Virus record (IMG/VR): IMGVR_UViG_3300023053_000001
Coordinates: 192,001-256,000 of that record
Direction: 5' to 3' (one strand)
Source: a virus
Lineage: Duplodnaviria > Caudoviricetes
Length of the DNA stretch: 64,000 nucleotides
Part shown: positions 1 through 64,000 of the stretch, one piece after another
Layout: each line of letters starts with the position of its first letter
How positions within the stretch are numbered: position 1 is the stretch's first letter
Made by a program: the position numbers and the translations under genes
The notes under the pieces: model-generated
Databases searched by the model: none
Seen by the model: only the letters and a program-made list of their open reading frames with translations
Told to the model about the DNA's origin: nothing

Positions 1-21
1 TACGTTCGCGGCTCGCTGATC

Positions 22-228
22 ATGACTCTTCAGACCCTGAAGGATCGCCTGACGGGTGAGCAGACGCAGGCGCTGTTTGATGCACATCAGTGGATGGACC
101 GGGTGGAAAACCGCATCATGGGCGTGACCACGCATGCTGGACTGCAGGAACAGTTTGACCTGATGAACTTCCGTCAGGCCGAGCTGAGTGAGAATATCTT
201 CCCTGAACTGCATCAGAAGCCGGCATGA
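22..228 (+). CDS. hypothetical protein (68 aa)
   Basis: ATG start, phage-like codon usage, stop overlaps next start (ATGA at 225-228). Confidence 0.6.
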   Translation: MTLQTLKDRLTGEQTQALFDAHQWMDRVENRIMGVTTHAGLQEQFDLMNFRQAELSENIFPELHQKPA

Positions 229-650
229 TCACGCTGCAACATTTCCAGACGGACGCGCTCTACCAATACCTGGCTCAGGAAATGATGCTCGAGAGCGACG
301 ACGTTGATCGCGACGTGCTCTGCGTGCCGGCAAACATGCTCGGTCGCTGGGCTCCTTTCGCCATCATCTTCGAAGGGCGCCTGGCCGGGTTTGTCTGTTT
401 CGATATGGAGCAGCGCTATCTGGCCATGCTCTATGTCAACCCTGCGTTCCGGGGTAACGGAATTGCCCAGTTCGTTATTCGCCTACTCCAGCCCACATGG
501 CTGGATGTCAAGCCCAATAACTTGCTGGCCCGCAAGCTGTATGAACGACTGGGGTATGTCGTAGCGCCGCACCAACCTTTCTCACAACGCGTGCGTTACT
601 TCCACTTCAGTCATCCGGAGATTTATGGAAAAGCAACGAACCCCGCTTGA
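225..650 (+). CDS. GNAT-family N-acetyltransferase
   Basis: Motif A LYVNPAFRGNGIA (acetyl-CoA loop) and motif B VKPNNLLARKLYERLGY. Confidence 0.8.
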   Translation: MITLQHFQTDALYQYLAQEMMLESDDVDRDVLCVPANMLGRWAPFAIIFEGRLAGFVCFDMEQRYLAMLYVNPAFRGNGIAQFVIRLLQPTWLDVKPNNLLARKLYERLGYVVAPHQPFSQRVRYFHFSHPEIYGKATNPA

Positions 651-984
651 AGAGCAGAAGATCCACTTCGAGGCCATCGTCACCCTGATCCAGTCGGCTG
701 AGAAAGTGATCGAGCGTGCCGAGCATCTCAAGGACGGCTTCAACCACAAGCCGTTTGCCGAGATGGTCGATGCCAACGTCAACGTGCTGCGTGCACAGGC
801 AGATGTACTGCGACCGCTGCTGGATAGCAAAACCGTGCTGAGCCTGCAGCAGATGCTCTTCATCCGCGAGTCGGCAGCCACGGTACGTCGCTGCATGGAA
901 CAGTTGGATACCAACATCACGCTGATGACCCAGCATCGCAACTCCAAGATGATCAACATCGGGGGTCTGGGCAATGGTCGCTGA
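625..984 (+). CDS. hypothetical helical protein (119 aa), probable paralog of the next two genes
   Basis: Amphipathic helical pattern; C-terminal LFI..S...V motif shared with 1297..1638. Confidence 0.7.
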   Translation: MEKQRTPLEEQKIHFEAIVTLIQSAEKVIERAEHLKDGFNHKPFAEMVDANVNVLRAQADVLRPLLDSKTVLSLQQMLFIRESAATVRRCMEQLDTNITLMTQHRNSKMINIGGLGNGR

Positions 985-1294
985 GCGTTTCGGTAAGCTC
1001 AACGAGGATGAGCAGACCAAACTCCACCTGATGTTGTTTGAGAACACGCTCGTCGCATTGGAAGCCATGCATGGCATGATGGACCTGTGTCTGTTCATCG
1101 GTCGCGTTCCGTTACTGCGACGTGGGAAGGCCCGTGTGTTTATCGCGCAGGTCAACACCGAGCTGGAGTGGGTACGTAACCTGAAGATGCTCACGGCCCA
1201 TCAGCAGTTCAGTGCCAGCGACTTGAACGATCTGGATCGCTCGACCAGTAAGGCCAACGCCGCAATGAAATCCTTCCGCGATCTGATGAGGTAA
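974..1294 (+). CDS. hypothetical helical protein (106 aa)
   Basis: Overlaps upstream gene; N-terminus aligns without gaps to 1297..1638. Confidence 0.75.
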   Translation: MVAERFGKLNEDEQTKLHLMLFENTLVALEAMHGMMDLCLFIGRVPLLRRGKARVFIAQVNTELEWVRNLKMLTAHQQFSASDLNDLDRSTSKANAAMKSFRDLMR

Positions 1295-1296
1295 AC

Positions 1297-1638
1297 ATGT
1301 CTGGAGTATTTTCCGCTCTCGGTGAAAAGCAGCAAGCCGAGCTGTGTCAGCTGCTGTTCCATTCCACGATCGACAAGATCAAGATGATGAAGGTCTGCGT
1401 GCGCATGCATAGTGCGCTCGTCAACGCCGGGATGAAGCCGCCTGCCGATGCAGTAAACCTCGAGAAGCTGGTCTCGGTAACCCGGGTGCTCAACCATCAG
1501 GAAGATGCGCTCAAGCACTATCGGCGCAAGTCGCAGGAGGGCGCCCTCACTGACGATGATGCCCTGTTCATCGCTACGGCGATCAGCAACGTCGATATGG
1601 CTATCAACAAGCTGAGCGAAGTGCTGGCCGCAGAGTAG
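1297..1638 (+). CDS. hypothetical helical protein (113 aa)
   Basis: RBS-like gagg upstream; paralog of 974..1294. Confidence 0.75.
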   Translation: MSGVFSALGEKQQAELCQLLFHSTIDKIKMMKVCVRMHSALVNAGMKPPADAVNLEKLVSVTRVLNHQEDALKHYRRKSQEGALTDDDALFIATAISNVDMAINKLSEVLAAE

Positions 1639-1656
1639 ATTCAAAAAAACTTGGGA

Positions 1657-1674
1657 CACACATCATCCATGAGT
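1657..1674 (+). promoter_or_regulatory. putative phage early-type promoter motif CACACATCATCCATGAGT
   Basis: 15/18 identical to 35088-35105; intergenic, preceded by an A-tract. Confidence 0.6.
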
Positions 1675-1810
1675 CAAGGCTATTGATAATAGCTGCGGCA
1701 GATCTGCTGTAAACACCGCGTCAACATCTGGGTGAAAAAATAAACCGCTACCTGCTGGTATGCGGTAACGCCCGCACACATTTCCGCAACGAACCACGAG
1801 AATCGCACCC

Positions 1811-2293
1811 ATGAGCAAGAAAGAAGTCGTCACCCGCGAAAGCCTGGACGTCAACGATGCAATCGGCAAGCTGGCCGACGTCATGAAGAGCCACGCCACT
1901 GTCGATGCCAGCGGCTCGCTGACCATCAACAAGGACGCGGCTACCGCCCTGCTGGACGCCGGCGGCAACTCCGCTGCCGAGCAGAAGAAGCAGCAGGACT
2001 ACAACAGCCACTTCACCAGCGCCGCCCACCTGACCCTGGTGGAACTGGGCGTGCCGCACCTGGCCAAGCACCCGGAGCTGAAGGAAGTGTCCATCGTGGT
2101 CAACAACGGCCGCGACCAGGTGTCGGCCGTGCTGAGCCGCGAGACCAGCAACCGCAACCCGGCCACCGGCGAAACCACCGTGGTCAACGGCGCCATCCGT
2201 GGCAAGTACCGTTCCTTCGGTTCGACCAACAGCCGCGGCGACCTGAAGAAGGTCGGCGACTACGGCAAGCGCCTGGCCGATTCCCTGCTGTAA
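1811..2293 (+). CDS. divergent HU/IHF-like DNA-binding protein (160 aa)
   Basis: SRETSNRNPATGETTVV resembles the HU beta-arm tip (R..RNP.TGE); strong high-expression codon bias; own promoter motif and terminator hairpin. Confidence 0.65.
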   Translation: MSKKEVVTRESLDVNDAIGKLADVMKSHATVDASGSLTINKDAATALLDAGGNSAAEQKKQQDYNSHFTSAAHLTLVELGVPHLAKHPELKEVSIVVNNGRDQVSAVLSRETSNRNPATGETTVVNGAIRGKYRSFGSTNSRGDLKKVGDYGKRLADSLL

Positions 2294-2312
2294 TTCACCA
2301 GCGCCGGCCTGT

Positions 2313-2342
2313 CGGACTCCGCTCCTTCGGGAGCGGAGTCCG
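2313..2342 (+). terminator. hairpin, 13-bp perfect stem with TTCG loop
   Basis: CGGACTCCGCTCC-TTCG-GGAGCGGAGTCCG just after the HU-like gene; weak U-tract. Confidence 0.7.
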
Positions 2343-2381
2343 CTACTGACCCCTTATCATTTTAGTCGAAGGACTCTGCGC

Positions 2382-2879
2382 ATGCCGCACAGCCGTGGCC
2401 CCTTGAGGGCATCGCACACCCTGCCGTTCCCGGTGGAAGATCTGGACGAGTTCATCCGTCAGGTCGACTCACTGCCGACCGGTGTGGACAACATCTCCAT
2501 GTCTGAAGAGACGGTGGAGGGTCGGCAGATGGTTCGCCTGTATGCCGAAAGCGGTAACTGGCCCGACGAGGTGGATCTTCCGGATCTGATTTCGTCGCAC
2601 CTGCCGCAAAACGAGATTGCCGTCGTCGTCTCCACCAATATCGATGACGCCGCGCACTCGGATGTTTCCTTGGTCGCTATCGACAATAGCGGCGAGACGA
2701 TGCACAGCAGTTTCGAAGACATGGTCACCGACTTCCAGGACTCGGCGCGTACGCTGGGTATGGGTGGCGGCTTCCGTCAGCCGGTGCTGGTGGAAGAAGT
2801 CGACGTTCTCTCTGTCGAGGATGAAGATGATGACGGTGCCCCCGAACCGGAACTGCCGGTCGAAGACGACGACGAATAA
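2382..2879 (+). CDS. acidic hypothetical protein, paralog family with 4267 and 4683
   Basis: TLPFPVEDLDEF...GNW...HLPQNE motifs; D/E-rich tail. Confidence 0.75.
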   Translation: MPHSRGPLRASHTLPFPVEDLDEFIRQVDSLPTGVDNISMSEETVEGRQMVRLYAESGNWPDEVDLPDLISSHLPQNEIAVVVSTNIDDAAHSDVSLVAIDNSGETMHSSFEDMVTDFQDSARTLGMGGGFRQPVLVEEVDVLSVEDEDDDGAPEPELPVEDDDE

Positions 2880-2895
2880 CCAATAGGAGCGGACA

Positions 2896-3267
2896 GTGGA
2901 ACTGTTTACTATCAAGCTGGGTAGGCAACTCGGCTACCAAGCTCAGCGAGCAGGCATCACCGTGGTGGACTCTACCGTCAAAGGGAAGTCTCTGCTGTTC
3001 GCTCCGACCTGGGACATCGTCATGGGACACAAGAACGGCACTGTCTCCGATCAGGAGTACCGTGACGTTTACTTGGCCAAGATGCGTCAGAGTTGGATCG
3101 ACCATCGGGCTGCGTGGGAAGAGTTCCTGCGCCAAGACGGCTGGGTAGCCATCGGGTGTTATTGCGACCCCGGATGCTTCTGCCACCGCCTGATCCTTGT
3201 CGAGCTTTTTGAGATGCTGTGCAAGAAGCTGGACATCCCCTTTACGTACTACGGTGAGTTTCAATGA
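2896..3267 (+). CDS. DUF488-like protein
   Basis: GTG start with GGAG RBS; APTW..VM..K.G, Y...Y..KM and CYC..G.FCHR motifs typical of phage DUF488 proteins. Confidence 0.75.
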   Translation: MELFTIKLGRQLGYQAQRAGITVVDSTVKGKSLLFAPTWDIVMGHKNGTVSDQEYRDVYLAKMRQSWIDHRAAWEEFLRQDGWVAIGCYCDPGCFCHRLILVELFEMLCKKLDIPFTYYGEFQ

Positions 3268-3626
3268 GCAAAGCCTCCAACACCGCAAAGACGCTCAGCG
3301 AACGAGTCCACGAAGCAGTCCGTGCGGAGATCGCACGCTGCCTGAAGAAACTGCCTGAGCTGAGCAAGCTGAAGGTCGATGACGTGTTTACCTCGTTACC
3401 GGCAGCAGCTATGGTGCATATCCACCTGACTGGCACGGACACGCCCGTGCAGGTTACGTGGTATCGCCACAACAACCTGATCAATGTCAACCTCCGTGAT
3501 GAACGTAAGTTCGACGGACTTGACTACACGCTGTCGCTGGGCGAGATCGTCCCGGCGGCAATTGCAGCCAAACACCTCAAGCTGAACAACGCTGCCGCTA
3601 CGGCCGCCATTGCGCGTATGCGCTGA
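3264..3626 (+). CDS. hypothetical protein (120 aa)
   Basis: ATGA overlap with upstream gene; typical codon usage. Confidence 0.7.
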   Translation: MSKASNTAKTLSERVHEAVRAEIARCLKKLPELSKLKVDDVFTSLPAAAMVHIHLTGTDTPVQVTWYRHNNLINVNLRDERKFDGLDYTLSLGEIVPAAIAAKHLKLNNAAATAAIARMR

Positions 3627-3636
3627 GATCAACATC

Positions 3637-3978
3637 ATGCCGAAGAAAGGTTCTATCAATCCCCCCAAGAACGACGTCCGCTACAAGGAAGTCGTCGATC
3701 AATCCACCGGTGAAGTTGAGCGCCTGGACATCTACGTCAACGGCCGCTACGTCACCTCGCAGGATGACCCGGCCGATGCACGTCAGATGGCCGAAGCATT
3801 CCGCCGTCCGGCCAAGGGCGGTTACACGGTCCGTCCCAACGGACTGCAGTCGGACATCATCAACCAGGCCACCGGCAGCTGCAAGGGCAGCTACGGTAAC
3901 GAAGACACGGCCTGGAAGGTGGTCAACAAACTCAACAAGATGGCGGGCTATGAACAGCACGATCCCCGGAACCCTTGA
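3637..3978 (+). CDS. hypothetical protein (113 aa)
   Basis: Start moved to the ATG after the upstream stop; two similar strand-strand-helix segments. Confidence 0.65.
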   Translation: MPKKGSINPPKNDVRYKEVVDQSTGEVERLDIYVNGRYVTSQDDPADARQMAEAFRRPAKGGYTVRPNGLQSDIINQATGSCKGSYGNEDTAWKVVNKLNKMAGYEQHDPRNP

Positions 3979-4252
3979 TCGCCAGATTGGCGACATCGCC
4001 TTTCTGAACACGGAAGTATCCAATTCGGGTACCGTGCTCACTGCAGCTGGCGAAGTCGGCCACTGCAGTCGCGATAACTTCGACGCAGTGGTCCAAACCC
4101 TGCGTTCGGGTCTCAGCTACAGCGACGTGCTGGCCGTGTCCATTCGCGGCTGTAACGTGCGCCGTGTTGAAGTGAGGGGTAAGTACCTCATGATCGCCAC
4201 CCAGAAACAACTTGAAAACCTCAGGAAACTTCTGAGCCCTTCGGTCGAGTAA
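3950..4252 (+). CDS. hypothetical protein (about 100 aa)
   Basis: In-frame ATG at 3950 within track ORF 3710..4252; fills the gap to the next gene. Confidence 0.55.
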   Translation: MNSTIPGTLDRQIGDIAFLNTEVSNSGTVLTAAGEVGHCSRDNFDAVVQTLRSGLSYSDVLAVSIRGCNVRRVEVRGKYLMIATQKQLENLRKLLSPSVE

Positions 4253-4266
4253 CAGGAGAGCCTTCC

Positions 4267-4686
4267 ATGGCTGTCAACATCAACAACGATCGCATCATGC
4301 CCGATTACTCGACCATGACGCGCACCTCGCAGTTCCGTGTCCGTGACATCTCCGCGTTCCGCGCGGCGCTGTCGCTGTATCCGAACATCCTCATCCACGT
4401 GGTCGACGATCATCGCGATACCGTACGTCTGACCACGCGTGATGGGACGTGGTTCACCCACTTTGATCGTGGGATGGAACTGTGCTGCGTCGATGAAATC
4501 CTCGCGGAGCATCTCCGTGAAGGTGAAATCGCACACCTCTACCTGATCGGATGTAGTGACACCGATGTCCAGTTCACGCGCTATAGCGTGGACGATCAGG
4601 GCCGCTGGAAAGCCAGCACGCGCGATGACGAAGAGTCACTCATCGCACAACAACTCCGCAACGTCAAGGTTGAAGACCACACATGA
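4267..4686 (+). CDS. hypothetical protein, paralog family with 2382 and 4683
   Basis: GGAG RBS; TSQFRVRDISAF...GTW...HLREGE motifs. Confidence 0.75.
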   Translation: MAVNINNDRIMPDYSTMTRTSQFRVRDISAFRAALSLYPNILIHVVDDHRDTVRLTTRDGTWFTHFDRGMELCCVDEILAEHLREGEIAHLYLIGCSDTDVQFTRYSVDDQGRWKASTRDDEESLIAQQLRNVKVEDHT

Positions 4687-5228
4687 ACATCGCTATCCAA
4701 GGCCTTGCCAACACCCTGCCCTTCCGTGTCACCGATCTGCGTGCGTTCATGCAGCACATCAGCCAGGTCACCGGCGTGCATGTGGTGATCATCAACGAGC
4801 TGGAAGGCCGGGTGTTCCTGGAAGGTACCCATGGTAACTGGGACCTGTACGCCACCGTGCACAACCAGTTCACCAACACGATGGAAGATGAACTGGTCGA
4901 TCTGGAGCATCTGGTCTCCTACCCCGACCCGTCCTACGTGGCTCCGCAACTGATCGAGGGCCAGAGTCCCGAGGATCTCGAGCCGGCACCGCGCATCTCC
5001 TTCCTGATCCCGGGTGAGTACGTCCTGTTCCAGTGGATGGGCGTCAAGGACGGTCATCCGTCCTCCAGTGTCTACGGCGTCAACTCCGAGATGGAGTCGG
5101 TGTCCTACAGCATGGACGAAATGATCCAGCGCGCACAGAGCGTGCTGGGTACCCCCGAACCCGGTTCGCTGCTGCGACCGCTGGAAGCTGCACCCGATTC
5201 GGACGACACGTCCGGGCCGGTGATCTAA
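4683..5228 (+). CDS. hypothetical protein, paralog family with 2382 and 4267
   Basis: ATGA overlap; TLPFRVTDLRAF...GNW...LIPGE motifs. Confidence 0.75.
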   Translation: MNIAIQGLANTLPFRVTDLRAFMQHISQVTGVHVVIINELEGRVFLEGTHGNWDLYATVHNQFTNTMEDELVDLEHLVSYPDPSYVAPQLIEGQSPEDLEPAPRISFLIPGEYVLFQWMGVKDGHPSSSVYGVNSEMESVSYSMDEMIQRAQSVLGTPEPGSLLRPLEAAPDSDDTSGPVI

Positions 5229-5233
5229 ACCAT

Positions 5234-5258
5234 TGGGGGCTGCGTTTTGCAGCCCCCA
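5234..5258 (+). terminator. GC hairpin
   Basis: TGGGGGCTGC-GTTTT-GCAGCCCCCA. Confidence 0.5.
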
Positions 5259-5278
5259 TCCCTTACAAGGAATTTTTT

Positions 5279-6097
5279 GTGTCTGTGCAGATGAAGGAAG
5301 CAGTCCACGAACTGCAAGAGAGTGAGATGTACTTGATCGGTTTTATGGCTGGGCTCTACGTCAATAACGAGTTCATCCAAAAGACCCTGGCCGAACGTTT
5401 CGACATGCACATCTCGCAACCGCTGATCGCACAGGCAGTGGCGATGTATCGTGATCTGTTCCCGCATCGCATTCGCAAGATGCTGTTGCGCTATGCCATC
5501 TTCACGTCGTCGGATTTCTTTGAGTTCGCCGCCAAAGTGATCCCGCAGGGAACTTTCACCAACGTGGCACTGCGTCCGTACCACTGCACCTTGGTGCGTC
5601 CGGCCGCTGAGCATCTGATGAAGCGACTGCGCTTCAACGACCATACCCAAGCCAAGGGCATGGCGTTGGGCGAGCTGCAGTCGGCATTGGGTGCACGACG
5701 CTTCCGTAAGTTCTGGACCACCGAAATCCCGTACCTGATGTGGATGTGGTGGGACATGAACCCGCGTGTGGAAAAGGCCAGCGTGTCTGACTTCCGTACC
5801 TTCCTCAACGAAGGTAAGCACCGCGGTTCGGTGAAACTGGATGATTATGCGTGCATGCTGCGCAACAATCTCCCCGACGAACATCCGCAGAAGAATTCCC
5901 CGTGGACGCCCATGCTGGAGTACGTCTTCCAGTTCATGCGCTTCTTGCACGATAGCAATCCCCTCGATCTTCTCTCTGTGACCAAGGACCCGGAATGGCC
6001 GACCTACGAATTACCCGCATTGATAATTCCCCCGAAGCGGCCGAAAGTGGAGGACTTCCACACTGGCGACCCGCTGATGGCTCTGCTGAACGCCTGA
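5279..6097 (+). CDS. hypothetical protein (272 aa)
   Basis: GTG at 5279 after AAGGA RBS and a hairpin; the upstream extension in the ORF track overlaps the previous gene and is unlikely. Confidence 0.7.
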   Translation: MSVQMKEAVHELQESEMYLIGFMAGLYVNNEFIQKTLAERFDMHISQPLIAQAVAMYRDLFPHRIRKMLLRYAIFTSSDFFEFAAKVIPQGTFTNVALRPYHCTLVRPAAEHLMKRLRFNDHTQAKGMALGELQSALGARRFRKFWTTEIPYLMWMWWDMNPRVEKASVSDFRTFLNEGKHRGSVKLDDYACMLRNNLPDEHPQKNSPWTPMLEYVFQFMRFLHDSNPLDLLSVTKDPEWPTYELPALIIPPKRPKVEDFHTGDPLMALLNA

Positions 6098-6552
6098 CGG
6101 TACTGGTGCCCGAACGCCTGCTGGATCTGATCGAAGGTCGTCAGTGCAAAGAGCATCTGTACAACGAGTTCGACCTGCGTGTTATCCAGATGGGTGAACG
6201 CAAGCTGGTGACGCTCGGTACGGACATCGCCGGCTTCGGCCGAGTGCAGTTCTTCCTCGGCGATCGCGCCACCACACCGACGATCGAGGACCGGGTTGCG
6301 CTCGACCTGCTGGCCATCGACGTCGGTTCGCACGGCATTCCGCTCAAACCGGAAGTGGGCACCTTCAAGCAGTCTGACGAACTCGGCTACACGGCCGCCA
6401 TCACCATCTCCGCTGATCTGGAATCGCTGGATCAACCGTTGGCGGTGGTCATTCCTGCCGATCATCCGCTGCGCGGCTGGTTCCATCCGGTCACGTGGTA
6501 CACGCTCACGGCAACCGTCCGAAAGCGTGACGCTGAACCCGAACCGGCATAA
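5995..6552 (+). CDS. hypothetical protein (start uncertain, probably near 6100)
   Basis: Fills the gap to the terminator with coding-like codon usage from about 6100. Confidence 0.55.
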   Translation: MADLRITRIDNSPEAAESGGLPHWRPADGSAERLTVLVPERLLDLIEGRQCKEHLYNEFDLRVIQMGERKLVTLGTDIAGFGRVQFFLGDRATTPTIEDRVALDLLAIDVGSHGIPLKPEVGTFKQSDELGYTAAITISADLESLDQPLAVVIPADHPLRGWFHPVTWYTLTATVRKRDAEPEPA

Positions 6553-6559
6553 GTACATT

Positions 6560-6605
6560 CCCCTCCTCCCATTACGGGAGGAGGGGTGTATGCCCTTTCT
6601 TTTTT
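6560..6605 (+). terminator. intrinsic terminator with TATGCC
   Basis: CCCCTCCTCCC/GGGAGGAGGGG stem, then TGTATGCCCTTTCTTTTT. Confidence 0.8.
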
Positions 6606-6610
6606 GGGTT

Positions 6611-6650
6611 GACGGCATAAAAGGAGTGGGGCCCCCGAAGGGGCCCCACA
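6611..6650 (-). terminator. terminator of the sheath-tube operon with TATGCCGTC
   Basis: GTGGGGCCCCC/GGGGGCCCCAC stem, then (minus strand) TCCTTTTATGCCGTC. Confidence 0.8.
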
Positions 6651-6681
6651 CCACGGTCCAAGGGTAGCGGCCTTGGATTGA

Positions 6682-7539
6682 TCAGACCAGCTCGCCTGCG
6701 ACCTTGTCCAGGCCACCGGCGTAACCGGAGTTGTACGGCGCCACGTCCGCGTCCACGCCGTCCAGGAATGCCTTCTGGCGGTTCGGGTCGAGACCAGTCA
6801 GGTTCATGCGGTCGTAGATGGCCTGGGCCAGCTGACGCACGCCGTAGCCGTGCTGGTAGATGCCGGTGAACTCGATGTTCAGCTCGGAGCCTTCGCCAGC
6901 CTGCGACATGTCGCGACGGCCGGTGATGTCGCCGGTGGACTTCGGGAACATGTTCGTGCCGAGCCAGGCTTCCAGCACCTTGGTGCAGGTCGGATCGGGC
7001 TCGAAGAACAGCACGGACATGCCGTAGAAGTCCGGCAGCAGATCGGTCGGAGCAGCCGAACCACGGGACACCACGGCCGGGGCCTTGGTGATCGGGTCCA
7101 TGATCAGGTTGATGATCCACTCGCGCAGGAAGTGCGAGATCGGCTTGCCGTAACGGTCCTTCCAGGTGAAGGAGACCTGCGAACGCGTACGAGTCACGTT
7201 CGACGGATCTTCCTGCACTTCGCCGCCGCCGCCGAAGTTGGTTTCGACGGTGTCGACGTTCAGGCCGCCCTGCAGACCTTCGATGGTCAGCGGCTGCACC
7301 TCGACCAGAGCCTTGAGGGCTTCGATCCACTTGGACGGCTGGTCCATCAGGCGGAAGCCACGCGGGGCTTCGAGCACGACGGCGATCAGGTTCTTGCGAA
7401 CGTACGCGGTGGACGACAGGTAGCTGTCGAAGTGCACCGACGCACCATGCTGGCCGCCCTTGTTCAGGTCAACCATCGGCGCAGTGACCTTCTGGCCATA
7501 CGCCTGCTGACTCAGCAGGGTGTCTTTCAAACGCGCCAT
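6682..7539 (-). CDS. tail tube protein (phiKZ gp30-like)
   Basis: 285 aa, directly downstream of the sheath gene, strong codon bias; size and position match the phiKZ-type tube. Confidence 0.8.
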   Translation of the reverse strand: MARLKDTLLSQQAYGQKVTAPMVDLNKGGQHGASVHFDSYLSSTAYVRKNLIAVVLEAPRGFRLMDQPSKWIEALKALVEVQPLTIEGLQGGLNVDTVETNFGGGGEVQEDPSNVTRTRSQVSFTWKDRYGKPISHFLREWIINLIMDPITKAPAVVSRGSAAPTDLLPDFYGMSVLFFEPDPTCTKVLEAWLGTNMFPKSTGDITGRRDMSQAGEGSELNIEFTGIYQHGYGVRQLAQAIYDRMNLTGLDPNRQKAFLDGVDADVAPYNSGYAGGLDKVAGELV

Positions 7540-7592
7540 GGCGTTATCTCCTCAGTGAAACTGTTGATGAGGGATCTGAATGGAGCGCGGCA

Positions 7593-9686
7593 TTAAGCCG
7601 CGCTCGTCTCCAGGTCCGACTTGCGGTGCATGGCCACGGTGTACTGGCCCACGGTCACCATGTTCGGCGCGTAGATGTGCAACTTGCAGCTGTAGCTGTA
7701 GCCACGCTGCGAGTCAGCCTTCGTGTAGAAGGACTGCGGCACGATCGTGAAGCGGTTGCCGAAGCGGGAGGTGCGCATGTCGTCTTCCAGGAAGCCGTTG
7801 AGTTCCTTGACAACCTGGTCCTCGGTCAGCTTGCTGTTGCCGGTGATGGCGCGCCAGCTGCGCAGGCAGGCCTTCACACCTTCGATGGCCACCCACATGT
7901 TGATCGAGGAGTTCAGCACGGAGCTGTCGTCGTCGTAGGCGGTCTGCACGGCGGGGTAGAAGTACGACATGTGATCGAAGGACTGCACCCAGATCAGGCC
8001 GTTCTCCCAGTCCTGCTTGCGCGCGTTGGCCGGGCGCCAGGTGTTGTTGATGTCGCGGAACAGCGTCACGCGCTTGTTGCCTTCCTGGTCGTAGGCCAGC
8101 GCCTCGTTCCAGGTGCCGGTGGCAGCGCCCATGTAGTCCGAAGTCTTCACGGCCAGCTGATAGGACAGCGGCAGCAGCTTCTTGTACGGGTTGCTGATGA
8201 GCACGCCCGACTGGGCATGGATCATCACGCGAGCAACCTTGGTGCCGTAGAAGACCGACTCCGGGTAACCGGCGGCCACGGCGCGCAGGGCGACGGCCAT
8301 CGAGTCATCGGCGCTGTCGGTGTTCTGCGGCAGGGCCACGTCCTGCGTGGCAACGACCAGGCCGATGTCCGGGCGCTTGAGCACGTTGAACATGGCCTTC
8401 TTGGTTTCCAGGCTGTAGCCCGGGTCCCACACGGCCGAGACCGGGTAGCGGAAGGGGTCATGCAGCGGGTAGCTCGGGCTGGCCCACTTGTTGAACTCTT
8501 CACGCACGGCGGTGTCGAAGGCAGGCGCCGACATGGTGCCGTCGCTACCACCGGCAGCGTACAGGGTGCTGTTCTCGTTCAGCAGCACGCCGCCGTCGGC
8601 CGGGCCCAGCAGCTGGAAGGCCGCGTAGGGAACGCCATCGGTGTTGGTCGCGCTGAAGATGTTGACCAGGTGCAGCCACTCGCTGTCTTCGTCGATGGTC
8701 AGCACGTCCGGATGCAGGATGCCCTGCGGCGCTTCGGCTTCGCCGACCATCGCCAGGACTGCTTCGAGGTTGTCCTCGTAGACCTTCAGCTTGTGGAACG
8801 GACCGTACTGGTTCGGAACGCCCGGGGTGCCGATGTTCTCGTAGCCCGGCAGCAGCACGTCTTCGATGGACAGCAGCTGGTCGGTGCCCGCTGCGACCTG
8901 GTCGGGTTTCAGGGTCATGTCCAGGTACTGCGCGCCACCCAGGGTTTCCACCTGCTGGCTGGTGCTGTTGGCATCGGCGCGGGTGGTGAGCTGGACGCGG
9001 TACAGGTACGCCTTGATCTGCTCGACCAGGCTGTCGTTGAGCGCGTCGGCGCTGGAGGTGGTCGGCGCCCAGAAGCGCAGGCCGAAGTTGTTGCCGCGTG
9101 CGCCACGGAACGGAACCTGCAGGTCCAGGATCGGGTACTGGATCGACTGCTCATCGGTCGAGGAGACGATACCGCCAACCTTCTGGGTCATCGCGCCGAA
9201 GGCGGAGTCTTCGGTCAGGGTGACCTTCCAGTCGTTGAGCACCCAGCGGGCCTTGTAGCCAGCGATCTTGGTGCCGGTCGGGATCTTGTTGCCGGCCTGA
9301 TCGCGCTTGAACGAGCCATCGGGCATACGCTCATACAGCGGGATCTCTTCGGCCACGATGTCCAGCGACAGCAGCAGGCGCGCGGTGGTTGCATCCGCCG
9401 GCACGATGCGCTTGGTCTGCACGGTCTGGCGGGCGCGGAACACGTCCAGGAAGGCCGTTGCGTGGTTGTAGTACGGCTTGCGCACATTGAAGGTGTCGGC
9501 ACCGTACGTATCGACGATGGCGTCACCGCTCAGCAGCAGGGTGTCTTCCGAACCCCACTGTGCGTAGATGTAGCACAGCGGCAGGTGCGTCGGGACCGGG
9601 GTGGTCTCATACACCGGGGTCGTGCCGCTCAGATCCTGGATGCCCAGGATAACGGCACGCGGGAAGGCGTTGTTGATTGCGTTCAT
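7593..9686 (-). CDS. contractile tail sheath protein (phiKZ gp29-like)
   Basis: 697 aa; N-terminal PRAVILGIQDLS..HLPLCYIYAQWG, C-terminal F.SFYTKADSQRGYSY; divergent from the virion/terminase operon. Confidence 0.85.
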   Translation of the reverse strand: MNAINNAFPRAVILGIQDLSGTTPVYETTPVPTHLPLCYIYAQWGSEDTLLLSGDAIVDTYGADTFNVRKPYYNHATAFLDVFRARQTVQTKRIVPADATTARLLLSLDIVAEEIPLYERMPDGSFKRDQAGNKIPTGTKIAGYKARWVLNDWKVTLTEDSAFGAMTQKVGGIVSSTDEQSIQYPILDLQVPFRGARGNNFGLRFWAPTTSSADALNDSLVEQIKAYLYRVQLTTRADANSTSQQVETLGGAQYLDMTLKPDQVAAGTDQLLSIEDVLLPGYENIGTPGVPNQYGPFHKLKVYEDNLEAVLAMVGEAEAPQGILHPDVLTIDEDSEWLHLVNIFSATNTDGVPYAAFQLLGPADGGVLLNENSTLYAAGGSDGTMSAPAFDTAVREEFNKWASPSYPLHDPFRYPVSAVWDPGYSLETKKAMFNVLKRPDIGLVVATQDVALPQNTDSADDSMAVALRAVAAGYPESVFYGTKVARVMIHAQSGVLISNPYKKLLPLSYQLAVKTSDYMGAATGTWNEALAYDQEGNKRVTLFRDINNTWRPANARKQDWENGLIWVQSFDHMSYFYPAVQTAYDDDSSVLNSSINMWVAIEGVKACLRSWRAITGNSKLTEDQVVKELNGFLEDDMRTSRFGNRFTIVPQSFYTKADSQRGYSYSCKLHIYAPNMVTVGQYTVAMHRKSDLETSAA

Positions 9687-9898
9687 GAATTCAAGCTCCT
9701 AGGAACTGTACGACCTGTGAACCAAAACCGCCATGTCGTATCCATACGCCTAAGCGGTCTGGTCGAGATTTTGGCTGGCTTATGCTATAGCAAAATGGAG
9801 TGATGCCGCGCATCATAATAATTACTTCAGAAAATGATGCACAGTGGCTTCACAGCTGCAGCTGCGAAACACATCAACTTTTAAAACGGTGAGTAGCC
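9687..9898. promoter_or_regulatory. divergent AT-rich late promoter region
   Basis: AT-rich gap between divergent structural operons with TATG on both strands (phiKZ late promoter core); a 4-mer is weak evidence. Confidence 0.4.
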
Positions 9899-10813
9899 AT
9901 GTACCTCAAAACCCCTTACGACACCACTGCCGGTTCCGGTTATCAGAGCGCCATCAAGCATGTTACCATGCAGGTCAAGCAGGCACTGGTGACGGGTGAT
10001 CTGAAGCAAGCTGCTACCCCCAAGGGACACCCCTTGAAAGGGATTTATACCATCCCTTCATACTTTAAGGGTATTGACCCCTTCTACCATCCGCTGGTGA
10101 CGGACTTCCGCGGCGAAACGATCGTCGTGGTGGATTCGCGCGCCTACCTGCGCGCTACCCCGACCGGTGAGCAGGTCATCAGCAATCGGATGGAATACGA
10201 ATTCCTGATCCTGCGTGCTGCGCTGACGCTGGCTTGGCTCAAGGGTGAGAACCGCGCCATGCTCGGCATGGCCGATCTTCCGCTGCAGACCTTCTGCGGC
10301 TGGATTCCAATGGCTGTGGTTCGCAACAAGCATCTGGACCCGCATCACCAGCAGGTGCTCACCGCACTGGCCGGCCTGTGGTTCCTGTCCCAGTTCGACC
10401 AGCTGGACTACAGCGACGAATCCACCCTGCTGCGTGCCAGCGCCCGTGTGGCGCGCCTGACGCGTGTGCCGGCAGACTTCATCATCCAGACCGGCCGTGG
10501 CCTGACCACACTGCAGTCCATGGAAGAGTTCTGCACGGCAGCTCGTGAACGTGTGGACTCCCCGCGTATGGCTGACTTCAGTCCGGGTCTGCTGGTGGCC
10601 TTCACCAAGTCGGCATGGTTCGGCGCAGCTGCGCAGGAAGTGTCGGCGATCGCGCTGGAGTACCCGCCGTACCTGATGGCCATGGTCGCTGCCAGCGTCG
10701 ATGACCGTTCCTACAAGAACTCGCGCATGACCCAGCTGGTGGAGATCTACGATCGCCAGGGTTCGGGTCGTCAGTACGCCATGGCTGTGGCGTCGCTCAT
10801 CCAGGAGATGTAA
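9899..10813 (+). CDS. virion structural protein (phiKZ gp28-like)
   Basis: 304 aa; synteny with sheath and terminase; C-terminal AIALEYPP motif. Confidence 0.7.
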   Translation: MYLKTPYDTTAGSGYQSAIKHVTMQVKQALVTGDLKQAATPKGHPLKGIYTIPSYFKGIDPFYHPLVTDFRGETIVVVDSRAYLRATPTGEQVISNRMEYEFLILRAALTLAWLKGENRAMLGMADLPLQTFCGWIPMAVVRNKHLDPHHQQVLTALAGLWFLSQFDQLDYSDESTLLRASARVARLTRVPADFIIQTGRGLTTLQSMEEFCTAARERVDSPRMADFSPGLLVAFTKSAWFGAAAQEVSAIALEYPPYLMAMVAASVDDRSYKNSRMTQLVEIYDRQGSGRQYAMAVASLIQEM

Positions 10814-10816
10814 ACC

Positions 10817-13411
10817 ATGTCGAACGATTACCTCGTAGGGCATGCGGTTCGCAACGCATGGTGCAACCCGCCCCAAGACCTGCAGGTGATCCTCAAGCCG
10901 GCACGCATCAGTTTCCCCAGTGGCGCTCGCGGGACGGTGGATCATTCGTGGTCCACCATTCCTCTGCCCACTGCGCAGGATCTGTATCACGTCTACCAGA
11001 TCGGTCAGGTCAACCCGGTACTGCTGGGGCTGACTCCGGGCCGGATGGTCTGGCGCAAGCTTTCCTCTGTGATGAACAGCGAGAACTTGGTCGCCGATGT
11101 CTATGTGGCCAATGGCCTGCATCTGCATCGCGCTGAGTGCTGGGTGGTTTACACCGAGGAGCGCAATCTGCTGCTGGCCGTCAAGGACACCAAGCTGGCT
11201 CCGCTGAACAAAGAGCCGTTGTATCTGCGCCTGTACTCCAATGCGTACTTCGATTCGGTTCGAGCACGTGGTGAAGCCCAGGCCGTGTACACCAACTCGG
11301 TCATCGTCACCGGTGCGACCCAAGCGCTGACCTTCCAGAACGAATACCGACTGCAGCAGGCCAAGCACGGCTTGACCACGCTGTACGTCAACGGTGTCAT
11401 CATGGACAGCTTCCTGCCCACGCAGGTGGCCGTTGGTGACGTGCTGGAATACGTCTATGATTCCACCGTTAAGCAAGTGGTGGAGTTCCCGATCAAAGAC
11501 CTGCTGTACTTCAACTCGATCAAGGACGCCAAGGCCAAATACCTGCTGCATTACACCGCAGCGCAGGCCAAGGGTGAGATGATCGACTACCGTGATGACA
11601 TCGACGTCTATCTGGTGCGCAAGTTCACTCGTGGTACGAACACCCAAGCCTTTGAGGGGGTGTACTACCACAAGAACAGCGATGATGCCTTCCGTCAGCT
11701 GACCCACCGCGATTACTCGCTCACTGTGCCGTATGTGCAGGCATTGGCCGACGCACGTGCCGCATGGGGTGGTAAGGTGGCCGGTCTGACGGTACGTTTG
11801 CACATCCGCGATGCCGGTTACTCCCGTCCGCTGATCCATGAGCATTCGCGCATCAAGGAGCTGTACAAGCTCCCGCACAACGAGATCATCCGTGCCATGC
11901 ACGGTACCGACTCGACGGTGGATGTGTGGAAGGCGGTCAATCTGGAGAACTCCGATTACATCCGTGTGATGGATTCGCTGTACAGCCAGTTGAACCGCAC
12001 CATGATTCAGAGCGCCTACGGTTACAACGCCGTATCGCTGCTGGCCGGTGAGTCGCCGCTGCAGGTCAAGAACGTACACGGCCGTCGTCAGGTTTCCCTG
12101 CCCTACGGGTTGCAGGAGAACTCCACGATCTATGAGTACAATGCCCAAGGCGTCCTGCTCGGGTTCTACGTGCACAAGACCGGTCCGGAGTACGTGCCCT
12201 ACAACACTGCCTGTACGCTGGTGGAAGGAATCGTGGGTCTGGGTAATTACACCGCCTCCACGTATTTCGGCGGCGTGGACGTCGCCATCGATCCGAAGTT
12301 CAACTATCGTTTCTATCGCACCCCGCGCCGGGCCGGTAAACCGGACCAGACGCAGTGGGAAGATGTGACGGGTAACGATCAGGTCTACACCATCATTGAC
12401 AACAAGGTGGTGTGGTATCACGACACCTCGCGCTGGTTCACCGCCGTGCGTTCGGATGAACGCTTCTTGGCGTATGAGCGTACGCTGACCAGTGACAATG
12501 GCCTGCTGGACTTCTACATCGACGGCGAGGATGAATTCCCCGCCGGTGCAGCCCATGGCATCTTCTACATCCCGCTGGGTAAGCTCGATCTGTGGCTCAA
12601 CGGTCGAGCCATGATCGAGGGACTGGACTATGTGATCCAGTGGCCGCGCATCGTGGTGTGCAACAAGCGTTACCTGATCCCGGGCAACTCGCAGAAGCTG
12701 ACCGTTCGCGGTACCGGTTTCTGCAACTCGAATCTGGAGCGCGACACGCCCGCTGAGAACGGCTTCGTCAAGCATGGCATGCTTTCGCGCAATGGTCGTT
12801 ACGACATCCGCGATGACAAGGTGCAGCGTATCGTCATTGACGGTCGTACCTATCATCGCAGCGCGTTGAAGTTTGCCGAAGAGCACAAGGGCATCCAAGT
12901 CTCGGCGCAAGCTGAAGGCTCGCCCTACATCGTGGAGAACATCATCGTACCGCTGCGCTCGCTCGGTAATGATGAGGACTACGTGTATCGTGACCGCTCG
13001 TTGGCGGTGGACAAGTCGGTGGGCGATTGGTTGAACCTGCGCCTGCCCGAACCGGAGATCAAAGACCCGGTGATGGTCCCCAACAACAAGTACCCGATCT
13101 ACAGCCCGTTTGCCTCCACGATTCTGTATGACCTGATGAACGGTCGTCTGAGTACGGAAGCCTTCCGTGGCTACTACAGCGATCGCGAACTGCGTGCGGT
13201 GCTGCAGCGCTTTGAGTACCTGCTCGACTTCGACCCGTGCTTCCGTGAAGGACTGGATCTGCGTTACATCGCTATCCATGCCCACAACGCGCTGATCGAA
13301 TACGAGGTGGACATCTACCAGTGGCGCATGCTCTCCCGTGCCGTTCGCATTTACTTGCAAGATCGTGTGGACCTTACCCAGTTCCTTTCGATCAAGAAAA
13401 CGCTGATCTAA
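10817..13411 (+). CDS. virion structural protein (phiKZ gp27-like)
   Basis: 864 aa; NAWCNPPQD start, LDLWLNGRAMIEGLDY; synteny. Confidence 0.75.
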   Translation: MSNDYLVGHAVRNAWCNPPQDLQVILKPARISFPSGARGTVDHSWSTIPLPTAQDLYHVYQIGQVNPVLLGLTPGRMVWRKLSSVMNSENLVADVYVANGLHLHRAECWVVYTEERNLLLAVKDTKLAPLNKEPLYLRLYSNAYFDSVRARGEAQAVYTNSVIVTGATQALTFQNEYRLQQAKHGLTTLYVNGVIMDSFLPTQVAVGDVLEYVYDSTVKQVVEFPIKDLLYFNSIKDAKAKYLLHYTAAQAKGEMIDYRDDIDVYLVRKFTRGTNTQAFEGVYYHKNSDDAFRQLTHRDYSLTVPYVQALADARAAWGGKVAGLTVRLHIRDAGYSRPLIHEHSRIKELYKLPHNEIIRAMHGTDSTVDVWKAVNLENSDYIRVMDSLYSQLNRTMIQSAYGYNAVSLLAGESPLQVKNVHGRRQVSLPYGLQENSTIYEYNAQGVLLGFYVHKTGPEYVPYNTACTLVEGIVGLGNYTASTYFGGVDVAIDPKFNYRFYRTPRRAGKPDQTQWEDVTGNDQVYTIIDNKVVWYHDTSRWFTAVRSDERFLAYERTLTSDNGLLDFYIDGEDEFPAGAAHGIFYIPLGKLDLWLNGRAMIEGLDYVIQWPRIVVCNKRYLIPGNSQKLTVRGTGFCNSNLERDTPAENGFVKHGMLSRNGRYDIRDDKVQRIVIDGRTYHRSALKFAEEHKGIQVSAQAEGSPYIVENIIVPLRSLGNDEDYVYRDRSLAVDKSVGDWLNLRLPEPEIKDPVMVPNNKYPIYSPFASTILYDLMNGRLSTEAFRGYYSDRELRAVLQRFEYLLDFDPCFREGLDLRYIAIHAHNALIEYEVDIYQWRMLSRAVRIYLQDRVDLTQFLSIKKTLI

Positions 13412-13420
13412 TGGCCTCAT

Positions 13421-13446
13421 AGCCCCGGTGGGAAACCACCGGGGTT
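13421..13446 (+). terminator. hairpin with GAAA loop
   Basis: AGCCCCGGTGG-GAAA-CCACCGGGGTT between two co-oriented genes. Confidence 0.55.
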
Positions 13447-13462
13447 CTACCAAGGATTTACC

Positions 13463-15118
13463 ATGGCAGACAATCCCGTTCTGATCAAACACGATGGCGA
13501 AGGCTTCCGTGTTTGGAATATCAACCAGCTCTACACTCCTGGTAAGGATGAAGGGCATGTGCCGAACATCGATGACCTGGTCATCGATTACACCCAAGGC
13601 TTCTTCCGCGTGGTGGCTGTGAACCTGGACTCGGGCGTCTCCTCGCTGGTTCCGTGGGAAGCAACGCCGGTCAATCCCAGCACCGGTGTGGACTACCTCA
13701 TCGGCGATGGTCCGGGTACCGTGTCCGAACAGTTCCGCGTGTGGATCAACGACAGCGTTGTGCCGCATTCGCTGGCGGTGGACGGTGCGCTGTACATCCG
13801 TGGCGAGAAGTCCAGCTACGTCAAGATCTTCCGGGGCACCGACGTCAGTGAACGTGGCGAAGTCATCTCCGCCGTTTACGACAGCGCGCACAACTTCCTC
13901 GGTGAGAACGTGCCGTTGATGCTGTGCGACATGCCCAATGGCGTGAACTACGCCAACAAGACCGTGGCGCCGTGCTACACCAACACCAAGCTGGTCGATG
14001 GCGAGATCGTCTCGGTGGTGGCTTACTCGGCTGACAACCAGCCGCTGTATGTCAATCACCTCACCGCCAAGAACAGTGCGATCATCCGTACCACCGATGC
14101 CTCGATGAAGTACATCGTCGATGTGTCGCTGGAGTCGCCGTTCCTGTCCGACTCGGACCCGACCAAGCTGGTCTACCCGATCAACATGCCGGTGGAGAAC
14201 CTGAACCTGTACGGCGTGGTCACCTACTCCGACGGTTCCAAGTCGCGCCTGCCGGTGGATGGCACCAAGTTCTCCGTCTTCGGTCTGGACAACTTCATCG
14301 CCACCATCGAAGGTATGTCGATCCCGCTGGTGCTGACCTATCACCTCGGTGATGGTGAGTACAACTACCTGGCCGAACCCACGGCCGAGCGCACCATTTC
14401 CAAGCTGTACAGCGCCACCACCGGCAAGTTCGATGGTGCCTTCAGCGTCAAGCTGTACGCCTATCCGGAATGGGTCAACGATCAGGTCGGCTACCGTCTG
14501 GCCTACCGCCTGTACACCGGCGACCGCGAAGATTTCTACGAAGTCACCAACTTGGTGCAGCCGACGTCGGAATCGCGCAGCTTCGATCCGTTGCTCTATG
14601 GTGTGACGCAGAAGATTGCCGTGGCAATCAACCTGCGCAACGTCGATCAGCGCTTTGCCAACTACCGCCATGTCCAGAGCTTCGAGATCACGCTGCGTGC
14701 GCGCGGCGACGATGCGGCACAGGACAACTGGACCGTTGGCTTCTCGCCGAACCAGGACCCGCCGTACGGTCGCAGTGTGGTGGCGCGTTCGCGCTTCATC
14801 AACACCGGCAACTGGGAACTGGATCTGTCCTCGGGCTGCTCGACGCTGGAAGAATGGCTCAACCTGATTTACTACCGTACTCTGCCCATCTACGATCCGA
14901 CTACCGAGGCCAAGCCGCCGGAGCCGAACATCGTGATGGTCCGCGTGGGGCAGCATCAGGTCGAGTTCCCGATCGCGATGTGGAACACCCTGATCACCGC
15001 TCACGAGATGGTGGGCGAGGGTGGCCTGATCTACCTGCACTTCCTGCGCCGCAATTCCACCACGGATTTGCAGCTGGGCGTGTCGGGCATGGTCATGCAC
15101 CAAACTCCGCAAACGTAA
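13463..15118 (+). CDS. virion structural protein (phiKZ gp26-like)
   Basis: 551 aa, beta-rich with an Ig-like segment (YGVVTYSDGS); directly upstream of terminase. Confidence 0.75.
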   Translation: MADNPVLIKHDGEGFRVWNINQLYTPGKDEGHVPNIDDLVIDYTQGFFRVVAVNLDSGVSSLVPWEATPVNPSTGVDYLIGDGPGTVSEQFRVWINDSVVPHSLAVDGALYIRGEKSSYVKIFRGTDVSERGEVISAVYDSAHNFLGENVPLMLCDMPNGVNYANKTVAPCYTNTKLVDGEIVSVVAYSADNQPLYVNHLTAKNSAIIRTTDASMKYIVDVSLESPFLSDSDPTKLVYPINMPVENLNLYGVVTYSDGSKSRLPVDGTKFSVFGLDNFIATIEGMSIPLVLTYHLGDGEYNYLAEPTAERTISKLYSATTGKFDGAFSVKLYAYPEWVNDQVGYRLAYRLYTGDREDFYEVTNLVQPTSESRSFDPLLYGVTQKIAVAINLRNVDQRFANYRHVQSFEITLRARGDDAAQDNWTVGFSPNQDPPYGRSVVARSRFINTGNWELDLSSGCSTLEEWLNLIYYRTLPIYDPTTEAKPPEPNIVMVRVGQHQVEFPIAMWNTLITAHEMVGEGGLIYLHFLRRNSTTDLQLGVSGMVMHQTPQT

Positions 15119-15121
15119 ACC

Positions 15122-15166
15122 GAATGCCCCTGCACCGCAAGGTGCAGGGGCATTCCTCCCTATGCG
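15122..15166 (+). terminator. 15-bp perfect hairpin followed by TATGCG
   Basis: GAATGCCCCTGCACC-GCAA-GGTGCAGGGGCATTC, then CTCCCTATGCG. Confidence 0.65.
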
Positions 15167-15175
15167 AGATATGAC

Positions 15176-17428
15176 ATGATTCTGTTCCAAGAAGATTGGC
15201 AGCGCTATCCTAGCGCCGATATTGACCGGCAGACCACCAACCGATCCTTCAAGGATCTGGCTCTGCTGTACCGTGACATGGGCGTCAAGAACCACGCCTT
15301 CCTGCTGTCGCTGATGCAGCCTGAGCTGTCCGGCGTGGATGTGCATGACAAGAGCTTGGATGCGGTGACGATGGCAAGGATTGCCACGGAAGCTGAATTC
15401 AACCCCTGGTTCGTCTTCCGTGAAATCACCCGCCTGCCCCCCAACTCGGGTATCGAGCCGATCCGCTTTGACGCCAATCGTGGCAACATCGCGCTGTACT
15501 GGTGCTTCTTCAACCACATCGACTCGGCCAACATTCAGCCCCGTCAGACCGGTAAGTCCGGTTCGACTGACTGTCTGATCTTGGACCTGCTGTACATCAT
15601 GGCACGTTCCACCAAGATCATGATGATCACCAAGGATGACATGCTACGACAATTCAACGTCGAGCGACTAAAGGGCATTCGAGAGTATTTCCCCAAGTGG
15701 ATGCTCAAGATCTCTTCGGAAGATGCCAACAACCAGAAGGAGCTGACCTGTAAGGAATACGGCAACTCCTACATCACCGGCGTGGGTCGTTCCTCGGCTA
15801 CGGCAGCCAACAACCTGGGCCGTGGCCTGTCCACCCCGATCCTGCACGTCGACGAAGGCCCGTTCATCAGCCACATCGGTACCACCATCCCGGCAGCGCT
15901 GGCATCGGGTACCAAGGCACGTGAGCAGGCCGCTGAAGCCCGTCAGCCCTACGGCAATATCTTCACCACAACCGCCGGTAAGATCGATGACCGCGATGGT
16001 CGTTACATGTACGATCTGATCATGGGCGGTACGGTGTGGACCGAGCGCTTCCTCGATGCGCGCAACATCCGTCACCTGAACATGCTGGTGGAAAAGAACT
16101 CGGCTGGTGGTAAGAAGCCGATCATGAACATCACCATGTCCCACCGTCAGCTGGGTCGTGACGATGCGTGGCTGTACAAGGTCATGTCCGAGAATAACGT
16201 GTCCGGTGAAGAGGCCGACCGTGACTTCTTGAACGTGTGGACCTCCGGTTCGCAGCGCTCGCCGCTGTCGGCTCTGCTGAACGACTCCATCCGCTCTTCG
16301 GAAATGGACCCGCTGCATTATGAGGAATCTCCCGATGCCTACATGATCCGCTGGTACATCCCGGAAGATCAGATTCAGGAGATGCTGGACTCGGGTCACT
16401 ACTCGGTCGGTCTGGATACCTCCGACGCTGTGGGTCGCGACGCCATTGCCATGGTCATTACCGACATGCGCGATCTGTCCACGGCCGGTGTGGGTTCGTT
16501 CAACGAAACCTTCCTGCCGCGCTTCTCTGGCTTCCTGCTGTGGTTCATGTTGAAGTACCGCAAGACCATCCTGATCCCGGAGCGTAAGTCTTCCGGTCAG
16601 GCGATCATCGACCATCTGCTGCTGCACCTGCCGCTGCATGGCGAAGATCCGTTCAAGCGTATCTACAACAAGATCGTGGACAACTACCGCGAAGATCCGC
16701 AGGCCTTTGCCGACATCCAGCGCAGCATGAACATGCGCGATGACAGCTTCTACGAGCGTCGCAAGTCCGCCTTTGGTTTCAACACCAATAAGGACTCTCG
16801 CCTGTTGCTGTACACCACGGTCCTGCAGAATGCTGCCAAGACCGCCGGTCACACCGTGCGTGACAAAACGCTGTCCAACGAAATCCGCAAGCTGGTGGAA
16901 AAGAACGGTCGCATCGACCATGAAAGCTCCGGTCATGACGACCATTGCTTTGCGTGGCTGATGGCGCACTACTTCCCGACCATGGGCAAGAACCTGTCCT
17001 ACTACGGTATCGACACCTCCGAGGTGTTGGTCAACCTGGGGTACAACGGTCGCGCGATTTCCGAAGAAGAGCGCAACGCCCGTGCGATGCAGGAAGAAGC
17101 CATGAAGGAAATGGAATCCATCATGGAAGTGCTGAAAGATCCGCGGATCGATCAGATGGTGTCCTACAAGTACGAAAACCGCCTGCGTGTGCTCTCCAGT
17201 CGCGTGGAGCAGCGTTACGACATGGACGCCCAGTCGGTGGACCAGATGATCCGCCAAGCCTCTGAGGAGCGCCGTAAGCGCATCCAGATGTCCGTCCAGC
17301 AGAACCGCTTGGGCATGGACCGTAAGAACGACCTGCCGTCTCTGGGACGCGCTGGCTCGTTCCTGCGTGAGGCCGGTGGTTTCGCACAACGTGGTCCGTT
17401 GGGTCTGCCCAACAACCGTTACTTCTGA
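15176..17428 (+). CDS. terL: terminase large subunit (phiKZ gp25-like)
   Basis: Walker A PRQTGKS, Walker B LHVDEGPF, motif TTTAG, nuclease GLDTSDAVGRD and GHDDHCFAW. Confidence 0.93.
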   Translation: MILFQEDWQRYPSADIDRQTTNRSFKDLALLYRDMGVKNHAFLLSLMQPELSGVDVHDKSLDAVTMARIATEAEFNPWFVFREITRLPPNSGIEPIRFDANRGNIALYWCFFNHIDSANIQPRQTGKSGSTDCLILDLLYIMARSTKIMMITKDDMLRQFNVERLKGIREYFPKWMLKISSEDANNQKELTCKEYGNSYITGVGRSSATAANNLGRGLSTPILHVDEGPFISHIGTTIPAALASGTKAREQAAEARQPYGNIFTTTAGKIDDRDGRYMYDLIMGGTVWTERFLDARNIRHLNMLVEKNSAGGKKPIMNITMSHRQLGRDDAWLYKVMSENNVSGEEADRDFLNVWTSGSQRSPLSALLNDSIRSSEMDPLHYEESPDAYMIRWYIPEDQIQEMLDSGHYSVGLDTSDAVGRDAIAMVITDMRDLSTAGVGSFNETFLPRFSGFLLWFMLKYRKTILIPERKSSGQAIIDHLLLHLPLHGEDPFKRIYNKIVDNYREDPQAFADIQRSMNMRDDSFYERRKSAFGFNTNKDSRLLLYTTVLQNAAKTAGHTVRDKTLSNEIRKLVEKNGRIDHESSGHDDHCFAWLMAHYFPTMGKNLSYYGIDTSEVLVNLGYNGRAISEEERNARAMQEEAMKEMESIMEVLKDPRIDQMVSYKYENRLRVLSSRVEQRYDMDAQSVDQMIRQASEERRKRIQMSVQQNRLGMDRKNDLPSLGRAGSFLREAGGFAQRGPLGLPNNRYF

Positions 17429-17475
17429 CGGCATAAAGCCCTCCTCCCCATCATCGGGGAGGAGGGCGATATGTC
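17427..17475. terminator. bidirectional terminator flanked by TATG on both strands
   Basis: GCCCTCCTCCCC/GGGGAGGAGGGC stem between convergent genes; GACGGCATA on the left, TATGTC on the right. Confidence 0.75.
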
Positions 17476-17872
17476 ATTGTGCCATTGCTTCTTCGACGCG
17501 GCGGATCTTGGCTTCCCACTCGCACGACTCGGGCATCGGGTAGACGACCTTGTGCAGTGCATTGAGGGTTTTCTGATACGCCAGCTCGACGCCGTTGGCA
17601 TCATCTGCCGGGGCGTACGTTACCGTGGTGACTTCCTTGCCGTTGAGCGCACGGGCTTCAGCCTCGATGTGCGCAATTCGCATCTCCTTACCTTGCATCC
17701 ACGGGAAGAGGGTGCAATCGTTTACCAACATCACAGTTACCTTCAGCTTGACCACTCGCGCCAGTTCCGCCGAGAACGGACGGGGCACCATGCGAGTATG
17801 GGTCTCGCGGCTCTCAACCTTCAGGAGTTTTTCCCAAGGGCCAGAGAAAGGAAGGCAATCATCATTGGTCAT
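17474..17872 (-). CDS. hypothetical protein (132 aa)
   Basis: Tightly packed with 17882..18349 in a minus-strand operon ending at the terminator. Confidence 0.65.
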   Translation of the reverse strand: MTNDDCLPFSGPWEKLLKVESRETHTRMVPRPFSAELARVVKLKVTVMLVNDCTLFPWMQGKEMRIAHIEAEARALNGKEVTTVTYAPADDANGVELAYQKTLNALHKVVYPMPESCEWEAKIRRVEEAMAQ

Positions 17873-17881
17873 CTTTCACGC

Positions 17882-18349
17882 TCAGTATTGAAGAGTATTC
17901 GGCCGAGGGAAGACACGATACAAGTGCGCCCGGATGGCGTACATGTGCGGGTAGCGCGTCCATCGCAAAAACGGTGTGCACAACAGCGGGTAGGTCACAA
18001 GCTCGAACAACCGGGGATCGAACAGATGTCGGTGCTGCTCGCTCACCGATCCACTGACTTCGTAGACGGTGTGTTTGGTACTGGGAATCCACCACCGGGT
18101 GTAGTGGGTACAGTACACGATTTCACGAGCAGTGACAAAGAAGTCGATTCCCTCTCCATCTTCGGACGGGCGTACCACTTCCACCGAGTCTTTGGAGTAA
18201 CCCTCGTAGACTTTGGTGGTGGCCGGACCTCGGACGGAGTCAATGCAAACACCGATGAAGTAACGCACTGCGTACCAGAACGAATTCAGCATGCGCGCCG
18301 CCGAGGCGGTTGCGCTGTAATCCTCCGGTTTACGTTGAGGATTATGCAT
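17882..18349 (-). CDS. hypothetical protein (155 aa), aromatic-rich
   Basis: Starts 2 nt after the gp32-like stop codon. Confidence 0.6.
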   Translation of the reverse strand: MHNPQRKPEDYSATASAARMLNSFWYAVRYFIGVCIDSVRGPATTKVYEGYSKDSVEVVRPSEDGEGIDFFVTAREIVYCTHYTRWWIPSTKHTVYEVSGSVSEQHRHLFDPRLFELVTYPLLCTPFLRWTRYPHMYAIRAHLYRVFPRPNTLQY

Positions 18350-18351
18350 GG

Positions 18352-19581
18352 TCAGCTCTGGTAGTAGTTCATGGCCAGCGTACGCAGCACGATGTACAGC
18401 TGCACGCCAGTCCGGACGCTTGCGATAGCCGCCGCGTTACGGGAGTGAATCGCCATCGACACGATTTCTTCAGAGAGCTTTCGGGTCAACAGCAAGGTGG
18501 GGTCAGACATGCGCGAGGCGGTGTACAGTGCACGCAGTCGTTGCAGCAGGGCCGACGGATCGGTGGTGTGGGTAGCCAGGTTGCGCTCGGCCATCATCAC
18601 GCCAAAAGCATGGATCAGCGTTTCACTGATCAGCTTGTCGATCTTTTCCTGGTCACGACCGCTGTGGTTGGAGGACATCCATTCCAACGCTTCGGTCAAC
18701 GACTTCAGGGAACTGGTGGGCATGGCATCGTGGATGATGCGCGCCAGCTCAGGCCGGACGAACGAGTTCTTGTTACTCACCACAGTCAGCGCGTAGCGGA
18801 TCATGGTGGAATGGTTACGGGTCTTGTCCTTCAGCACCATGGTGCCGTCGATGTCGATCACCGAGTTGTCGGTGCCGATGCGCCCACCCTCATCACGAAC
18901 CTTGTAGAACACAGCCGTCATCGACTTGACGATCTCACGCAGACGACCCTGGATGTCAGACACCATGTAGATGATGTCCTTGTCCCGGTTGAAGTCCATG
19001 TAAGCTCGGTGGTGAATCGAGTTGGGCTGCATGATTTCGTGGGCACGGATGTTCAGCAGGTTGGACCAGCTGCCGGCCTTCTTCAGGGCGTACTTCTTGT
19101 TCAGGCGTGCGTACATGGCCTGCATGGTGGCTTCATCGGCCGGATAGCGGTAATACCACGCCATCAGCGAACCGAGGAACTTGTACTGCAGCACCAGCAG
19201 GACATCCAGACAGCCCTGTTCCTTTTCCTTGGCGGTGAGCTTGGGTGCGCGCTGGATCGCATGCAACAGCCACACGCAGGACAGGTTCATCACGTCGTTG
19301 GCGCGCTTCCAGGCAGCGTCAATCGAGGAGACTTCCGCGATGCCGTCCACAACGGCCAGTTCATCCATGTACAGCACGTCGTTGAACCAACGTTCGCGGT
19401 CGGTAGTGCGGAATCGCATGGCATGCACGCCCATGAGGTTACCGCCGAAGAAAGCCACGTGGTCTGCGTTGTAATTGACGAAGCCAGTCTGATACGCATG
19501 GATGCGCTTCAGTAGGGCCTGGTCGATTACAACGTCCTGACCCGTGGTGTCAAAGACTGTCTTGATCGTGACGTCAGACAT
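18352..19581 (-). CDS. conserved virion protein (phiKZ gp32-like)
   Basis: 409 aa; HVAFFGGNLMGVH, YKFLGSL, DIQGRLREIVK motifs recalled from this core family; position next to terL. Confidence 0.65.
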   Translation of the reverse strand: MSDVTIKTVFDTTGQDVVIDQALLKRIHAYQTGFVNYNADHVAFFGGNLMGVHAMRFRTTDRERWFNDVLYMDELAVVDGIAEVSSIDAAWKRANDVMNLSCVWLLHAIQRAPKLTAKEKEQGCLDVLLVLQYKFLGSLMAWYYRYPADEATMQAMYARLNKKYALKKAGSWSNLLNIRAHEIMQPNSIHHRAYMDFNRDKDIIYMVSDIQGRLREIVKSMTAVFYKVRDEGGRIGTDNSVIDIDGTMVLKDKTRNHSTMIRYALTVVSNKNSFVRPELARIIHDAMPTSSLKSLTEALEWMSSNHSGRDQEKIDKLISETLIHAFGVMMAERNLATHTTDPSALLQRLRALYTASRMSDPTLLLTRKLSEEIVSMAIHSRNAAAIASVRTGVQLYIVLRTLAMNYYQS

Positions 19582-19705
19582 GATGGGGTTCCTAAAAGTA
19601 CCACATCATTAGCTGGCAAAAACATGGATTCCACTGGATTTGAGATCTATAACACCCCGGTGATAAGACAACTACGTCTTCCTTCCCCTACACCGGAGCC
19701 TTACA

Positions 19706-19807
19706 ATGAACAGTCTCTTCAAGCTGGTTGCCCTGTGCTGCATCGTCTCGATCGCCCCGAAGGCCTGTGAGGCCATCAACCGCAAGCTGGATAAGCTGGC
19801 TCGCTAA
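19706..19807 (+). CDS. small hydrophobic peptide (33 aa; MNSLFKLVALCCIVSIAPKACEAINRKLDKLAR)
   Basis: GGAG RBS; stop overlaps the RBS of the next gene; below the ORF-track cutoff. Confidence 0.5.
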   Translation: MNSLFKLVALCCIVSIAPKACEAINRKLDKLAR

Positions 19808-19817
19808 GGAGTTCGCC

Positions 19818-20066
19818 ATGCAGAAGTACATCAAGAAGTACCTGTACGACATGTACGTCCCGCTGCTCCTGGTGATCGCTGCATGGGCCCTGTCAGCATG
19901 GTTCATCTACGACACCTTCGATCGCACTGCCGGTTTCACCGACGTGTGGGTTCGGGCAGCGTGGTCGCTGCGTGCAGCTTCGCTGTCAGTGCTCTGCCTG
20001 ATAGCGTTTATGACCTACATGCTGATCGACACGTTCCTGACTTACCGTCGCGCTCGCGACGAGTAA
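19818..20066 (+). CDS. small membrane protein, two predicted TM helices (82 aa)
   Basis: AAGGAG RBS; two hydrophobic segments, basic N- and C-termini. Confidence 0.7.
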   Translation: MQKYIKKYLYDMYVPLLLVIAAWALSAWFIYDTFDRTAGFTDVWVRAAWSLRAASLSVLCLIAFMTYMLIDTFLTYRRARDE

Positions 20067-20229
20067 GACCGAAGTCCCGAAGCTGTCCACTCCCTTCCTC
20101 CGTTACGGCGGTGTGAAGGGAGTGTTGACATGACCCTCACATTTTTTGGAATGACTGTAAATTTTCAGAGGGCCTCTCCATTTATTGAAATCAACCGTCA
20201 GGCGTTTTATGACAATATAGGCTCACCGT

Positions 20230-20763
20230 ATGAAGAAACCTTCATACGGGAGATCCCTAATGTACGCCAACCGTTTCCAACAGTCTCTGGTCCAGAGCAA
20301 GGAGACCAACACCCAGTTGGTCGCACATCCCTCGCTGGAGAGCCACGCCGTCGCACTGATCGATGAGGCGCGCAACTATCGCGCTGAGCCTCTGCTGATC
20401 CAGGTGCCGAGTCTGAGCGATGAGAGCCTGCAGCTCGAACGCCAGAAGCAAAACGAACTGATCAACGACCTGAAGGATCAGCTCGGTCAGGTTCTGCCCA
20501 GTGCCCAAGGCACGGGTATGGTCCATCACTACCTGATCGACACCCACGCGTTGTCGACCGGCGATGTGGCAGCCCAGTCCACCCTCAAGGCCCTGCTGAG
20601 CGCATCGCTGCGCAATCAGGATCGCCCGGTGGTCGCTGCCCTTCCGTTGAGTGGCGATGTCAGCCTCGGCCAAGCCGAAGCGATCGCCGCGTCCCTGGAA
20701 CATTACGGCTTTGAGGTCTTCACCGACCGCACGGCGTATGTCAACTATCTCGCCGCCGCATAA
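20230..20763 (+). CDS. hypothetical protein (177 aa), possible degenerate nucleoside 2-deoxyribosyltransferase-like fold
   Basis: ORF followed by terminator; the fold guess rests only on the C-terminal YGFEVFTD...VNYL pattern. Confidence 0.55.
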   Translation: MKKPSYGRSLMYANRFQQSLVQSKETNTQLVAHPSLESHAVALIDEARNYRAEPLLIQVPSLSDESLQLERQKQNELINDLKDQLGQVLPSAQGTGMVHHYLIDTHALSTGDVAAQSTLKALLSASLRNQDRPVVAALPLSGDVSLGQAEAIAASLEHYGFEVFTDRTAYVNYLAAA

Positions 20764-20769
20764 CGCGTC

Positions 20770-20813
20770 ATGACCTCTAGGTCCCATACGGGCCTAGGGG
20801 TCGTTATGCCGTC
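20770..20813 (+). terminator. hairpin plus TATGCCGTC
   Basis: 15-bp stem with G-U pairs directly followed by TATGCCGTC. Confidence 0.65.
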
Positions 20814-20949
20814 TATGATGGAATTTGAATCAAAAGGAAATCAAACCTATACCATTCCCATGGCGGATCGACCGTATATCTTTCCTCGTTGTAACGTAGT
20901 ACCCGCTGTACCCCGTAACACTAACCTCTATCCTTAAACGGGACTTTGT

Positions 20950-21390
20950 ATGACCACTCGTACCATCCTCCTCGACGGCATTGACACTGCCATCCCCTTG
21001 GTCCTCTCCACCGACATGGTGAACGTTCCCGATGGCGGATGCTCGCTGTTGGTGGGCTATGAGACCGATGCCCTCGAGCACTACGCGCCGCCGCGCCTTC
21101 TGATCGCGACCCCGATCCACATCAACAGCAACCCCGAGCTGGCCGAAAAGATCTGTCACGACTGGCTGTCGAGCAAGTTGGCCAACAGCGAGAGCCTGAA
21201 GCAGCTGGTGACTTACCTCACCGATTTCATCGAAGAGCATGACAACGGCTGTGGCTGGCATGTCACCCGTCTGAAGTTGTTCGGTCCGACCGTCCACGGC
21301 CGCGGCTTGACGCAGGTGCTCAAGCGCCCGCTGGCCAAGTACGATACCGATGATGAAGACTACGGCTTCGAACACCTGTTCGTGAAGTAA
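20950..21390 (+). CDS. hypothetical protein (146 aa)
   Basis: GGGA RBS, coding-like codon usage. Confidence 0.7.
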   Translation: MTTRTILLDGIDTAIPLVLSTDMVNVPDGGCSLLVGYETDALEHYAPPRLLIATPIHINSNPELAEKICHDWLSSKLANSESLKQLVTYLTDFIEEHDNGCGWHVTRLKLFGPTVHGRGLTQVLKRPLAKYDTDDEDYGFEHLFVK

Positions 21391-21400
21391 CCAGTTTTAC

Positions 21401-21473
21401 GGTGGGGTCCGGGCGCGGACCCTGGGCGTAACAGCCCCCGCACTAGGGACTCTCCTCCGTCCCGGGCCCCACC
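21401..21473 (+). other. long interrupted hairpin (73 nt)
   Basis: 13-bp outer stem, then 5-bp and 6-bp inner stems; followed by ACCTTTT. Confidence 0.6.
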
Positions 21474-21522
21474 ACCTTTTACCGCAGCACCCATTTCCCT
21501 CGACTTCCTCAAAGAACTGACT

Positions 21523-22806
21523 ATGAACAACAGAACCCTGCTGCTGGACCACGGCTCCCACATCTGCGTGAGCGCATACTCGGACAAGGATCGACTGGAG
21601 GCATTGCGCCCGGCGGTCTATGAGATCGTCCTCACCGATACCGGTGTCAAGCTGTTCACCCTGCAGGACAAGTTCTTGGTGTCTGAACGCAAGTTCGGTG
21701 ACCACAACGAATTCCGCAAAGTCCTTACCGAGGACTACGATCGCGTTGGACCGTCCGTCGGCGTTATCCTGATCGGCATCAAGGGTAGCGGTAAGACCAT
21801 GCTGGCCGAAGACGTGTGCAACCACTACCTGAAGCTGGGTCTGCCGGTGTTCCGCGTCAACACCATCCTGCCGTTGAGTGTGCTGGAGCTGGTGTCGGCC
21901 GCTGCCGGTCCGGCTGTGTGGTACTTCGATGAGTTCGGTAAGGTCTACCGCGAAGACAAGGACAACAGCAACCGCGACGACCTGTTGGGCTTCTTCGGGA
22001 GCGCCTCGCGCCTGGGATCGCTCTATCTGGTCACGGCCAACCATGACAACGAACTGAGCAACTTCATGGTCCATCGCCCGGGTCGTTTTCGCTACTCCTT
22101 CAGCTTCCACACCCCGAACCTGGAGCAGCTCGACGAAGTGTTCAATCACTACATGGTCGATGAAGAGCTGCGTCCGATGCTTCGTGCCTGGGTGAGTCAG
22201 AACGATGTCAGCTACGATGTGCTGTGCAGTGTACTGCCGGTCATTCGCGGTTGCAAGACCCGCAAGGAAGTGTACGACAAGGCGAGGATCTTCAACATCC
22301 CCAGCTTCCCGAACTTCGGCATCACGCACTTCAACACCGTGGACTCGCTGTACATGGATCGTTCGGCCGCTGATTTCATCAACCAGTCGAGCCCCATCCT
22401 CGGTTACGTCTGGAACAAGGCTTCGGGGGAAATCGCCTACCGCATCCGCGTGAATGTCCCGACCGAAACCGGCCAGCAGATGCGCGCAGAAATGCGTCGA
22501 CTGAAGTTTGTGGACTTGGAGAAATATCAGGTCCCGTCCGAATTTGCCAACGTGGCCGAGTATGGCACGGTCAAGTACGAGTTCCCGGATGAGTCTGGTC
22601 TCATGTTGACCATGTCGATGGGCTGGTCCTGCCGTAGCTTCGAGGCAGCGACTACCGCAGAACATGCGATCACTCGCATGGAGCGCATCCAGGCAACGAA
22701 CGAAGGTAAGGATCTGTCCGCTGAACCGCCGGGTCCACGTGGCATGGGTACGTACAGCGAACGCCCCGGTCGTACGTTCGCCCAACACGGCGGGCAAGGC
22801 TGGTAA
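21523..22806 (+). CDS. AAA+ ATPase
   Basis: Walker A GIKGSGKT, Walker B WYFDE, sensor-1 VTAN, arginine finger RPGRFRY. Confidence 0.9.
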   Translation: MNNRTLLLDHGSHICVSAYSDKDRLEALRPAVYEIVLTDTGVKLFTLQDKFLVSERKFGDHNEFRKVLTEDYDRVGPSVGVILIGIKGSGKTMLAEDVCNHYLKLGLPVFRVNTILPLSVLELVSAAAGPAVWYFDEFGKVYREDKDNSNRDDLLGFFGSASRLGSLYLVTANHDNELSNFMVHRPGRFRYSFSFHTPNLEQLDEVFNHYMVDEELRPMLRAWVSQNDVSYDVLCSVLPVIRGCKTRKEVYDKARIFNIPSFPNFGITHFNTVDSLYMDRSAADFINQSSPILGYVWNKASGEIAYRIRVNVPTETGQQMRAEMRRLKFVDLEKYQVPSEFANVAEYGTVKYEFPDESGLMLTMSMGWSCRSFEAATTAEHAITRMERIQATNEGKDLSAEPPGPRGMGTYSERPGRTFAQHGGQGW

Positions 22807-22847
22807 GTAACTGGGCAATTCCGCCCATCTCTACAACGAGGTATCTC

Positions 22848-23411
22848 ATGAAACTGCGTCATCTGCTGTCCCTGTCTGCACTGGTGCTGGTTCTGGCCGG
22901 TTGCCCGTCCACCAATCCGCCCCCGTCTGCCGACGTCCAGGCAGCTGCATCGCAGCCGCTGGTGGACCCGACCATCCCGGACGTTCCCGACGAACCGGAC
23001 GTGTTGGTCCCGCCGCCGGATTCGGCTGAGTACCTCCAGCGCCTGAACAAGTTCGAACAGGCCTACGCGGTGCAGAACATCGATGCCTACGAGTACAGTC
23101 CGGACTTCGAGTCCAAGTACGACGGCAAGTACCCGTTCTTCCGTACGCTGGACTGCCAGATCGACAATGGGCAGACCGGGGTGTGGTGCACCTTCGAAGC
23201 ACAGGAACATGAAATCACCGAAGCCGAACTGGCCACGTGGATTCCCTACCTGTCCAACCACGACGTACTCGACCCGACCCTGCGTTGCACCACCGTCTGC
23301 CTGAACGGCCAAGGCGTGCTGGTGGGTGCGGTCCAGCCGGAAATGCTGGAATGGCGCAAGCAGTTCTGCCCGGTCGAGCCTGACCACGCCTTCTGTCGCG
23401 GTCAGTCGTAA
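22848..23411 (+). CDS. predicted lipoprotein with Cys-rich C-terminal domain
   Basis: GAGG RBS; signal peptide with lipobox LAG-C; Pro-rich linker; six further Cys. Confidence 0.8.
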   Translation: MKLRHLLSLSALVLVLAGCPSTNPPPSADVQAAASQPLVDPTIPDVPDEPDVLVPPPDSAEYLQRLNKFEQAYAVQNIDAYEYSPDFESKYDGKYPFFRTLDCQIDNGQTGVWCTFEAQEHEITEAELATWIPYLSNHDVLDPTLRCTTVCLNGQGVLVGAVQPEMLEWRKQFCPVEPDHAFCRGQS

Positions 23412-23488
23412 GTTTGCAGCCGGCCAAGGACGGCCACCCTTCTTCTTTCGATCCATCCCTACTCCTCAAACAACCAAGGATCTTTCCC

Positions 23489-24223
23489 ATGCCGTTCCAT
23501 CCCAACCGTACTGGCATCGACTGCGTCGATAGTCTTATCACCGAAGTCGGTGTCTGCTTCGGTGAGCTGCGCGGCAAATTCGCCGATCGCCTGAACCTGT
23601 CGGCGGAGACCACCAGCGTCGGTGATGAACATGAGCTGACCGTCATCTATACCGCCCCCGAACAGGACCCGGTCAAAGTGGTCGTGAGGTTCACTGCGAA
23701 GGAAACTGCCAAACTGATTGGCCGTTGGGGCCTGGTGAACGCCTTCCTGATCGAGGTCGCCGGAACCGTGATCGTCGATTGGTTCTTCAACAGCCAAGAC
23801 CTCCTCTTCAACTTCAACGAGGAAACGCAGCAGGCGATGGTGAACATGGATCGGCATTTGTCCAGCGTCGATGTCGATCTGACGTACGAGGAAGAAGTCC
23901 TCGACAAAACCCCCAAGACGCCGCAGGTGTTCGCAAGCCCGTCGCCGGACCCCGTCCCGCACGTCAATGTCACCATCCACCTCAACGACCAGCTGTACGG
24001 CACGGCGTCGGAAGTGGGCCAAGTCGTGGCAGTGCTGGAGAAGGCTTTGCAGGAACATCTTGCGGCCAATCCCCATCCGATCAATCGCGAGAAGAGCCAG
24101 GTTGTTGTCAACGTGGTTCATCCCGAGAGCGGCGTCGGCGGGTCCATCGATACCTATCGCCAGATGCTCCGCGAAGGACTGATCGACATGCGCCCGTTGC
24201 GCGTGAGCCTCAACGTCCACTGA
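23489..24223 (+). CDS. hypothetical protein (244 aa)
   Basis: ATG 23489 after AAGGA RBS and a pyrimidine-rich leader. Confidence 0.7.
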   Translation: MPFHPNRTGIDCVDSLITEVGVCFGELRGKFADRLNLSAETTSVGDEHELTVIYTAPEQDPVKVVVRFTAKETAKLIGRWGLVNAFLIEVAGTVIVDWFFNSQDLLFNFNEETQQAMVNMDRHLSSVDVDLTYEEEVLDKTPKTPQVFASPSPDPVPHVNVTIHLNDQLYGTASEVGQVVAVLEKALQEHLAANPHPINREKSQVVVNVVHPESGVGGSIDTYRQMLREGLIDMRPLRVSLNVH

Positions 24224-24226
24224 ACT

Positions 24227-24248
24227 GTAGTCGCCCACGGGCGACTGC
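24227..24248 (+). terminator. GC hairpin
   Basis: GTAGTCGCC/GGCGACTGC stem followed by CTTTC. Confidence 0.5.
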
Positions 24249-24298
24249 CTTTCGCTTCCTCCTTTCCCTTTCCTCTATCGTCCAAGGATTCAATCAAC

Positions 24299-25423
24299 AT
24301 GCACCCCGTCCACATCGACAATAATTCGACCGCCATCAATGAGCTGGCCGACGTCATCAAGCGCAACTTCGCCGATGCCATGCAGCAGGGCACCTTCGAA
24401 CACGATGACCTCAAGGCCGTCCTGTCGCAGATCCCCACCCACAAGACGCTCACGGTCACCCTGACCAACGACGAGTTCGGTGTCGTGACCATCGGCATGA
24501 TGGAAATGACCCATGATGCCAAGAACTACGACATCGAGAAGTTCCACATCCGTCACAACGAAGAGCTGGTCTACAGCTACGACCGCAATGAAAGTCCGGC
24601 GGTCATCAATCTGATCAACCAGACCTGCGGCTATCCGATGCTGGCTGAGATCATCCCGTTCTTCTACGATGTGGACCTGTCGAAGAACCAGGTACCGAAA
24701 CCGCCGGTTGATGTCGTGGCACTGTTCAGCGACATGCAGGCCAATGCCGTGCGCATCTTGGACATCACCGTCCAGCGCAATGGTCGCAATCCGCTGGCGC
24801 GCCAGCTGAACATCGAAGAAAGCGAGCTGTGGACCACCTTCGGCGATGGCATGTACTGGTACGAGGAGCCGGCCACCGGTGCGATCTACTACGCCGTGCT
24901 GTTCGTCCTGCCGGCTAAGCACGACGTGCCGGCCGGTAATCCGGAAAACGATCGCCTGGCGTTCTTCTTCAAGTATGTCGATCGCAAGCTGACGCTGGCC
25001 GAGATCCGTGTCAACGGTGACGACATCGCCAACGCTGCCGGCAGCTTCAGCGGCTGGATCTTCAGCAACGAAGAGCTGGTCACCGCCTTCTACGAGCGCA
25101 GTGAAGAAATGCGTGCGGACATCGAAGGCGGCGATCCGTGGCCGGACGCCAAGCCGGTGCGCGTGACCATCGAATCCGATGACCCGCATCAGGCGGCCAT
25201 GCTCACCGCGCTGTTGCGTGAAGCCATCCTGTTGCGCGACATGCGCATGACCGAGGGTCAGCGTGAGCGGATCTCGGCTGGCGGTCGTCACGGCATGGAG
25301 ATCCAGGTGCCCGAGCTGTACCGCGAGATCTTCAACACCGAATACGCCCAGAAAGAGCAGACGACCTTGGACCAGGGTCTCGTCGACGTGCGGCCGCTGT
25401 TGGTGCAGATCCGCGTCAAGTAA
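24299..25423 (+). CDS. hypothetical protein (374 aa)
   Basis: AAGGA RBS, strong codon bias. Confidence 0.75.
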   Translation: MHPVHIDNNSTAINELADVIKRNFADAMQQGTFEHDDLKAVLSQIPTHKTLTVTLTNDEFGVVTIGMMEMTHDAKNYDIEKFHIRHNEELVYSYDRNESPAVINLINQTCGYPMLAEIIPFFYDVDLSKNQVPKPPVDVVALFSDMQANAVRILDITVQRNGRNPLARQLNIEESELWTTFGDGMYWYEEPATGAIYYAVLFVLPAKHDVPAGNPENDRLAFFFKYVDRKLTLAEIRVNGDDIANAAGSFSGWIFSNEELVTAFYERSEEMRADIEGGDPWPDAKPVRVTIESDDPHQAAMLTALLREAILLRDMRMTEGQRERISAGGRHGMEIQVPELYREIFNTEYAQKEQTTLDQGLVDVRPLLVQIRVK

Positions 25424-25501
25424 TTCCCTTTGGCCAAGGATGGCCTCTCCTGCAACACCCTCGTAACACACCTACCCTCAATCAGAGAAAACGAGACACC
25501 C

Positions 25502-25804
25502 ATGGCCAAGTCCACCAAGATCACCCGTCACCATCCGGTCAACGCACTGCTGGGCGATGCCCTGCGCTGTGTGCGCAAGGTGCGTGAATTCCTGAAACCG
25601 AACATGGTACTCACCTACCGCGACGTGGAAAAGCTGCGCAAGGTGAGCAACGAAATCACCAAGACCCGCAACCTGGCGATTTATCGCGCACGCCAGGCCG
25701 GGTTCACGGTGAAGGAGGTGGCTGAGATGTTCGAGTTGACCGCAGCACGGGTCAGCCAGATCATCAAGGCACACCCCCACAGCGCCTCCCGCAAGGGAGA
25801 GTGA
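25502..25804 (+). CDS. helix-turn-helix protein (Mor / sigma70 region-4-like)
   Basis: RNLAIYRARQAGFTVKEVAEMFELTAARVSQII; basic protein. Confidence 0.75.
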   Translation: MAKSTKITRHHPVNALLGDALRCVRKVREFLKPNMVLTYRDVEKLRKVSNEITKTRNLAIYRARQAGFTVKEVAEMFELTAARVSQIIKAHPHSASRKGE

Positions 25805-25849
25805 TCCACTGGGCCTAGGAATGGGCCCTTTACCAAAGCAGGAAATCTG

Positions 25850-26299
25850 ATGAAGAGCTACGTCTCCTACGTTGGTCCCACGAGCATGATGGCGGTCGGT
25901 AACGACCCCAGTTCGACGGGGCACGCAATCGGTCTTTACTTCACCCTCCCGGCTCCGGTCGAGGAAGGCGAAGATCCGGCACCGCCGGCCTTCTGTGGCG
26001 TGAACTACGTCCTGGGCGGTGATGGCCTGATGGTCGATGAAGTGTTGCAGAGTCTGCTGGCCAAACTGATCAGCCTGGAGGGTCCGTACATCGACCCGGC
26101 AGTGGTGCTCGGTATGGACCAGGACTTCTACGACCAACTGGCTTCGCAGGATCTGTCGGTGAGTGATGCCGGCCTGACCCGTGCGTTCTTCGGCCTGCCG
26201 ACCCATGTGGTCGACGGCAAGCTGGTCTTCGATACTGAATCTGAAGCTTGGGCCGCACTGCTCGAGAACAATCAGATCGAACTCACCCGCGCGCCGTAA
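25850..26299 (+). CDS. acidic hypothetical protein (149 aa)
   Basis: AGGA RBS; followed by a hairpin. Confidence 0.7.
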   Translation: MKSYVSYVGPTSMMAVGNDPSSTGHAIGLYFTLPAPVEEGEDPAPPAFCGVNYVLGGDGLMVDEVLQSLLAKLISLEGPYIDPAVVLGMDQDFYDQLASQDLSVSDAGLTRAFFGLPTHVVDGKLVFDTESEAWAALLENNQIELTRAP

Positions 26300-26308
26300 A
26301 GCAACACC

Positions 26309-26334
26309 GGCCCGGTTACTTCGGTAGCCGGGCC
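26309..26334 (+). terminator. hairpin with TTCG loop
   Basis: GGCCCGGTTAC-TTCG-GTAGCCGGGCC. Confidence 0.6.
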
Positions 26335-26386
26335 TCCTTCCCCCATTTAGTCATTTCTCCTTTCCTCTACCTACAAGGTGACTACC

Positions 26387-26893
26387 ATGCAACTGACCAT
26401 CTCCCGCCCGACCCGTTCCATTGGCCGTTTCTTCTCCAGCCTCTTCGCTCCGGAACGCGACAACCTGGTGCTGCGCAATGAGCGCCACCTGGAAGTCTCC
26501 CGTCGCCTGTACAAGTGCTCCGAGCTGGCTCACAAGCCGGTTTGGGAACTGCTGGCCAGCGATCCCCATTTCCATGCCGCCCTGCCGGTGGCTAACGTCC
26601 CGTACCTGATGCGTGTGGTCATCACCGCCGATGAGGTGCGTGCCAACTTCTACCGCTGCGAGATGGAACCGATCGGTGAGCCGGTCTACGACGTGCGCTG
26701 GCGCAACAATGGCGAGCTGGGCTTCATGGTCGGCCCCAACGACAAGGTCGAGCCGCTGGTCCGCGATCGTCGCGGCCTGTACGTGGACCTGTACGAGCCG
26801 GAGATCAGCTACCGTCGTTTCCTGACGGTGGAGGAGATCGCCCAGGTCGCCACGTTCACCCAGTCCCAACTCCTCACCTTCGACAAGGCCTGA
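26387..26893 (+). CDS. hypothetical protein (168 aa)
   Basis: AAGGTG RBS, strong codon bias. Confidence 0.75.
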   Translation: MQLTISRPTRSIGRFFSSLFAPERDNLVLRNERHLEVSRRLYKCSELAHKPVWELLASDPHFHAALPVANVPYLMRVVITADEVRANFYRCEMEPIGEPVYDVRWRNNGELGFMVGPNDKVEPLVRDRRGLYVDLYEPEISYRRFLTVEEIAQVATFTQSQLLTFDKA

Positions 26894-26896
26894 ATC

Positions 26897-27964
26897 ATGT
26901 CCAGTTCCTATATCAAGCGTCGTCCTTTCCACATTGTGGTCCGCGGTACCCGTAACGGTAAAGTTGTGGCCCGCACCCGTCTGCGCGGCTACGTCAAAGC
27001 AAGTGCCACGCGCGAGTTCGAAAGGCTGTGCCGGCTGGCGCAAAACGTGGATGCATTCAAAACCACCTCGAAGTACGGTCCGGTTCGCATCGAACTGTAC
27101 GAGGGTCCGTCGTCGGCGCGTCACAACAAGCGACTGATCGCCATGGCCGGTGACTTCGGAGCGCCGAAGATCGTGGACTATCTGGGTCTGCTCCGTCCGA
27201 AGTCCGACATGCACGTTGCGGACATTCTGCCGGGTCTGGAGAATGGCGTTCTGGGCCTCGATCCGCGCAACGCTGAATTCGATGGTTCGGTGTTGGACAA
27301 TATCCCGTTCTTCGAACACGGGCGCGACTTCGACGGCGATGCGTTGAACAGTGGTCAAGACGACTTCACCATCGACGTCGGTGAAATCAGTCAGGCTGAA
27401 CATCGCGAAGTGATTCGCAAGATGCTCACTGAAGACCCGGAGGGCCCGGCACCGAAACCCCGTCGCCCCCAGCCGATTCGACTGGCATCGGACTTCGAAC
27501 TGGCCGCTTGGGCGGGCGCGCTCAGTGATGGCGTCAGCTCCTCGCGGAAGCAGATGTTCGCCGGACATATCGCCCAGCGTCTCGCGGTGCCGCTGACCCC
27601 GGGCGAGTTGAACGTCATTCAGGCCACGGGTCGTCAGGAACGCCAGCGCAGCTTCATCAATCACGCGCTGACTCCGTTCGGGGTCATCCTCAAGACCGTC
27701 GACGAATCCTCGGTCGATAAGGTCGACATCAACAGCGCCGAGATGCGTGACCTGATCTACTCCCACTACGAAAAGCAGAATCCGGATGTGGAACGTGCCC
27801 GGTTCGATGATGCTTACGAAAAGTGGTTGGCTCAGCGCGACCGCGACGTGGAACTGGCAGTTACCCGCTCCCCGCTGATGCGCCCCAGTACCATGGACAA
27901 GATCCGCCACAACTGCGAAGACCCCAAAACAGTTCATCCGCTCGCGTTGATCTGGAAGGACTGA
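26897..27964 (+). CDS. hypothetical protein (355 aa), basic N-terminus
   Basis: Starts 3 nt after the upstream stop; long ORF. Confidence 0.75.
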   Translation: MSSSYIKRRPFHIVVRGTRNGKVVARTRLRGYVKASATREFERLCRLAQNVDAFKTTSKYGPVRIELYEGPSSARHNKRLIAMAGDFGAPKIVDYLGLLRPKSDMHVADILPGLENGVLGLDPRNAEFDGSVLDNIPFFEHGRDFDGDALNSGQDDFTIDVGEISQAEHREVIRKMLTEDPEGPAPKPRRPQPIRLASDFELAAWAGALSDGVSSSRKQMFAGHIAQRLAVPLTPGELNVIQATGRQERQRSFINHALTPFGVILKTVDESSVDKVDINSAEMRDLIYSHYEKQNPDVERARFDDAYEKWLAQRDRDVELAVTRSPLMRPSTMDKIRHNCEDPKTVHPLALIWKD

Positions 27965-27975
27965 AGTAATTCACT

Positions 27976-28010
27976 GGCGGGGAGCGTAACGGCACTCCCC
28001 GTCTTTTATC
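27976..28010 (+). terminator. hairpin plus U-tract; duplicated element (cf. 29715)
   Basis: GGCGGGGAG...CTCCCCGTC-TTTTAT with AACGGCA in the loop. Confidence 0.65.
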
Positions 28011-28043
28011 CACGCCGTCCCTACTGAAGAGAGTAAACTGACT

Positions 28044-28916
28044 ATGAACACCGAACAATCGATGCACGTGAACTACACCCCGCGCAACGCTGCGATCCCC
28101 CGGACCGCTGACATGTACACCGGCAACGATGGCACCCCGTTCTACGTGGTGTTGCTCCACGACTTCGGCCAACCGCTGGAGTATGTGGACGACTTCGCCA
28201 TCCGGCTGGAACAGCTGCGTGAAATGACTCGTGGCCTGGAAGGGAAACTGTACTACCACGTGACCGCTCAGCTGGATGGTCAGCAGTTCTGCGTCTATGA
28301 CAAAGAAAAGCACATTCTGGAAGCGCGCGACTTCAGCTACCGGACACTGATGCCCGAAAGCGTCTGGCACGTCTCCGCCTCCAAGATCATCCGCTCCGTG
28401 CTGGAGAACGGCGTGGAGCGCAAGAAGGTCTGGCAGCTGTACCAGAACCAGAGCGCCCATCAGGTCTGGGAGTGCACCTACAACGAACATGCACGCGATC
28501 CGCTGTACCTGCGTCAGGGGAGCATCCCCGTTGATGCACAGCAGTTCCTGCGTGAAGTGTACAAGCAGGTGAACAGCAACACCAAGCTCAATAACCAAGA
28601 TCGCAACATCCTGCTGTGGTCGCTGCAGTCCTGGGACCTGTTCGACGGCAACATGAACCGTCAGTTCACCGCCGATGAAATCACCGAGCTGAGCGCACAC
28701 ATCGGCAAGCTGCAACACCTGCATCACGAAGCAAATCCCGTCTTCGCGCAGTGGTTGTTCGAACGACTGGACTTCCTGACACCGGCCGGTGTCGACCATT
28801 CGCTCTCCAACTGGGTCGGTGCCTACACCAAGATCCCTGACCCGGCGGGCTGGACCACCCTCCTACGTAACGCTTACACCCGCAATCTTCCGATCGTGGG
28901 GCGTTATGTTGCCTAA
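28044..28916 (+). CDS. hypothetical protein (290 aa), paralog of 29784
   Basis: 16/39 identities without gaps to 29784..30713 in the FT..E...LDFLT segment. Confidence 0.75.
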   Translation: MNTEQSMHVNYTPRNAAIPRTADMYTGNDGTPFYVVLLHDFGQPLEYVDDFAIRLEQLREMTRGLEGKLYYHVTAQLDGQQFCVYDKEKHILEARDFSYRTLMPESVWHVSASKIIRSVLENGVERKKVWQLYQNQSAHQVWECTYNEHARDPLYLRQGSIPVDAQQFLREVYKQVNSNTKLNNQDRNILLWSLQSWDLFDGNMNRQFTADEITELSAHIGKLQHLHHEANPVFAQWLFERLDFLTPAGVDHSLSNWVGAYTKIPDPAGWTTLLRNAYTRNLPIVGRYVA

Positions 28917-28938
28917 ATTCCTGAGGAGGAATTCCAAA

Positions 28939-29496
28939 ATGCGCAAGACCCTCATGCCGCCACCGAGCGACTATGTTTACATCAACAACGCCACCTGTCC
29001 GAGGCGCCCCGATCGTGGGACGCAGTACCGGATCGAGTTGGCCGGTGTCGAAGCCCAGATTCTCCATCGTGAAGGGCTGATGGTGAAGTTCCTGCGGCTG
29101 GACGACAACCATCTCCTCGACCCCCATTGGGTTGAAGGCGGGCATCCGCGCCTGGGCTACTCGTGGGAGCAGCGCCTGCCGGACAAGGCAACGCTGGAAG
29201 CCTTCCACAAGCGCATGCAGCGCGACGTGCCCGGTCTGCACTACATGATCCTCAGCGTGGATGGGACTGTAGTGCGCCATCAGGCGTTGGCTTCTTCCCG
29301 CAACACGCTGGCCAAGAAGATCACGCTGGGCCAGATGCGGGTGGGTTACTTCGGACTGACTTCCCTCCAGCAGAAGAACGCCATTCGTGGCGTGAATCAT
29401 CTGGCCACTGATGCGATCCTGGACGTACCGCCTGGGTTGGCCGATTCGAAGGTGGTGGAACAGTACAAGCTCCCGCAGGAGAAGGCTGATGCGTAA
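28939..29496 (+). CDS. hypothetical protein (185 aa)
   Basis: Strong GAGGAGG RBS before ATG 28939. Confidence 0.7.
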   Translation: MRKTLMPPPSDYVYINNATCPRRPDRGTQYRIELAGVEAQILHREGLMVKFLRLDDNHLLDPHWVEGGHPRLGYSWEQRLPDKATLEAFHKRMQRDVPGLHYMILSVDGTVVRHQALASSRNTLAKKITLGQMRVGYFGLTSLQQKNAIRGVNHLATDAILDVPPGLADSKVVEQYKLPQEKADA

Positions 29497-29707
29497 GTTC
29501 CTCATCGCGGCAGCACTCATGGCCAGTCTGACGGGCTGTGTGCGCATCTTCAGCGAGGAGCAGCTCACGGCAGCCGTCGCTGATTGCAAGGCGCAGGGCG
29601 GTCAGGAGATCCTGCGTACCATCAACCGCAACCCGGCTCAGGTGGCACGGGTGGATTGCCGCGTTGGCGATCGCACCCACCGTTATCTGCCGACCAAGGA
29701 AGACTGA
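29489..29707 (+). CDS. small predicted lipoprotein (72 aa)
   Basis: AGGAG RBS; MRKFLIAAALMASLTG-C lipobox; two more Cys. Confidence 0.75.
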   Translation: MRKFLIAAALMASLTGCVRIFSEEQLTAAVADCKAQGGQEILRTINRNPAQVARVDCRVGDRTHRYLPTKED

Positions 29708-29714
29708 TTCACCG

Positions 29715-29766
29715 ATGGGCAGGGAGAACAACGGCACTCCCTGCCCATTTTCACTTCTATGCCGTT
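29715..29766 (+). terminator. hairpin plus TATGCCGTT
   Basis: ATGGGCAGGGAG/CTCCCTGCCCAT 12-bp stem, TTTCACTTC, TATGCCG. Confidence 0.7.
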
Positions 29767-29783
29767 CCTTCAGAGAGATTGAC

Positions 29784-30713
29784 ATGAACCACGTTAACGA
29801 ATTCACCCCGGCCGCCATTCCGATGAACGCTGACGATGTGACCAACTCGATCATGCAGCTGACCGGAGACTACGGTCCCATTCCGGAATCTCCGGAACAG
29901 ATGGCCGCGCTGCGCGAAGCCATCGCTGAGACGGTTGAAGATTTCGATGGCCTGATCTACCACCTCATCAAAGGCAATCCCGTCCGTGATGGCATGATCT
30001 TCGGCCGTGCTTCGATGCACGCGGTGTACATCGCTGAAAATAAGGCGATGCGCGTAATGCTCTCTCACATGGGGTCCTTCAACCCGGAATCGGATTGGAT
30101 GGTTACCCCTGACGAGATCCACTGCCGCGTTTTCCGTGGCGATGACATCATCGCTAAGCGCTGGACGCCTTTCCGCAATCCGGACGGCTCCACGTCGTGG
30201 GAGGTGACCTACAACGAACATCCGGCACATCCCACGCACATGGGCGGTGGCCGCATGCCCAAGACGGCCGCTCATTTCCTCAAGGAATTGGCCGCACAGC
30301 TCTACAGTAATCGCGTGCTGGGTAAAATCAGGGACGAAAAGCTCAACGATCGACAGACCCTAAGGTCTGATGTGGCTGAATACGAAATCGAGAATTACGT
30401 GTCGGCGTTGGATCAATGGCAACTCAACGGTGCAATGCAACCCCCACGCACCTTCACCGATGCGGAGATGGATCGTTTGACCAAGCTTGCTAATCGCTTG
30501 CGCTTTCTCCACAACTGCGCCGATCCGAATGCCCTGAAGACCCTGTTCGCTGAACTGGACTTCTTGACCTGGCCGGCGACTCCCCTGCTCAGTGAACTGC
30601 TGGGTGAGTTGAACGTACCCCTGCGCGAGCGCAGCGTGCGTGCCAATAGCAGGCACAGCAACCGACTGGTACGGTCAGTGTCCTTCAACGATCACTACGG
30701 TTACCGTAGCTGA
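29784..30713 (+). CDS. hypothetical protein (309 aa), paralog of 28044
   Basis: ATG 29784 after GAGAG; shared motifs with 28044..28916. Confidence 0.75.
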   Translation: MNHVNEFTPAAIPMNADDVTNSIMQLTGDYGPIPESPEQMAALREAIAETVEDFDGLIYHLIKGNPVRDGMIFGRASMHAVYIAENKAMRVMLSHMGSFNPESDWMVTPDEIHCRVFRGDDIIAKRWTPFRNPDGSTSWEVTYNEHPAHPTHMGGGRMPKTAAHFLKELAAQLYSNRVLGKIRDEKLNDRQTLRSDVAEYEIENYVSALDQWQLNGAMQPPRTFTDAEMDRLTKLANRLRFLHNCADPNALKTLFAELDFLTWPATPLLSELLGELNVPLRERSVRANSRHSNRLVRSVSFNDHYGYRS

Positions 30714-30765
30714 CATAAACCCCTCCCAGCCGCAATGGCTGGGAGGGGCCCTATGCTTTTTCTTT
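30712..30765. terminator. bidirectional terminator flanked by TATG on both strands
   Basis: CCCCTCCCAGCC/GGCTGGGAGGGG stem between convergent genes; GACATA on the left, TATGCTTTTT on the right. Confidence 0.8.
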
Positions 30766-30768
30766 TCG

Positions 30769-31608
30769 TTACTTGCCGCCACCCATCACCTGACGCAGAT
30801 GACGGTTGCGCGAATGGAAGTCGTCCAGCATCTGAACCTTGATCCAGACTTCTTCACGGTAGGTCTCGTAGTTCTCGTTGGCGTCGGCGTAACCGTCGAC
30901 GATTTCCTTGAACCGACCCAGATCCATACCACCGCGCATTTCACCTTCAGCGATGGGGATCACCAGCTCGTTGTAGATGTGCGCCTTGACGGCGTACTCC
31001 ACCAGCTTGGTGAACTTGGAAACGGTCATCGAGCGCATGTGCGAGAAGTCGATGTCATTTTCTACCATGCACATCAATTGCATGGTAGAGGGCAGGATCG
31101 ACTGGTCGGCAATCATCACCGTGTTCTCAGCGATCAGCTGCACGCGAGCAGTGGACTGCACCGGCATGGAGGTGTGCGAAGCCACCACCTGTCCACCCGC
31201 AGACAACATATCCGAGTAGTTGGACATGCCGTAGTTGTAGGACGAAGGCAGCGTCTCCAGACCGATCATCACCGACAGGGCGCGTACAATGCGCCGGTTC
31301 TGCGTGCGATCCATCGGAATGCGCACCACGATCGTGGCCTGGTTGTAATACTCCTGCTCCAAACCGGACAGGGGCACTACCACCAGCGTACCGCCGGTCA
31401 TGTTGCTATCTTCCATGACGCGAGCTTCCACGATCTTCTCGCGGATCATCGCATCCAGACTGAGCGCATTGCGACTCTGGGCGAACTGGAACAGGTTGGG
31501 GCCGAAGTTCTGATCCATGAACGCGACCTGCAAGATCTGCGGCGGGATCAAACGCTTGACATCAGCGATGGCCTTTTGAACGGGGGTCATGGTCATGGCG
31601 TACACCAA
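30769..31608 (-). CDS. conserved phiKZ-like virion protein (279 aa)
   Basis: AIADVKRLIPPQILQVAF start and AVKAHIYNEL..GRFKEIVDGYADANE.Y motifs recalled from a core family; TATG about 25 nt upstream. Confidence 0.6.
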   Translation of the reverse strand: MVYAMTMTPVQKAIADVKRLIPPQILQVAFMDQNFGPNLFQFAQSRNALSLDAMIREKIVEARVMEDSNMTGGTLVVVPLSGLEQEYYNQATIVVRIPMDRTQNRRIVRALSVMIGLETLPSSYNYGMSNYSDMLSAGGQVVASHTSMPVQSTARVQLIAENTVMIADQSILPSTMQLMCMVENDIDFSHMRSMTVSKFTKLVEYAVKAHIYNELVIPIAEGEMRGGMDLGRFKEIVDGYADANENYETYREEVWIKVQMLDDFHSRNRHLRQVMGGGK

Positions 31609-31658
31609 AGGAATTGTCTCATAGCTTTGAGGTGAATCTTCAGCTATTTGTTTTCATC

Positions 31659-31676
31659 CACACATTACCCATGGTA
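31659..31676 (+). promoter_or_regulatory. putative early-type promoter motif upstream of the phuZ operon
   Basis: CACACATTACCCATGGTA, 14 of the first 15 positions fit the consensus. Confidence 0.5.
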
Positions 31677-31724
31677 AGGCGAACCATGATGATGTAGAGG
31701 ACTATCCATTCAAGGGGGAAGTTG

Positions 31725-32258
31725 ATGAGCGCTATCAAACAAACTGGTTTGCCCGTCAACTACGGGTGGTATACCAGCCAGCAGCACAATTACAAGCCGC
31801 GTGATGTCAGCCTGGAGATCCACGAAGAGCTGGCCCGCGCGATCCTGTCCAACGACGATGTCTTCATGAAGATGGCCGCCGACGCTGAGTCGGGTCTGAC
31901 CGTCAGCATCCAAGTGGGTCGTGACACGTTGCACATGAGCGTGTACACCGGCGATGAGCTGTTCAGTCGCCAGCGCTGCACCGAGCGTGACCTCAGTAAG
32001 TCGGTCCTGCTCATGGTTGGTCGTGATTGCAAACTGCGCTCGGTCTTCCGTACCGACGTGGAGCGCATCGCCACCAGTTACCCCAGCTTCTATTCCGTGC
32101 GTAGCCTTACCCCTGCCGAAGTTGCCCGTCTGGACTACTGGCAGGAGATCTACGTCGAACTGGGCATCGAAGGTGCCCGGGCCAAACTGATCGAAGGCGT
32201 TGCCCTGCTGGTTGCCACCTGCATGGACCCGTCCCTTGATCCCCTCGCTGTCCACTAG
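31725..32258 (+). CDS. hypothetical protein (177 aa)
   Basis: AAGGGGG RBS; co-oriented with phuZ. Confidence 0.7.
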   Translation: MSAIKQTGLPVNYGWYTSQQHNYKPRDVSLEIHEELARAILSNDDVFMKMAADAESGLTVSIQVGRDTLHMSVYTGDELFSRQRCTERDLSKSVLLMVGRDCKLRSVFRTDVERIATSYPSFYSVRSLTPAEVARLDYWQEIYVELGIEGARAKLIEGVALLVATCMDPSLDPLAVH

Positions 32259-32279
32259 CACCGACTCCAAGGAAAAACA

Positions 32280-33269
32280 ATGCAACAGCAGAACATCTCC
32301 ACCGACCGCGGCCGCGTCCGTCTGTACGCCTGCGGTGGCTTCGGTGTCAACATCGGTTCTTACTTCGATGGTTTCAAGGGCGAGATCGAACCGGGCTATT
32401 CCTCCGTGGAGCCGGCCTACATCGATACCTCCCGTTCCAACTTCAGCAAGGCCGGCCTGAGCGCCGACCAGGTCTTCGTGCTGGAAGGCGCCGATGGTTC
32501 GGGCGCGATCCGTTCGGAGAACCATCCCGAGATCCTGAAGAACATCCCCAACATCCTGCAGCAGTTCAAGCCGCTGGACTTCAACATCGTGGTCTTCTCC
32601 GGCGCCGGCGGTTCCGGTTCGGTGTTCGGTCCGCTGATCCTGTCCGAGCTGCTGGCCCGTGGCCTGCCGGTTATCGCCATCGTGGTCGGTGCCGATGATT
32701 CGGCCAAGGCTGCCGAGAACACCCTCAAGACCCTGCAGGGCCTGGAGCACACCGCCGAGAAGCGCGGCCTGCCGGTGGCGATGTACTACCGCCAGAACGA
32801 CAACGGCGACAACAAGCGTTCGTCCATCGACAAGGACAGCCAGTACGTGATCAGCATGATCTCGATCCTGTGCTCGCGCCAGAACGATGAACTGGACTCC
32901 AAGGACATCCAGAACTGGGTGCAATTCACCAAGGCCACCTCGGCCGAAGCTCGCCTGGCGCGCCTGATGATCTGCGATTCGACCAACGTCTCCCAGATCG
33001 CCGATCCGATCGCCATCGCCAGCCTGCTGGCCAGCCCGGATGACGCCGGCCGTGAGATCGTGCCCGAGTACAGCTGCACCGGTTATCCGGAAGCCAAGGC
33101 CGTCCACAGCCTGCTGCCGCTGCACCTGGTGCTGACCTTCGAAGGCATCCCGGCCATCGCCAAGCGCCTGACCTCGCGCATCGCCGAGCTGGAAACCCAG
33201 CGCAAGGCCCGCGTGCGCCACGACTCGCTGCTGGGCAATGCCCAGACCGACGGCGACCTGGTCCTGTAA
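32280..33269 (+). CDS. phuZ: PhuZ phage tubulin
   Basis: YACGGFGVNIG T1 loop, FSGAGGSGSVFGP tubulin signature, RQNDELDSKD T7 loop; strong codon bias. Confidence 0.95.
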   Translation: MQQQNISTDRGRVRLYACGGFGVNIGSYFDGFKGEIEPGYSSVEPAYIDTSRSNFSKAGLSADQVFVLEGADGSGAIRSENHPEILKNIPNILQQFKPLDFNIVVFSGAGGSGSVFGPLILSELLARGLPVIAIVVGADDSAKAAENTLKTLQGLEHTAEKRGLPVAMYYRQNDNGDNKRSSIDKDSQYVISMISILCSRQNDELDSKDIQNWVQFTKATSAEARLARLMICDSTNVSQIADPIAIASLLASPDDAGREIVPEYSCTGYPEAKAVHSLLPLHLVLTFEGIPAIAKRLTSRIAELETQRKARVRHDSLLGNAQTDGDLVL

Positions 33270-33275
33270 GTCCCG

Positions 33276-33303
33276 ATCCCCGCCCTTCGGGGCGGGGGTT
33301 TTT
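33276..33303 (+). terminator. intrinsic terminator
   Basis: ATCCCCGCCC-TTCG-GGGCGGGGGT-TTTT. Confidence 0.8.
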
Positions 33304-33324
33304 CCACCGCCAATCGAGTTACCC

Positions 33325-33720
33325 ATGGAACCGATCACCCCCGAAACTGCCAGCCCCGGCATGGTTGCTGCGCTGACCGCAGTGGCCACTCTGCAAGGCC
33401 ACAACGACATCGACCAGACCCTGGCCTCCTTCAAGGAATTCCCGGCCCTGGAAACGATGGTGCGCGAACAGGCCGTCTTGATCGACGAAGCCGTCGCCAA
33501 CGATCCTGGCATCCAGGAAAGCGCCGAAGCCCGTATGGAGCTGCTGGAGCGCATGATGCCGCGCGTCAACGAGACCAACGCCTTCCGGCGCGAAATGCGC
33601 CAGCGTAAGGAAAACCGTCGACCGACGGTCCAGTGGAACATCGGCCTGCTCACCTACGTGATCCGCAAGGCCCTGTTCGAACCGAACTGGCGCGATCCCC
33701 GCTTTGCCACGGGGCTGTAA
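33325..33720 (+). CDS. hypothetical helical protein (131 aa)
   Basis: ATG 33325 after the terminator; strong codon bias. Confidence 0.7.
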   Translation: MEPITPETASPGMVAALTAVATLQGHNDIDQTLASFKEFPALETMVREQAVLIDEAVANDPGIQESAEARMELLERMMPRVNETNAFRREMRQRKENRRPTVQWNIGLLTYVIRKALFEPNWRDPRFATGL

Positions 33721-33730
33721 CTGAACGTCT

Positions 33731-33770
33731 AAAATACCTGAGTCCTTGACGGGGCTTAGGTATTTTATGA
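33731..33770 (+). terminator. hairpin followed by TATG
   Basis: AAAATACCTGAGTCC/GGGCTTAGGTATTTT stem, TATG at 33766. Confidence 0.6.
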
Positions 33771-33804
33771 CCACTCACCCCCATTCAATGCGTAGGACTC
33801 AATC

Positions 33805-34005
33805 ATGAACCAGTTTGTCTGCAATCAGTGCTCGTGCATGGAAGTGACCGATCTGGTCTATCCGTGCCTGCCCTCTCTGAAGGAGGAGCAGCTGTGCTCC
33901 CTTTGCCGTACCGGCGTGTGGCATAACCGGTTCGAGCGTGAGTTCTACGACCCCACGAAACACGTGGCGATCAATCGCCCCAATGAAGGACTGAGCTTGG
34001 GATGA
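33805..34005 (+). CDS. small zinc-finger protein (66 aa)
   Basis: CNQC...LCSLC..GVWHNRF; AGGA RBS. Confidence 0.75.
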   Translation: MNQFVCNQCSCMEVTDLVYPCLPSLKEEQLCSLCRTGVWHNRFEREFYDPTKHVAINRPNEGLSLG

Positions 34006-34535
34006 ACCAAGAAATCTTGCACGATCTTGCTGAAGCCCCTCCTTTCTTCGCTCGCGAAGAGGACGGCCACATCAACTGGCGCCCCCACACCGTCAACGAG
34101 GAACAGTCTGCATCGTTCTCGGTCCCGGTGTCTTACTCGCAGGTCTTTCCTCAAGAGGACGTAGACCGCCTAGGTAAGTTGGGCGAAACCCCCGACACCC
34201 TAATGACCCACGCCTTCATGGCGTTGGAGGAAGGTCGCGGGATCAAGCCAGAAGGTGAGGACATGATTGACTTTGCTGTCAGTGGTGTCTGTAACAACAT
34301 CATCAACCGTTTGTTTGATGAGGAGGACCAAGGAACCGATGACATTTCCGCCTCGGATATGGTCAACGAGTTCATGCCCCAACTGGTTCCCATGATCGAA
34401 CGTACGGTGCGCATGACGGAGACGTACTTCCCCATGCCCGAACCGCAGCCTGACGACGATGGATTCATCATGGATGCCAGTGTGACCAACTGCAATGACC
34501 GCACTGTGGTGAAGGTCACGTGGGCTAAGGGATGA
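34002..34535 (+). CDS. acidic hypothetical protein, array member 1
   Basis: ATGA coupling; LGKLGETPDTLM motif; terminal beta-hairpin pattern. Confidence 0.7.
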   Translation: MNQEILHDLAEAPPFFAREEDGHINWRPHTVNEEQSASFSVPVSYSQVFPQEDVDRLGKLGETPDTLMTHAFMALEEGRGIKPEGEDMIDFAVSGVCNNIINRLFDEEDQGTDDISASDMVNEFMPQLVPMIERTVRMTETYFPMPEPQPDDDGFIMDASVTNCNDRTVVKVTWAKG

Positions 34536-34957
34536 GCGAGTCCGTACGACTTTCCATTCCGGTTGGGGAAAGTGACTGGATCACCACCGAAGATCGCGGC
34601 ATGTTAGCCGATCTTCGATTGGACCCGAACCTAGCCATCGAGTACGGGTTGCATTTCTGGGAGGACTGCTATCTGTCCGGTCTGGAAAAGCGACCCGACT
34701 TGTTCTACGACAAGATGGTCGGCGAAGTGGCTGAGATGTTGGACCCCATCGACGGGCACGCTGAGAGCTACGAGCACCAGACCCGGTTCGCTCAACGGGC
34801 AGATCAGTTTGCCTGCATGATGGGCCGACATGCCCAGATCCTGTCCAGTCATTTGAGTCCCCGCGTGTTCCATTCCCTCGAAACGCGCCCAGAAAGCATC
34901 ACGCTGTTGAAGATCAACGACCATCGTACGATCGTGCAAGTGAACTACGAGGACTGA
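34532..34957 (+). CDS. hypothetical protein, array member 2
   Basis: ATGA coupling; LADLRLDPNLAIEYGL motif. Confidence 0.7.
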   Translation: MSESVRLSIPVGESDWITTEDRGMLADLRLDPNLAIEYGLHFWEDCYLSGLEKRPDLFYDKMVGEVAEMLDPIDGHAESYEHQTRFAQRADQFACMMGRHAQILSSHLSPRVFHSLETRPESITLLKINDHRTIVQVNYED

Positions 34958-34994
34958 GCCACTCCCCTTCACAGGGGAGTGGCTCTATGCCGTC
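34956..34994 (+). terminator. hairpin plus TATGCCGTC
   Basis: GAGCCACTCCCCT/AGGGGAGTGGCTC stem directly followed by TATGCCGTC. Confidence 0.7.
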
Positions 34995-35087
34995 TATTTC
35001 GCTCTCTGAGGCGCTTGCAGAGTAAAAAGCTACCAATCTACCTCTTCTTATGTAGTACGCCTGTGCCGCCTCTTACGGACTTTCAGA

Positions 35088-35105
35088 CATATATCATCCA
35101 AGAGT
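35088..35105 (+). promoter_or_regulatory. putative early-type promoter motif CATATATCATCCAAGAGT
   Basis: Matches 1657-1674 at 15/18; upstream of an 8-gene run. Confidence 0.6.
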
Positions 35106-35124
35106 AGGCTATCCTGGAAATCCC

Positions 35125-35625
35125 ATGACCCACATTCCTCTGGTTGAAGCTCGTTACACGTTCAGCCTACGCGATCATTTCGAAGGCTGTCTCCCCCTAC
35201 TCCACAAATTGATGGAGAGACGCCTTCCTGAAATCTCCCGTATCAATGCCGTGATGTGGAAACGCCACGGCCTGTACGGAGGTACTCGCTACGATGCTCG
35301 ACGCTACCGTCGGATCTACGAGCCGGCCTCCGATGCAGATGACACGCTTCTGATGCAGATCTACGTGGCATTCATCATGCACTACATCACCCATGACTGT
35401 TATACCGTGATCGGTACGGCGATGGAGGCGATGTGGATGGATCTGATTTCGCGAGACGGCGAGTTCCGTAACGCAACCCTTCCTTTCGAGGACATGGCCC
35501 TGAGCCCGCTGTACTGGATTACCTCATCGCACTTGAGTGACCAGCTACGCACGATCTCTCTGGATCAGAATCTCGTATTTCGCATGTCTTACTTGGTGGC
35601 ACCCCCACCATTACCACCTTTCTGA
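35125..35625 (+). CDS. hypothetical protein, array member 3
   Basis: ORF after the promoter motif; YTFSLRDHF N-terminal strand. Confidence 0.65.
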   Translation: MTHIPLVEARYTFSLRDHFEGCLPLLHKLMERRLPEISRINAVMWKRHGLYGGTRYDARRYRRIYEPASDADDTLLMQIYVAFIMHYITHDCYTVIGTAMEAMWMDLISRDGEFRNATLPFEDMALSPLYWITSSHLSDQLRTISLDQNLVFRMSYLVAPPPLPPF

Positions 35626-35636
35626 GGGACTCTGCA

Positions 35637-36491
35637 ATGTCTTCGCTCAACGTTCAGTACATCGTGCCGCTCAACCATTTTGCAGAGCATCTGCAGATGG
35701 CCTTGCAGCGCCTCGGTGTCCAGCGCAAAGTTCCGTTCTTGGAAAAACAGTTGGAAAATGCGCCGGCGTATGAGATCGTCTATGCGATGTTCAAGTTGAA
35801 CCTGGAAGAGCGCATGCTCTGGATCAACAGCGACTGGCGCAACTGGTGGGAAGTCATGGAAGACGTGATGGGACGGCACATCTCCGGATGGATGTCGGAA
35901 AGTCAGTATCGTCCGGTGCACCGCAAGGGCGCCAAGGCAGTGGACGCCGAACTCACCGCCGAGGATGAACGCATCATCGACTACTACGATGCCATCTACA
36001 CCGACGTGCTCGATCCACTGTGGCTGATGATGGAAAACATGATCGGTCAGCAGATGGGTATTGCTGAGAACACCTGGGACATGTTCACCCTGGAACGTCG
36101 CGATACCTATCAGGTGGAAAAGTCGACCACCGAAGAAGAGGTCTGGATTCCCGACCGCATTGCCACGGTAGCCATCGACGGCAGTTCCACCCCGCAGCTG
36201 CGTCCGGTTCAGATCAACTCGCCCGTGTCCGGTCAGGTCCAGATCCGTCAGATCCCCATCATGATCCAGAAGCTGGATCGGATCGATCTGAAGCTGAGCA
36301 ACATGGGTGACTTCCGCATTCGCGAGTGGGAAGAGAACATCAAGTCCGGTAAGTGGAAGACCCGCGCCAAGGAAAACATGGATGTCCATTCGCTGGCACC
36401 GGATCATCTCTACGGTGAAGCCAATCGCGGTTCGCTGGCTGAGATTCGTCGCGCCGGTAAGACCGGTGGTATCCGTACGCTGGGCAAGTAA
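35637..36491 (+). CDS. hypothetical protein (284 aa), long array member 4
   Basis: GAGGG RBS; YIVPLNHF..LQRLGV motif; internal beta-rich insertion and C-terminal extension. Confidence 0.75.
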   Translation: MSSLNVQYIVPLNHFAEHLQMALQRLGVQRKVPFLEKQLENAPAYEIVYAMFKLNLEERMLWINSDWRNWWEVMEDVMGRHISGWMSESQYRPVHRKGAKAVDAELTAEDERIIDYYDAIYTDVLDPLWLMMENMIGQQMGIAENTWDMFTLERRDTYQVEKSTTEEEVWIPDRIATVAIDGSSTPQLRPVQINSPVSGQVQIRQIPIMIQKLDRIDLKLSNMGDFRIREWEENIKSGKWKTRAKENMDVHSLAPDHLYGEANRGSLAEIRRAGKTGGIRTLGK

Positions 36492-36493
36492 CC

Positions 36494-36904
36494 ATGTCGG
36501 ACTATCGCTGGCGAGTCAGTGAATTGATGGTCCTGATCTGGAACGTATTGGAGCACCATCCCTATTCCCACGAATTCGGCGTACATGCAGTCTACGTACT
36601 GCAAGCGGCCGTAGAGCAATTCGGGGTAGAGTTCACCAAGCCGGTGAACCGCACACCTGAAGATTACCTGATGCGGATACCTGGAATGGACCCCGCTGCG
36701 GCAGCACGTGTACAGGGCGATCTGATGACCGCCTTGCGCATTACCCTGCCGTGGACGGAAGGACCACCATTGGACGAGGAACGTCTGGTGGGTACGATCA
36801 GTGGACCGATCCTGTCTGTCATGGTCGCCGAACGTGAAAATCTATCGACCCTGGCAGATCAGAGTGACAGCTACATTCCCCGTCGCCATCGAGAACTTGT
36901 CTGA
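36494..36904 (+). CDS. hypothetical protein, array member 5
   Basis: 2-nt gap to the upstream gene; array membership inferred mainly from size and secondary-structure pattern. Confidence 0.7.
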   Translation: MSDYRWRVSELMVLIWNVLEHHPYSHEFGVHAVYVLQAAVEQFGVEFTKPVNRTPEDYLMRIPGMDPAAAARVQGDLMTALRITLPWTEGPPLDEERLVGTISGPILSVMVAERENLSTLADQSDSYIPRRHRELV

Positions 36905-36907
36905 TTC

Positions 36908-37390
36908 ATGAGACACTACGTCATTATCCCCTTACGAGAGTTGCCTGCGGCGTATCACCACCATGCCCGGGCGCTGCGTCGTTTGGGGATAGAGCCGCGA
37001 GGGCTGATCCGCTATGGCATCCTTTACGGAGCCAATCGGTATCTGTGGACAGCCCTCAATGATCCGCTCAATGACGTTTATCGTGAGGTCATCCGATCTC
37101 CCCACGTCATTGATGATCCTGAGTTGACCGCTGACATCAACGCGACCTTGGGCGGCACCTATCAGGAAATCTGCGGGTACCTCCAGCGTGACATCATGTC
37201 AACCCAAACCAACCTGCTGCGCCATGAGGTTCAGCAGCTGATGCACTCGTGCTTGGATCACATCCAACTCATTGATCAGTATGTACTCCCGTTCATCTTT
37301 TCGCTGACCGGGTCGTCGTCAACATTGCGCTACGAAAAAGCTATCAGCGATGACAGCATTCTAGTCAGCGTAGAGTCCCCTCTCATTTGA
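36908..37390 (+). CDS. hypothetical protein, array member 6
   Basis: YVIIPLRE..LRRLGIEPRGLIRYGI motif. Confidence 0.7.
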   Translation: MRHYVIIPLRELPAAYHHHARALRRLGIEPRGLIRYGILYGANRYLWTALNDPLNDVYREVIRSPHVIDDPELTADINATLGGTYQEICGYLQRDIMSTQTNLLRHEVQQLMHSCLDHIQLIDQYVLPFIFSLTGSSSTLRYEKAISDDSILVSVESPLI

Positions 37391-37400
37391 AGATACGAAC

Positions 37401-37775
37401 ATGCTGCTCATGGTCCCCATGCCGATTCCTCACGAGGAGTTGGCCAATCTCGAGAAAAACACGCTGGAGAAATACGGCATCTCCTTCGATGAATTGATGC
37501 GCACCGCGATCACCTCGTGGGAGTTCATGAGTAGCGATCGCTTGCCCACCATGGATGACGTGGTGTTGGTGAGTGTCGATGCTGAACTCTTCCACGAGTG
37601 GTACGAAGCATCCCGCCGTTTGACTGACATCACCCATCAGCTGGGACGAGCGATGTACCGCATGCTCGAACCGGGCTTGCAGGGAACGTTTGGTTCTGCC
37701 GATGAGATTGACATCCGTTACATCAAATCCGTACCCAACGGTATCCTGCTGGATATGCGTGGACGGGACGACTAG
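37401..37775 (+). CDS. hypothetical protein, array member 7
   Basis: LEKYGISFDELM motif; terminal hairpin YIKSVPNGILLDM. Confidence 0.7.
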   Translation: MLLMVPMPIPHEELANLEKNTLEKYGISFDELMRTAITSWEFMSSDRLPTMDDVVLVSVDAELFHEWYEASRRLTDITHQLGRAMYRMLEPGLQGTFGSADEIDIRYIKSVPNGILLDMRGRDD

Positions 37776-37783
37776 GAACCTCC

Positions 37784-38236
37784 ATGCACCGTTTCCCTCC
37801 CCACAGTCGCTACATCCGACTCATCCTGCCCACGCGGGATGCGTTTGAGGAGTACGCCACTGTTGAGCACCTGCTGGCGAAGATCAACATCACTCCCCGA
37901 CACCTTATCGAACAGGTGGTGTTGTACATTGCCCAGAGCAGTGGTCCGGAAGCCTCGCGGATCTTGGCGTTGCAATCGGCCAAGCTGTACGCACTGCCCT
38001 ATCAGGCAGTGACGACGCTGGTGTCTGACAACGTCTACAACTCGCGTGACTTCATGGCATTGGAGCAGCGCGACCAACACGACATCAGTATCGTCGTGGA
38101 GAACATTGTCTTCCGCTCATACCTCCACCTGACGCAGCTGTTCGAGATGTTCTCGATCACCGATGCGCAGCAGGAGATGATGAGCTTTTCCGGCTGGCAG
38201 GGATACGACCTCATCGTCGAGATCCCCAATACGTAG
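37784..38236 (+). CDS. hypothetical protein, array member 8
   Basis: AGGA RBS; LILPTRD..LAKINITPRHLI..WQGYDLIVEI. Confidence 0.7.
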   Translation: MHRFPPHSRYIRLILPTRDAFEEYATVEHLLAKINITPRHLIEQVVLYIAQSSGPEASRILALQSAKLYALPYQAVTTLVSDNVYNSRDFMALEQRDQHDISIVVENIVFRSYLHLTQLFEMFSITDAQQEMMSFSGWQGYDLIVEIPNT

Positions 38237-38246
38237 GAACTGTCCT

Positions 38247-38705
38247 ATGCAAAACGTCATTATCCCCACGCGGGATGTCATCGAACCCCATCTTCCGATG
38301 TGGTCGCAGATGCCGCCCGCGCTGGGGCTGGGACCGGTGATTACCACACTGGTCCAACTGATCTTCAACGGTAACAACGCAGGCGATCAATGTCGGGCGA
38401 ACTTCTACATTCCGGATGTCATGTACGTCTTCATCGAATTCCTGCTCACTCCGGACATGCGCAAGTTTTTGAACGACACCTATACCGACGAACAGGTTCA
38501 AGCATGGATCTCTACGTTGTTCACGATCGTTCCTGGCTTGGCCAATCAACTGGTAGCCCTGTGCCCGCCCATCGTTAATTCGGTGGTGGGTTCCTCCTAT
38601 GTCTCCAATGTGGGGTATGCGGAGATGCGGGGATTGGATGTGATGTTGTTTGTGGAAACCTTTGACATGGGAGCCAAGCATGACCAGCGATACGCTGCCG
38701 GGTAA
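38247..38705 (+). CDS. hypothetical protein, array member 9
   Basis: AGGA RBS; VIIPTRD...MRGLDVMLFV. Confidence 0.7.
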   Translation: MQNVIIPTRDVIEPHLPMWSQMPPALGLGPVITTLVQLIFNGNNAGDQCRANFYIPDVMYVFIEFLLTPDMRKFLNDTYTDEQVQAWISTLFTIVPGLANQLVALCPPIVNSVVGSSYVSNVGYAEMRGLDVMLFVETFDMGAKHDQRYAAG

Positions 38706-39057
38706 AATCCAGTTGGGATCAGGTGCTGCTATTGAGACCTACCTAACTGAGATGGTCCCGGCAAATTCGGGTTTTTATGACCTCGGTATGGTTGGACAGG
38801 CCGTAGTGAACCATCTGGCCGGTAGCTTCCAGCCCCACCCCAATCGGGTGGCTGGACTTCATCAGGAGCTGTATCGCTTCTTCGCACCTCACGATCACAT
38901 CTACGTCGATCGAGCACTGCGGTTACTGGTGGAGCAGTACGATGCTGATTTCTTGGCGTTGCGCCGAACCTTCCCGGCCGGCTGGGATCTGCAAGGCCGA
39001 TTCCGCTACTACTTCTTCAAATGGTCCGGGGACATCATGGTGATCGCGTTGCGCTAA
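38680..39057 (+). CDS. hypothetical protein, array member 10
   Basis: GGAG RBS before ATG 38680; terminal hairpin FFKWSGDIMVIAL. Confidence 0.65.
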   Translation: MTSDTLPGKIQLGSGAAIETYLTEMVPANSGFYDLGMVGQAVVNHLAGSFQPHPNRVAGLHQELYRFFAPHDHIYVDRALRLLVEQYDADFLALRRTFPAGWDLQGRFRYYFFKWSGDIMVIALR

Positions 39058-39095
39058 GCCTACTGATATGAAGCCTTTCATCATCAGGAATTGCC

Positions 39096-39512
39096 ATGAG
39101 CATCGTAGCACCTACCGATCTCCCGTTTGGCGCCGTAGTCAGCTTTGAGGTCTACCCGGCCCAGATGCTCGGCAACGAATTCAACAACGCCAAAGTCCTG
39201 GCCATCGTCGACGCCGACACGGCCAAGTTCTGGATCGACCCGGTCGCCCAGCACGCCAACGTCTATGCGACCCTGCCGCCGAACACGGTCCCGGACAAGT
39301 TCGACAGCTACCTCTACGTCAAGCTCAAGCTGGCCAGTGGCATGACCACTGCCGTGGGCCTGCCGTGGATTCGCAAGGAGAGCCTGAAGATTGCCACCAC
39401 CCGCAAGGTGCTCATCACCGTGGAGAACGTCTCCCCGGAAGATGATGGCAAGCTGCTCAAGGCACTGTCGTCCAACGGCTTCACAGCAGCAGCAATCCAA
39501 GACATTCAGTAA
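39096..39512 (+). CDS. conserved phiKZ gp49-like protein (SH3-like beta fold)
   Basis: VVSFEVYPAQMLG..HANVY..P..PD..YLYVKL..VGLPWI, recalled core family just upstream of the DNA polymerase. Confidence 0.7.
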   Translation: MSIVAPTDLPFGAVVSFEVYPAQMLGNEFNNAKVLAIVDADTAKFWIDPVAQHANVYATLPPNTVPDKFDSYLYVKLKLASGMTTAVGLPWIRKESLKIATTRKVLITVENVSPEDDGKLLKALSSNGFTAAAIQDIQ

Positions 39513-39617
39513 CCGGATACTATCGTATAGATCGCTTGCGGGCGATCGGACGGTAGCTGGACACTACCGTGGCTTGCGGTTACTCCCATTGTCTTTCTGT
39601 TGCTGTATCTGCATATT

Positions 39618-39653
39618 GGCGCCGGGTTACCCCGGCGCCTCTTTTATGCCGCC
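39618..39653 (+). terminator. hairpin plus U-tract plus TATGCCG
   Basis: GGCGCCGGG-TTAC-CCCGGCGCC-TCTTTTATGCCGCC. Confidence 0.75.
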
Positions 39654-39709
39654 TTTTATTTTTCGACTAGCTGGACCTATCCAATGAGCAATACTACCCG
39701 TGGGCTGAA

Positions 39710-42139
39710 ATGAAGCATTTCGTCAAAGAGCTGGACCACTACAAACGTGATTACGACCTGCTCGGCACGTACGTGGAAGACCAGGCCAGCCACATGCACC
39801 TGATGACCGGCCAGCCGCTGGAGGTCTGTCGTGACTTCGTCCGTAAGACCATCGGGCCGGGCGGTCGTCGTGAGTTGGTTATCCCCGTAGCGCATGTCTT
39901 GGTGCGCAACAAATTCGGCGATCGTGAACGCAAAGCCATTCCGTTTGATCGGCTCTTGGCTGACATTCGTGAAAAGCGCGAAATCCTGTCCCCGTCGCTG
40001 ACTGCCTATACCCATCCGGATGAACGGGTCTCGATTCTGGCAGAGTACATTCAAGGCAACTTGAAGAAGCGCAAGGAAGCCAAGCACGCCAAGTTCGTCG
40101 CTGAGATGAAGGGCGAAGCAGTGCTGGCAGCGATCTTTGAAGCGGCCCAGACCACGCTGAAGATCAAGAACAACTCCCTGTCCGGTGCGCAGTGCTCGCC
40201 GTACACGGTGCTGTGGAATAAGTCGGCGCACTCCACGCTGACTTCGACTTGCCGTACGGCCACCTCCTACGGTAATGCGAACAACGAGAAGTTCCTGATG
40301 GGTAACCGGCACTATTGGTCGCCGGAGATCACCAAGGCCAACATCATCTCGATCATCAACCACAGCGATTACGAGGCCATTGCCCGGACCATGCAGCGTC
40401 ATGGCCTGAAGGCACCGACGGTCGAACAGACCATGGCCTGCATCACCCGCTCCACCGAGTTCTACTGGCGCAGCCCCAAGGCGATGGAAGCCATCCAGGA
40501 ACTGGTGAGTAACCTCAGTGACCTGCAGCGCTCGGCATTTGTCTTCACCTCCGATCTGTACCACCTGGCGCAGGTCAATCCCGAGTTCGTTCGTGCCTTC
40601 TTCACTCGCATGTCCATCCGTTCCACGGAAAACCTGCTGGTGCCGGATGCGGACTTCTATGTCAACGAGCAGGATGACAACCTGCGTGCATTCGTCTCGA
40701 TGCTGTGCGCCCGCCAGTTGCGCGGTGGCAACATGCAAGAGGCGTTGGTGCGTGCACTGGTCTATCCCTTCGGTGTCCCTGAGCAGGTGCTCGACGATGC
40801 TGATCGGTACTACGATCTCAACGTTGCCGAGAAGATGTCCGGCTTCATCAGCATGCTGCGCGGTAAGCGTAAGGAAGAGGCTGTTGAGAAGCTGAAGAAG
40901 GAATGTCGCGAGCTGTGGAAGATCCTGTACTGGGAACGCCACGGTCTGGAAGAGGCCAAGGTCAAGAAGTATCGTGGGAACTTCCCGGTTTCCGACGGTA
41001 CTGAAGCCAACGACTATGCCATCATCGGCGCGATGACGCAGCAGGTGATGTACGCACTGGACGGCTATGAGGATTTGATCCAGAGTTTCTGGACCACGCC
41101 CAATCTGCCGGCTTCTGTGTACTACATGCCGTCCATCATCCGACGTACGGCGATCACCTCCGATACCGACTCCACGATCTTCACGGTGCAGTATTGGACC
41201 GAGTGGTACGTAGGCAAGCTGGACTTCACCGACACCTCCATTGCCGTGGCCAACACGGCGGTGTATCTGGCCGGTCAGCTGATCCGACACATCCTGGCCA
41301 CGTTCTCGGCCAACATGGGTGTGGCGCAGAAGGACCTGAACCGCCTGTCGATGAAGAACGAATACTACTTCCCGGTGTTCGTCCTGACAGCGCGTGCCAA
41401 GCACTACTTCGCCTACATCTCTGCGCAGGAAGGTAACGTCTTCAAGGAAATGAAGATGGAGATCAAGGGCGTGGGCTTGCGTAACTCCAATGTCCCGCCG
41501 CGCCTGACCAAGGCCTCGCACAAGCTGATGCGCCACCTGATGGACTCGGTGATGGCAGGTGAGGCGATCTCGATCAAGCAGGTGTTGCGTTACATCGCCA
41601 AGAAGGAAATCGAAATCCGCGATTCGGTATTTAGCGGTAAGTTCGACTACCTCAAGTCGATGAACATCAAGTTGCGTGAGTCCTATTCGGAAACGGCTAA
41701 GTCCACCAACTACGATCACTACTTGCTGTGGGAATCGGTGTTTGCTCCCAAGTACGGCTCTGCAGGTGCACCGCCGTACCGGGCCATCAAGATCCCGATG
41801 GAAACCGACTCCCCGGCCAAGATGAAGACGTGGCTGGATTCGATCAAGGACCGCTCCATCGCCAAGCGCATGGAGGAGTACCTGAAGTTGAAGGGCAAGA
41901 AGTCTGGCATGAAGCAGTTGATGTTGCCAGAGACCATCGTCGGCAGTATCGGTATCCCCGAAGAGATGTTGGGTGCGGTGAATATTCGCGGTACGATTGC
42001 ACAGGTCATGGAAGGGTTCTACATCATCCTCGAATGCCTGGGTTACTATCGTGCCAATGACTACAACACCAAGCTGGTCTCTGACGATGAATGGTTGCTC
42101 GATCCGGAATGGGAATTCGGCGAGTTGAACCTGGACTAA
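39710..42139 (+). CDS. split family-B DNA polymerase, phiKZ gp50-like subunit
   Basis: Motif B KIKNNSLSGA, motif C TSDTDSTIF, SMKNEYYF, EIKGVGLR; exonuclease and motif A absent, as in the phiKZ split enzyme. Confidence 0.9.
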   Translation: MKHFVKELDHYKRDYDLLGTYVEDQASHMHLMTGQPLEVCRDFVRKTIGPGGRRELVIPVAHVLVRNKFGDRERKAIPFDRLLADIREKREILSPSLTAYTHPDERVSILAEYIQGNLKKRKEAKHAKFVAEMKGEAVLAAIFEAAQTTLKIKNNSLSGAQCSPYTVLWNKSAHSTLTSTCRTATSYGNANNEKFLMGNRHYWSPEITKANIISIINHSDYEAIARTMQRHGLKAPTVEQTMACITRSTEFYWRSPKAMEAIQELVSNLSDLQRSAFVFTSDLYHLAQVNPEFVRAFFTRMSIRSTENLLVPDADFYVNEQDDNLRAFVSMLCARQLRGGNMQEALVRALVYPFGVPEQVLDDADRYYDLNVAEKMSGFISMLRGKRKEEAVEKLKKECRELWKILYWERHGLEEAKVKKYRGNFPVSDGTEANDYAIIGAMTQQVMYALDGYEDLIQSFWTTPNLPASVYYMPSIIRRTAITSDTDSTIFTVQYWTEWYVGKLDFTDTSIAVANTAVYLAGQLIRHILATFSANMGVAQKDLNRLSMKNEYYFPVFVLTARAKHYFAYISAQEGNVFKEMKMEIKGVGLRNSNVPPRLTKASHKLMRHLMDSVMAGEAISIKQVLRYIAKKEIEIRDSVFSGKFDYLKSMNIKLRESYSETAKSTNYDHYLLWESVFAPKYGSAGAPPYRAIKIPMETDSPAKMKTWLDSIKDRSIAKRMEEYLKLKGKKSGMKQLMLPETIVGSIGIPEEMLGAVNIRGTIAQVMEGFYIILECLGYYRANDYNTKLVSDDEWLLDPEWEFGELNLD

Positions 42140-42145
42140 AAGCAA

Positions 42146-42194
42146 GACGGCATATAACCCCCGCTCTCCAGCACGGAGAGCGGGGGCGCCTTTT
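42146..42194. terminator. bidirectional terminator with TATGCCGTC on the minus strand
   Basis: CCCCCGCTCTCC/GGAGAGCGGGGG stem between convergent genes. Confidence 0.75.
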
Positions 42195-43323
42195 ACAGGT
42201 ATGGCACGATCTGCTCGCGCAGGAACGTGATGGCGTGTGCGTACTGCGCCGGGTTGAGCGGGTTGGCCAGGTACTTACCGCCATCCAGGGTCACCAGGTA
42301 CGTACGCAGTTGAGTCAGGTACTGGCGATTGCGCTCGTTCTGCTGGGCTTGGTTCTGTTGCACCAGCCAGGCCACCATCTCCATACGGGCCAGCAGGACC
42401 GGCCACTGCATCTGATGGACGTAGCTCAGATCAGGCAGTCGCACGACCTCGTGGTAGTCCCGATGCCACACGGTAGGGAAGCTGGACAGCAGGGTATCAA
42501 AGTCCGGCTTCTTGGGCAGCATGTTGGCGATGAAGTTGGTCAGCACCTGATCGATGGCACCCGTCCAGTCCGGCAGGGCAAACGGATGGCTGTTGCGGAT
42601 ATTCGGCAACGGCTTTCCGTAATAGATCGCCATCATGCGATTGAACAGGGCCACCTCAACATGCGTATAAAGCATGTTGGGCAACGGCACCTCCATCAGG
42701 AACTGACCCATCGTCCGGGGCGACTCCTGACGTTCAATGATGGCTCGCTCGTGGCGCCATGCGCGGTACTGTGCGGCCAACATCGGGACATTGATGGAGA
42801 TGACGCTGTACCCGGTCAGGGACTGCGTCACGCGCCCGTCAGGCACGTTCAGGGCCAGATCCGTACAGGGATGGTGTAATACCCTGATGGGATCGTAGGA
42901 TCGCCAGTTCTGCTTGAAGTCCTGAATGTCGAACGTGTCTTCATTGGCGATGATGACTTCACCCACGCCGATGCGTTCCCCACGTCGACGGTAGAACACG
43001 CCTTCGGTGTGAACCTTGCCCACCGACAGGGGCGATGTCATCTTCAGTGCGGTGACTACACCGTGCATGGCATCGCCGACTTTGTCGACGTAAATTTCCA
43101 CCGGAAGGTGCAATGAAATGTTGAGACTCTGTAGCAGTCCAATCAACAAGTGTGAGTCCAGCAGGGCGCGTGTATTGCTCTGCCGGTAGGCGATGATTTT
43201 GTCGATGGACTGTCGCAGCCCGTCTCGCAGTCGGTTGAACTCTGGCGGGCGGTAGCCCCCAGCGGAGCTAACCGACCGTTCATGGAAGAGCTGATACATG
43301 TCCACCTCTGAAGGAATCGTCAT
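42193..43323 (-). CDS. conserved virion protein (phiKZ gp52-like)
   Basis: 376 aa on the opposite strand between DNA polymerase and chimallin, the conserved arrangement; start codon embedded in TATG. Confidence 0.65.
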   Translation of the reverse strand: MTIPSEVDMYQLFHERSVSSAGGYRPPEFNRLRDGLRQSIDKIIAYRQSNTRALLDSHLLIGLLQSLNISLHLPVEIYVDKVGDAMHGVVTALKMTSPLSVGKVHTEGVFYRRRGERIGVGEVIIANEDTFDIQDFKQNWRSYDPIRVLHHPCTDLALNVPDGRVTQSLTGYSVISINVPMLAAQYRAWRHERAIIERQESPRTMGQFLMEVPLPNMLYTHVEVALFNRMMAIYYGKPLPNIRNSHPFALPDWTGAIDQVLTNFIANMLPKKPDFDTLLSSFPTVWHRDYHEVVRLPDLSYVHQMQWPVLLARMEMVAWLVQQNQAQQNERNRQYLTQLRTYLVTLDGGKYLANPLNPAQYAHAITFLREQIVPYL

Positions 43324-43470
43324 ATAATCGCGAGTGAGATTGACAAGTGTAAAAAATAACTCGCGTATACATGGTATAGGACACAGTCCCGCTCACGGAA
43401 ACGTGAGTGCCCTGACTGGAGCTTCTGTATCTCTCACGCTCAGGACAGGTGGAATGAAAGATATTTCAAC

Positions 43471-43488
43471 CACTTATCATCCCTTTGT
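43471..43488 (+). promoter_or_regulatory. putative early-type promoter motif upstream of chimallin
   Basis: CACTTATCATCCCTTTGT, 16/18 identical to 53475-53492. Confidence 0.65.
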
Positions 43489-43569
43489 ACACTCACGGAA
43501 TAAATCCCGTCGGTGTCCATTGTGAACATAATCCTGCCGCTACTACAATAAGCATGAGGTAACCGCACC

Positions 43570-45546
43570 ATGATCCAGAAAGACAAAGACCAGAACGGCA
43601 CTCCGAAGGACGCTCCGCAGACCACCATGGGTCAGGCGTTCAAGGAAGCCGGGATGGCCAGCCCGCAAGCTGCCGCATCCACCCGTACCGAAGCCCCGGC
43701 GCAGTCGAATGTCGACACCGCCAGCCGCCCCATCCAGAACAACACCAAGAGCAACGCAATGGACATCAACACCATCTTCAAGCGCGACATCTCCCGCAGC
43801 GGCCTGAGCGGCGCGGCTACCCTGTACCAGGATGCCTTCAAGAAGCTGCTGGAAAAGCTGCCCGACGCGGCCAAGACCAACTACCAGATCTTCCTGGTCG
43901 ACGGCGTCGGCACCCACTTCTCCTCGATCGTGCTGGTCAAGGCCTACTCGCAGGGCGGCGTGCCCGTCGTGGCGGCCTACACCTACCAGATCGAAGCCAG
44001 CGCCGGCAAGCTGCCGCCGCGCCAGGTCTCCCACGCTGGCACCACCTTCTCCCTGCCGACCGCGCCGGGCGATGCCATCGACAACACCCTGTGGGAGCGC
44101 GTCGAGCAGTTCCTGCAGAACAGCTTCGGCCAGTCGGCCAAGATCTTCAACGCCGGCGCCCAGCCGATCTTCGCTGAAGTGCAGCCGACCGACGAACTGC
44201 GCATCGCGCTGCTGTTCCGCCAGGCCGTCGACGCCACCTCCACCACCATGGTGCAGCAGGGCGTGATCAAGGAACAGCCGCTGGACGTCAAGCTGCTGGT
44301 CTCGGGTGGTCAGCCGGTCACCGGCGTGGACAACAACCCGGCGCCGCTGTTCGACATCCAGGGCATGCCGATCCGTTCGGACTTCCGCATCGTCACCCGC
44401 AAGGCCGGCGAGCAGAACAGCAACACCACCCAGTGGAACCCGAACGACAACCGCAACAAGGACCTGGTCGCCACCGACCTGTACATCGATCTGGATTACA
44501 GCCCGGTCCAGCAGGCTGCCAATCCGTACGGTGCGCAGATCCCGGGCCAGTTCGGCTTCCAGCAGGCTCCGTCGTGGCGCTACGTGCCGCGTGCGGTCAT
44601 CACCAACATCGAGTCGCTGACCGATGCGTCGACCCCGGAACTGCTGGGCCTCGGCCTGGGCCAGGCGATCGTCATGTCCCGTCGCAACTACTGGCTGCAG
44701 GCCTTCGCTCCGCGCTGGCCGGCGACCGCCAAGAAGGGCGAGCCGAACCTGCGTGATGCCACGGCCATCGGTTTCGAGGTCAACCTGACCGGCGCCGAGA
44801 AGCCGACCCGCCTGCCGTACCCGAGCCAGCAGGAAACCAACGCGTACTACCAGATGCTGGCTGCCGCCATCTCGCCGAACCTGATGTACTCCATCGACAT
44901 CGACGAAGCCGGCGACAACACCTGGCTGACCCGTGACCTGTACCTGGCCGCGCACAACGATCCGGAAGCCAAGAAGCGCATCGTCACCGCCTTCAACAAC
45001 CTGACCGACGGCAAGTTCAGCGCGTTCTGGGACGGCACCCAGCCGATGGCCATCGACGAGAACAACCGCGTGCCGCTGGGTTACTGGACCCCGAGCACCG
45101 GCGTGAAGGCCGACATCCGTCAGCTGGACTACCTGGCCATGCTGAACATCGTCGGCGAAGGCGACATGAAGATCCTGCACGAGTGGTCGGCGACCTTCTG
45201 GGACGTCAACGTGCCGATGGAAGTGCGCCTGGAGCGTCGCGACCGTATCCAGCGTGAACTGCTGGCCGGTTACGTGCTGCGTGGCCACGCCCGTCGCCTG
45301 GTGCTGACCTCGGCCCTGCTGGGCGCCATCGTCAAGTCGCTGGAAGCCGCTGGCCTGCTGCTGCAGTCCAACGACACCCTGATCGACCTGACCGGCCAGA
45401 CCGTGCGTGGCAACTACACCACGGTCAACCAGGCGCTGGACTTCAACGCCATCGGCGGTGGCGGCCTGTTCGCTTCGGGCATGGGCCCGGCGCAGCAGTT
45501 CCGCGGCGCCGTCTCGGGCGTGGGCTTCGGTGGCCTGGGTCGCTAA
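43570..45546 (+). CDS. chmA: chimallin, major phage nuclear shell protein (phiKZ gp54-like)
   Basis: 658 aa, extreme codon bias, position between gp52-like and gp55-like genes, disordered N-terminus, Gly/Phe-rich C-terminal tail. Confidence 0.9.
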   Translation: MIQKDKDQNGTPKDAPQTTMGQAFKEAGMASPQAAASTRTEAPAQSNVDTASRPIQNNTKSNAMDINTIFKRDISRSGLSGAATLYQDAFKKLLEKLPDAAKTNYQIFLVDGVGTHFSSIVLVKAYSQGGVPVVAAYTYQIEASAGKLPPRQVSHAGTTFSLPTAPGDAIDNTLWERVEQFLQNSFGQSAKIFNAGAQPIFAEVQPTDELRIALLFRQAVDATSTTMVQQGVIKEQPLDVKLLVSGGQPVTGVDNNPAPLFDIQGMPIRSDFRIVTRKAGEQNSNTTQWNPNDNRNKDLVATDLYIDLDYSPVQQAANPYGAQIPGQFGFQQAPSWRYVPRAVITNIESLTDASTPELLGLGLGQAIVMSRRNYWLQAFAPRWPATAKKGEPNLRDATAIGFEVNLTGAEKPTRLPYPSQQETNAYYQMLAAAISPNLMYSIDIDEAGDNTWLTRDLYLAAHNDPEAKKRIVTAFNNLTDGKFSAFWDGTQPMAIDENNRVPLGYWTPSTGVKADIRQLDYLAMLNIVGEGDMKILHEWSATFWDVNVPMEVRLERRDRIQRELLAGYVLRGHARRLVLTSALLGAIVKSLEAAGLLLQSNDTLIDLTGQTVRGNYTTVNQALDFNAIGGGGLFASGMGPAQQFRGAVSGVGFGGLGR

Positions 45547-45574
45547 GCGGTAACAGCTGTGTAGTAGCAGCGGT

Positions 45575-45615
45575 GAATGGGGGCCCTTCGGGGCCCCCAT
45601 TCTTTTTTTGCCGTC
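45575..45615 (+). terminator. intrinsic terminator with TTTGCCGTC
   Basis: GAATGGGGGCCC-TTCG-GGGCCCCCATTC-TTTTTTTGCCGTC. Confidence 0.85.
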
Positions 45616-45698
45616 CAGTGAGTGTAAATAACTAGAGGACAACGAAATCCGATGTACTATAGTGCCTCTACAATCTGTCTGCGGGAGTAATGCCACTC

Positions 45699-47108
45699 AT
45701 GGGTTTTTCACTGAAGATGACTAACCTTAACGAGGTCTACGCGACTTCGTCAACACCCCCGCTCTTGGTCAACAACTACAACATCTCAACCATTGAGGAC
45801 CGGGAGTCGCTCAATCGATTGATCTATACCCACTACGACGGTGATGTGCTGAACATCGTCCCGTCCTGTGAGTGTGGTGATCTTCGAGGCGAGTTCAACG
45901 TCGGCATCAAGTGCTCGGCGTGTGGTACCACGGTCATGGCGGTGACCGAAAGGCCGCTTGAGTCGGTTTTGTGGATGGCTCCGCCCAAGGGCGTGGCTAC
46001 CTTCATCAACCCGATGGCTTGGATTCAGCTGTCCAAGGCATTGACCTACAACAGCATCAACCTGCTCGAATACCTGGTCAACCCGACCATGGTCATCTCC
46101 GGTAACGTGCACAAGAACGTGCGCAAGCTGCAGGCGATGAATGTCGAGCGAGGCATCAACAGCTTCTATCGCAACTTCGACAGCATCATCCAGATGCTGG
46201 CCGACCAGAACATCATCAAGAACAAGAAAGAAGACATCTTGGCGATGGTTGCGATGTATCGCGAGTGCATTTTCTGCAAGTATCTCCCGATGCCGTCCAA
46301 GCTGGGCTTCATCACGGAGAAGACGGCGGTGAACAGCTATGCTGACACCACCATGCTGCTGGCAGTGGATGCGTTGCGTACGATTTCGGCAGTGGTCAAC
46401 TCCACCCGACCGCTGTCGCCCAAGGTAGTTCAGGCCCGCACCATGCAGGCCAATGCAATGCTCGCCCAGTATCACGACGCGTTCGCGCGTAAGTCGCTGG
46501 GCACCAAGGAAGGCTGGTACCGCTCGCAGGGTTTCGGCGCACGTCTGCACTTCTCCTTCCGCGCAGTGATCAACTCGCTGTCGGAGAACCATGACTACGA
46601 CGAATTGCATATCCCCTGGTCGGTGGCGATCATGGTGTTCAAGGTCCATCTGACGAACCGTCTGACAGCCTTGGCCAACTTCACGCCCAATGAGGTCAAC
46701 GAGTACCTGCATGAGCACATGCAGAAGTATTCCGAACTCATTGACACGATCTTCCAGGAACTGATCGCTGATTCGCCGTACGGCGGTATTCCGACGCTGT
46801 TCTCGCGTAACCCGACGTTGCAGCGTGGTTCGATGCAGCTGTTCCGCATCACCAAGGTCAAGACCGATCCGCACATCAACTCCGTGTCGATCTCCGTCCT
46901 GTGCCTGAAGGCGCCCAACGCCGACTTCGATGGCGATGCCCTCAACGGCATCGTAGTGCTGGATCGTCACATGTACGCCGCACTCTCACGTCTGGCTCCC
47001 CATGTGGCCATCCTGGATACGCGTACCCCACGCACGCTGTCCAAGAACGTCATCATCCCCGCCCCAGTGATCTCGACCACCATCGCGTGGTTGCACGAAG
47101 GCGAGTAG
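45699..47108 (+). CDS. non-virion RNA polymerase beta-prime N-terminal subunit (phiKZ gp55-like)
   Basis: Zn site CECG..CSACG, HFSFRAVI, RNPTLQRGS, catalytic NADFDGD; start 45699 preferred over 45690 on RBS spacing. Confidence 0.93.
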   Translation: MGFSLKMTNLNEVYATSSTPPLLVNNYNISTIEDRESLNRLIYTHYDGDVLNIVPSCECGDLRGEFNVGIKCSACGTTVMAVTERPLESVLWMAPPKGVATFINPMAWIQLSKALTYNSINLLEYLVNPTMVISGNVHKNVRKLQAMNVERGINSFYRNFDSIIQMLADQNIIKNKKEDILAMVAMYRECIFCKYLPMPSKLGFITEKTAVNSYADTTMLLAVDALRTISAVVNSTRPLSPKVVQARTMQANAMLAQYHDAFARKSLGTKEGWYRSQGFGARLHFSFRAVINSLSENHDYDELHIPWSVAIMVFKVHLTNRLTALANFTPNEVNEYLHEHMQKYSELIDTIFQELIADSPYGGIPTLFSRNPTLQRGSMQLFRITKVKTDPHINSVSISVLCLKAPNADFDGDALNGIVVLDRHMYAALSRLAPHVAILDTRTPRTLSKNVIIPAPVISTTIAWLHEGE

Positions 47109-47111
47109 TAC

Positions 47112-47140
47112 AGCGAGGCCACGGACGGGCCTCGCTTATA
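47112..47140 (+). terminator. hairpin
   Basis: AGCGAGGCC/GGCCTCGCT stem followed by TATA. Confidence 0.5.
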
Positions 47141-47191
47141 TCGCACAGTCCATCACCCTGATCCCATTCTCTTTTTCAAGGTTTCGCTACA

Positions 47192-47824
47192 ATGAGCATC
47201 GTCGACGAACTCGATCTGAACGGTAAGTTCCGCCTGGTCCTGATGGAAACCATCGACATCCCCGATCCGGCCCGCCATGAGAAGGCGCTCAACAGCTGCA
47301 ACGCCATCTCCGGCGCGCAGGTGCGCAAGCTGCTGGCCTACTTCAACCTGACCGACGAGGTCAAGCAGAAGGGCCTGAACAACCTGGAAGGCCTGTGGGG
47401 CGTGTTCCAGAGCGTGCGCAAGGCCCGCGGTACCGGCGAGTACATCCGCGACCAGATCCAGCTGGTGATCAACATCGGCGACACCCGCACCACCCGCATC
47501 TACGTGCGTGGCGTGCGTGACCGCAAGGAAGAAGTCCTGGCCGAGCTGGAAACCATCCGCGGCGCCGGCGATCTGCTGGAACTGCTGGGCCCGGTGGAAG
47601 CTGCGACCATCAACCGTCGCAAGTTCACCCCCCGGACCGACCGCAAGCCGGGCAACCACACCCCGCGTCCGGGCGGCAACGGCGGTCAGCGCAACTACAG
47701 CACCGATACCGGCCACAGCGAACGCCACCAGCCCTTCGATGGTCTGCGTGACAAGCTGCAGGGCCGTGGCCAGCGTGAGCGCGGCGACCGTCGCCAGAAC
47801 AACCGCAACTCCGCTCACGCGTAA
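47192..47824 (+). CDS. basic hypothetical protein with Arg/Gly/Gln-rich disordered tail (210 aa)
   Basis: Very strong codon bias; low-complexity C-terminal 70 aa. Confidence 0.8.
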   Translation: MSIVDELDLNGKFRLVLMETIDIPDPARHEKALNSCNAISGAQVRKLLAYFNLTDEVKQKGLNNLEGLWGVFQSVRKARGTGEYIRDQIQLVINIGDTRTTRIYVRGVRDRKEEVLAELETIRGAGDLLELLGPVEAATINRRKFTPRTDRKPGNHTPRPGGNGGQRNYSTDTGHSERHQPFDGLRDKLQGRGQRERGDRRQNNRNSAHA

Positions 47825-47940
47825 CGAAACATCTTACAGACCTACAATATCCACGGTAGGGTAAACCACCGCCAACGCATTGAGGTCTAACAGAGTTTCC
47901 ATTCACGTGAGCAGCCCGGTAGTATCGGGCAGGAGTTAAT

Positions 47941-48579
47941 ATGGCCCAGGTAATCAGTGGAGGTGAGCAGGGTTTCAACGCCCTCGCTTACGGGATGCCC
48001 CATCCGGGGACGATCGAATTCCTCCAGGGACAGATGTCGAATCTGACCCAGCGTCTCCAAGGCGCGCAAGACATCTTCATGCAGCACGCTCAGCAGGTGT
48101 ATGACCAGTTCTACAGTAGTGATGCCTTGCGTATCGCACGTGCAGCACTGCGCCATGTGGACACCATGTGGCAGAGCGACTCGATCCAGCTCTTGAGTGA
48201 GATCGGGCAGTTCCAGAACGCGCCGCTGAGCATGATCCCGTACATCATGGCAGAGCCGACCACCCGCGCACTGTACCACGCTCAGCGTATCGACGGTTAT
48301 TCGGAAGAGTACGTCGACATCGAGCCTGGTCTGGTGGGTGAGCAGCACTACCATTACCGTCGTGTCATGGACGGTGTGATCGTCATGAACGAGGACGACA
48401 GTCCCAATGCCCGCGAGTGGTATGCGGACACGTTCACCGACGAACTGATCGAAGGTGATGAGGATCTGACCATCGTGGATCAGAATGACATCCTCAATAG
48501 CTGGCAACATCAACGCTACTTCGCTTCGTGCGAAAATGGCGAGGACTACACCAGCAAATTCAACGCACGCATGGGGTAA
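47941..48579 (+). CDS. conserved protein (probably phiKZ gp59/Imp3-like)
   Basis: AGGAG RBS; YRRVMDG and EDYTS motifs; orthology from recalled synteny only. Confidence 0.6.
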   Translation: MAQVISGGEQGFNALAYGMPHPGTIEFLQGQMSNLTQRLQGAQDIFMQHAQQVYDQFYSSDALRIARAALRHVDTMWQSDSIQLLSEIGQFQNAPLSMIPYIMAEPTTRALYHAQRIDGYSEEYVDIEPGLVGEQHYHYRRVMDGVIVMNEDDSPNAREWYADTFTDELIEGDEDLTIVDQNDILNSWQHQRYFASCENGEDYTSKFNARMG

Positions 48580-48583
48580 CGGT

Positions 48584-48617
48584 AAGTCCCACCACTGTTC
48601 AGGCAGTGGTGGGATTT
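48584..48617 (+). terminator. intrinsic terminator
   Basis: AAGTCCCACCACTG/CAGTGGTGGGATTT stem, T-rich downstream. Confidence 0.7.
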
Positions 48618-48660
48618 TACTAGCCGGCTTTATTTTTTGTATTAGCCTCGGACTACGACC

Positions 48661-49077
48661 ATGGGACAGCCCGTACTCACCTTGTCGACCAAGGGTCTGC
48701 TGCAAGACCCCCAGAGTAAGGCTGATCGGCAGATGGCTTACTATCTGACGACCAACCACTCCCAGACCAACATGTTCCGCAACTCGATCCTTTCTCTGCC
48801 CAAGCGCATCGAGCAGTTTGAGGAAGACGTCGACTTGCTGTGTTCGCAGGTTCGCGAAGACCTGCAGAATCTGTACACGATCATCTTCGACGCCGTGCAA
48901 ATCACGGTGACGCCTTCGTACCCCAACAAGGAAGACCCCAACGAGGTCAACCTGACGGTTCTGGCCATGCTCACTGAGGATGGTGTGAACTACAGCTTGG
49001 GGCGCCTCATCAACGTGAAGGGTAACCGTACCTTCACTGTCATGTCCATCAACAACACAGGTAACGCTGCACCATGA
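48661..49077 (+). CDS. conserved phiKZ-like protein (138 aa), possible gp25-like baseplate fold
   Basis: TLSTKG..P..KAD..MAYY..TNHSQT motif recalled from a core family; fold is an inference. Confidence 0.6.
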   Translation: MGQPVLTLSTKGLLQDPQSKADRQMAYYLTTNHSQTNMFRNSILSLPKRIEQFEEDVDLLCSQVREDLQNLYTIIFDAVQITVTPSYPNKEDPNEVNLTVLAMLTEDGVNYSLGRLINVKGNRTFTVMSINNTGNAAP

Positions 49078-49769
49078 CTGCCATGAACATCGCCAACCTC
49101 GTCCGTACCGAAGCGGCACCGACGACCACCATCCCGGTGAACATCGCCACCGCCACTGCCCAGCCCGCACCGCCCGAGACCCCGGCCAGCGAAGCGCTGC
49201 CCACCAGCGAAATCCCGGCTGCGCCCAAGTCGCCGGCCAACCGCATCGAAGCGCTGCTGGTGGATGTGCGCGAGCAGCTGCTGAACGTGCAGGGCGATGG
49301 TTTCATCACCGTGGTGGCCTCCAAGGTCGTCCAGCTGCTGATGAGCGAAGATCGCCTGAAGTACGCCGTCGAGCAGGTCATGGCCGAAATGACCCGCGAA
49401 AAGGCCAACGCCAACCTGCCGGTCGAAATCCCGGCCGGTATCCAGGAAGCACTGGCGGCCGCTGTGCCGGCACCGACCCCGGACGTGCCGGTCGAAGCCG
49501 ATCCGTCGCTGGTCTTCACCGTCATCGCCAATCCGACGCAGCACCCGTTCGACACCCTGCTGGTGTTCTCCCCGACCATCGGCGCGGACCTGTCGCCCAG
49601 CTCGATCGACGTCAGCGTCTGGTCGGTCGATGACCACGGCGATACCCATCCGACCAAGCTGACCCCGAGCTACCACGCCGCGCTGCTGGCCTACTACAAG
49701 ACCAATAGCGCCCAGTTCGGCTTCGGCCAGCACTACGTGGTGCAGATGGGCCTGCGCAAGCCGGGTTGA
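49074..49769 (+). CDS. hypothetical protein (231 aa), Ala/Pro-rich
   Basis: ATGA overlap; strong codon bias. Confidence 0.75.
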   Translation: MTAMNIANLVRTEAAPTTTIPVNIATATAQPAPPETPASEALPTSEIPAAPKSPANRIEALLVDVREQLLNVQGDGFITVVASKVVQLLMSEDRLKYAVEQVMAEMTREKANANLPVEIPAGIQEALAAAVPAPTPDVPVEADPSLVFTVIANPTQHPFDTLLVFSPTIGADLSPSSIDVSVWSVDDHGDTHPTKLTPSYHAALLAYYKTNSAQFGFGQHYVVQMGLRKPG

Positions 49770-49772
49770 TCG

Positions 49773-50348
49773 ATGAGCAACGAGCCCAAAATCTCCGAGT
49801 CGCAGAAGCTCAACGGCCCTGCGCTGGACATGGCGCTCGATGACATCCTCCGACTGTCCAAAGAAGACGTGCCGCGGCTGCCCGCGGCCGCCTTCATTGC
49901 ACTGATCCTCACCCCGCTCACCGAGCGGAACATTCCGCTGTTCCGGGAAAACTGGATGCGGATTGCCGGGGCGCTCCAGCGCCCCATTGAGGTAGTGGAT
50001 GCGTCGGGGGAATCGATCCATCGTGCGCCCTCCATCGTGATGCAGATTCCGGCACGCGTGTCTGAAAGTCATCGGGACTCCCTGTCGGAGATCTCCGAGC
50101 AGGCTGCCAAATACTCCGAATACAACGGACGTATGGGGCAGATGTACATGGCTGACAACATGCGCGGTCGGAACATTCCTGTCATTGGCCACCTCCAGAC
50201 GATGCTGGACTGGAATGTGTTGGCCCAGAAGCTTGATCAACCTGCGCCCTTTGCTGGACTGGCGGAGGTCAAGACCTCTTCCTCTTCCACCGGTGCAGTC
50301 AGTGATGATGCGCCCATGTTCACCCAGAGCGCTGATGAAGACTTCTGA
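49773..50348 (+). CDS. conserved hypothetical protein (191 aa) upstream of the nuclease
   Basis: WMRIAG...IEVVD..G....RAP motif; synteny. Confidence 0.7.
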   Translation: MSNEPKISESQKLNGPALDMALDDILRLSKEDVPRLPAAAFIALILTPLTERNIPLFRENWMRIAGALQRPIEVVDASGESIHRAPSIVMQIPARVSESHRDSLSEISEQAAKYSEYNGRMGQMYMADNMRGRNIPVIGHLQTMLDWNVLAQKLDQPAPFAGLAEVKTSSSSTGAVSDDAPMFTQSADEDF

Positions 50349-51477
50349 AATCGACGTAACTGAACTGGCGTCCGCAGTGCGTAAATCGCTGCGGACGCTC
50401 AGCGTCAGCGATGCACATCTCGGGCATCGTAAAACCCCAACCGAGTTCATCATTGCCAACCTGGATCGGGACTTCGCACCCGGTGCATGGTGGGACGATG
50501 TGGATGTGTTGTTCTTCGTTGGCGATCTGTTTGACCGGGGCTTGACTGCCTATGACCCGCAGCTGTTCATGATTACTGCGTGGTTCAGGCGGATCTTGCG
50601 TACGGCCAAAAAGCACAACGTCATCGTACGTGCCGTGGAAGGTACTCCGCTCCATGAGTGGGGTCAGTCGCGCTGGATGGAAGAAGCCAACGCCGGTATC
50701 GGTGCAGACTTCAAATGGGTGAAGACCCTGAGCATCGAGCATATCGACCAACTGGGCATTGACGTGCTCTACGTTCCCGATGAGTGGAAACCGAACCCGG
50801 ACGATGTGTGGAAGGATGTGGTACGAGCGCTGGACGATGCGGGCTTGCAGCAGGTGGATTACACCTTGTTCCATGCCACGTTCGATCATCAGCTCCCGGA
50901 CATTGACATCCCCAAACATGTCTCCAAGCGGTATCAGGAGATCACTCGCCGCTATGTGTTCTCTGGTCACATCCACCAGAGTTCGCGCAACGGCAATATC
51001 CTGTGTAATGGTTCTTATGACCGCATCTCGCACGGCGAGGAAGGGCCTAAGGGCTTCTGGGATGTGACGTGGAACAACGGGCGTGACAAGATCACGTTCG
51101 TGGAAAACACCGGCGCCATGATCTACAAGACGTACGACTGCACCGACAAGTCGATGCCTGAGATCTTGGCACATCTCAAAGATGCTGCTAATTTGCCGCA
51201 GAACAGCCATGCGCGTATCAAGGCCCGTCGGAGCGATCCGATCCTGGCCAGCATGCAAGAGGTCAAGAGTATGTACCCGCACCTCTACTGGTCTGAAAAG
51301 ACGGTGGACGCCAAGGACCTACAGAAGACCATGTTGGTGGACAAGCGTTCAGAATTCCGGCAGGTCCAGCTCACTGAGCAGAACTTGCCTGAACTGTTGC
51401 TGGCGCGCATCAGCGCCAAGACCACTGACCCCATCTTGCTGCAGCGCTGCAAGGAACTGCTGGCGGAGAACTGCTGA
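50335..51477 (+). CDS. sbcD: SbcD/Mre11-like metallophosphoesterase nuclease (phiKZ gp65-like)
   Basis: SDAHLG, VGDLFD, EGTPLHE, FHATF, SGHIH motifs; ATG 50335. Confidence 0.9.
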   Translation: MKTSEIDVTELASAVRKSLRTLSVSDAHLGHRKTPTEFIIANLDRDFAPGAWWDDVDVLFFVGDLFDRGLTAYDPQLFMITAWFRRILRTAKKHNVIVRAVEGTPLHEWGQSRWMEEANAGIGADFKWVKTLSIEHIDQLGIDVLYVPDEWKPNPDDVWKDVVRALDDAGLQQVDYTLFHATFDHQLPDIDIPKHVSKRYQEITRRYVFSGHIHQSSRNGNILCNGSYDRISHGEEGPKGFWDVTWNNGRDKITFVENTGAMIYKTYDCTDKSMPEILAHLKDAANLPQNSHARIKARRSDPILASMQEVKSMYPHLYWSEKTVDAKDLQKTMLVDKRSEFRQVQLTEQNLPELLLARISAKTTDPILLQRCKELLAENC

Positions 51478-52325
51478 TGAACGATAAGCTGCTCGCCCTG
51501 ATTGATGGGCGGGAAAAGGGAGCGGTGCCGGTTTCGATCGGCACCTCCCTGGCCCTTGAAGGGGCGTTTGGCGAGTACCCGGATCGTCCGGTCTCCCCTG
51601 CGCCCATCCTTAAAGTCAAAGAAGTCTGGTTCAATGTACGCACCGTTATCCGAAACCTCATAGAAGCCATTCCTACTGATCAGCGCGAGGCGCTGACCGC
51701 GGAGGCGCTATGGCCGGCCTTGGTTGAGGAGATGACCATTATCGATGCTGCGGTGGTCCGCGGATCGACGGGTCTGACGCGTGCTGTGTTCTACCTGAAC
51801 AACTACCTGCACCTGCAGCGAAAGTTCCCCCGTGCCATCTTGCGTCACGCCCACACTCCCAAGCAGGTCTTCATGGCCAGCATGGAAGATAAGCTGTTGC
51901 GTATGTTGGCCAAAGATCCGGTGTCTGTTGATTATCGTACGTTCCGCACGCACGAGATCGATGGGCAGCATCCGGAAAGCTTCATCGTGACCCACTATCC
52001 TGTCGATTTGCTCTCCCGGTACTCGTTCAAGAACTTGGAACTGCTCGAATCCCACACCGGGGCTATCAAGCCCTATTCGGAGTGGCATACCAAGCTCACC
52101 AACGGGAACGCCTTGGAGAACCTGCCGTTCTGTCCTCTGACCCTGCAATTGTTCGGTGACAAGGGGAATCACTTCTCCTCGATGCCGACCAAGATCAGGC
52201 AGCAGATTTTGGACATTGCCGATGCCGATCATTGGTCATCGGTCACCACCCGCGACAAGATTGTCCTGTCGATGCGCCGGATCGCACACCCGGCTGACAA
52301 GGCGATCTTGATGGCGATGCTGTAA
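51477..52325 (+). CDS. conserved protein (phiKZ gp66-like)
   Basis: TGATG overlap; SIGTSLALE, NVRTVIRN, LLESHTG, LFGD motifs; synteny. Confidence 0.65.
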   Translation: MNDKLLALIDGREKGAVPVSIGTSLALEGAFGEYPDRPVSPAPILKVKEVWFNVRTVIRNLIEAIPTDQREALTAEALWPALVEEMTIIDAAVVRGSTGLTRAVFYLNNYLHLQRKFPRAILRHAHTPKQVFMASMEDKLLRMLAKDPVSVDYRTFRTHEIDGQHPESFIVTHYPVDLLSRYSFKNLELLESHTGAIKPYSEWHTKLTNGNALENLPFCPLTLQLFGDKGNHFSSMPTKIRQQILDIADADHWSSVTTRDKIVLSMRRIAHPADKAILMAML

Positions 52326-52372
52326 TTCTTGACCCATCGTATTCATTAGTTGTACTGCACCAAGGACCTGAC

Positions 52373-53119
52373 ATGAGCTACAACCAACAGGGTGGCCAGC
52401 GCCCCCCGCGTAAACTGACCATCCTCGACGATTTCCGCATGCGTCTGGTCGGTCCGGTCGCCAATGGCGGCGAGCGCCCCGTGACCCTCGTCTGCACCGT
52501 CAAGAAGAACCGTCCGGTCATCGTGGTCAAGACCAACGTGCCCGGCGACAAGCAGTTCGGCCAGATCCAGGCCGAATGGCCCGATGCCATGAGCTTCGAG
52601 ATGTTCCTCGAAGAACTCGAGAACGCCGACAAGATCGAAGCGACCAAGCGTACGGCCGGCAAGATCTCCGACTTCCCCTTCCAGCAGGGTGGTCGTTCCA
52701 AGGAACTGAAGCTGGCAGCCACGGCCTTCGTCGGCCGCGAACAGGACGGTACGGTGTACATCGCCGTGGTCTCCTGGGACCAGTCGCGCCCGGTCGTCAA
52801 GATCCCGGTGCGCCCCAGCCAGTACATGAACTGGATCGGTCCGGACGGCCAGCCGCTGTCGGCTGAAGCGGCCAGCCTGCGCTTCGCCCGTGCCTACGCG
52901 CGCACCGTGCGTGGCATCATGCACCAGGTCCTGATCAACGAGTACGAGCCGCCGGCTCCGCGTCCGCAGAACGGCGGCGGTGGTGGCGGTTACGGTGGTG
53001 GCGGTGGTGGCGGTGGCTACCAGAACCAGAACCGTGGCGGCGGCCAGCAGCAGTCGGGCGGTGGTGGCGGTGGTGGTAACAGCGACGCCGGCCTCGGCGG
53101 CGACGAATGGCCGATGTAA
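52373..53119 (+). CDS. chmC: ChmC-like nucleus-associated nucleic-acid-binding protein (phiKZ gp67/Imp6-like)
   Basis: Folded core plus Gly/Gln/Asn-rich tail ending in DEWPM; directly upstream of gp68- and PicA-like genes. Confidence 0.75.
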   Translation: MSYNQQGGQRPPRKLTILDDFRMRLVGPVANGGERPVTLVCTVKKNRPVIVVKTNVPGDKQFGQIQAEWPDAMSFEMFLEELENADKIEATKRTAGKISDFPFQQGGRSKELKLAATAFVGREQDGTVYIAVVSWDQSRPVVKIPVRPSQYMNWIGPDGQPLSAEAASLRFARAYARTVRGIMHQVLINEYEPPAPRPQNGGGGGGYGGGGGGGGYQNQNRGGGQQQSGGGGGGGNSDAGLGGDEWPM

Positions 53120-53124
53120 TTCGG

Positions 53125-53165
53125 CTGGCATAAAAGCCGGGCTCCGTAATGGAGCCCGGTTTCCT
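53125..53165. terminator. hairpin with TATGCC on the minus side
   Basis: GCCGGGCTCC/GGAGCCCGGT stem, GGCATAAAA on the left, TTTCC on the right. Confidence 0.7.
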
Positions 53166-53190
53166 ATTTAACTCTGGGGAGAGTCCAACT

Positions 53191-53457
53191 GTGTTCTTTC
53201 TTGCATGCCTTGGCTTTGCAACTGCTGTCAATGCGTTAACCTACCTATACCTGCGTCTGAATCGTTATCGATTCAGGCGGGGTGAGAACCTGTGTGTGGT
53301 AATCACTACCATGCTGATTTGGATACCAATGCTGATGGGGGCGAACGCCGGCTCTAAGAGCGTCATGGCGATGGCGCTATGGGTATTGGTGACTGTGGGC
53401 AATCTGGTGCTTTACCTCAAATACATGCACCGCAATCATCAGACTGCCGTGAGTTGA
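53191..53457 (+). CDS. small membrane protein, about 3 TM helices
   Basis: GGAGAG RBS before GTG 53191; three hydrophobic stretches; AT-richer codons. Confidence 0.45.
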   Translation: MFFLACLGFATAVNALTYLYLRLNRYRFRRGENLCVVITTMLIWIPMLMGANAGSKSVMAMALWVLVTVGNLVLYLKYMHRNHQTAVS

Positions 53458-53474
53458 TCCAAAAATAACTCAGT

Positions 53475-53492
53475 CACTTATTATCCCTTAGT
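53475..53492 (+). promoter_or_regulatory. putative early-type promoter motif upstream of the gp68-like gene
   Basis: CACTTATTATCCCTTAGT preceded by AAAAATAACTC; 19/23 identical to 58647-58669. Confidence 0.65.
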
Positions 53493-53524
53493 GAGCCCAG
53501 CGCTTACGAGTAATTGGAGTCCCC

Positions 53525-55117
53525 ATGAAGATTGAGATTTTGACCGAAAACGGGGCATCGCCACGTGTAGTTACCGTATCCCATCAAAAGCGTAATGCGG
53601 ATGGCTCGGTGGATACGGTGTCCCTGGAATTCAACATCAGCACGTACACCAAAACCTCGGATCGCTCCGAGTCGGTGGACACGACCAAGATGTTCAACGA
53701 GATCAATTCCTACTTGGCCACCCGGCCGCAGCAGGAACTCGATGCCATCATGAGCGTGTATGAACGTGCGCACGAAGTGTTCCAGCATCAGTACGAGCTG
53801 AGCGCTTTGGAAAAGACGCTGCAGAAGTTGACCCAGGAACTGGACAGTTACCTGGACCTCAAAGCGATCCGCGACTGGGTCGTGTTCCATTCCAAGATCG
53901 GTATTCCGGCCTCGGTCCATGAGACCTACGCCGACAACGACATGCAGGACTACGTGGATCGCACGTACGTCCGCAAGGACTATCTGGACTTGGTCGCCAT
54001 GACCATTGCTCTGCGTCCGATGGTGCCGATCTGGGGCGAGTACATCGCCATGAATGAAACGGTGACCGGCAGTAACATGAAGGAGAACGTGGCCTTCATG
54101 CTGCTGTACTACACCAAGCTGGTGGTCAGTGAACCGATGGAGCGCCTGCGCCGTTACGTGGCAGCCACCATTGCCAACTCCAAGGAGAACACCGTCAATG
54201 CGGCGGCGATTCTGACCACCCTGGGTTCGACCAGCACGCCGGACTGGGTGACCTCGCTGGCCGTGGTGCGTCGACTGGCCATTGGTGAGATCACCATCAC
54301 CGATGACAACTCCTCCATCGTGACCAACATCTTCCAGTACATCGGAAACACCCTGCGCTCGCTGGACCGCAAGTTCGGTAAGCAGTTCGGTGGTAAGGTC
54401 ACGGACAAGTCCGATGTGACGCCCGGTCGCGGTGGGTCGGATGAACAATCCGTCTCGGCACCGGAACGTTACAAGGTCAAGCAGGTCGTGGCCGATGGCG
54501 ACATCGTCGCATTGTCGGTCTACACCGAAGACGTGCATGGCATGGTGGCACGTATTGACGATACGGTTCCCAAGGAACTGATCGACCAGTGCCTGAAGTG
54601 CGTGTCTGTCTTGGAGCATGAAGCCATCCGCCGACATCAGGTTACGCTGGTGCAGTGGGTGCTGAAGAATGCCCTGCCTGCCCACAGCGGCGATTCTCTG
54701 GACAAGCCGGCCATCATGCGTGCGATGGCAGCTACCCAGGCTTTGCTGTGGCACTGGCAGTTCTTCGACCTGGCGGCGTTGACCACCGCAACCCCGCTGC
54801 CGATCACCGGCGGTTACGGTTTCGGCAGCAATGACAACAAGGGTCGGTTCCCCAAGGAAATCGTGGAACGCTTCACCGAGATGTACCCGCATCAGCGCAA
54901 CGGACAGGGCAAACAAGCCAGCTCGTGGCGCATGAACAATGCCGGTGCAGTGGCCATCGATACCTTCCAAGAGTTGATCGCTCCGCATGACTGGCGACTC
55001 CACTGCCCGCAGGAACTCATGGTGCGCACCAACCGCATCGAGAACCAACGCAGGATGGTGGTGCCTGGCGATGTCCATAGCCAGTTGGCCCGCATGCTCA
55101 TTCGCATCCATCAATAA
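53525..55117 (+). CDS. non-virion RNA polymerase fifth (sigma-like) subunit (phiKZ gp68-like)
   Basis: 530 aa; TYVRKDYLDL..LRPMVPIWGEY motif; synteny between chmC and picA. Confidence 0.85.
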   Translation: MKIEILTENGASPRVVTVSHQKRNADGSVDTVSLEFNISTYTKTSDRSESVDTTKMFNEINSYLATRPQQELDAIMSVYERAHEVFQHQYELSALEKTLQKLTQELDSYLDLKAIRDWVVFHSKIGIPASVHETYADNDMQDYVDRTYVRKDYLDLVAMTIALRPMVPIWGEYIAMNETVTGSNMKENVAFMLLYYTKLVVSEPMERLRRYVAATIANSKENTVNAAAILTTLGSTSTPDWVTSLAVVRRLAIGEITITDDNSSIVTNIFQYIGNTLRSLDRKFGKQFGGKVTDKSDVTPGRGGSDEQSVSAPERYKVKQVVADGDIVALSVYTEDVHGMVARIDDTVPKELIDQCLKCVSVLEHEAIRRHQVTLVQWVLKNALPAHSGDSLDKPAIMRAMAATQALLWHWQFFDLAALTTATPLPITGGYGFGSNDNKGRFPKEIVERFTEMYPHQRNGQGKQASSWRMNNAGAVAIDTFQELIAPHDWRLHCPQELMVRTNRIENQRRMVVPGDVHSQLARMLIRIHQ

Positions 55118-55139
55118 CTAACCATAGCGAATCTCTCCA

Positions 55140-56639
55140 ATGATTGTTGAACAGCTTCTCCTCATCCGCAGCGGAACCTACGATGACGTCCATGTCCGTC
55201 CTTACGTCATGGATACCAGCAACGGGAATCTGATTCCCCAGTTGCAGGAACAGACCCATTGGGGCAAGAAAACCGAAGCATCCAACCTGGCCGGTATCGC
55301 TGGCCAGATGCTGGCACCTTCGGCAGCTCCCATCGGTGTGGTCGCCATTGCAGCGGGCTGGGGTCAGGCACGCTGTCGCTTCCTGTTGCGTCTGCGCCAT
55401 GACACCATGGGCGGCGATAGTCAGATCCAGTACCTGACCGGTTACACCGATTACGACGGCATCAACGAGTTCAGCGGTTCCGTCGACGGCAAGATGCGCC
55501 TGTTCGTCAACAACACCATCACCACCCGCGTGTTCAACAAGATGGGCGCCGGCGGTACGTTGATTCCGCAGCTGCGGGTCAAGGAAGCGGCCCAGGTGTT
55601 GCAGGGCTCGGTGGTGACGGACTTCCGCAAGATGGACAATGCCATGCACACGGTTCGGCCGGAGGACATCTTCGCCCAGATCGGTGCACAGCACGAGGAC
55701 ACCTCCTTGGGTCCGGTCAACGACATGCGTTCGGCATTCCACACCTCGCCGCTGCGTCTGTCGCGCCGTATCAATGGTTCGGCCTCGGACTACATGTCCA
55801 CGATCCTGTCCACCTACCGTACGTCCCTGCGTTCGCAGGACAATGCGGTGCAGGACTGGGCCGGTCTGGCCAACCAGATGAGCGGTGTAGTGCGTGAAGC
55901 CACTCCGATGTCCGATCCGTTCCTGGGCGAGATGATTCGCATGGGAACCTCGCTGTCGGAAGGCAGTTCGTTCACGTACAACGAGCTGGGCCAGTTCGCC
56001 AAGTTCCTGCACGAGAACACCAAGATCGTCGGCATGGATGTCCAGGAACGCAACCAGCTGCCGACGCGTTCGCTGGGCGATCAGGCACATGTGGGCAACC
56101 CGTGGGCCAGTCAGCATTGGGAACCGCAGATTGCTACCATCGCCATGCATGCCATCGCGGCGAACATGGCGGATCTGATGCTGACCTCGGTGACCTTCCA
56201 GTTGACCAACCGCGTCATCGGCGGACAGCCGCGGATGGACATCACTGGTGCAATGGGCTTCGTTCACGGCATCCCCCTGACGGACTTCCTCACCACGCTG
56301 CAGCAGCGTACGCTGGCCAGCGTCTATCGTGACCTGACCCGCAACGGCATGGTGGACGTGGAAGTGGGCGGCACCATCAACCTGATGGGCAACTCGCACC
56401 TGATCGTGAAGTATCAGGAACGTCCGCCGGTGGTGTTTGACACCCCGACCTTCGCCGATGCGATCAATGCACCGGTGGTGGCCTACAGTCAGCAGAACGT
56501 CAACAACCTGGCCATGGAATTCGACACGCTCGCCAACGCGCTGTCGATGGATCTGAGTGTTGAGGCATACCAACCCGAGCCGCAAATCGCAATGGGCCCC
56601 ATCGGCGGCGGTGGCGGTTACAGCGGTCCGGCAATCTGA
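55140..56639 (+). CDS. picA: PicA/Imp1 nuclear import factor (phiKZ gp69-like)
   Basis: 499 aa; GTYDDVHVRPY, GWGQARCRFLL, YLTGYTDY, VRPEDIF motifs; position after the gp68-like gene. Confidence 0.8.
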   Translation: MIVEQLLLIRSGTYDDVHVRPYVMDTSNGNLIPQLQEQTHWGKKTEASNLAGIAGQMLAPSAAPIGVVAIAAGWGQARCRFLLRLRHDTMGGDSQIQYLTGYTDYDGINEFSGSVDGKMRLFVNNTITTRVFNKMGAGGTLIPQLRVKEAAQVLQGSVVTDFRKMDNAMHTVRPEDIFAQIGAQHEDTSLGPVNDMRSAFHTSPLRLSRRINGSASDYMSTILSTYRTSLRSQDNAVQDWAGLANQMSGVVREATPMSDPFLGEMIRMGTSLSEGSSFTYNELGQFAKFLHENTKIVGMDVQERNQLPTRSLGDQAHVGNPWASQHWEPQIATIAMHAIAANMADLMLTSVTFQLTNRVIGGQPRMDITGAMGFVHGIPLTDFLTTLQQRTLASVYRDLTRNGMVDVEVGGTINLMGNSHLIVKYQERPPVVFDTPTFADAINAPVVAYSQQNVNNLAMEFDTLANALSMDLSVEAYQPEPQIAMGPIGGGGGYSGPAI

Positions 56640-56660
56640 TCCACAACGAGGAAACCAATC

Positions 56661-58226
56661 GTGATTATCGAAAATCTCTACCGACCGGTGCTGAAGTCGG
56701 TCAATGCCATCGCCGATGAAACCGGCCTGCTGAGCTGGCAGGAATCGGATCAGCCCGGTCGTCCGCTGGTCATCGACGATCGTCGCATGGCGCTGCCGAT
56801 CGATGCGCAGATGGGTCGTCCGAACCCGGCGGTCATCCTGTTCCATCCGCTCAGCGAAGGCACTCACCGTGGCGAGTCCAAGGTGCTGCAGAAGCTGATG
56901 GGTCTGATCCGCCTGCGCGTGTGCGGTTCGCTCATCAAGCTGATGGAGTACATGACCCAGCTGTGCGCCGACCACGACACCAACCGCAAGCTCTCGCCGG
57001 AAGCCAGCCTGATGCTGGCGTGCCTGCCGGACGCTGACGCGCGGACCGTGGAAGACATGGGCAAGATCATCGACATCTGCCTGACCAACCCGGACAAGCT
57101 GCTGAAGATCTACCTCAAGCGCGGTGGCGAATACCACGGCAAGCGCATGAGCCGCGTCGGCGTGGTCAGCTTCCCGTTGTGGAACGAGTTCGAGAACGAT
57201 GAGCGTTCGGTGTTCGGCGTGTCGTTGCGCAAGAAGGACTACATCGGCTTCAAGAAGCTGCTGGAGTTCATCCTGCCCAAGATCGACGAAAACGAAGGCT
57301 ACAACTCCGGCTCGATGTCCATGACCGCGCCGTACCTGGACGCGCTGTTGCAGTCCTACCTGAAGGTGGCTCGCGACATCAACCAGGCGGCCAAGGCCAT
57401 CCTGAAGCAGCTGGCCCATCCGGACGAAGTGCTGATCGACATCGACTGGGAAGAAGACGCGCGCGATCTGGCGATCTACCGCGACGACCTGCCCTCGATG
57501 GAAGACAACATGGGCGCCGATGTGCGTGGCAGCGCCGAAGGAACTGCCGCGGCAGTGCAGGCCGTGACGGCCGGTGCCAGTGCCATGTTCCCGAAGAAGC
57601 TGGGTTCGGCTGCTGACAGCCTGCTGGCCGATCATGCCCCGACCAAGACGGTGGCAGCGCCGGAGCACCACGGGCACAAGGACGAACGTCCGCTGCAGGC
57701 GCACAACCCCGAACCGGTGGCTGAAACCGGTGTGCGTTCGGTGACTGAAGTGATGGCCCGTCGTCGTGCTGAAGAAGAAGCGCGTCAGCGTGCGCTGTCC
57801 GGCTACCCGCCGGCAGGTCACGTGGTTCCGACCCATCATGGCCATGTGGCACACCACGGTCACGTGGCGCACCACCAGCCGGTTCCGGCCGCGCCGGGTG
57901 AGTACGCAGGGTATCACCGTGGCGTGCCGGTGCAGCCGATGCATGCTGGCTATGGCTACAACGCTGGTTACGGTACCGCTCCGGGCCCGGGCTATCCGGC
58001 GCCGGGTTACCAGACTGCAGTGGTTGATCCCAATGCGGTCGGTGCAGCCAACGCCTACGGCGGCCACGTGGTTGCGGCACCGGCGTACAACCCGTACGGG
58101 CAGCCGGGTCAGCCGGTGAACCCCTACGCGGCCTACAGCGGCGGTGTGGTTCCGGTGCAGGGTGGCTATCCGGCCTACCCGTCTCCGGGCATGGGTTACG
58201 GCGGCGGCTACCCCAGCGCGGTGTAA
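56661..58226 (+). CDS. phiKZ gp70-like protein with long P/G/Y/H-rich low-complexity C-terminus
   Basis: GAGG RBS, GTG start; FHPLSEG..RGES motif; position after picA. Confidence 0.75.
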   Translation: MIIENLYRPVLKSVNAIADETGLLSWQESDQPGRPLVIDDRRMALPIDAQMGRPNPAVILFHPLSEGTHRGESKVLQKLMGLIRLRVCGSLIKLMEYMTQLCADHDTNRKLSPEASLMLACLPDADARTVEDMGKIIDICLTNPDKLLKIYLKRGGEYHGKRMSRVGVVSFPLWNEFENDERSVFGVSLRKKDYIGFKKLLEFILPKIDENEGYNSGSMSMTAPYLDALLQSYLKVARDINQAAKAILKQLAHPDEVLIDIDWEEDARDLAIYRDDLPSMEDNMGADVRGSAEGTAAAVQAVTAGASAMFPKKLGSAADSLLADHAPTKTVAAPEHHGHKDERPLQAHNPEPVAETGVRSVTEVMARRRAEEEARQRALSGYPPAGHVVPTHHGHVAHHGHVAHHQPVPAAPGEYAGYHRGVPVQPMHAGYGYNAGYGTAPGPGYPAPGYQTAVVDPNAVGAANAYGGHVVAAPAYNPYGQPGQPVNPYAAYSGGVVPVQGGYPAYPSPGMGYGGGYPSAV

Positions 58227-58266
58227 GCGGCATAAAGGCGAGGGCCCCCAGCGGGGCCCTCGTTCT
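58227..58266. terminator. bidirectional terminator with TATGCCG on the minus strand
   Basis: GCGAGGGCCCC/GGGGCCCTCGT stem between convergent genes. Confidence 0.75.
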
Positions 58267-58269
58267 TGA

Positions 58270-58611
58270 CTACTTGATTTTTTGCATCGTTGTGCGGTGG
58301 ATGTTGGTCAGCATCTCCACCATGTTGAAGTTCGGAATCACCAGCTGCATTTTCTCCAGTCGGTAATCCTCCGGGCTATTGAACCCGTTCATTCGCATGA
58401 TGATCCAGTGGTACTGAGGTGCAAACTTCTCCTCTACCAACAGACCCATCAGATCACCTTCGTACCGCAAGGCGTTGTAAGGGGCGATGTTGCGAACCGT
58501 GTTGTCCGGCCGCGCCAGCAGGATGGGCAGATGACATTCGATCATCGTCCGCCACGATTCGCTGTAATAGATCGAATCCCCCTCATCGGGAATTCGTTTG
58601 GCCAAGGTCAT
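58270..58611 (-). CDS. small conserved protein (113 aa), LysM/T4 gp53-like pattern
   Basis: YEGDLMGLL..HWIIMRMNGFNSPEDY..LVIP; ATG 58611 preferred; fold is an inference. Confidence 0.6.
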   Translation of the reverse strand: MTLAKRIPDEGDSIYYSESWRTMIECHLPILLARPDNTVRNIAPYNALRYEGDLMGLLVEEKFAPQYHWIIMRMNGFNSPEDYRLEKMQLVIPNFNMVEMLTNIHRTTMQKIK

Positions 58612-58646
58612 GGTCACGAGCAGCCTCGCAGTAAACTTGTTTGAAA

Positions 58647-58664
58647 CACATACTATCAATTAGT
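58647..58664 (+). promoter_or_regulatory. putative early-type promoter motif upstream of the RNAP beta gene
   Basis: CACATACTATCAATTAGT(GAGCC). Confidence 0.65.
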
Positions 58665-58687
58665 GAGCCTACATCCGCTCACTTTGT

Positions 58688-60781
58688 TTGAATAGCACAG
58701 CCGGGAATTACATGAACACTAACAACCAACTTCGTCCCGAAGTGTTGGCAATGGCGGCACTGCAACCTTTCCCTGGGAAGGTAGCCAACTCCCGTATGCA
58801 GATGATGGGGTCCCACGTCAGTCAGGCGCTGGTGATCAAGGGGGCGACGACCCGCCGGATTCTGACGGGCGTCGAGCGTGAGTTCGGCCGCTTCACGTTC
58901 AGCGTGAAGATGCCGGTCAATGCAGAGATTCTGCGCGTCATCCCGAAGTACCGCCCTAGTGTGGGCCGCAATGCAATCCGTGAGAACCCCTTGGATGTGG
59001 TGGTTTACATGGACATGGAAACTGGTGAGTTGGGCGTGCTGCAAATCCCATCTTTCAGTGCACGTCACCAGCACTTCGGCTTCCGTTACAAGGACCGTGC
59101 GATCCGCCGGATGTTGCACGAGCCGGGCATTGCCATCGAAGCAGGTACGATCATTGCCGACTCGCCCAACGTGGATGAGCTGGGCAACTATCGTATCGGC
59201 ATTGAAACCAATGTCCTGTTCGCCTCGATGCCGGGCATCATTGAAGACGGCGTCATCGTCTCTGATGAATACGTCGAACGACTGACGGCCACGGGCTTTG
59301 AAACCCGCACCGCCAGCTTCGGCGCCAAGATGTTCCCGCTCAACCTGTACGGTGATGAGACCGAGTACAAGCCGTTCCCGGACATCGGGTCGGTCGTGCG
59401 CGATGACGGTCTGCTCTTTGCCATGCGTCACTACGATCCGCTGATGGCGGCTATCGACATGACGCCTGAAGCACTGCGACAGGTGAACTACAGTTTCGAT
59501 CAGCGCGTCTATGCTGAACCCGGTGCCAAGGTGGTGGACGTCAACGTCCGTTACGGTGCGCGTCCGGGTAAGTCCACCATTCCGGTGGCCATGGAAGCCC
59601 AGGCCAAGCGTTACTACGAGCTGACCCTGAACTTCTACGAAGCGCTGATGGCGGAGTACACCAAGCAGCGCAAGCTGACGGGTAAAGATCCGCGCATCAC
59701 TCCCGAGTTCCATCGCCTGTTGGTGGAGGGCCTGATCTATCGCCCCGATCCGAATCGTTCGCGCGCTACGCTGATCTACAAGCTGCAGCCGCTGGACGAA
59801 TGGCGTGTGGATGTCACCTTCGAGTATCCGGTCAAGCCGGTAGTCGGGTCCAAGCTGACCGGCTTCTCTGGCGATAAGGGCGTGATCTGTCAGATCCGTC
59901 CCAAGGCGGACATGCCGGTGGACCAGGAAGGTAACGTGGCCGATGCAGTGATGGACGGTGACTCGACGATCAAGCGCATGAACACCTCGCGCATGTACGA
60001 ACAGTACCTGAACATCACCAGTCGCACGGTGACCAACTACATCCGCAACATGGCGCCCAAGACCGAGGCGCAGTACAAGGCGGCGTGGGATTACGTGCTG
60101 GGCTACTACGAGATCGTCAGCCCGCGCTTTGCAGTGATCCTGCGCACCGAGTACGACCTGGGCCCGCGCTTCCACATCGACGCCATCATCAGGGACGGGA
60201 TCTACCTGTGGTATCCGACGGACAATCCGGTGTACGCACCGGACATGATCCGTCAACTGCAGGCCAAGTACCCGGTCCTGCATGCACCGGTGACCTACCG
60301 CGGCATGTCGGGCAAGATGCGTACCACCAAGAAGCCGATGTTCATCGGCAGCATCTACGTGATGCTGTTGGAGAAAACGGGTGTGGACTGCTCGGGTGTG
60401 GCCTCGGCCAAGCTCAACCACTTCGGCCTGACTGCCAAACTGACCAACGCAGACAAGTATTCCTCCCCGCGTCGTCCGCAGCCGGTTCGCGGCGTGGGTG
60501 AATCGGAAGGTCGTCTGCTGGTGGCAACGATCGGTTCGGACATGACCGCTGAGATTCTGGAAATGTCCTGCTCCCCGCAGACCCACAAGAACGTGGTGCG
60601 CAACATCCTGCGTGCGGAGAAGCCGACCGACATCGATGCGGTGGTCGATCGTACTGTGGCCCCGCGTGGCCATAACCGCAGTCTCATCTACATCAAGCAC
60701 TCGCTGCAGTGCATGGGTGTGGAGTTCCACGTTACCCCGGCAGACGATGCCGAACCTGTCATCTACCCGGAGAAGTCGTAA
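58688..60781 (+). CDS. non-virion RNA polymerase beta C-terminal subunit (phiKZ gp71/73-like), uninterrupted
   Basis: SRMQMMGSH, IIEDG, GSKLTGFSGDKGVI, RGVGESE motifs; true start probably the ATG near 58712. Confidence 0.93.
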   Translation: MNSTAGNYMNTNNQLRPEVLAMAALQPFPGKVANSRMQMMGSHVSQALVIKGATTRRILTGVEREFGRFTFSVKMPVNAEILRVIPKYRPSVGRNAIRENPLDVVVYMDMETGELGVLQIPSFSARHQHFGFRYKDRAIRRMLHEPGIAIEAGTIIADSPNVDELGNYRIGIETNVLFASMPGIIEDGVIVSDEYVERLTATGFETRTASFGAKMFPLNLYGDETEYKPFPDIGSVVRDDGLLFAMRHYDPLMAAIDMTPEALRQVNYSFDQRVYAEPGAKVVDVNVRYGARPGKSTIPVAMEAQAKRYYELTLNFYEALMAEYTKQRKLTGKDPRITPEFHRLLVEGLIYRPDPNRSRATLIYKLQPLDEWRVDVTFEYPVKPVVGSKLTGFSGDKGVICQIRPKADMPVDQEGNVADAVMDGDSTIKRMNTSRMYEQYLNITSRTVTNYIRNMAPKTEAQYKAAWDYVLGYYEIVSPRFAVILRTEYDLGPRFHIDAIIRDGIYLWYPTDNPVYAPDMIRQLQAKYPVLHAPVTYRGMSGKMRTTKKPMFIGSIYVMLLEKTGVDCSGVASAKLNHFGLTAKLTNADKYSSPRRPQPVRGVGESEGRLLVATIGSDMTAEILEMSCSPQTHKNVVRNILRAEKPTDIDAVVDRTVAPRGHNRSLIYIKHSLQCMGVEFHVTPADDAEPVIYPEKS

Positions 60782-62730
60782 TGCTGAGGTTGCATGCCCG
60801 TGAACTTGCGGCCATGACTGACGAACAGCGCTGGGCACTGGATGTAGGTCAGCCTCCACAGGCACCGATGGAAGTGATGTTTGACGATGGGGTGTTGCTC
60901 ACCACCATCCGCAAGAGCATCTACTCCTCGTACATGTGGGACTCCTACATCCACTACCCCAATGGTCCTGCGCTGCAACGTCATCACATTGGTAACGCAC
61001 GCTTGGGAATGGATACCCACCTGGAGCTGATGAATCGGGTGCTCTGGGATACCTTCGACGCCTATCGCGGCGTGTTGGATCTGGAACTGATGTGCCGGCA
61101 GATCTATCAGGCCATCAACCGTTTGTACAACGTGCTGACGTACAACTTGGAGGAGTACATCACCTCCATTTCGATCCTGGACTTCATCGGCGTCTCTGAA
61201 CATCCCAAGATCAAGGAGATCGTCGCCAACACCGAACCCACCAGCTTCTCGGTGGAGAACTACTGCTATCCCAAGGCCAAGGACGTCATTCTCAATGACT
61301 CCAGCCTGAACGATAATGCCGTAGCCATCGTGGCCCGCAATGGCCTGGTGTCGATGGGTCAGGTGTTGCAGACCTGTGTGGTCCGTGGTGCGGTGGCGGA
61401 CATCGATGAGCGGATCTTCCGCCATCCGATCATGTCCAACTTCACCTCTGGTCTGGATCAGTTCCACGACTCGCTCACCGAGTCGCGCTCGGCGGCCAAG
61501 GCGCTCAGCTTCACCCAAGAGCCGCTGCAGGAAGTGGAGTATTTCAACCGCAAGATGCAGCTGATGGCAGGCGTGGTGATGCGTTTGCATCGCGGCGACT
61601 GTGGCAGCAAGCATTACATCCGTTGGCACGTGCACTCCGGCGATCTGGCCAAGCTGGCCGGTCACTACTACGAGGGCGAAGATGGCACGCTGCACGTCAT
61701 CAGTACCTCGGACAAGCACCTGATCGGCAAGACCATCATGAAGCGCTCCACGCTTCTGTGCGTCCATCCGGACCCGCAGGGTGTCTGTGCTGCGTGTATG
61801 GGTCAGTTGAGCCTCAGCGTGCCGCTGGGGGACAATCCGGGCCACTTCTCCGCTACGGCGATGGGTGAGCAGGCTGCGCAGCGCGTGCTGTCCACCAAGC
61901 ATCTGGATGGTAACTCTTCGGCCACCGGTAAGGAGCTGACCAGCTACGAGCAGAAGTTCCTCCGTACCGAGGAGGACACCAACATCCTGAAGGTCTCTCG
62001 AGATCTGATGGGCAAAAAGGTACTGCTCACGCTCAACGGTAAGGAAGCCGAACAGCTCTCGGACGTGACGTATGTGGAACGGGTCACCGATCTGCAGACC
62101 GGTCAGATCACCTCGCTCACCGAGGTGCTGTTCACCACGCTCCATGACAACGGTAACAACGAGCGTTCCAACATCACGGTGAATGTGGGCTCCCGTCACC
62201 CCAGCCTGACCCACGAGGCATTGGCCTACGTCAAGGAAAAGAGCTGGTCGCTGGATGCCAACGGTAACGTGGTGATCGACCTGACGGACTGGAACAACGA
62301 CCATCCGTTGTTCGAGCTGCCGTTGCGACATGTCAACATGCTGGATTCTATGAAGAGTATCGAGCGCTTTATGCGCGCCTCGGCTTCTTCGAGCGACTCC
62401 GGCAGCGGTCCGACGTTGCGTGATTACAACACGATGGAAGAAGCACTGCGGGCGTTCTACGAGCTGGTCACCTCGATGCTGTCGGTCAACATGGCACATC
62501 TGGAGATCCTGCTCAAGTCGCTCACGATCCGCAGTGAGGAACATCGTGACTACCGCCTGCCGCGTGTGGGCAATGCGTTCGTGGTGGGTGCGTTCGATAC
62601 CATCATCGAGAATCGTAGCCTCTCGGCTGCGATGGCCTACGAGAAGCATCGTCAGGTGCTCACCTCCACGACCACGCTGCTCAACAAGCACCGGCCGGAT
62701 CATCCGTTGGACGCCCTGATGGTGGGCTAA
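60781..62730 (+). CDS. non-virion RNA polymerase beta-prime C-terminal subunit (phiKZ gp74-like)
   Basis: TAATG overlap; bridge helix ESRSAAKAL, Zn site DCGS..C.HPDPQGVC..C, trigger loop GEQAAQRVLSTKH. Confidence 0.92.
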   Translation: MLRLHARELAAMTDEQRWALDVGQPPQAPMEVMFDDGVLLTTIRKSIYSSYMWDSYIHYPNGPALQRHHIGNARLGMDTHLELMNRVLWDTFDAYRGVLDLELMCRQIYQAINRLYNVLTYNLEEYITSISILDFIGVSEHPKIKEIVANTEPTSFSVENYCYPKAKDVILNDSSLNDNAVAIVARNGLVSMGQVLQTCVVRGAVADIDERIFRHPIMSNFTSGLDQFHDSLTESRSAAKALSFTQEPLQEVEYFNRKMQLMAGVVMRLHRGDCGSKHYIRWHVHSGDLAKLAGHYYEGEDGTLHVISTSDKHLIGKTIMKRSTLLCVHPDPQGVCAACMGQLSLSVPLGDNPGHFSATAMGEQAAQRVLSTKHLDGNSSATGKELTSYEQKFLRTEEDTNILKVSRDLMGKKVLLTLNGKEAEQLSDVTYVERVTDLQTGQITSLTEVLFTTLHDNGNNERSNITVNVGSRHPSLTHEALAYVKEKSWSLDANGNVVIDLTDWNNDHPLFELPLRHVNMLDSMKSIERFMRASASSSDSGSGPTLRDYNTMEEALRAFYELVTSMLSVNMAHLEILLKSLTIRSEEHRDYRLPRVGNAFVVGAFDTIIENRSLSAAMAYEKHRQVLTSTTTLLNKHRPDHPLDALMVG

Positions 62731-62743
62731 AACGGATGGCATG

Positions 62744-62790
62744 GTACTGGGGCTCCGCAAGGGGCCCCAGCACTTGCGCTTTTCGTTTTA
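62744..62790 (+). terminator. intrinsic terminator
   Basis: GTACTGGGGCTCC-GCAA-GGGGCCCCAGCAC then a T-rich run. Confidence 0.7.
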
Positions 62791-62806
62791 GCCATGGGAG
62801 ATTAAG

Positions 62807-64000
62807 ATGACGGACATGTCCCGTCCCAATGCCCGTTTTGATCTGTACTCCCACTTCATCAAGATTACTGATTTTAGCCCGATGGTTAAGATCGCCTTGC
62901 AGGAGTATAGCTACCGCCTCACCCAGTGGGGTACGGAGCGACGAGGTCAGGTCAACGTTCGTGTCGAGAAGTGCGTCTACCGGGCCATGACCCAAGACGA
63001 AACTGAAATGCGTCTGCACATCAATCAGCTGGAAGATGTGCTACGTCATCTGGAGTCGTACGGTATCTTGCGTCAATCCATTGCGATGGTGCGGCATGAG
63101 ATGTACGAGCCAGTGAAGGCTACCTTCAAATTCAAATCGCCCAAGGAACCCCGTGACCATCAGCCGATGATCATTGGATACCTGACTGCGCCTCCCGTGG
63201 AGGGTTACGCACCTTCCAAGGTGGTGACGCTGCAGACAGGTAAGGGTAAGGGCTTTGTCACGTTCAAGTCCTTGGTGGAAATCGGTCAACGCACACTGCT
63301 GACCGTCAAGGGCATGTACGCGGTTAAATGGGAAGAGGAATACGATGAGATGTACGAGCGAGAGGACGGCGACGTCCTGATCGTGGATGGCAGTGACAAG
63401 CTCCGTAAGCTCATTCAGTGGGCGCGCGAGGGAAGTGTCAAGGCCAAGTTCATCATCATCACCCTCGGCACCATGCGCATGTTCATGCAGACCTACGAGG
63501 TCTACAACGGCAACATGGATGTCTACGGCTGTACGCCAGAAGAGCTGTGGGAGATGTTGGGGATCGGTGTGCACCTCACTGACGAGGCGCACATGGAGCA
63601 CCACTGCATCTACCGCATCGACCTCTTCAGTCACGTCCCGCTGTCGATCTTCCTGTCGGCAACGCTGGAATCTGACGACCAGTTCATGAACCAGATGTAC
63701 GAGACCCAGTGGCCCAAACCCACCCGGTCTCCGAAGGTGCCACACCACAAGTACATCAAGGTGTACAACATCTGGTACTCGGTCGACAACATGAAGGGCA
63801 TTCGCTACAAGAACTTCATGAAACAGTACAACCACCCGCTGTATGAGCAGTCGATCATGAAGCGACCGCAAATGCTGGACAACTACTATGAGATGAATAA
63901 GAGCATCATGAACACGCTCTACTTCAACGATCGGAAAGTTGGCCAGAAGGCGCTGGTGTTCTGCGCAACCAAGGAAATGTGTACTGATTTCCGTGATCGC
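62807..64000 (+). CDS. SF2 DEAH-box helicase (phiKZ gp75-like), truncated by the window end
   Basis: Read by hand (absent from the ORF track because it has no stop): GGGAG RBS, TLQTGKGKG, LTDEAH, LSATL, KALVFCAT. Confidence 0.88.
   Translation, partial: MTDMSRPNARFDLYSHFIKITDFSPMVKIALQEYSYRLTQWGTERRGQVNVRVEKCVYRAMTQDETEMRLHINQLEDVLRHLESYGILRQSIAMVRHEMYEPVKATFKFKSPKEPRDHQPMIIGYLTAPPVEGYAPSKVVTLQTGKGKGFVTFKSLVEIGQRTLLTVKGMYAVKWEEEYDEMYEREDGDVLIVDGSDKLRKLIQWAREGSVKAKFIIITLGTMRMFMQTYEVYNGNMDVYGCTPEELWEMLGIGVHLTDEAHMEHHCIYRIDLFSHVPLSIFLSATLESDDQFMNQMYETQWPKPTRSPKVPHHKYIKVYNIWYSVDNMKGIRYKNFMKQYNHPLYEQSIMKRPQMLDNYYEMNKSIMNTLYFNDRKVGQKALVFCATKEMCTDFRDR

Follow-up and report, generated by a model that had tools for sequence, protein, structure and literature searches.

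A ten-gene array between PhuZ and the DNA polymerase

The window analysed here is a 64-kb stretch of DNA from an uncultured, nucleus-forming giant phage. On its + strand, between the genes for tubulin (PhuZ) and DNA polymerase, lies an array of ten genes (34002-39057, Table 1), whose number, sizes and tight coupling in the ORF translations are as the earlier note had described, and all the motif strings that it quoted occur in these translations. The Zn66/G1 and G1/G2 junctions are ATGA overlaps; downstream of G2 and of the intergenic elements that follow it, the gaps between array genes are 2-11 nt, and G9 and G10 overlap by 26 nt. The start of G10 is ATG 38680 rather than TTG 38650, matching the gene calls in the related contigs L038 and L039.

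Table 1. Genes and intergenic features of the array and its boundaries (positions in the window).
Feature	Position	Strand	Description
Zn66	33805..34005	+	66 aa, Cys-rich, zinc-ribbon-like; heads the operon; outside the paralog family
G1	34002..34535	+	177 aa; G2 paralog with N-terminus extended by 33 aa; probable remote family member
G2	34532..34957	+	141 aa; G1 paralog; probable remote family member
Hairpin	34958..34992	+	Perfect 11-bp stem with 4-nt loop directly 3' of the G2 stop, then TCTATGCCG
Intergenic block	35022..35099	+	Upstream of G3; GTAAAAAGCTAC, then TACCTnTTCnTATGT, then CAGACATATATCATCC (closer relatives only)
G3	35125..35625	+	166 aa; conserved positional gene
G4	35637..36491	+	284 aa; family domain, GD(F/Y)RIxEW extension and lineage-specific insert
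G5	36494..36904	+	136 aa; strand-helices-hairpin and flexible tail with D(Y/W)xP motif
G6	36908..37390	+	160 aa; family member (VIIPLRE ... ISDDSILVSV)
G7	37401..37775	+	124 aa; family member
G8	37784..38236	+	150 aa; reference member (LILPTRD ... WQGYDLIVEI)
G9	38247..38705	+	152 aa; family member (VIIPTRD ... MRGLDVMLFV)
G10	38680..39057	+	125 aa from ATG 38680; belongs to the family; lies immediately 5' of SH3DP
SH3DP	39096..39512	+	138 aa; right-hand boundary gene; phiKZ gp49 ortholog; outside the family

The zinc-ribbon-like gene that had been placed at the head of the array is real; L019, L004, L022, LucasX and RTH11 each carry an ortholog of this Cys-rich ORF in the corresponding place. 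It found no match in a Pfam search and served as a negative control in the profile comparisons. At the other boundary, SH3DP belongs to Pfam PF20287 (E = 3.9e-32), and a jackhmmer search recovered 26 orthologs, including phiKZ gp49 and RAY gp219. The whole interval sits inside a conserved block of PhuZ, SH3DP, the divergent polymerase and chimallin.

The hairpin that follows G2 has been kept by compensatory changes in L039, L038 and L019, with TATG(G)CCG invariant, and is likely a transcript-end or processing signal splitting the array into two units. The intergenic block is invariant even in L019, whose flanking proteins share only ~25% identity, and may serve the G3-G10 unit as a promoter or leader. 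A promoter motif at 35088 had been proposed to drive the last eight genes: hairpin and block do split Zn66, G1 and G2 from G3-G10, but no recurring consensus could be validated, the motif at 35087-35099 not being repeated beyond chance within the 64-kb window; it does lie inside the block that relatives conserve.

Conservation and selection

One-to-one orthologs of all ten genes, including G1 and G3, are present in the same order in the metagenomic contigs L039, L038 and L019, and G2 has further orthologs in L004, LucasX and RTH11. The array is partly covered in L024 and L040, and L004 lacks a separate G1; recurrence of the array was reported for five related metagenomic phage contigs. Because one-to-one orthologs recur in the same order, the comparison shows that all ten ORFs are real genes, and, as each of them has its own same-order ortholog in distant relatives, the duplications are old and the copies are not interchangeable. 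Synteny of the array among nucleus-forming jumbo phages is supported as well.

The ratio dN/dS relative to L039 lies between 0.09 and 0.37 across the array genes, and their proteins are 27-55% identical to those of L038, where PhuZ and the polymerase reach 76-79%, a pattern that indicates purifying selection yet fast change. The slowest-evolving member is G7, which is 91% identical to its L039 ortholog; G5 is only 45% identical. Codon bias is weaker than in the flanking genes, as had been noticed previously: GC3 is 0.60-0.79 in the array versus 0.87 in PhuZ, 0.82 in SH3DP and 0.78 in the polymerase. Judging from composition only, the array may be expressed at a low level.

Small proteins with no Pfam or PHROG annotation, which retain 27-55% identity where the polymerase keeps 79% and whose GC3 is below that of the flanking core genes, might represent a set of rapidly evolving effectors for host takeover or anti-defence, each copy neutralising another host factor, that lies within the replication block by chance. 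We consider this improbable, given that relatives with polymerases only 45-65% identical keep the number and order of the copies, showing none of the gains or losses in single lineages that arms-race arrays typically undergo, and that dN/dS is well under 1. Moreover, the family reaches RAY and a distant 209-kb chimallivirus contig, and phiKZ gp43 is without insertions in laboratory culture.

A family of diverged paralogs

Profile comparisons place the N-terminal domain of G4 together with G6, G7, G8, G9 and G10 in one homologous family, with P values spanning 2.5e-8 to 2.8e-4. The similarity is beyond chance: nine non-array families used as controls gave 0/108 comparisons at P < 0.01. By jackhmmer, G8, G9 and G10 are united at E = 1e-13 to 1e-26 and G8 is also tied to G6, and at an inclusion threshold of 1e-3 no further ORF of the 190-kb genome was recruited with G8/G9/G10. 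The search seeded with G10 converges on G8 (2.6e-26) and G9 (2.3e-13), making G10 among the most secure members, whereas the earlier note had singled out members 5 and 10 as the least certain. Its doubt about G5 was well placed, with no sequence link to core-family profiles including G6-G10 (P = 0.21), and extends to G3, for which the leave-one-family-out profile gave no link either (P = 0.39).

The top ten of 66 pairs in pairwise hhalign comparisons are all intra-array and colinear end to end, and G8 aligns with G9 at P = 2.9e-4. Leave-one-family-out profiles gave P values of 6e-8 to 6e-4 for G1, G2 and G6-G10 (2.4e-5 for G7); G6 matched a family profile built without it at P = 1.9e-6, and the family HMM run against its own genome recovered G9 at E = 1.1e-35. 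Among 1.84 billion representatives, the HMM retrieved 113 full-length relatives (110-221 aa) and, in addition, a protein of 1168 aa that matched only locally. An independent profile built from 116 database representatives matches G6 (2.5e-8), G4 (6.9e-5) and G7 (2.8e-4). The deep family HMM also matches genes at the G2, G4, G6 and G7 positions of other lineages, such as the G6 orthologs in L019, L004 and Xoo-sp14 (E = 2e-7 to 1e-8) and the G7-position genes of L004, RTH11 and L022 (E = 2.5e-5 to 5e-4), as well as RAY gp218. P0117, which occupies the same slot as G10 in the distant 209-kb chimallivirus contig, is a family member, the G10 ortholog of L019 has the N-terminus LVLGTRDAV, and RAY gp211 (429 aa) contains an internal G6-like domain (hhalign P = 8e-5). 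No match for the array family was found in Pfam or PHROGs. It is a previously unrecognised family with a phage-specific domain that has no assigned structure or function, and very likely includes at least six to eight of the array genes.

Profile alignment shows G1 and G2 to be a paralog pair (hhalign P = 3.8e-6, colinear over 34-176 and 2-141). They are probably remote members of the core family: P is 0.014 against the G6-G10 profile and 0.015 against that from the 116 representatives, G2 aligns end to end with G7 (P = 0.0018) and G6 (P = 0.0038), and the RTH11 ortholog of G2 matches the deep family HMM at E = 5.8e-4. G3 has positional equivalents in L004, L022, Xoo-sp14, FLC9, LucasX and RTH11, with a common N-terminal strand and C-terminal hairpin by eye. 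For the G3-position genes, only the comparison of G3x with G4 reaches P = 0.004, versus 0.12-0.39 for family profiles, and the ESM Atlas model of G3 is unusable (pLDDT 0.35); G3 is possibly a remote member of the same fold. The claim of unrecognised, deeply diverged tandem paralogs thus stands for six firm members, two probable ones and one by predicted fold, but not for G3.

Predicted fold

The proposed four-part plan, in which a helical core lies between an N-terminal strand and a C-terminal hairpin, is confirmed when G8 is modelled with AlphaFold (E10-15, six helices, E134-139 and E142-148; pLDDT 83.8, pTM 0.77) and broadly also in the G5 model (E3-7, helices, E96-103 and E106-113; pLDDT 81.4). 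In BFVD, G8 reaches TM 0.70 to entries of 153 and 139 aa, lengths that match the G8 orthologs of LucasX and Xoo-sp14, and 15 of the top 50 targets are common to G5 and G8. All named organisms but one among the neighbours of the two models are chimalliviruses, almost all of these proteins are uncharacterised, and the lengths of several entries, together with their adjacent accessions, are as expected for neighbouring genes in the array of a single phage. Paralog-level matches have TM 0.35-0.57 and weak E-values, and no solved structure was matched in the structural search with G8 and G5. Topology and shared BFVD neighbours, rather than direct superposition, suggest a fold relation between G5 and G8, and hence that G5 may be a remote member of the fold. 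The array would then be built on one small alpha+beta domain specific to nucleus-forming jumbo phages (Chimalliviridae), with an N-terminal strand that ends in a P-T-R-D-like turn, a variable core of five to six helices, and a W-x-G-x-D-like turn in its C-terminal hairpin.

The core (G6-G10 and the N-terminal domain of G4) could instead be interleaved with unrelated small helical proteins, namely G1/G2, G3 and G5, if the strand-helices-hairpin layout is a common one that is easily reinvented. The P values of 0.2-0.5 for G3 and G5 versus every family profile would fit, as would the mere 0.014-0.015 for G1 and G2 and the low paralog-level scores in BFVD. We find this fairly unlikely in view of the end-to-end alignments of G2 with G7 and G6 (P = 0.002-0.004), the match of the RTH11 G2 ortholog, the P of 0.004 between G3-position genes and G4, the whole-virus-library neighbours shared by the G5 and G8 models, all of them chimalliviruses, and the clean controls.

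G4 and G5 correspond to phiKZ gp43

G4 and G5 together are the equivalent of a single phiKZ gene, gp43, G4 being its N-terminal half and G5 its C-terminal half. A jackhmmer search from gp43 recovers G4 orthologs, the two align at hhalign P = 6e-4, and a GDxRIxxW motif is conserved between the gp43 family and G4, where D225, R227 and W231 show no or almost no variation. Family profiles match G4 at P = 5.1e-4 and 6.9e-5; the N-terminus of gp43, LIVLDTRHQ, matches the strand motif of the array family, and the G4 orthologs of L004 and L022 begin with ILPTKD and ILPTRD, respectively. G5 aligns with the C-domain of gp43 at hhalign P = 0.001, with a C-terminal motif common to both. Its best BFVD matches are a 305-aa protein of Psa21 (E = 2.5e-4), taken as the gp43-family ORF of L005 by genome and ORF length, and PhiPA3 protein 039 (E = 1.6e-3), taken as a gp43 homolog by length and gene number. 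The phiKZ clade has one protein of 305-357 aa, whereas the window, L019, L038, L039, L004 and L022 have two adjacent genes; the gp43 family is likewise without a described function.

Possible roles of the array

The phiKZ genes imp2 (orf47, gp47) and imp4 (orf48, gp48) have been described as cargo-specific nuclear-import adaptors, and their mutants show distinct cargo-specific phenotypes. Both map within the PhuZ-to-polymerase interval, so the link to import screens that the earlier note had drawn for the syntenic region is correct. They are required in phiKZ, where transposon data show 0 insertions in gp43, gp47, gp48 and gp49, and 6-11 in gp44, gp45 and gp46. Similar to the array proteins, Imp2 and Imp4 are small (127-178 aa), have no Pfam family, are encoded in the same PhuZ-to-SH3DP/polymerase interval, and by eye begin with a strand, continue through a helical middle and end in a hairpin; Imp4 and G10 are both directly upstream of SH3DP. 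Profile comparison of the Imp2 and Imp4 families with the window gene families revealed no homology (P of 0.1 or more), so that the tie to import is purely positional. In addition, Imp2, Imp4 and Imp5 were published as restricted to Pseudomonas phiKZ-like phages, whereas the window family spans distant chimalliviruses.

We favour, with a probability of roughly 0.4, an ancient, fixed-order array of diverged copies of one domain that would serve as adaptors of the nuclear and replication module. The conservation pattern suggests that strand and hairpin may form a common structural or docking module, although it could be purely structural, and the fast-evolving helical face would provide every copy with a partner of its own. 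The paralogs would thereby serve the phage nucleus and replication module as accessory proteins or adaptors, non-redundant and specific to their partners, with G4 and G5 acting as a pair. Their most likely role would be to license particular cargo through the PicA/Imp1 pathway, like phiKZ Imp2 and Imp4; by positional analogy such an import mechanism is conceivable but rather doubtful, and a role in replication would agree just as well with the adjacent DNA polymerase gene. Karyopherin/importin adaptors combine a shared docking part with cargo-specific surfaces to license transport into the nucleus. The analogy with the array would be functional only, with no relation in sequence or fold, and the phage barrier is a chimallin protein lattice, completely unlike the eukaryotic one.

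Alternatively, the paralogs could be subunits of one hetero-oligomeric machine, such as a replisome- or nucleus-associated assembly, made in fixed proportions from a translationally coupled operon and binding each other instead of individual cargos. The constant number and order of the copies and their one-to-one orthologs, stops and starts that overlap or nearly abut along the array, the fusion of the neighbours G4 and G5 in the phiKZ clade, the G6-like domain within RAY gp211, and the proximity of SH3DP and DNA polymerase are all consistent with this. Nevertheless, we judge it unlikely: insertions are tolerated in phiKZ gp44-46 but not in gp43, gp47 or gp48, the imp2 and imp4 phenotypes are distinct, and neighbours differ about five-fold in rate (G7 versus G5), which is unusual for obligate co-complex subunits.

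Multi-copy, diverged paralogs have a precedent among chimalliviruses in the inner-body/head family of phiKZ (gp92-97, gp153, gp162 and gp163; PF12699). Its members are head proteins of the virion that are larger and contain a Pfam domain; they are encoded at another locus and are partly redundant, several of them tolerating insertions.

A conserved block of ten genes between PhuZ and the DNA polymerase

The window comes from a 190-kb IMG/VR contig (completeness about 71%) of an uncultured nucleus-forming jumbo phage. It encodes a divergent DNA polymerase of family B; among named phages the closest are the Xanthomonas phages RTH11 (51%) and LucasX (45%), with further nucleus-forming jumbo phages behind them. 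The minus-strand gene that follows the polymerase is succeeded by chimallin in the relatives examined, and the gene order from PhuZ to chimallin is common to phiKZ (gp39 ... gp49, gp50, gp52, gp54), RAY, RTH11, LucasX, Xoo-sp14 and FLC9. The ten small genes studied here (G1 to G10) are part of this conserved nucleus and replication block, delimited on the right by SH3DP, the ortholog of phiKZ gp49.

Metagenome and protein searches recovered the array from contigs close to the window (L039, and the partial L024 and L040) and from more distant ones (the intermediate 270-kb L038, L019 with a polymerase identity of 65%, and L004 with 48%); L038 and L039 were reached through a protein-database search with the G8/G9/G10 alignment, which returned 10 proteins. 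Zero relatives were obtained with SH3DP alone as query, and zero matches when the array was compared by blastn with 50,697 phage records. In the related contigs, tblastn and jackhmmer gave one match per window gene with the order kept, independent gene calls in L038 and L039 place the identical ten genes between the Zn gene (Zn66) and SH3DP, and dN/dS against L039 lies between 0.09 and 0.37 in the array genes. The ten genes are real. The start of G10 is most likely ATG 38680, judging from the gene calls of L038 and L039. With this start, G10 (125 aa) shares 26 nt with the end of G9 in a different frame, an overlap also kept in L039, L038, L024 and L019. Separately, the G8 protein appears in the records of 21 contigs, of which the longest measures 268 kb; public assemblies therefore contain a fuller version of this genome than the 190-kb record.

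Positions of the features discussed, in the window and in related sequences
Feature	Sequence	Position	Strand	Remarks
PhuZ	window	32280-33269		followed by a small gene, a 66-aa Cys-rich gene and the ten small genes
G1-G10	window	34002-39057	+	headed by Zn66
Post-G2 hairpin	window	34958-34992		perfect 11-bp hairpin, then TCTATGCCG; directly after the G2 stop
Pre-G3 block	window	35022-35070		conserved intergenic block GTAAAAAGCTAC ... TACCTnTTCnTATGT ...; upstream of G3
G10 start and G9/G10 overlap	window	38650-38705		
SH3DP	window	39096-39512		Pfam PF20287, E 3.9e-32, 110.9 bits against a cut-off of 25
Second hairpin	window	39618-39648		
Divergent polymerase	window	39710-42139		followed by one minus-strand gene
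RAY gp211	RAY (L037)	5167-6456		429 aa
142-aa ORF	phiKZ NC_004629 (L018)	11900-12328	+	between gp42 and gp43; no RefSeq CDS
Tandem paralogs	L007	9016-9390, 9487-9840		124 and 117 aa; also in L006, L009, L017 and L032
Two extra genes	L004	8446-9478		224 and 121 aa; between SH3DP and polymerase

Profile evidence for a family of tandem paralogs

The earlier note had read the array as about ten deeply diverged paralogs. None of the ten proteins had a match above noise in Pfam or PHROGs, and single-sequence BLASTP among the ten linked only G6 and G8 (E 0.013). Iterative searches were run against a local database of 1,472 ORFs that included every ORF of at least 70 aa from either strand of the phage genome itself. 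Seeded with G10, jackhmmer converged on G8 (2.6e-26) and G9 (2.3e-13); seeded with G8, it recruited orthologs of G9, G10 and G6; and no ORF of this database outside the array reached the inclusion threshold of 1e-3. When ortholog profiles of five to six sequences were compared all against all with HHalign, as the earlier note had proposed, here in local mode, the ten best of 66 pairs all fell within the array and aligned end to end, led by G1-G2 (3.8e-6) and G8-G9 (2.9e-4) and completed by G2-G7, G7-G8, G8-G10, G2-G6, G6-G8, G6-G9, G6-G7 and G9-G10. Leave-one-out profiles, in which six families were compared with the seventh, gave P values of 6e-8 to 6e-4.

A G8/G9/G10 HMM searched against 1.84 billion cluster representatives found 113 proteins with E of 1e-3 or lower; they matched over their full length (110-221 aa), except for one 1168-aa protein with a local match. 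A 116-representative profile built from these proteins, independent of G4, G6 and G7, aligned to these three at P 6.9e-5, 2.5e-8 and 2.8e-4, respectively, and as a plain HMM the deep profile matched the G2-, G4-, G6- and G7-position genes of other lineages as well as RAY gp218. As controls, nine families of small non-array proteins encoded at the same loci gave 0/108 comparisons with P < 0.01, and we therefore regard these P values as honest. By end-to-end profile match with their own orthologs left out, G6, G7, G8, G9, G10 and the N-terminal domain of G4 belong to one family, G8, G9 and G10 also by jackhmmer (E 1e-13 to 1e-26). The motif at the end of strand 1, tested as h-h-h-[PD]-[TLS]-[RKG]-[DEQH], was matched four times across the six frames of the 190-kb genome, and three of these matches lie at the starts of G6, G8 and G9. 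It recurs in G4 and G10 orthologs of L004, L022 and L019 (ILPTKD, ILPTRD, LVLGTRDAV) and is degenerate in G1, G2, G3, G5 and G7. A weak match of G6 to PHROG 10904 was also seen; it fits the G6-like domain of RAY gp211.

The remaining genes raise a rival explanation, that G1, G2, G3 and G5 are partly non-homologous to this core. From their profiles, G1 and G2 form a clear paralog pair; together they align colinearly with the family profiles at P 0.014-0.015, G2 pairs with G7 at P 0.0018 and with G6 at P 0.0038, and the RTH11 ortholog of G2 reaches E 5.8e-4 with the deep HMM. Against the core family, G1 and G2 attain only P 0.002-0.015 overall, as probable remote members. G3 and G5 were unmatched by the family profiles (P 0.12-0.51 and 0.21-0.41, respectively), and the ESM Atlas entry for G3 (pLDDT 0.35) was unusable. 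The proposed ten-paralog array is thus borne out by profiles with clean controls for the G4 N-domain and G6-G10, and not by sequence for G3 and G5.

A common predicted fold

The AlphaFold2 model of G8 (24-row alignment; pLDDT 83.8, pTM 0.77) comprises a strand at 10-15, six helices and strands at 134-139 and 142-148. It matches exactly the four-part plan described beforehand from the sequence, including the helix-loop-helix around ...INITPRHLI... The G5 model (15 rows, pLDDT 81.4) has a strand at 3-7, helices, strands at 96-103 and 106-113 and a flexible tail; an N-terminal strand, a helical core and a C-terminal two-strand hairpin are hence predicted in both. With one exception, all named organisms in the BFVD top-50 lists of the two models are chimalliviruses, that is, nucleus-forming jumbo phages (EL, PhiEaH1, RSL2, Eowyn, Ea35-70, RAY, Psa21, PhiPA3, Noxifer, Goslar, pTD1 and others), and 15 of the 50 targets are common to both lists. 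Roughly half of the entries lack an organism name; the lengths and adjacent accessions of several fit putative neighbouring array genes of one phage, and two with consecutive accessions (139 and 163 aa) fit Xoo-sp14 genes 205 and 206, again as putative assignments. No recognisable phiKZ gp47 or gp48 entry occurs among the best 50 BFVD matches of either model, and an ESM Atlas shape search with G8 gave nothing above TM 0.44.

phiKZ gp43 as a fusion of G4 and G5

A jackhmmer search seeded with phiKZ gp43 (357 aa) retrieves G4 orthologs. G4 aligns to gp43 residues 5-218 (hhalign P 6e-4), with an invariant GDxRIxxW motif (D225, R227 and W231 conserved) and with LIVLDTRHQ at the gp43 N-terminus as the family strand motif. 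G5 aligns to the C-terminal 130 residues (hhalign P 0.001 over 124 columns) and has in common with gp43 a terminal [GD]DY[LYI]P motif immediately behind the hairpin, which is confined to the G5/gp43 families and one unrelated family. The best Foldseek matches of the G5 model are a 305-aa Psa21 protein (E 2.5e-4), which we take to be the gp43-family ORF of contig L005, a putative assignment with ORF length among its grounds, and PhiPA3 protein 039 (E 1.6e-3), which its length and gene number mark as a putative gp43 homolog. Because its halves align, the motifs are shared and the G5 model finds these proteins best, gp43 corresponds to G4 and G5 in one chain. A gene required in phiKZ is accordingly a fusion of two array members, and G4 and G5 may act together in the window phage. 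Prediction of a G4+G5 complex, scoring 0.02, 0.38 and 0.33 in three runs and 0.14 in a control, gives no verdict either way. 

RAY gp211, which occupies the position of gp43, has a G6-like domain spanning residues 139-316 (hhalign P 8e-5) and would give a second case of family domains built into a longer protein; it joined the G6 family at E 1e-28 in one jackhmmer run and was absent with a larger database, and only the hhalign match is kept as evidence. The 142-aa phiKZ ORF between gp42 and gp43 is conserved in nine other phiKZ-like contigs (a BLAST cluster of 10) and may be a phiKZ gene that the annotation lacks. Among the structural neighbours of the G5 model is a 129-aa Psa21 protein, equal in length to the ORF of this cluster's Psa21 contig.

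Divergence of the copies and their possible role in import

Array genes diverge fast, with 27-55% identity to L038 against 76-79% for PhuZ and the polymerase, and at uneven rates, identity to L039 being 91% for G7, 50% for G4 and 45% for G5. The strand and hairpin element holds most of the conserved positions, and the helical part most of the variable ones. An earlier remark on weaker codon bias is correct, since GC3 is lower in the array (0.60-0.79) than in PhuZ (0.87), SH3DP (0.82) and the polymerase (0.78); the low expression proposed along with it would follow from composition only. The duplications are older than the split of these lineages and every copy has been kept, which argues that the copies are functionally distinct.

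The family and its extent are a solid result; its function we infer. Distinct copies, conservation of the strand and hairpin and the nucleus/replication setting together lead us to prefer a role as accessory or adaptor proteins, each specific to its partner and most plausibly serving selective import, over two rivals to which the same copies might be assigned, namely a single hetero-oligomeric machine and an effector battery. For cargo choice by the phage nucleus, the known parts are only Imp1/PicA and a few helper proteins. In phiKZ, imp2 is orf47 and imp4 is orf48 (phiKZ study), and both lie inside the PhuZ-to-polymerase interval, as the import-screen link in the earlier note had implied. 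Imp2 is needed for import of the specific cargo Nlp1 and is itself imported through Imp1 (phiKZ genetics and microscopy); a later preprint terms Imp2 and Imp4 cargo-specific adaptors, and the 'specific adaptors' Imp2, Imp4 and Imp5 are described as restricted to Pseudomonas phages. Supplementary transposon data for phiKZ list 0 insertions in gp43, gp47, gp48, gp49 and gp50 and 6-11 in gp44, gp45 and gp46, so the interval mixes required and dispensable genes.

Pfam found nothing in phiKZ gp43-gp48. Profiles of 11 sequences for Imp2 and Imp4 showed no significant similarity by hhalign and HMMER to the window family profiles (P 0.1 or more and P 0.14 or more, respectively) or to the deep family profile, and the connection thus consists of position and of architecture compared by eye. 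Imp4 (gp48) lies directly upstream of SH3DP (gp49) and the polymerase in phiKZ, the slot that G10 holds here and that is filled elsewhere by the family members RAY gp218 (E 0.0059) and P0117, from a distant 209-kb contig. Two short local matches of Imp4 to family representatives (7-8 bits) were too weak to be trusted.

In the widest form of the adaptor reading, all small genes between PhuZ and SH3DP across chimalliviruses, Imp2 and Imp4 included, would descend from one ancestral domain, as a virus-invented adaptor family with a fixed set of about seven to ten paralogs, each licensing a separate cargo group across the chimallin shell via PicA/Imp1. We consider this unlikely, at roughly one chance in five; if true, cargo-specific import adaptors would belong to the ancient core of the phage nucleus and not be a speciality of Pseudomonas phages.

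In other lineages, the block corresponding to imp2/imp4 is a fixed set of ancient paralogs with one phage-specific fold, so that about ten 'hypothetical proteins' per genome become one testable family, for whose members one profile and two models now serve as search tools. Were import unrelated, this would still be an undescribed family of the nucleus/replication block, present across distant chimalliviruses and without a solved structural relative.

Probable transcription units and the SH3DP-polymerase junction

The stem of the post-G2 hairpin is kept through compensatory changes in L039, L038 and L019. The pre-G3 block is unique in the window and invariant even in L019, where the flanking proteins are about 25% identical; it probably acts as a promoter or leader. 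Hairpin and block together support a division of the array into Zn-G1-G2 and G3-G10 as two transcription units. The motif at 35087, which had been taken for the promoter of the last eight genes, is conserved only among closer relatives and did not hold up as a recurring consensus, not being repeated in the window beyond chance; the same was found for repeats of GTAAAAAGCTAC, and scanning the array for sigma-70 and terminator signals gave no more than shuffled sequence did. The post-G2 hairpin closes the Zn-G1-G2 unit, and the second hairpin the unit whose last gene is SH3DP; T(C)TATGCCG or TCTTTTATGC comes next after the hairpin.

Between SH3DP and the polymerase, several phiKZ-like metagenomic contigs carry a pair of tandem paralogs (L007 type; hhalign P 2e-50), at a place that is empty in phiKZ and in the window. 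L004 has two extra genes at the same junction, which shows it to be an insertion hotspot in some lineages.
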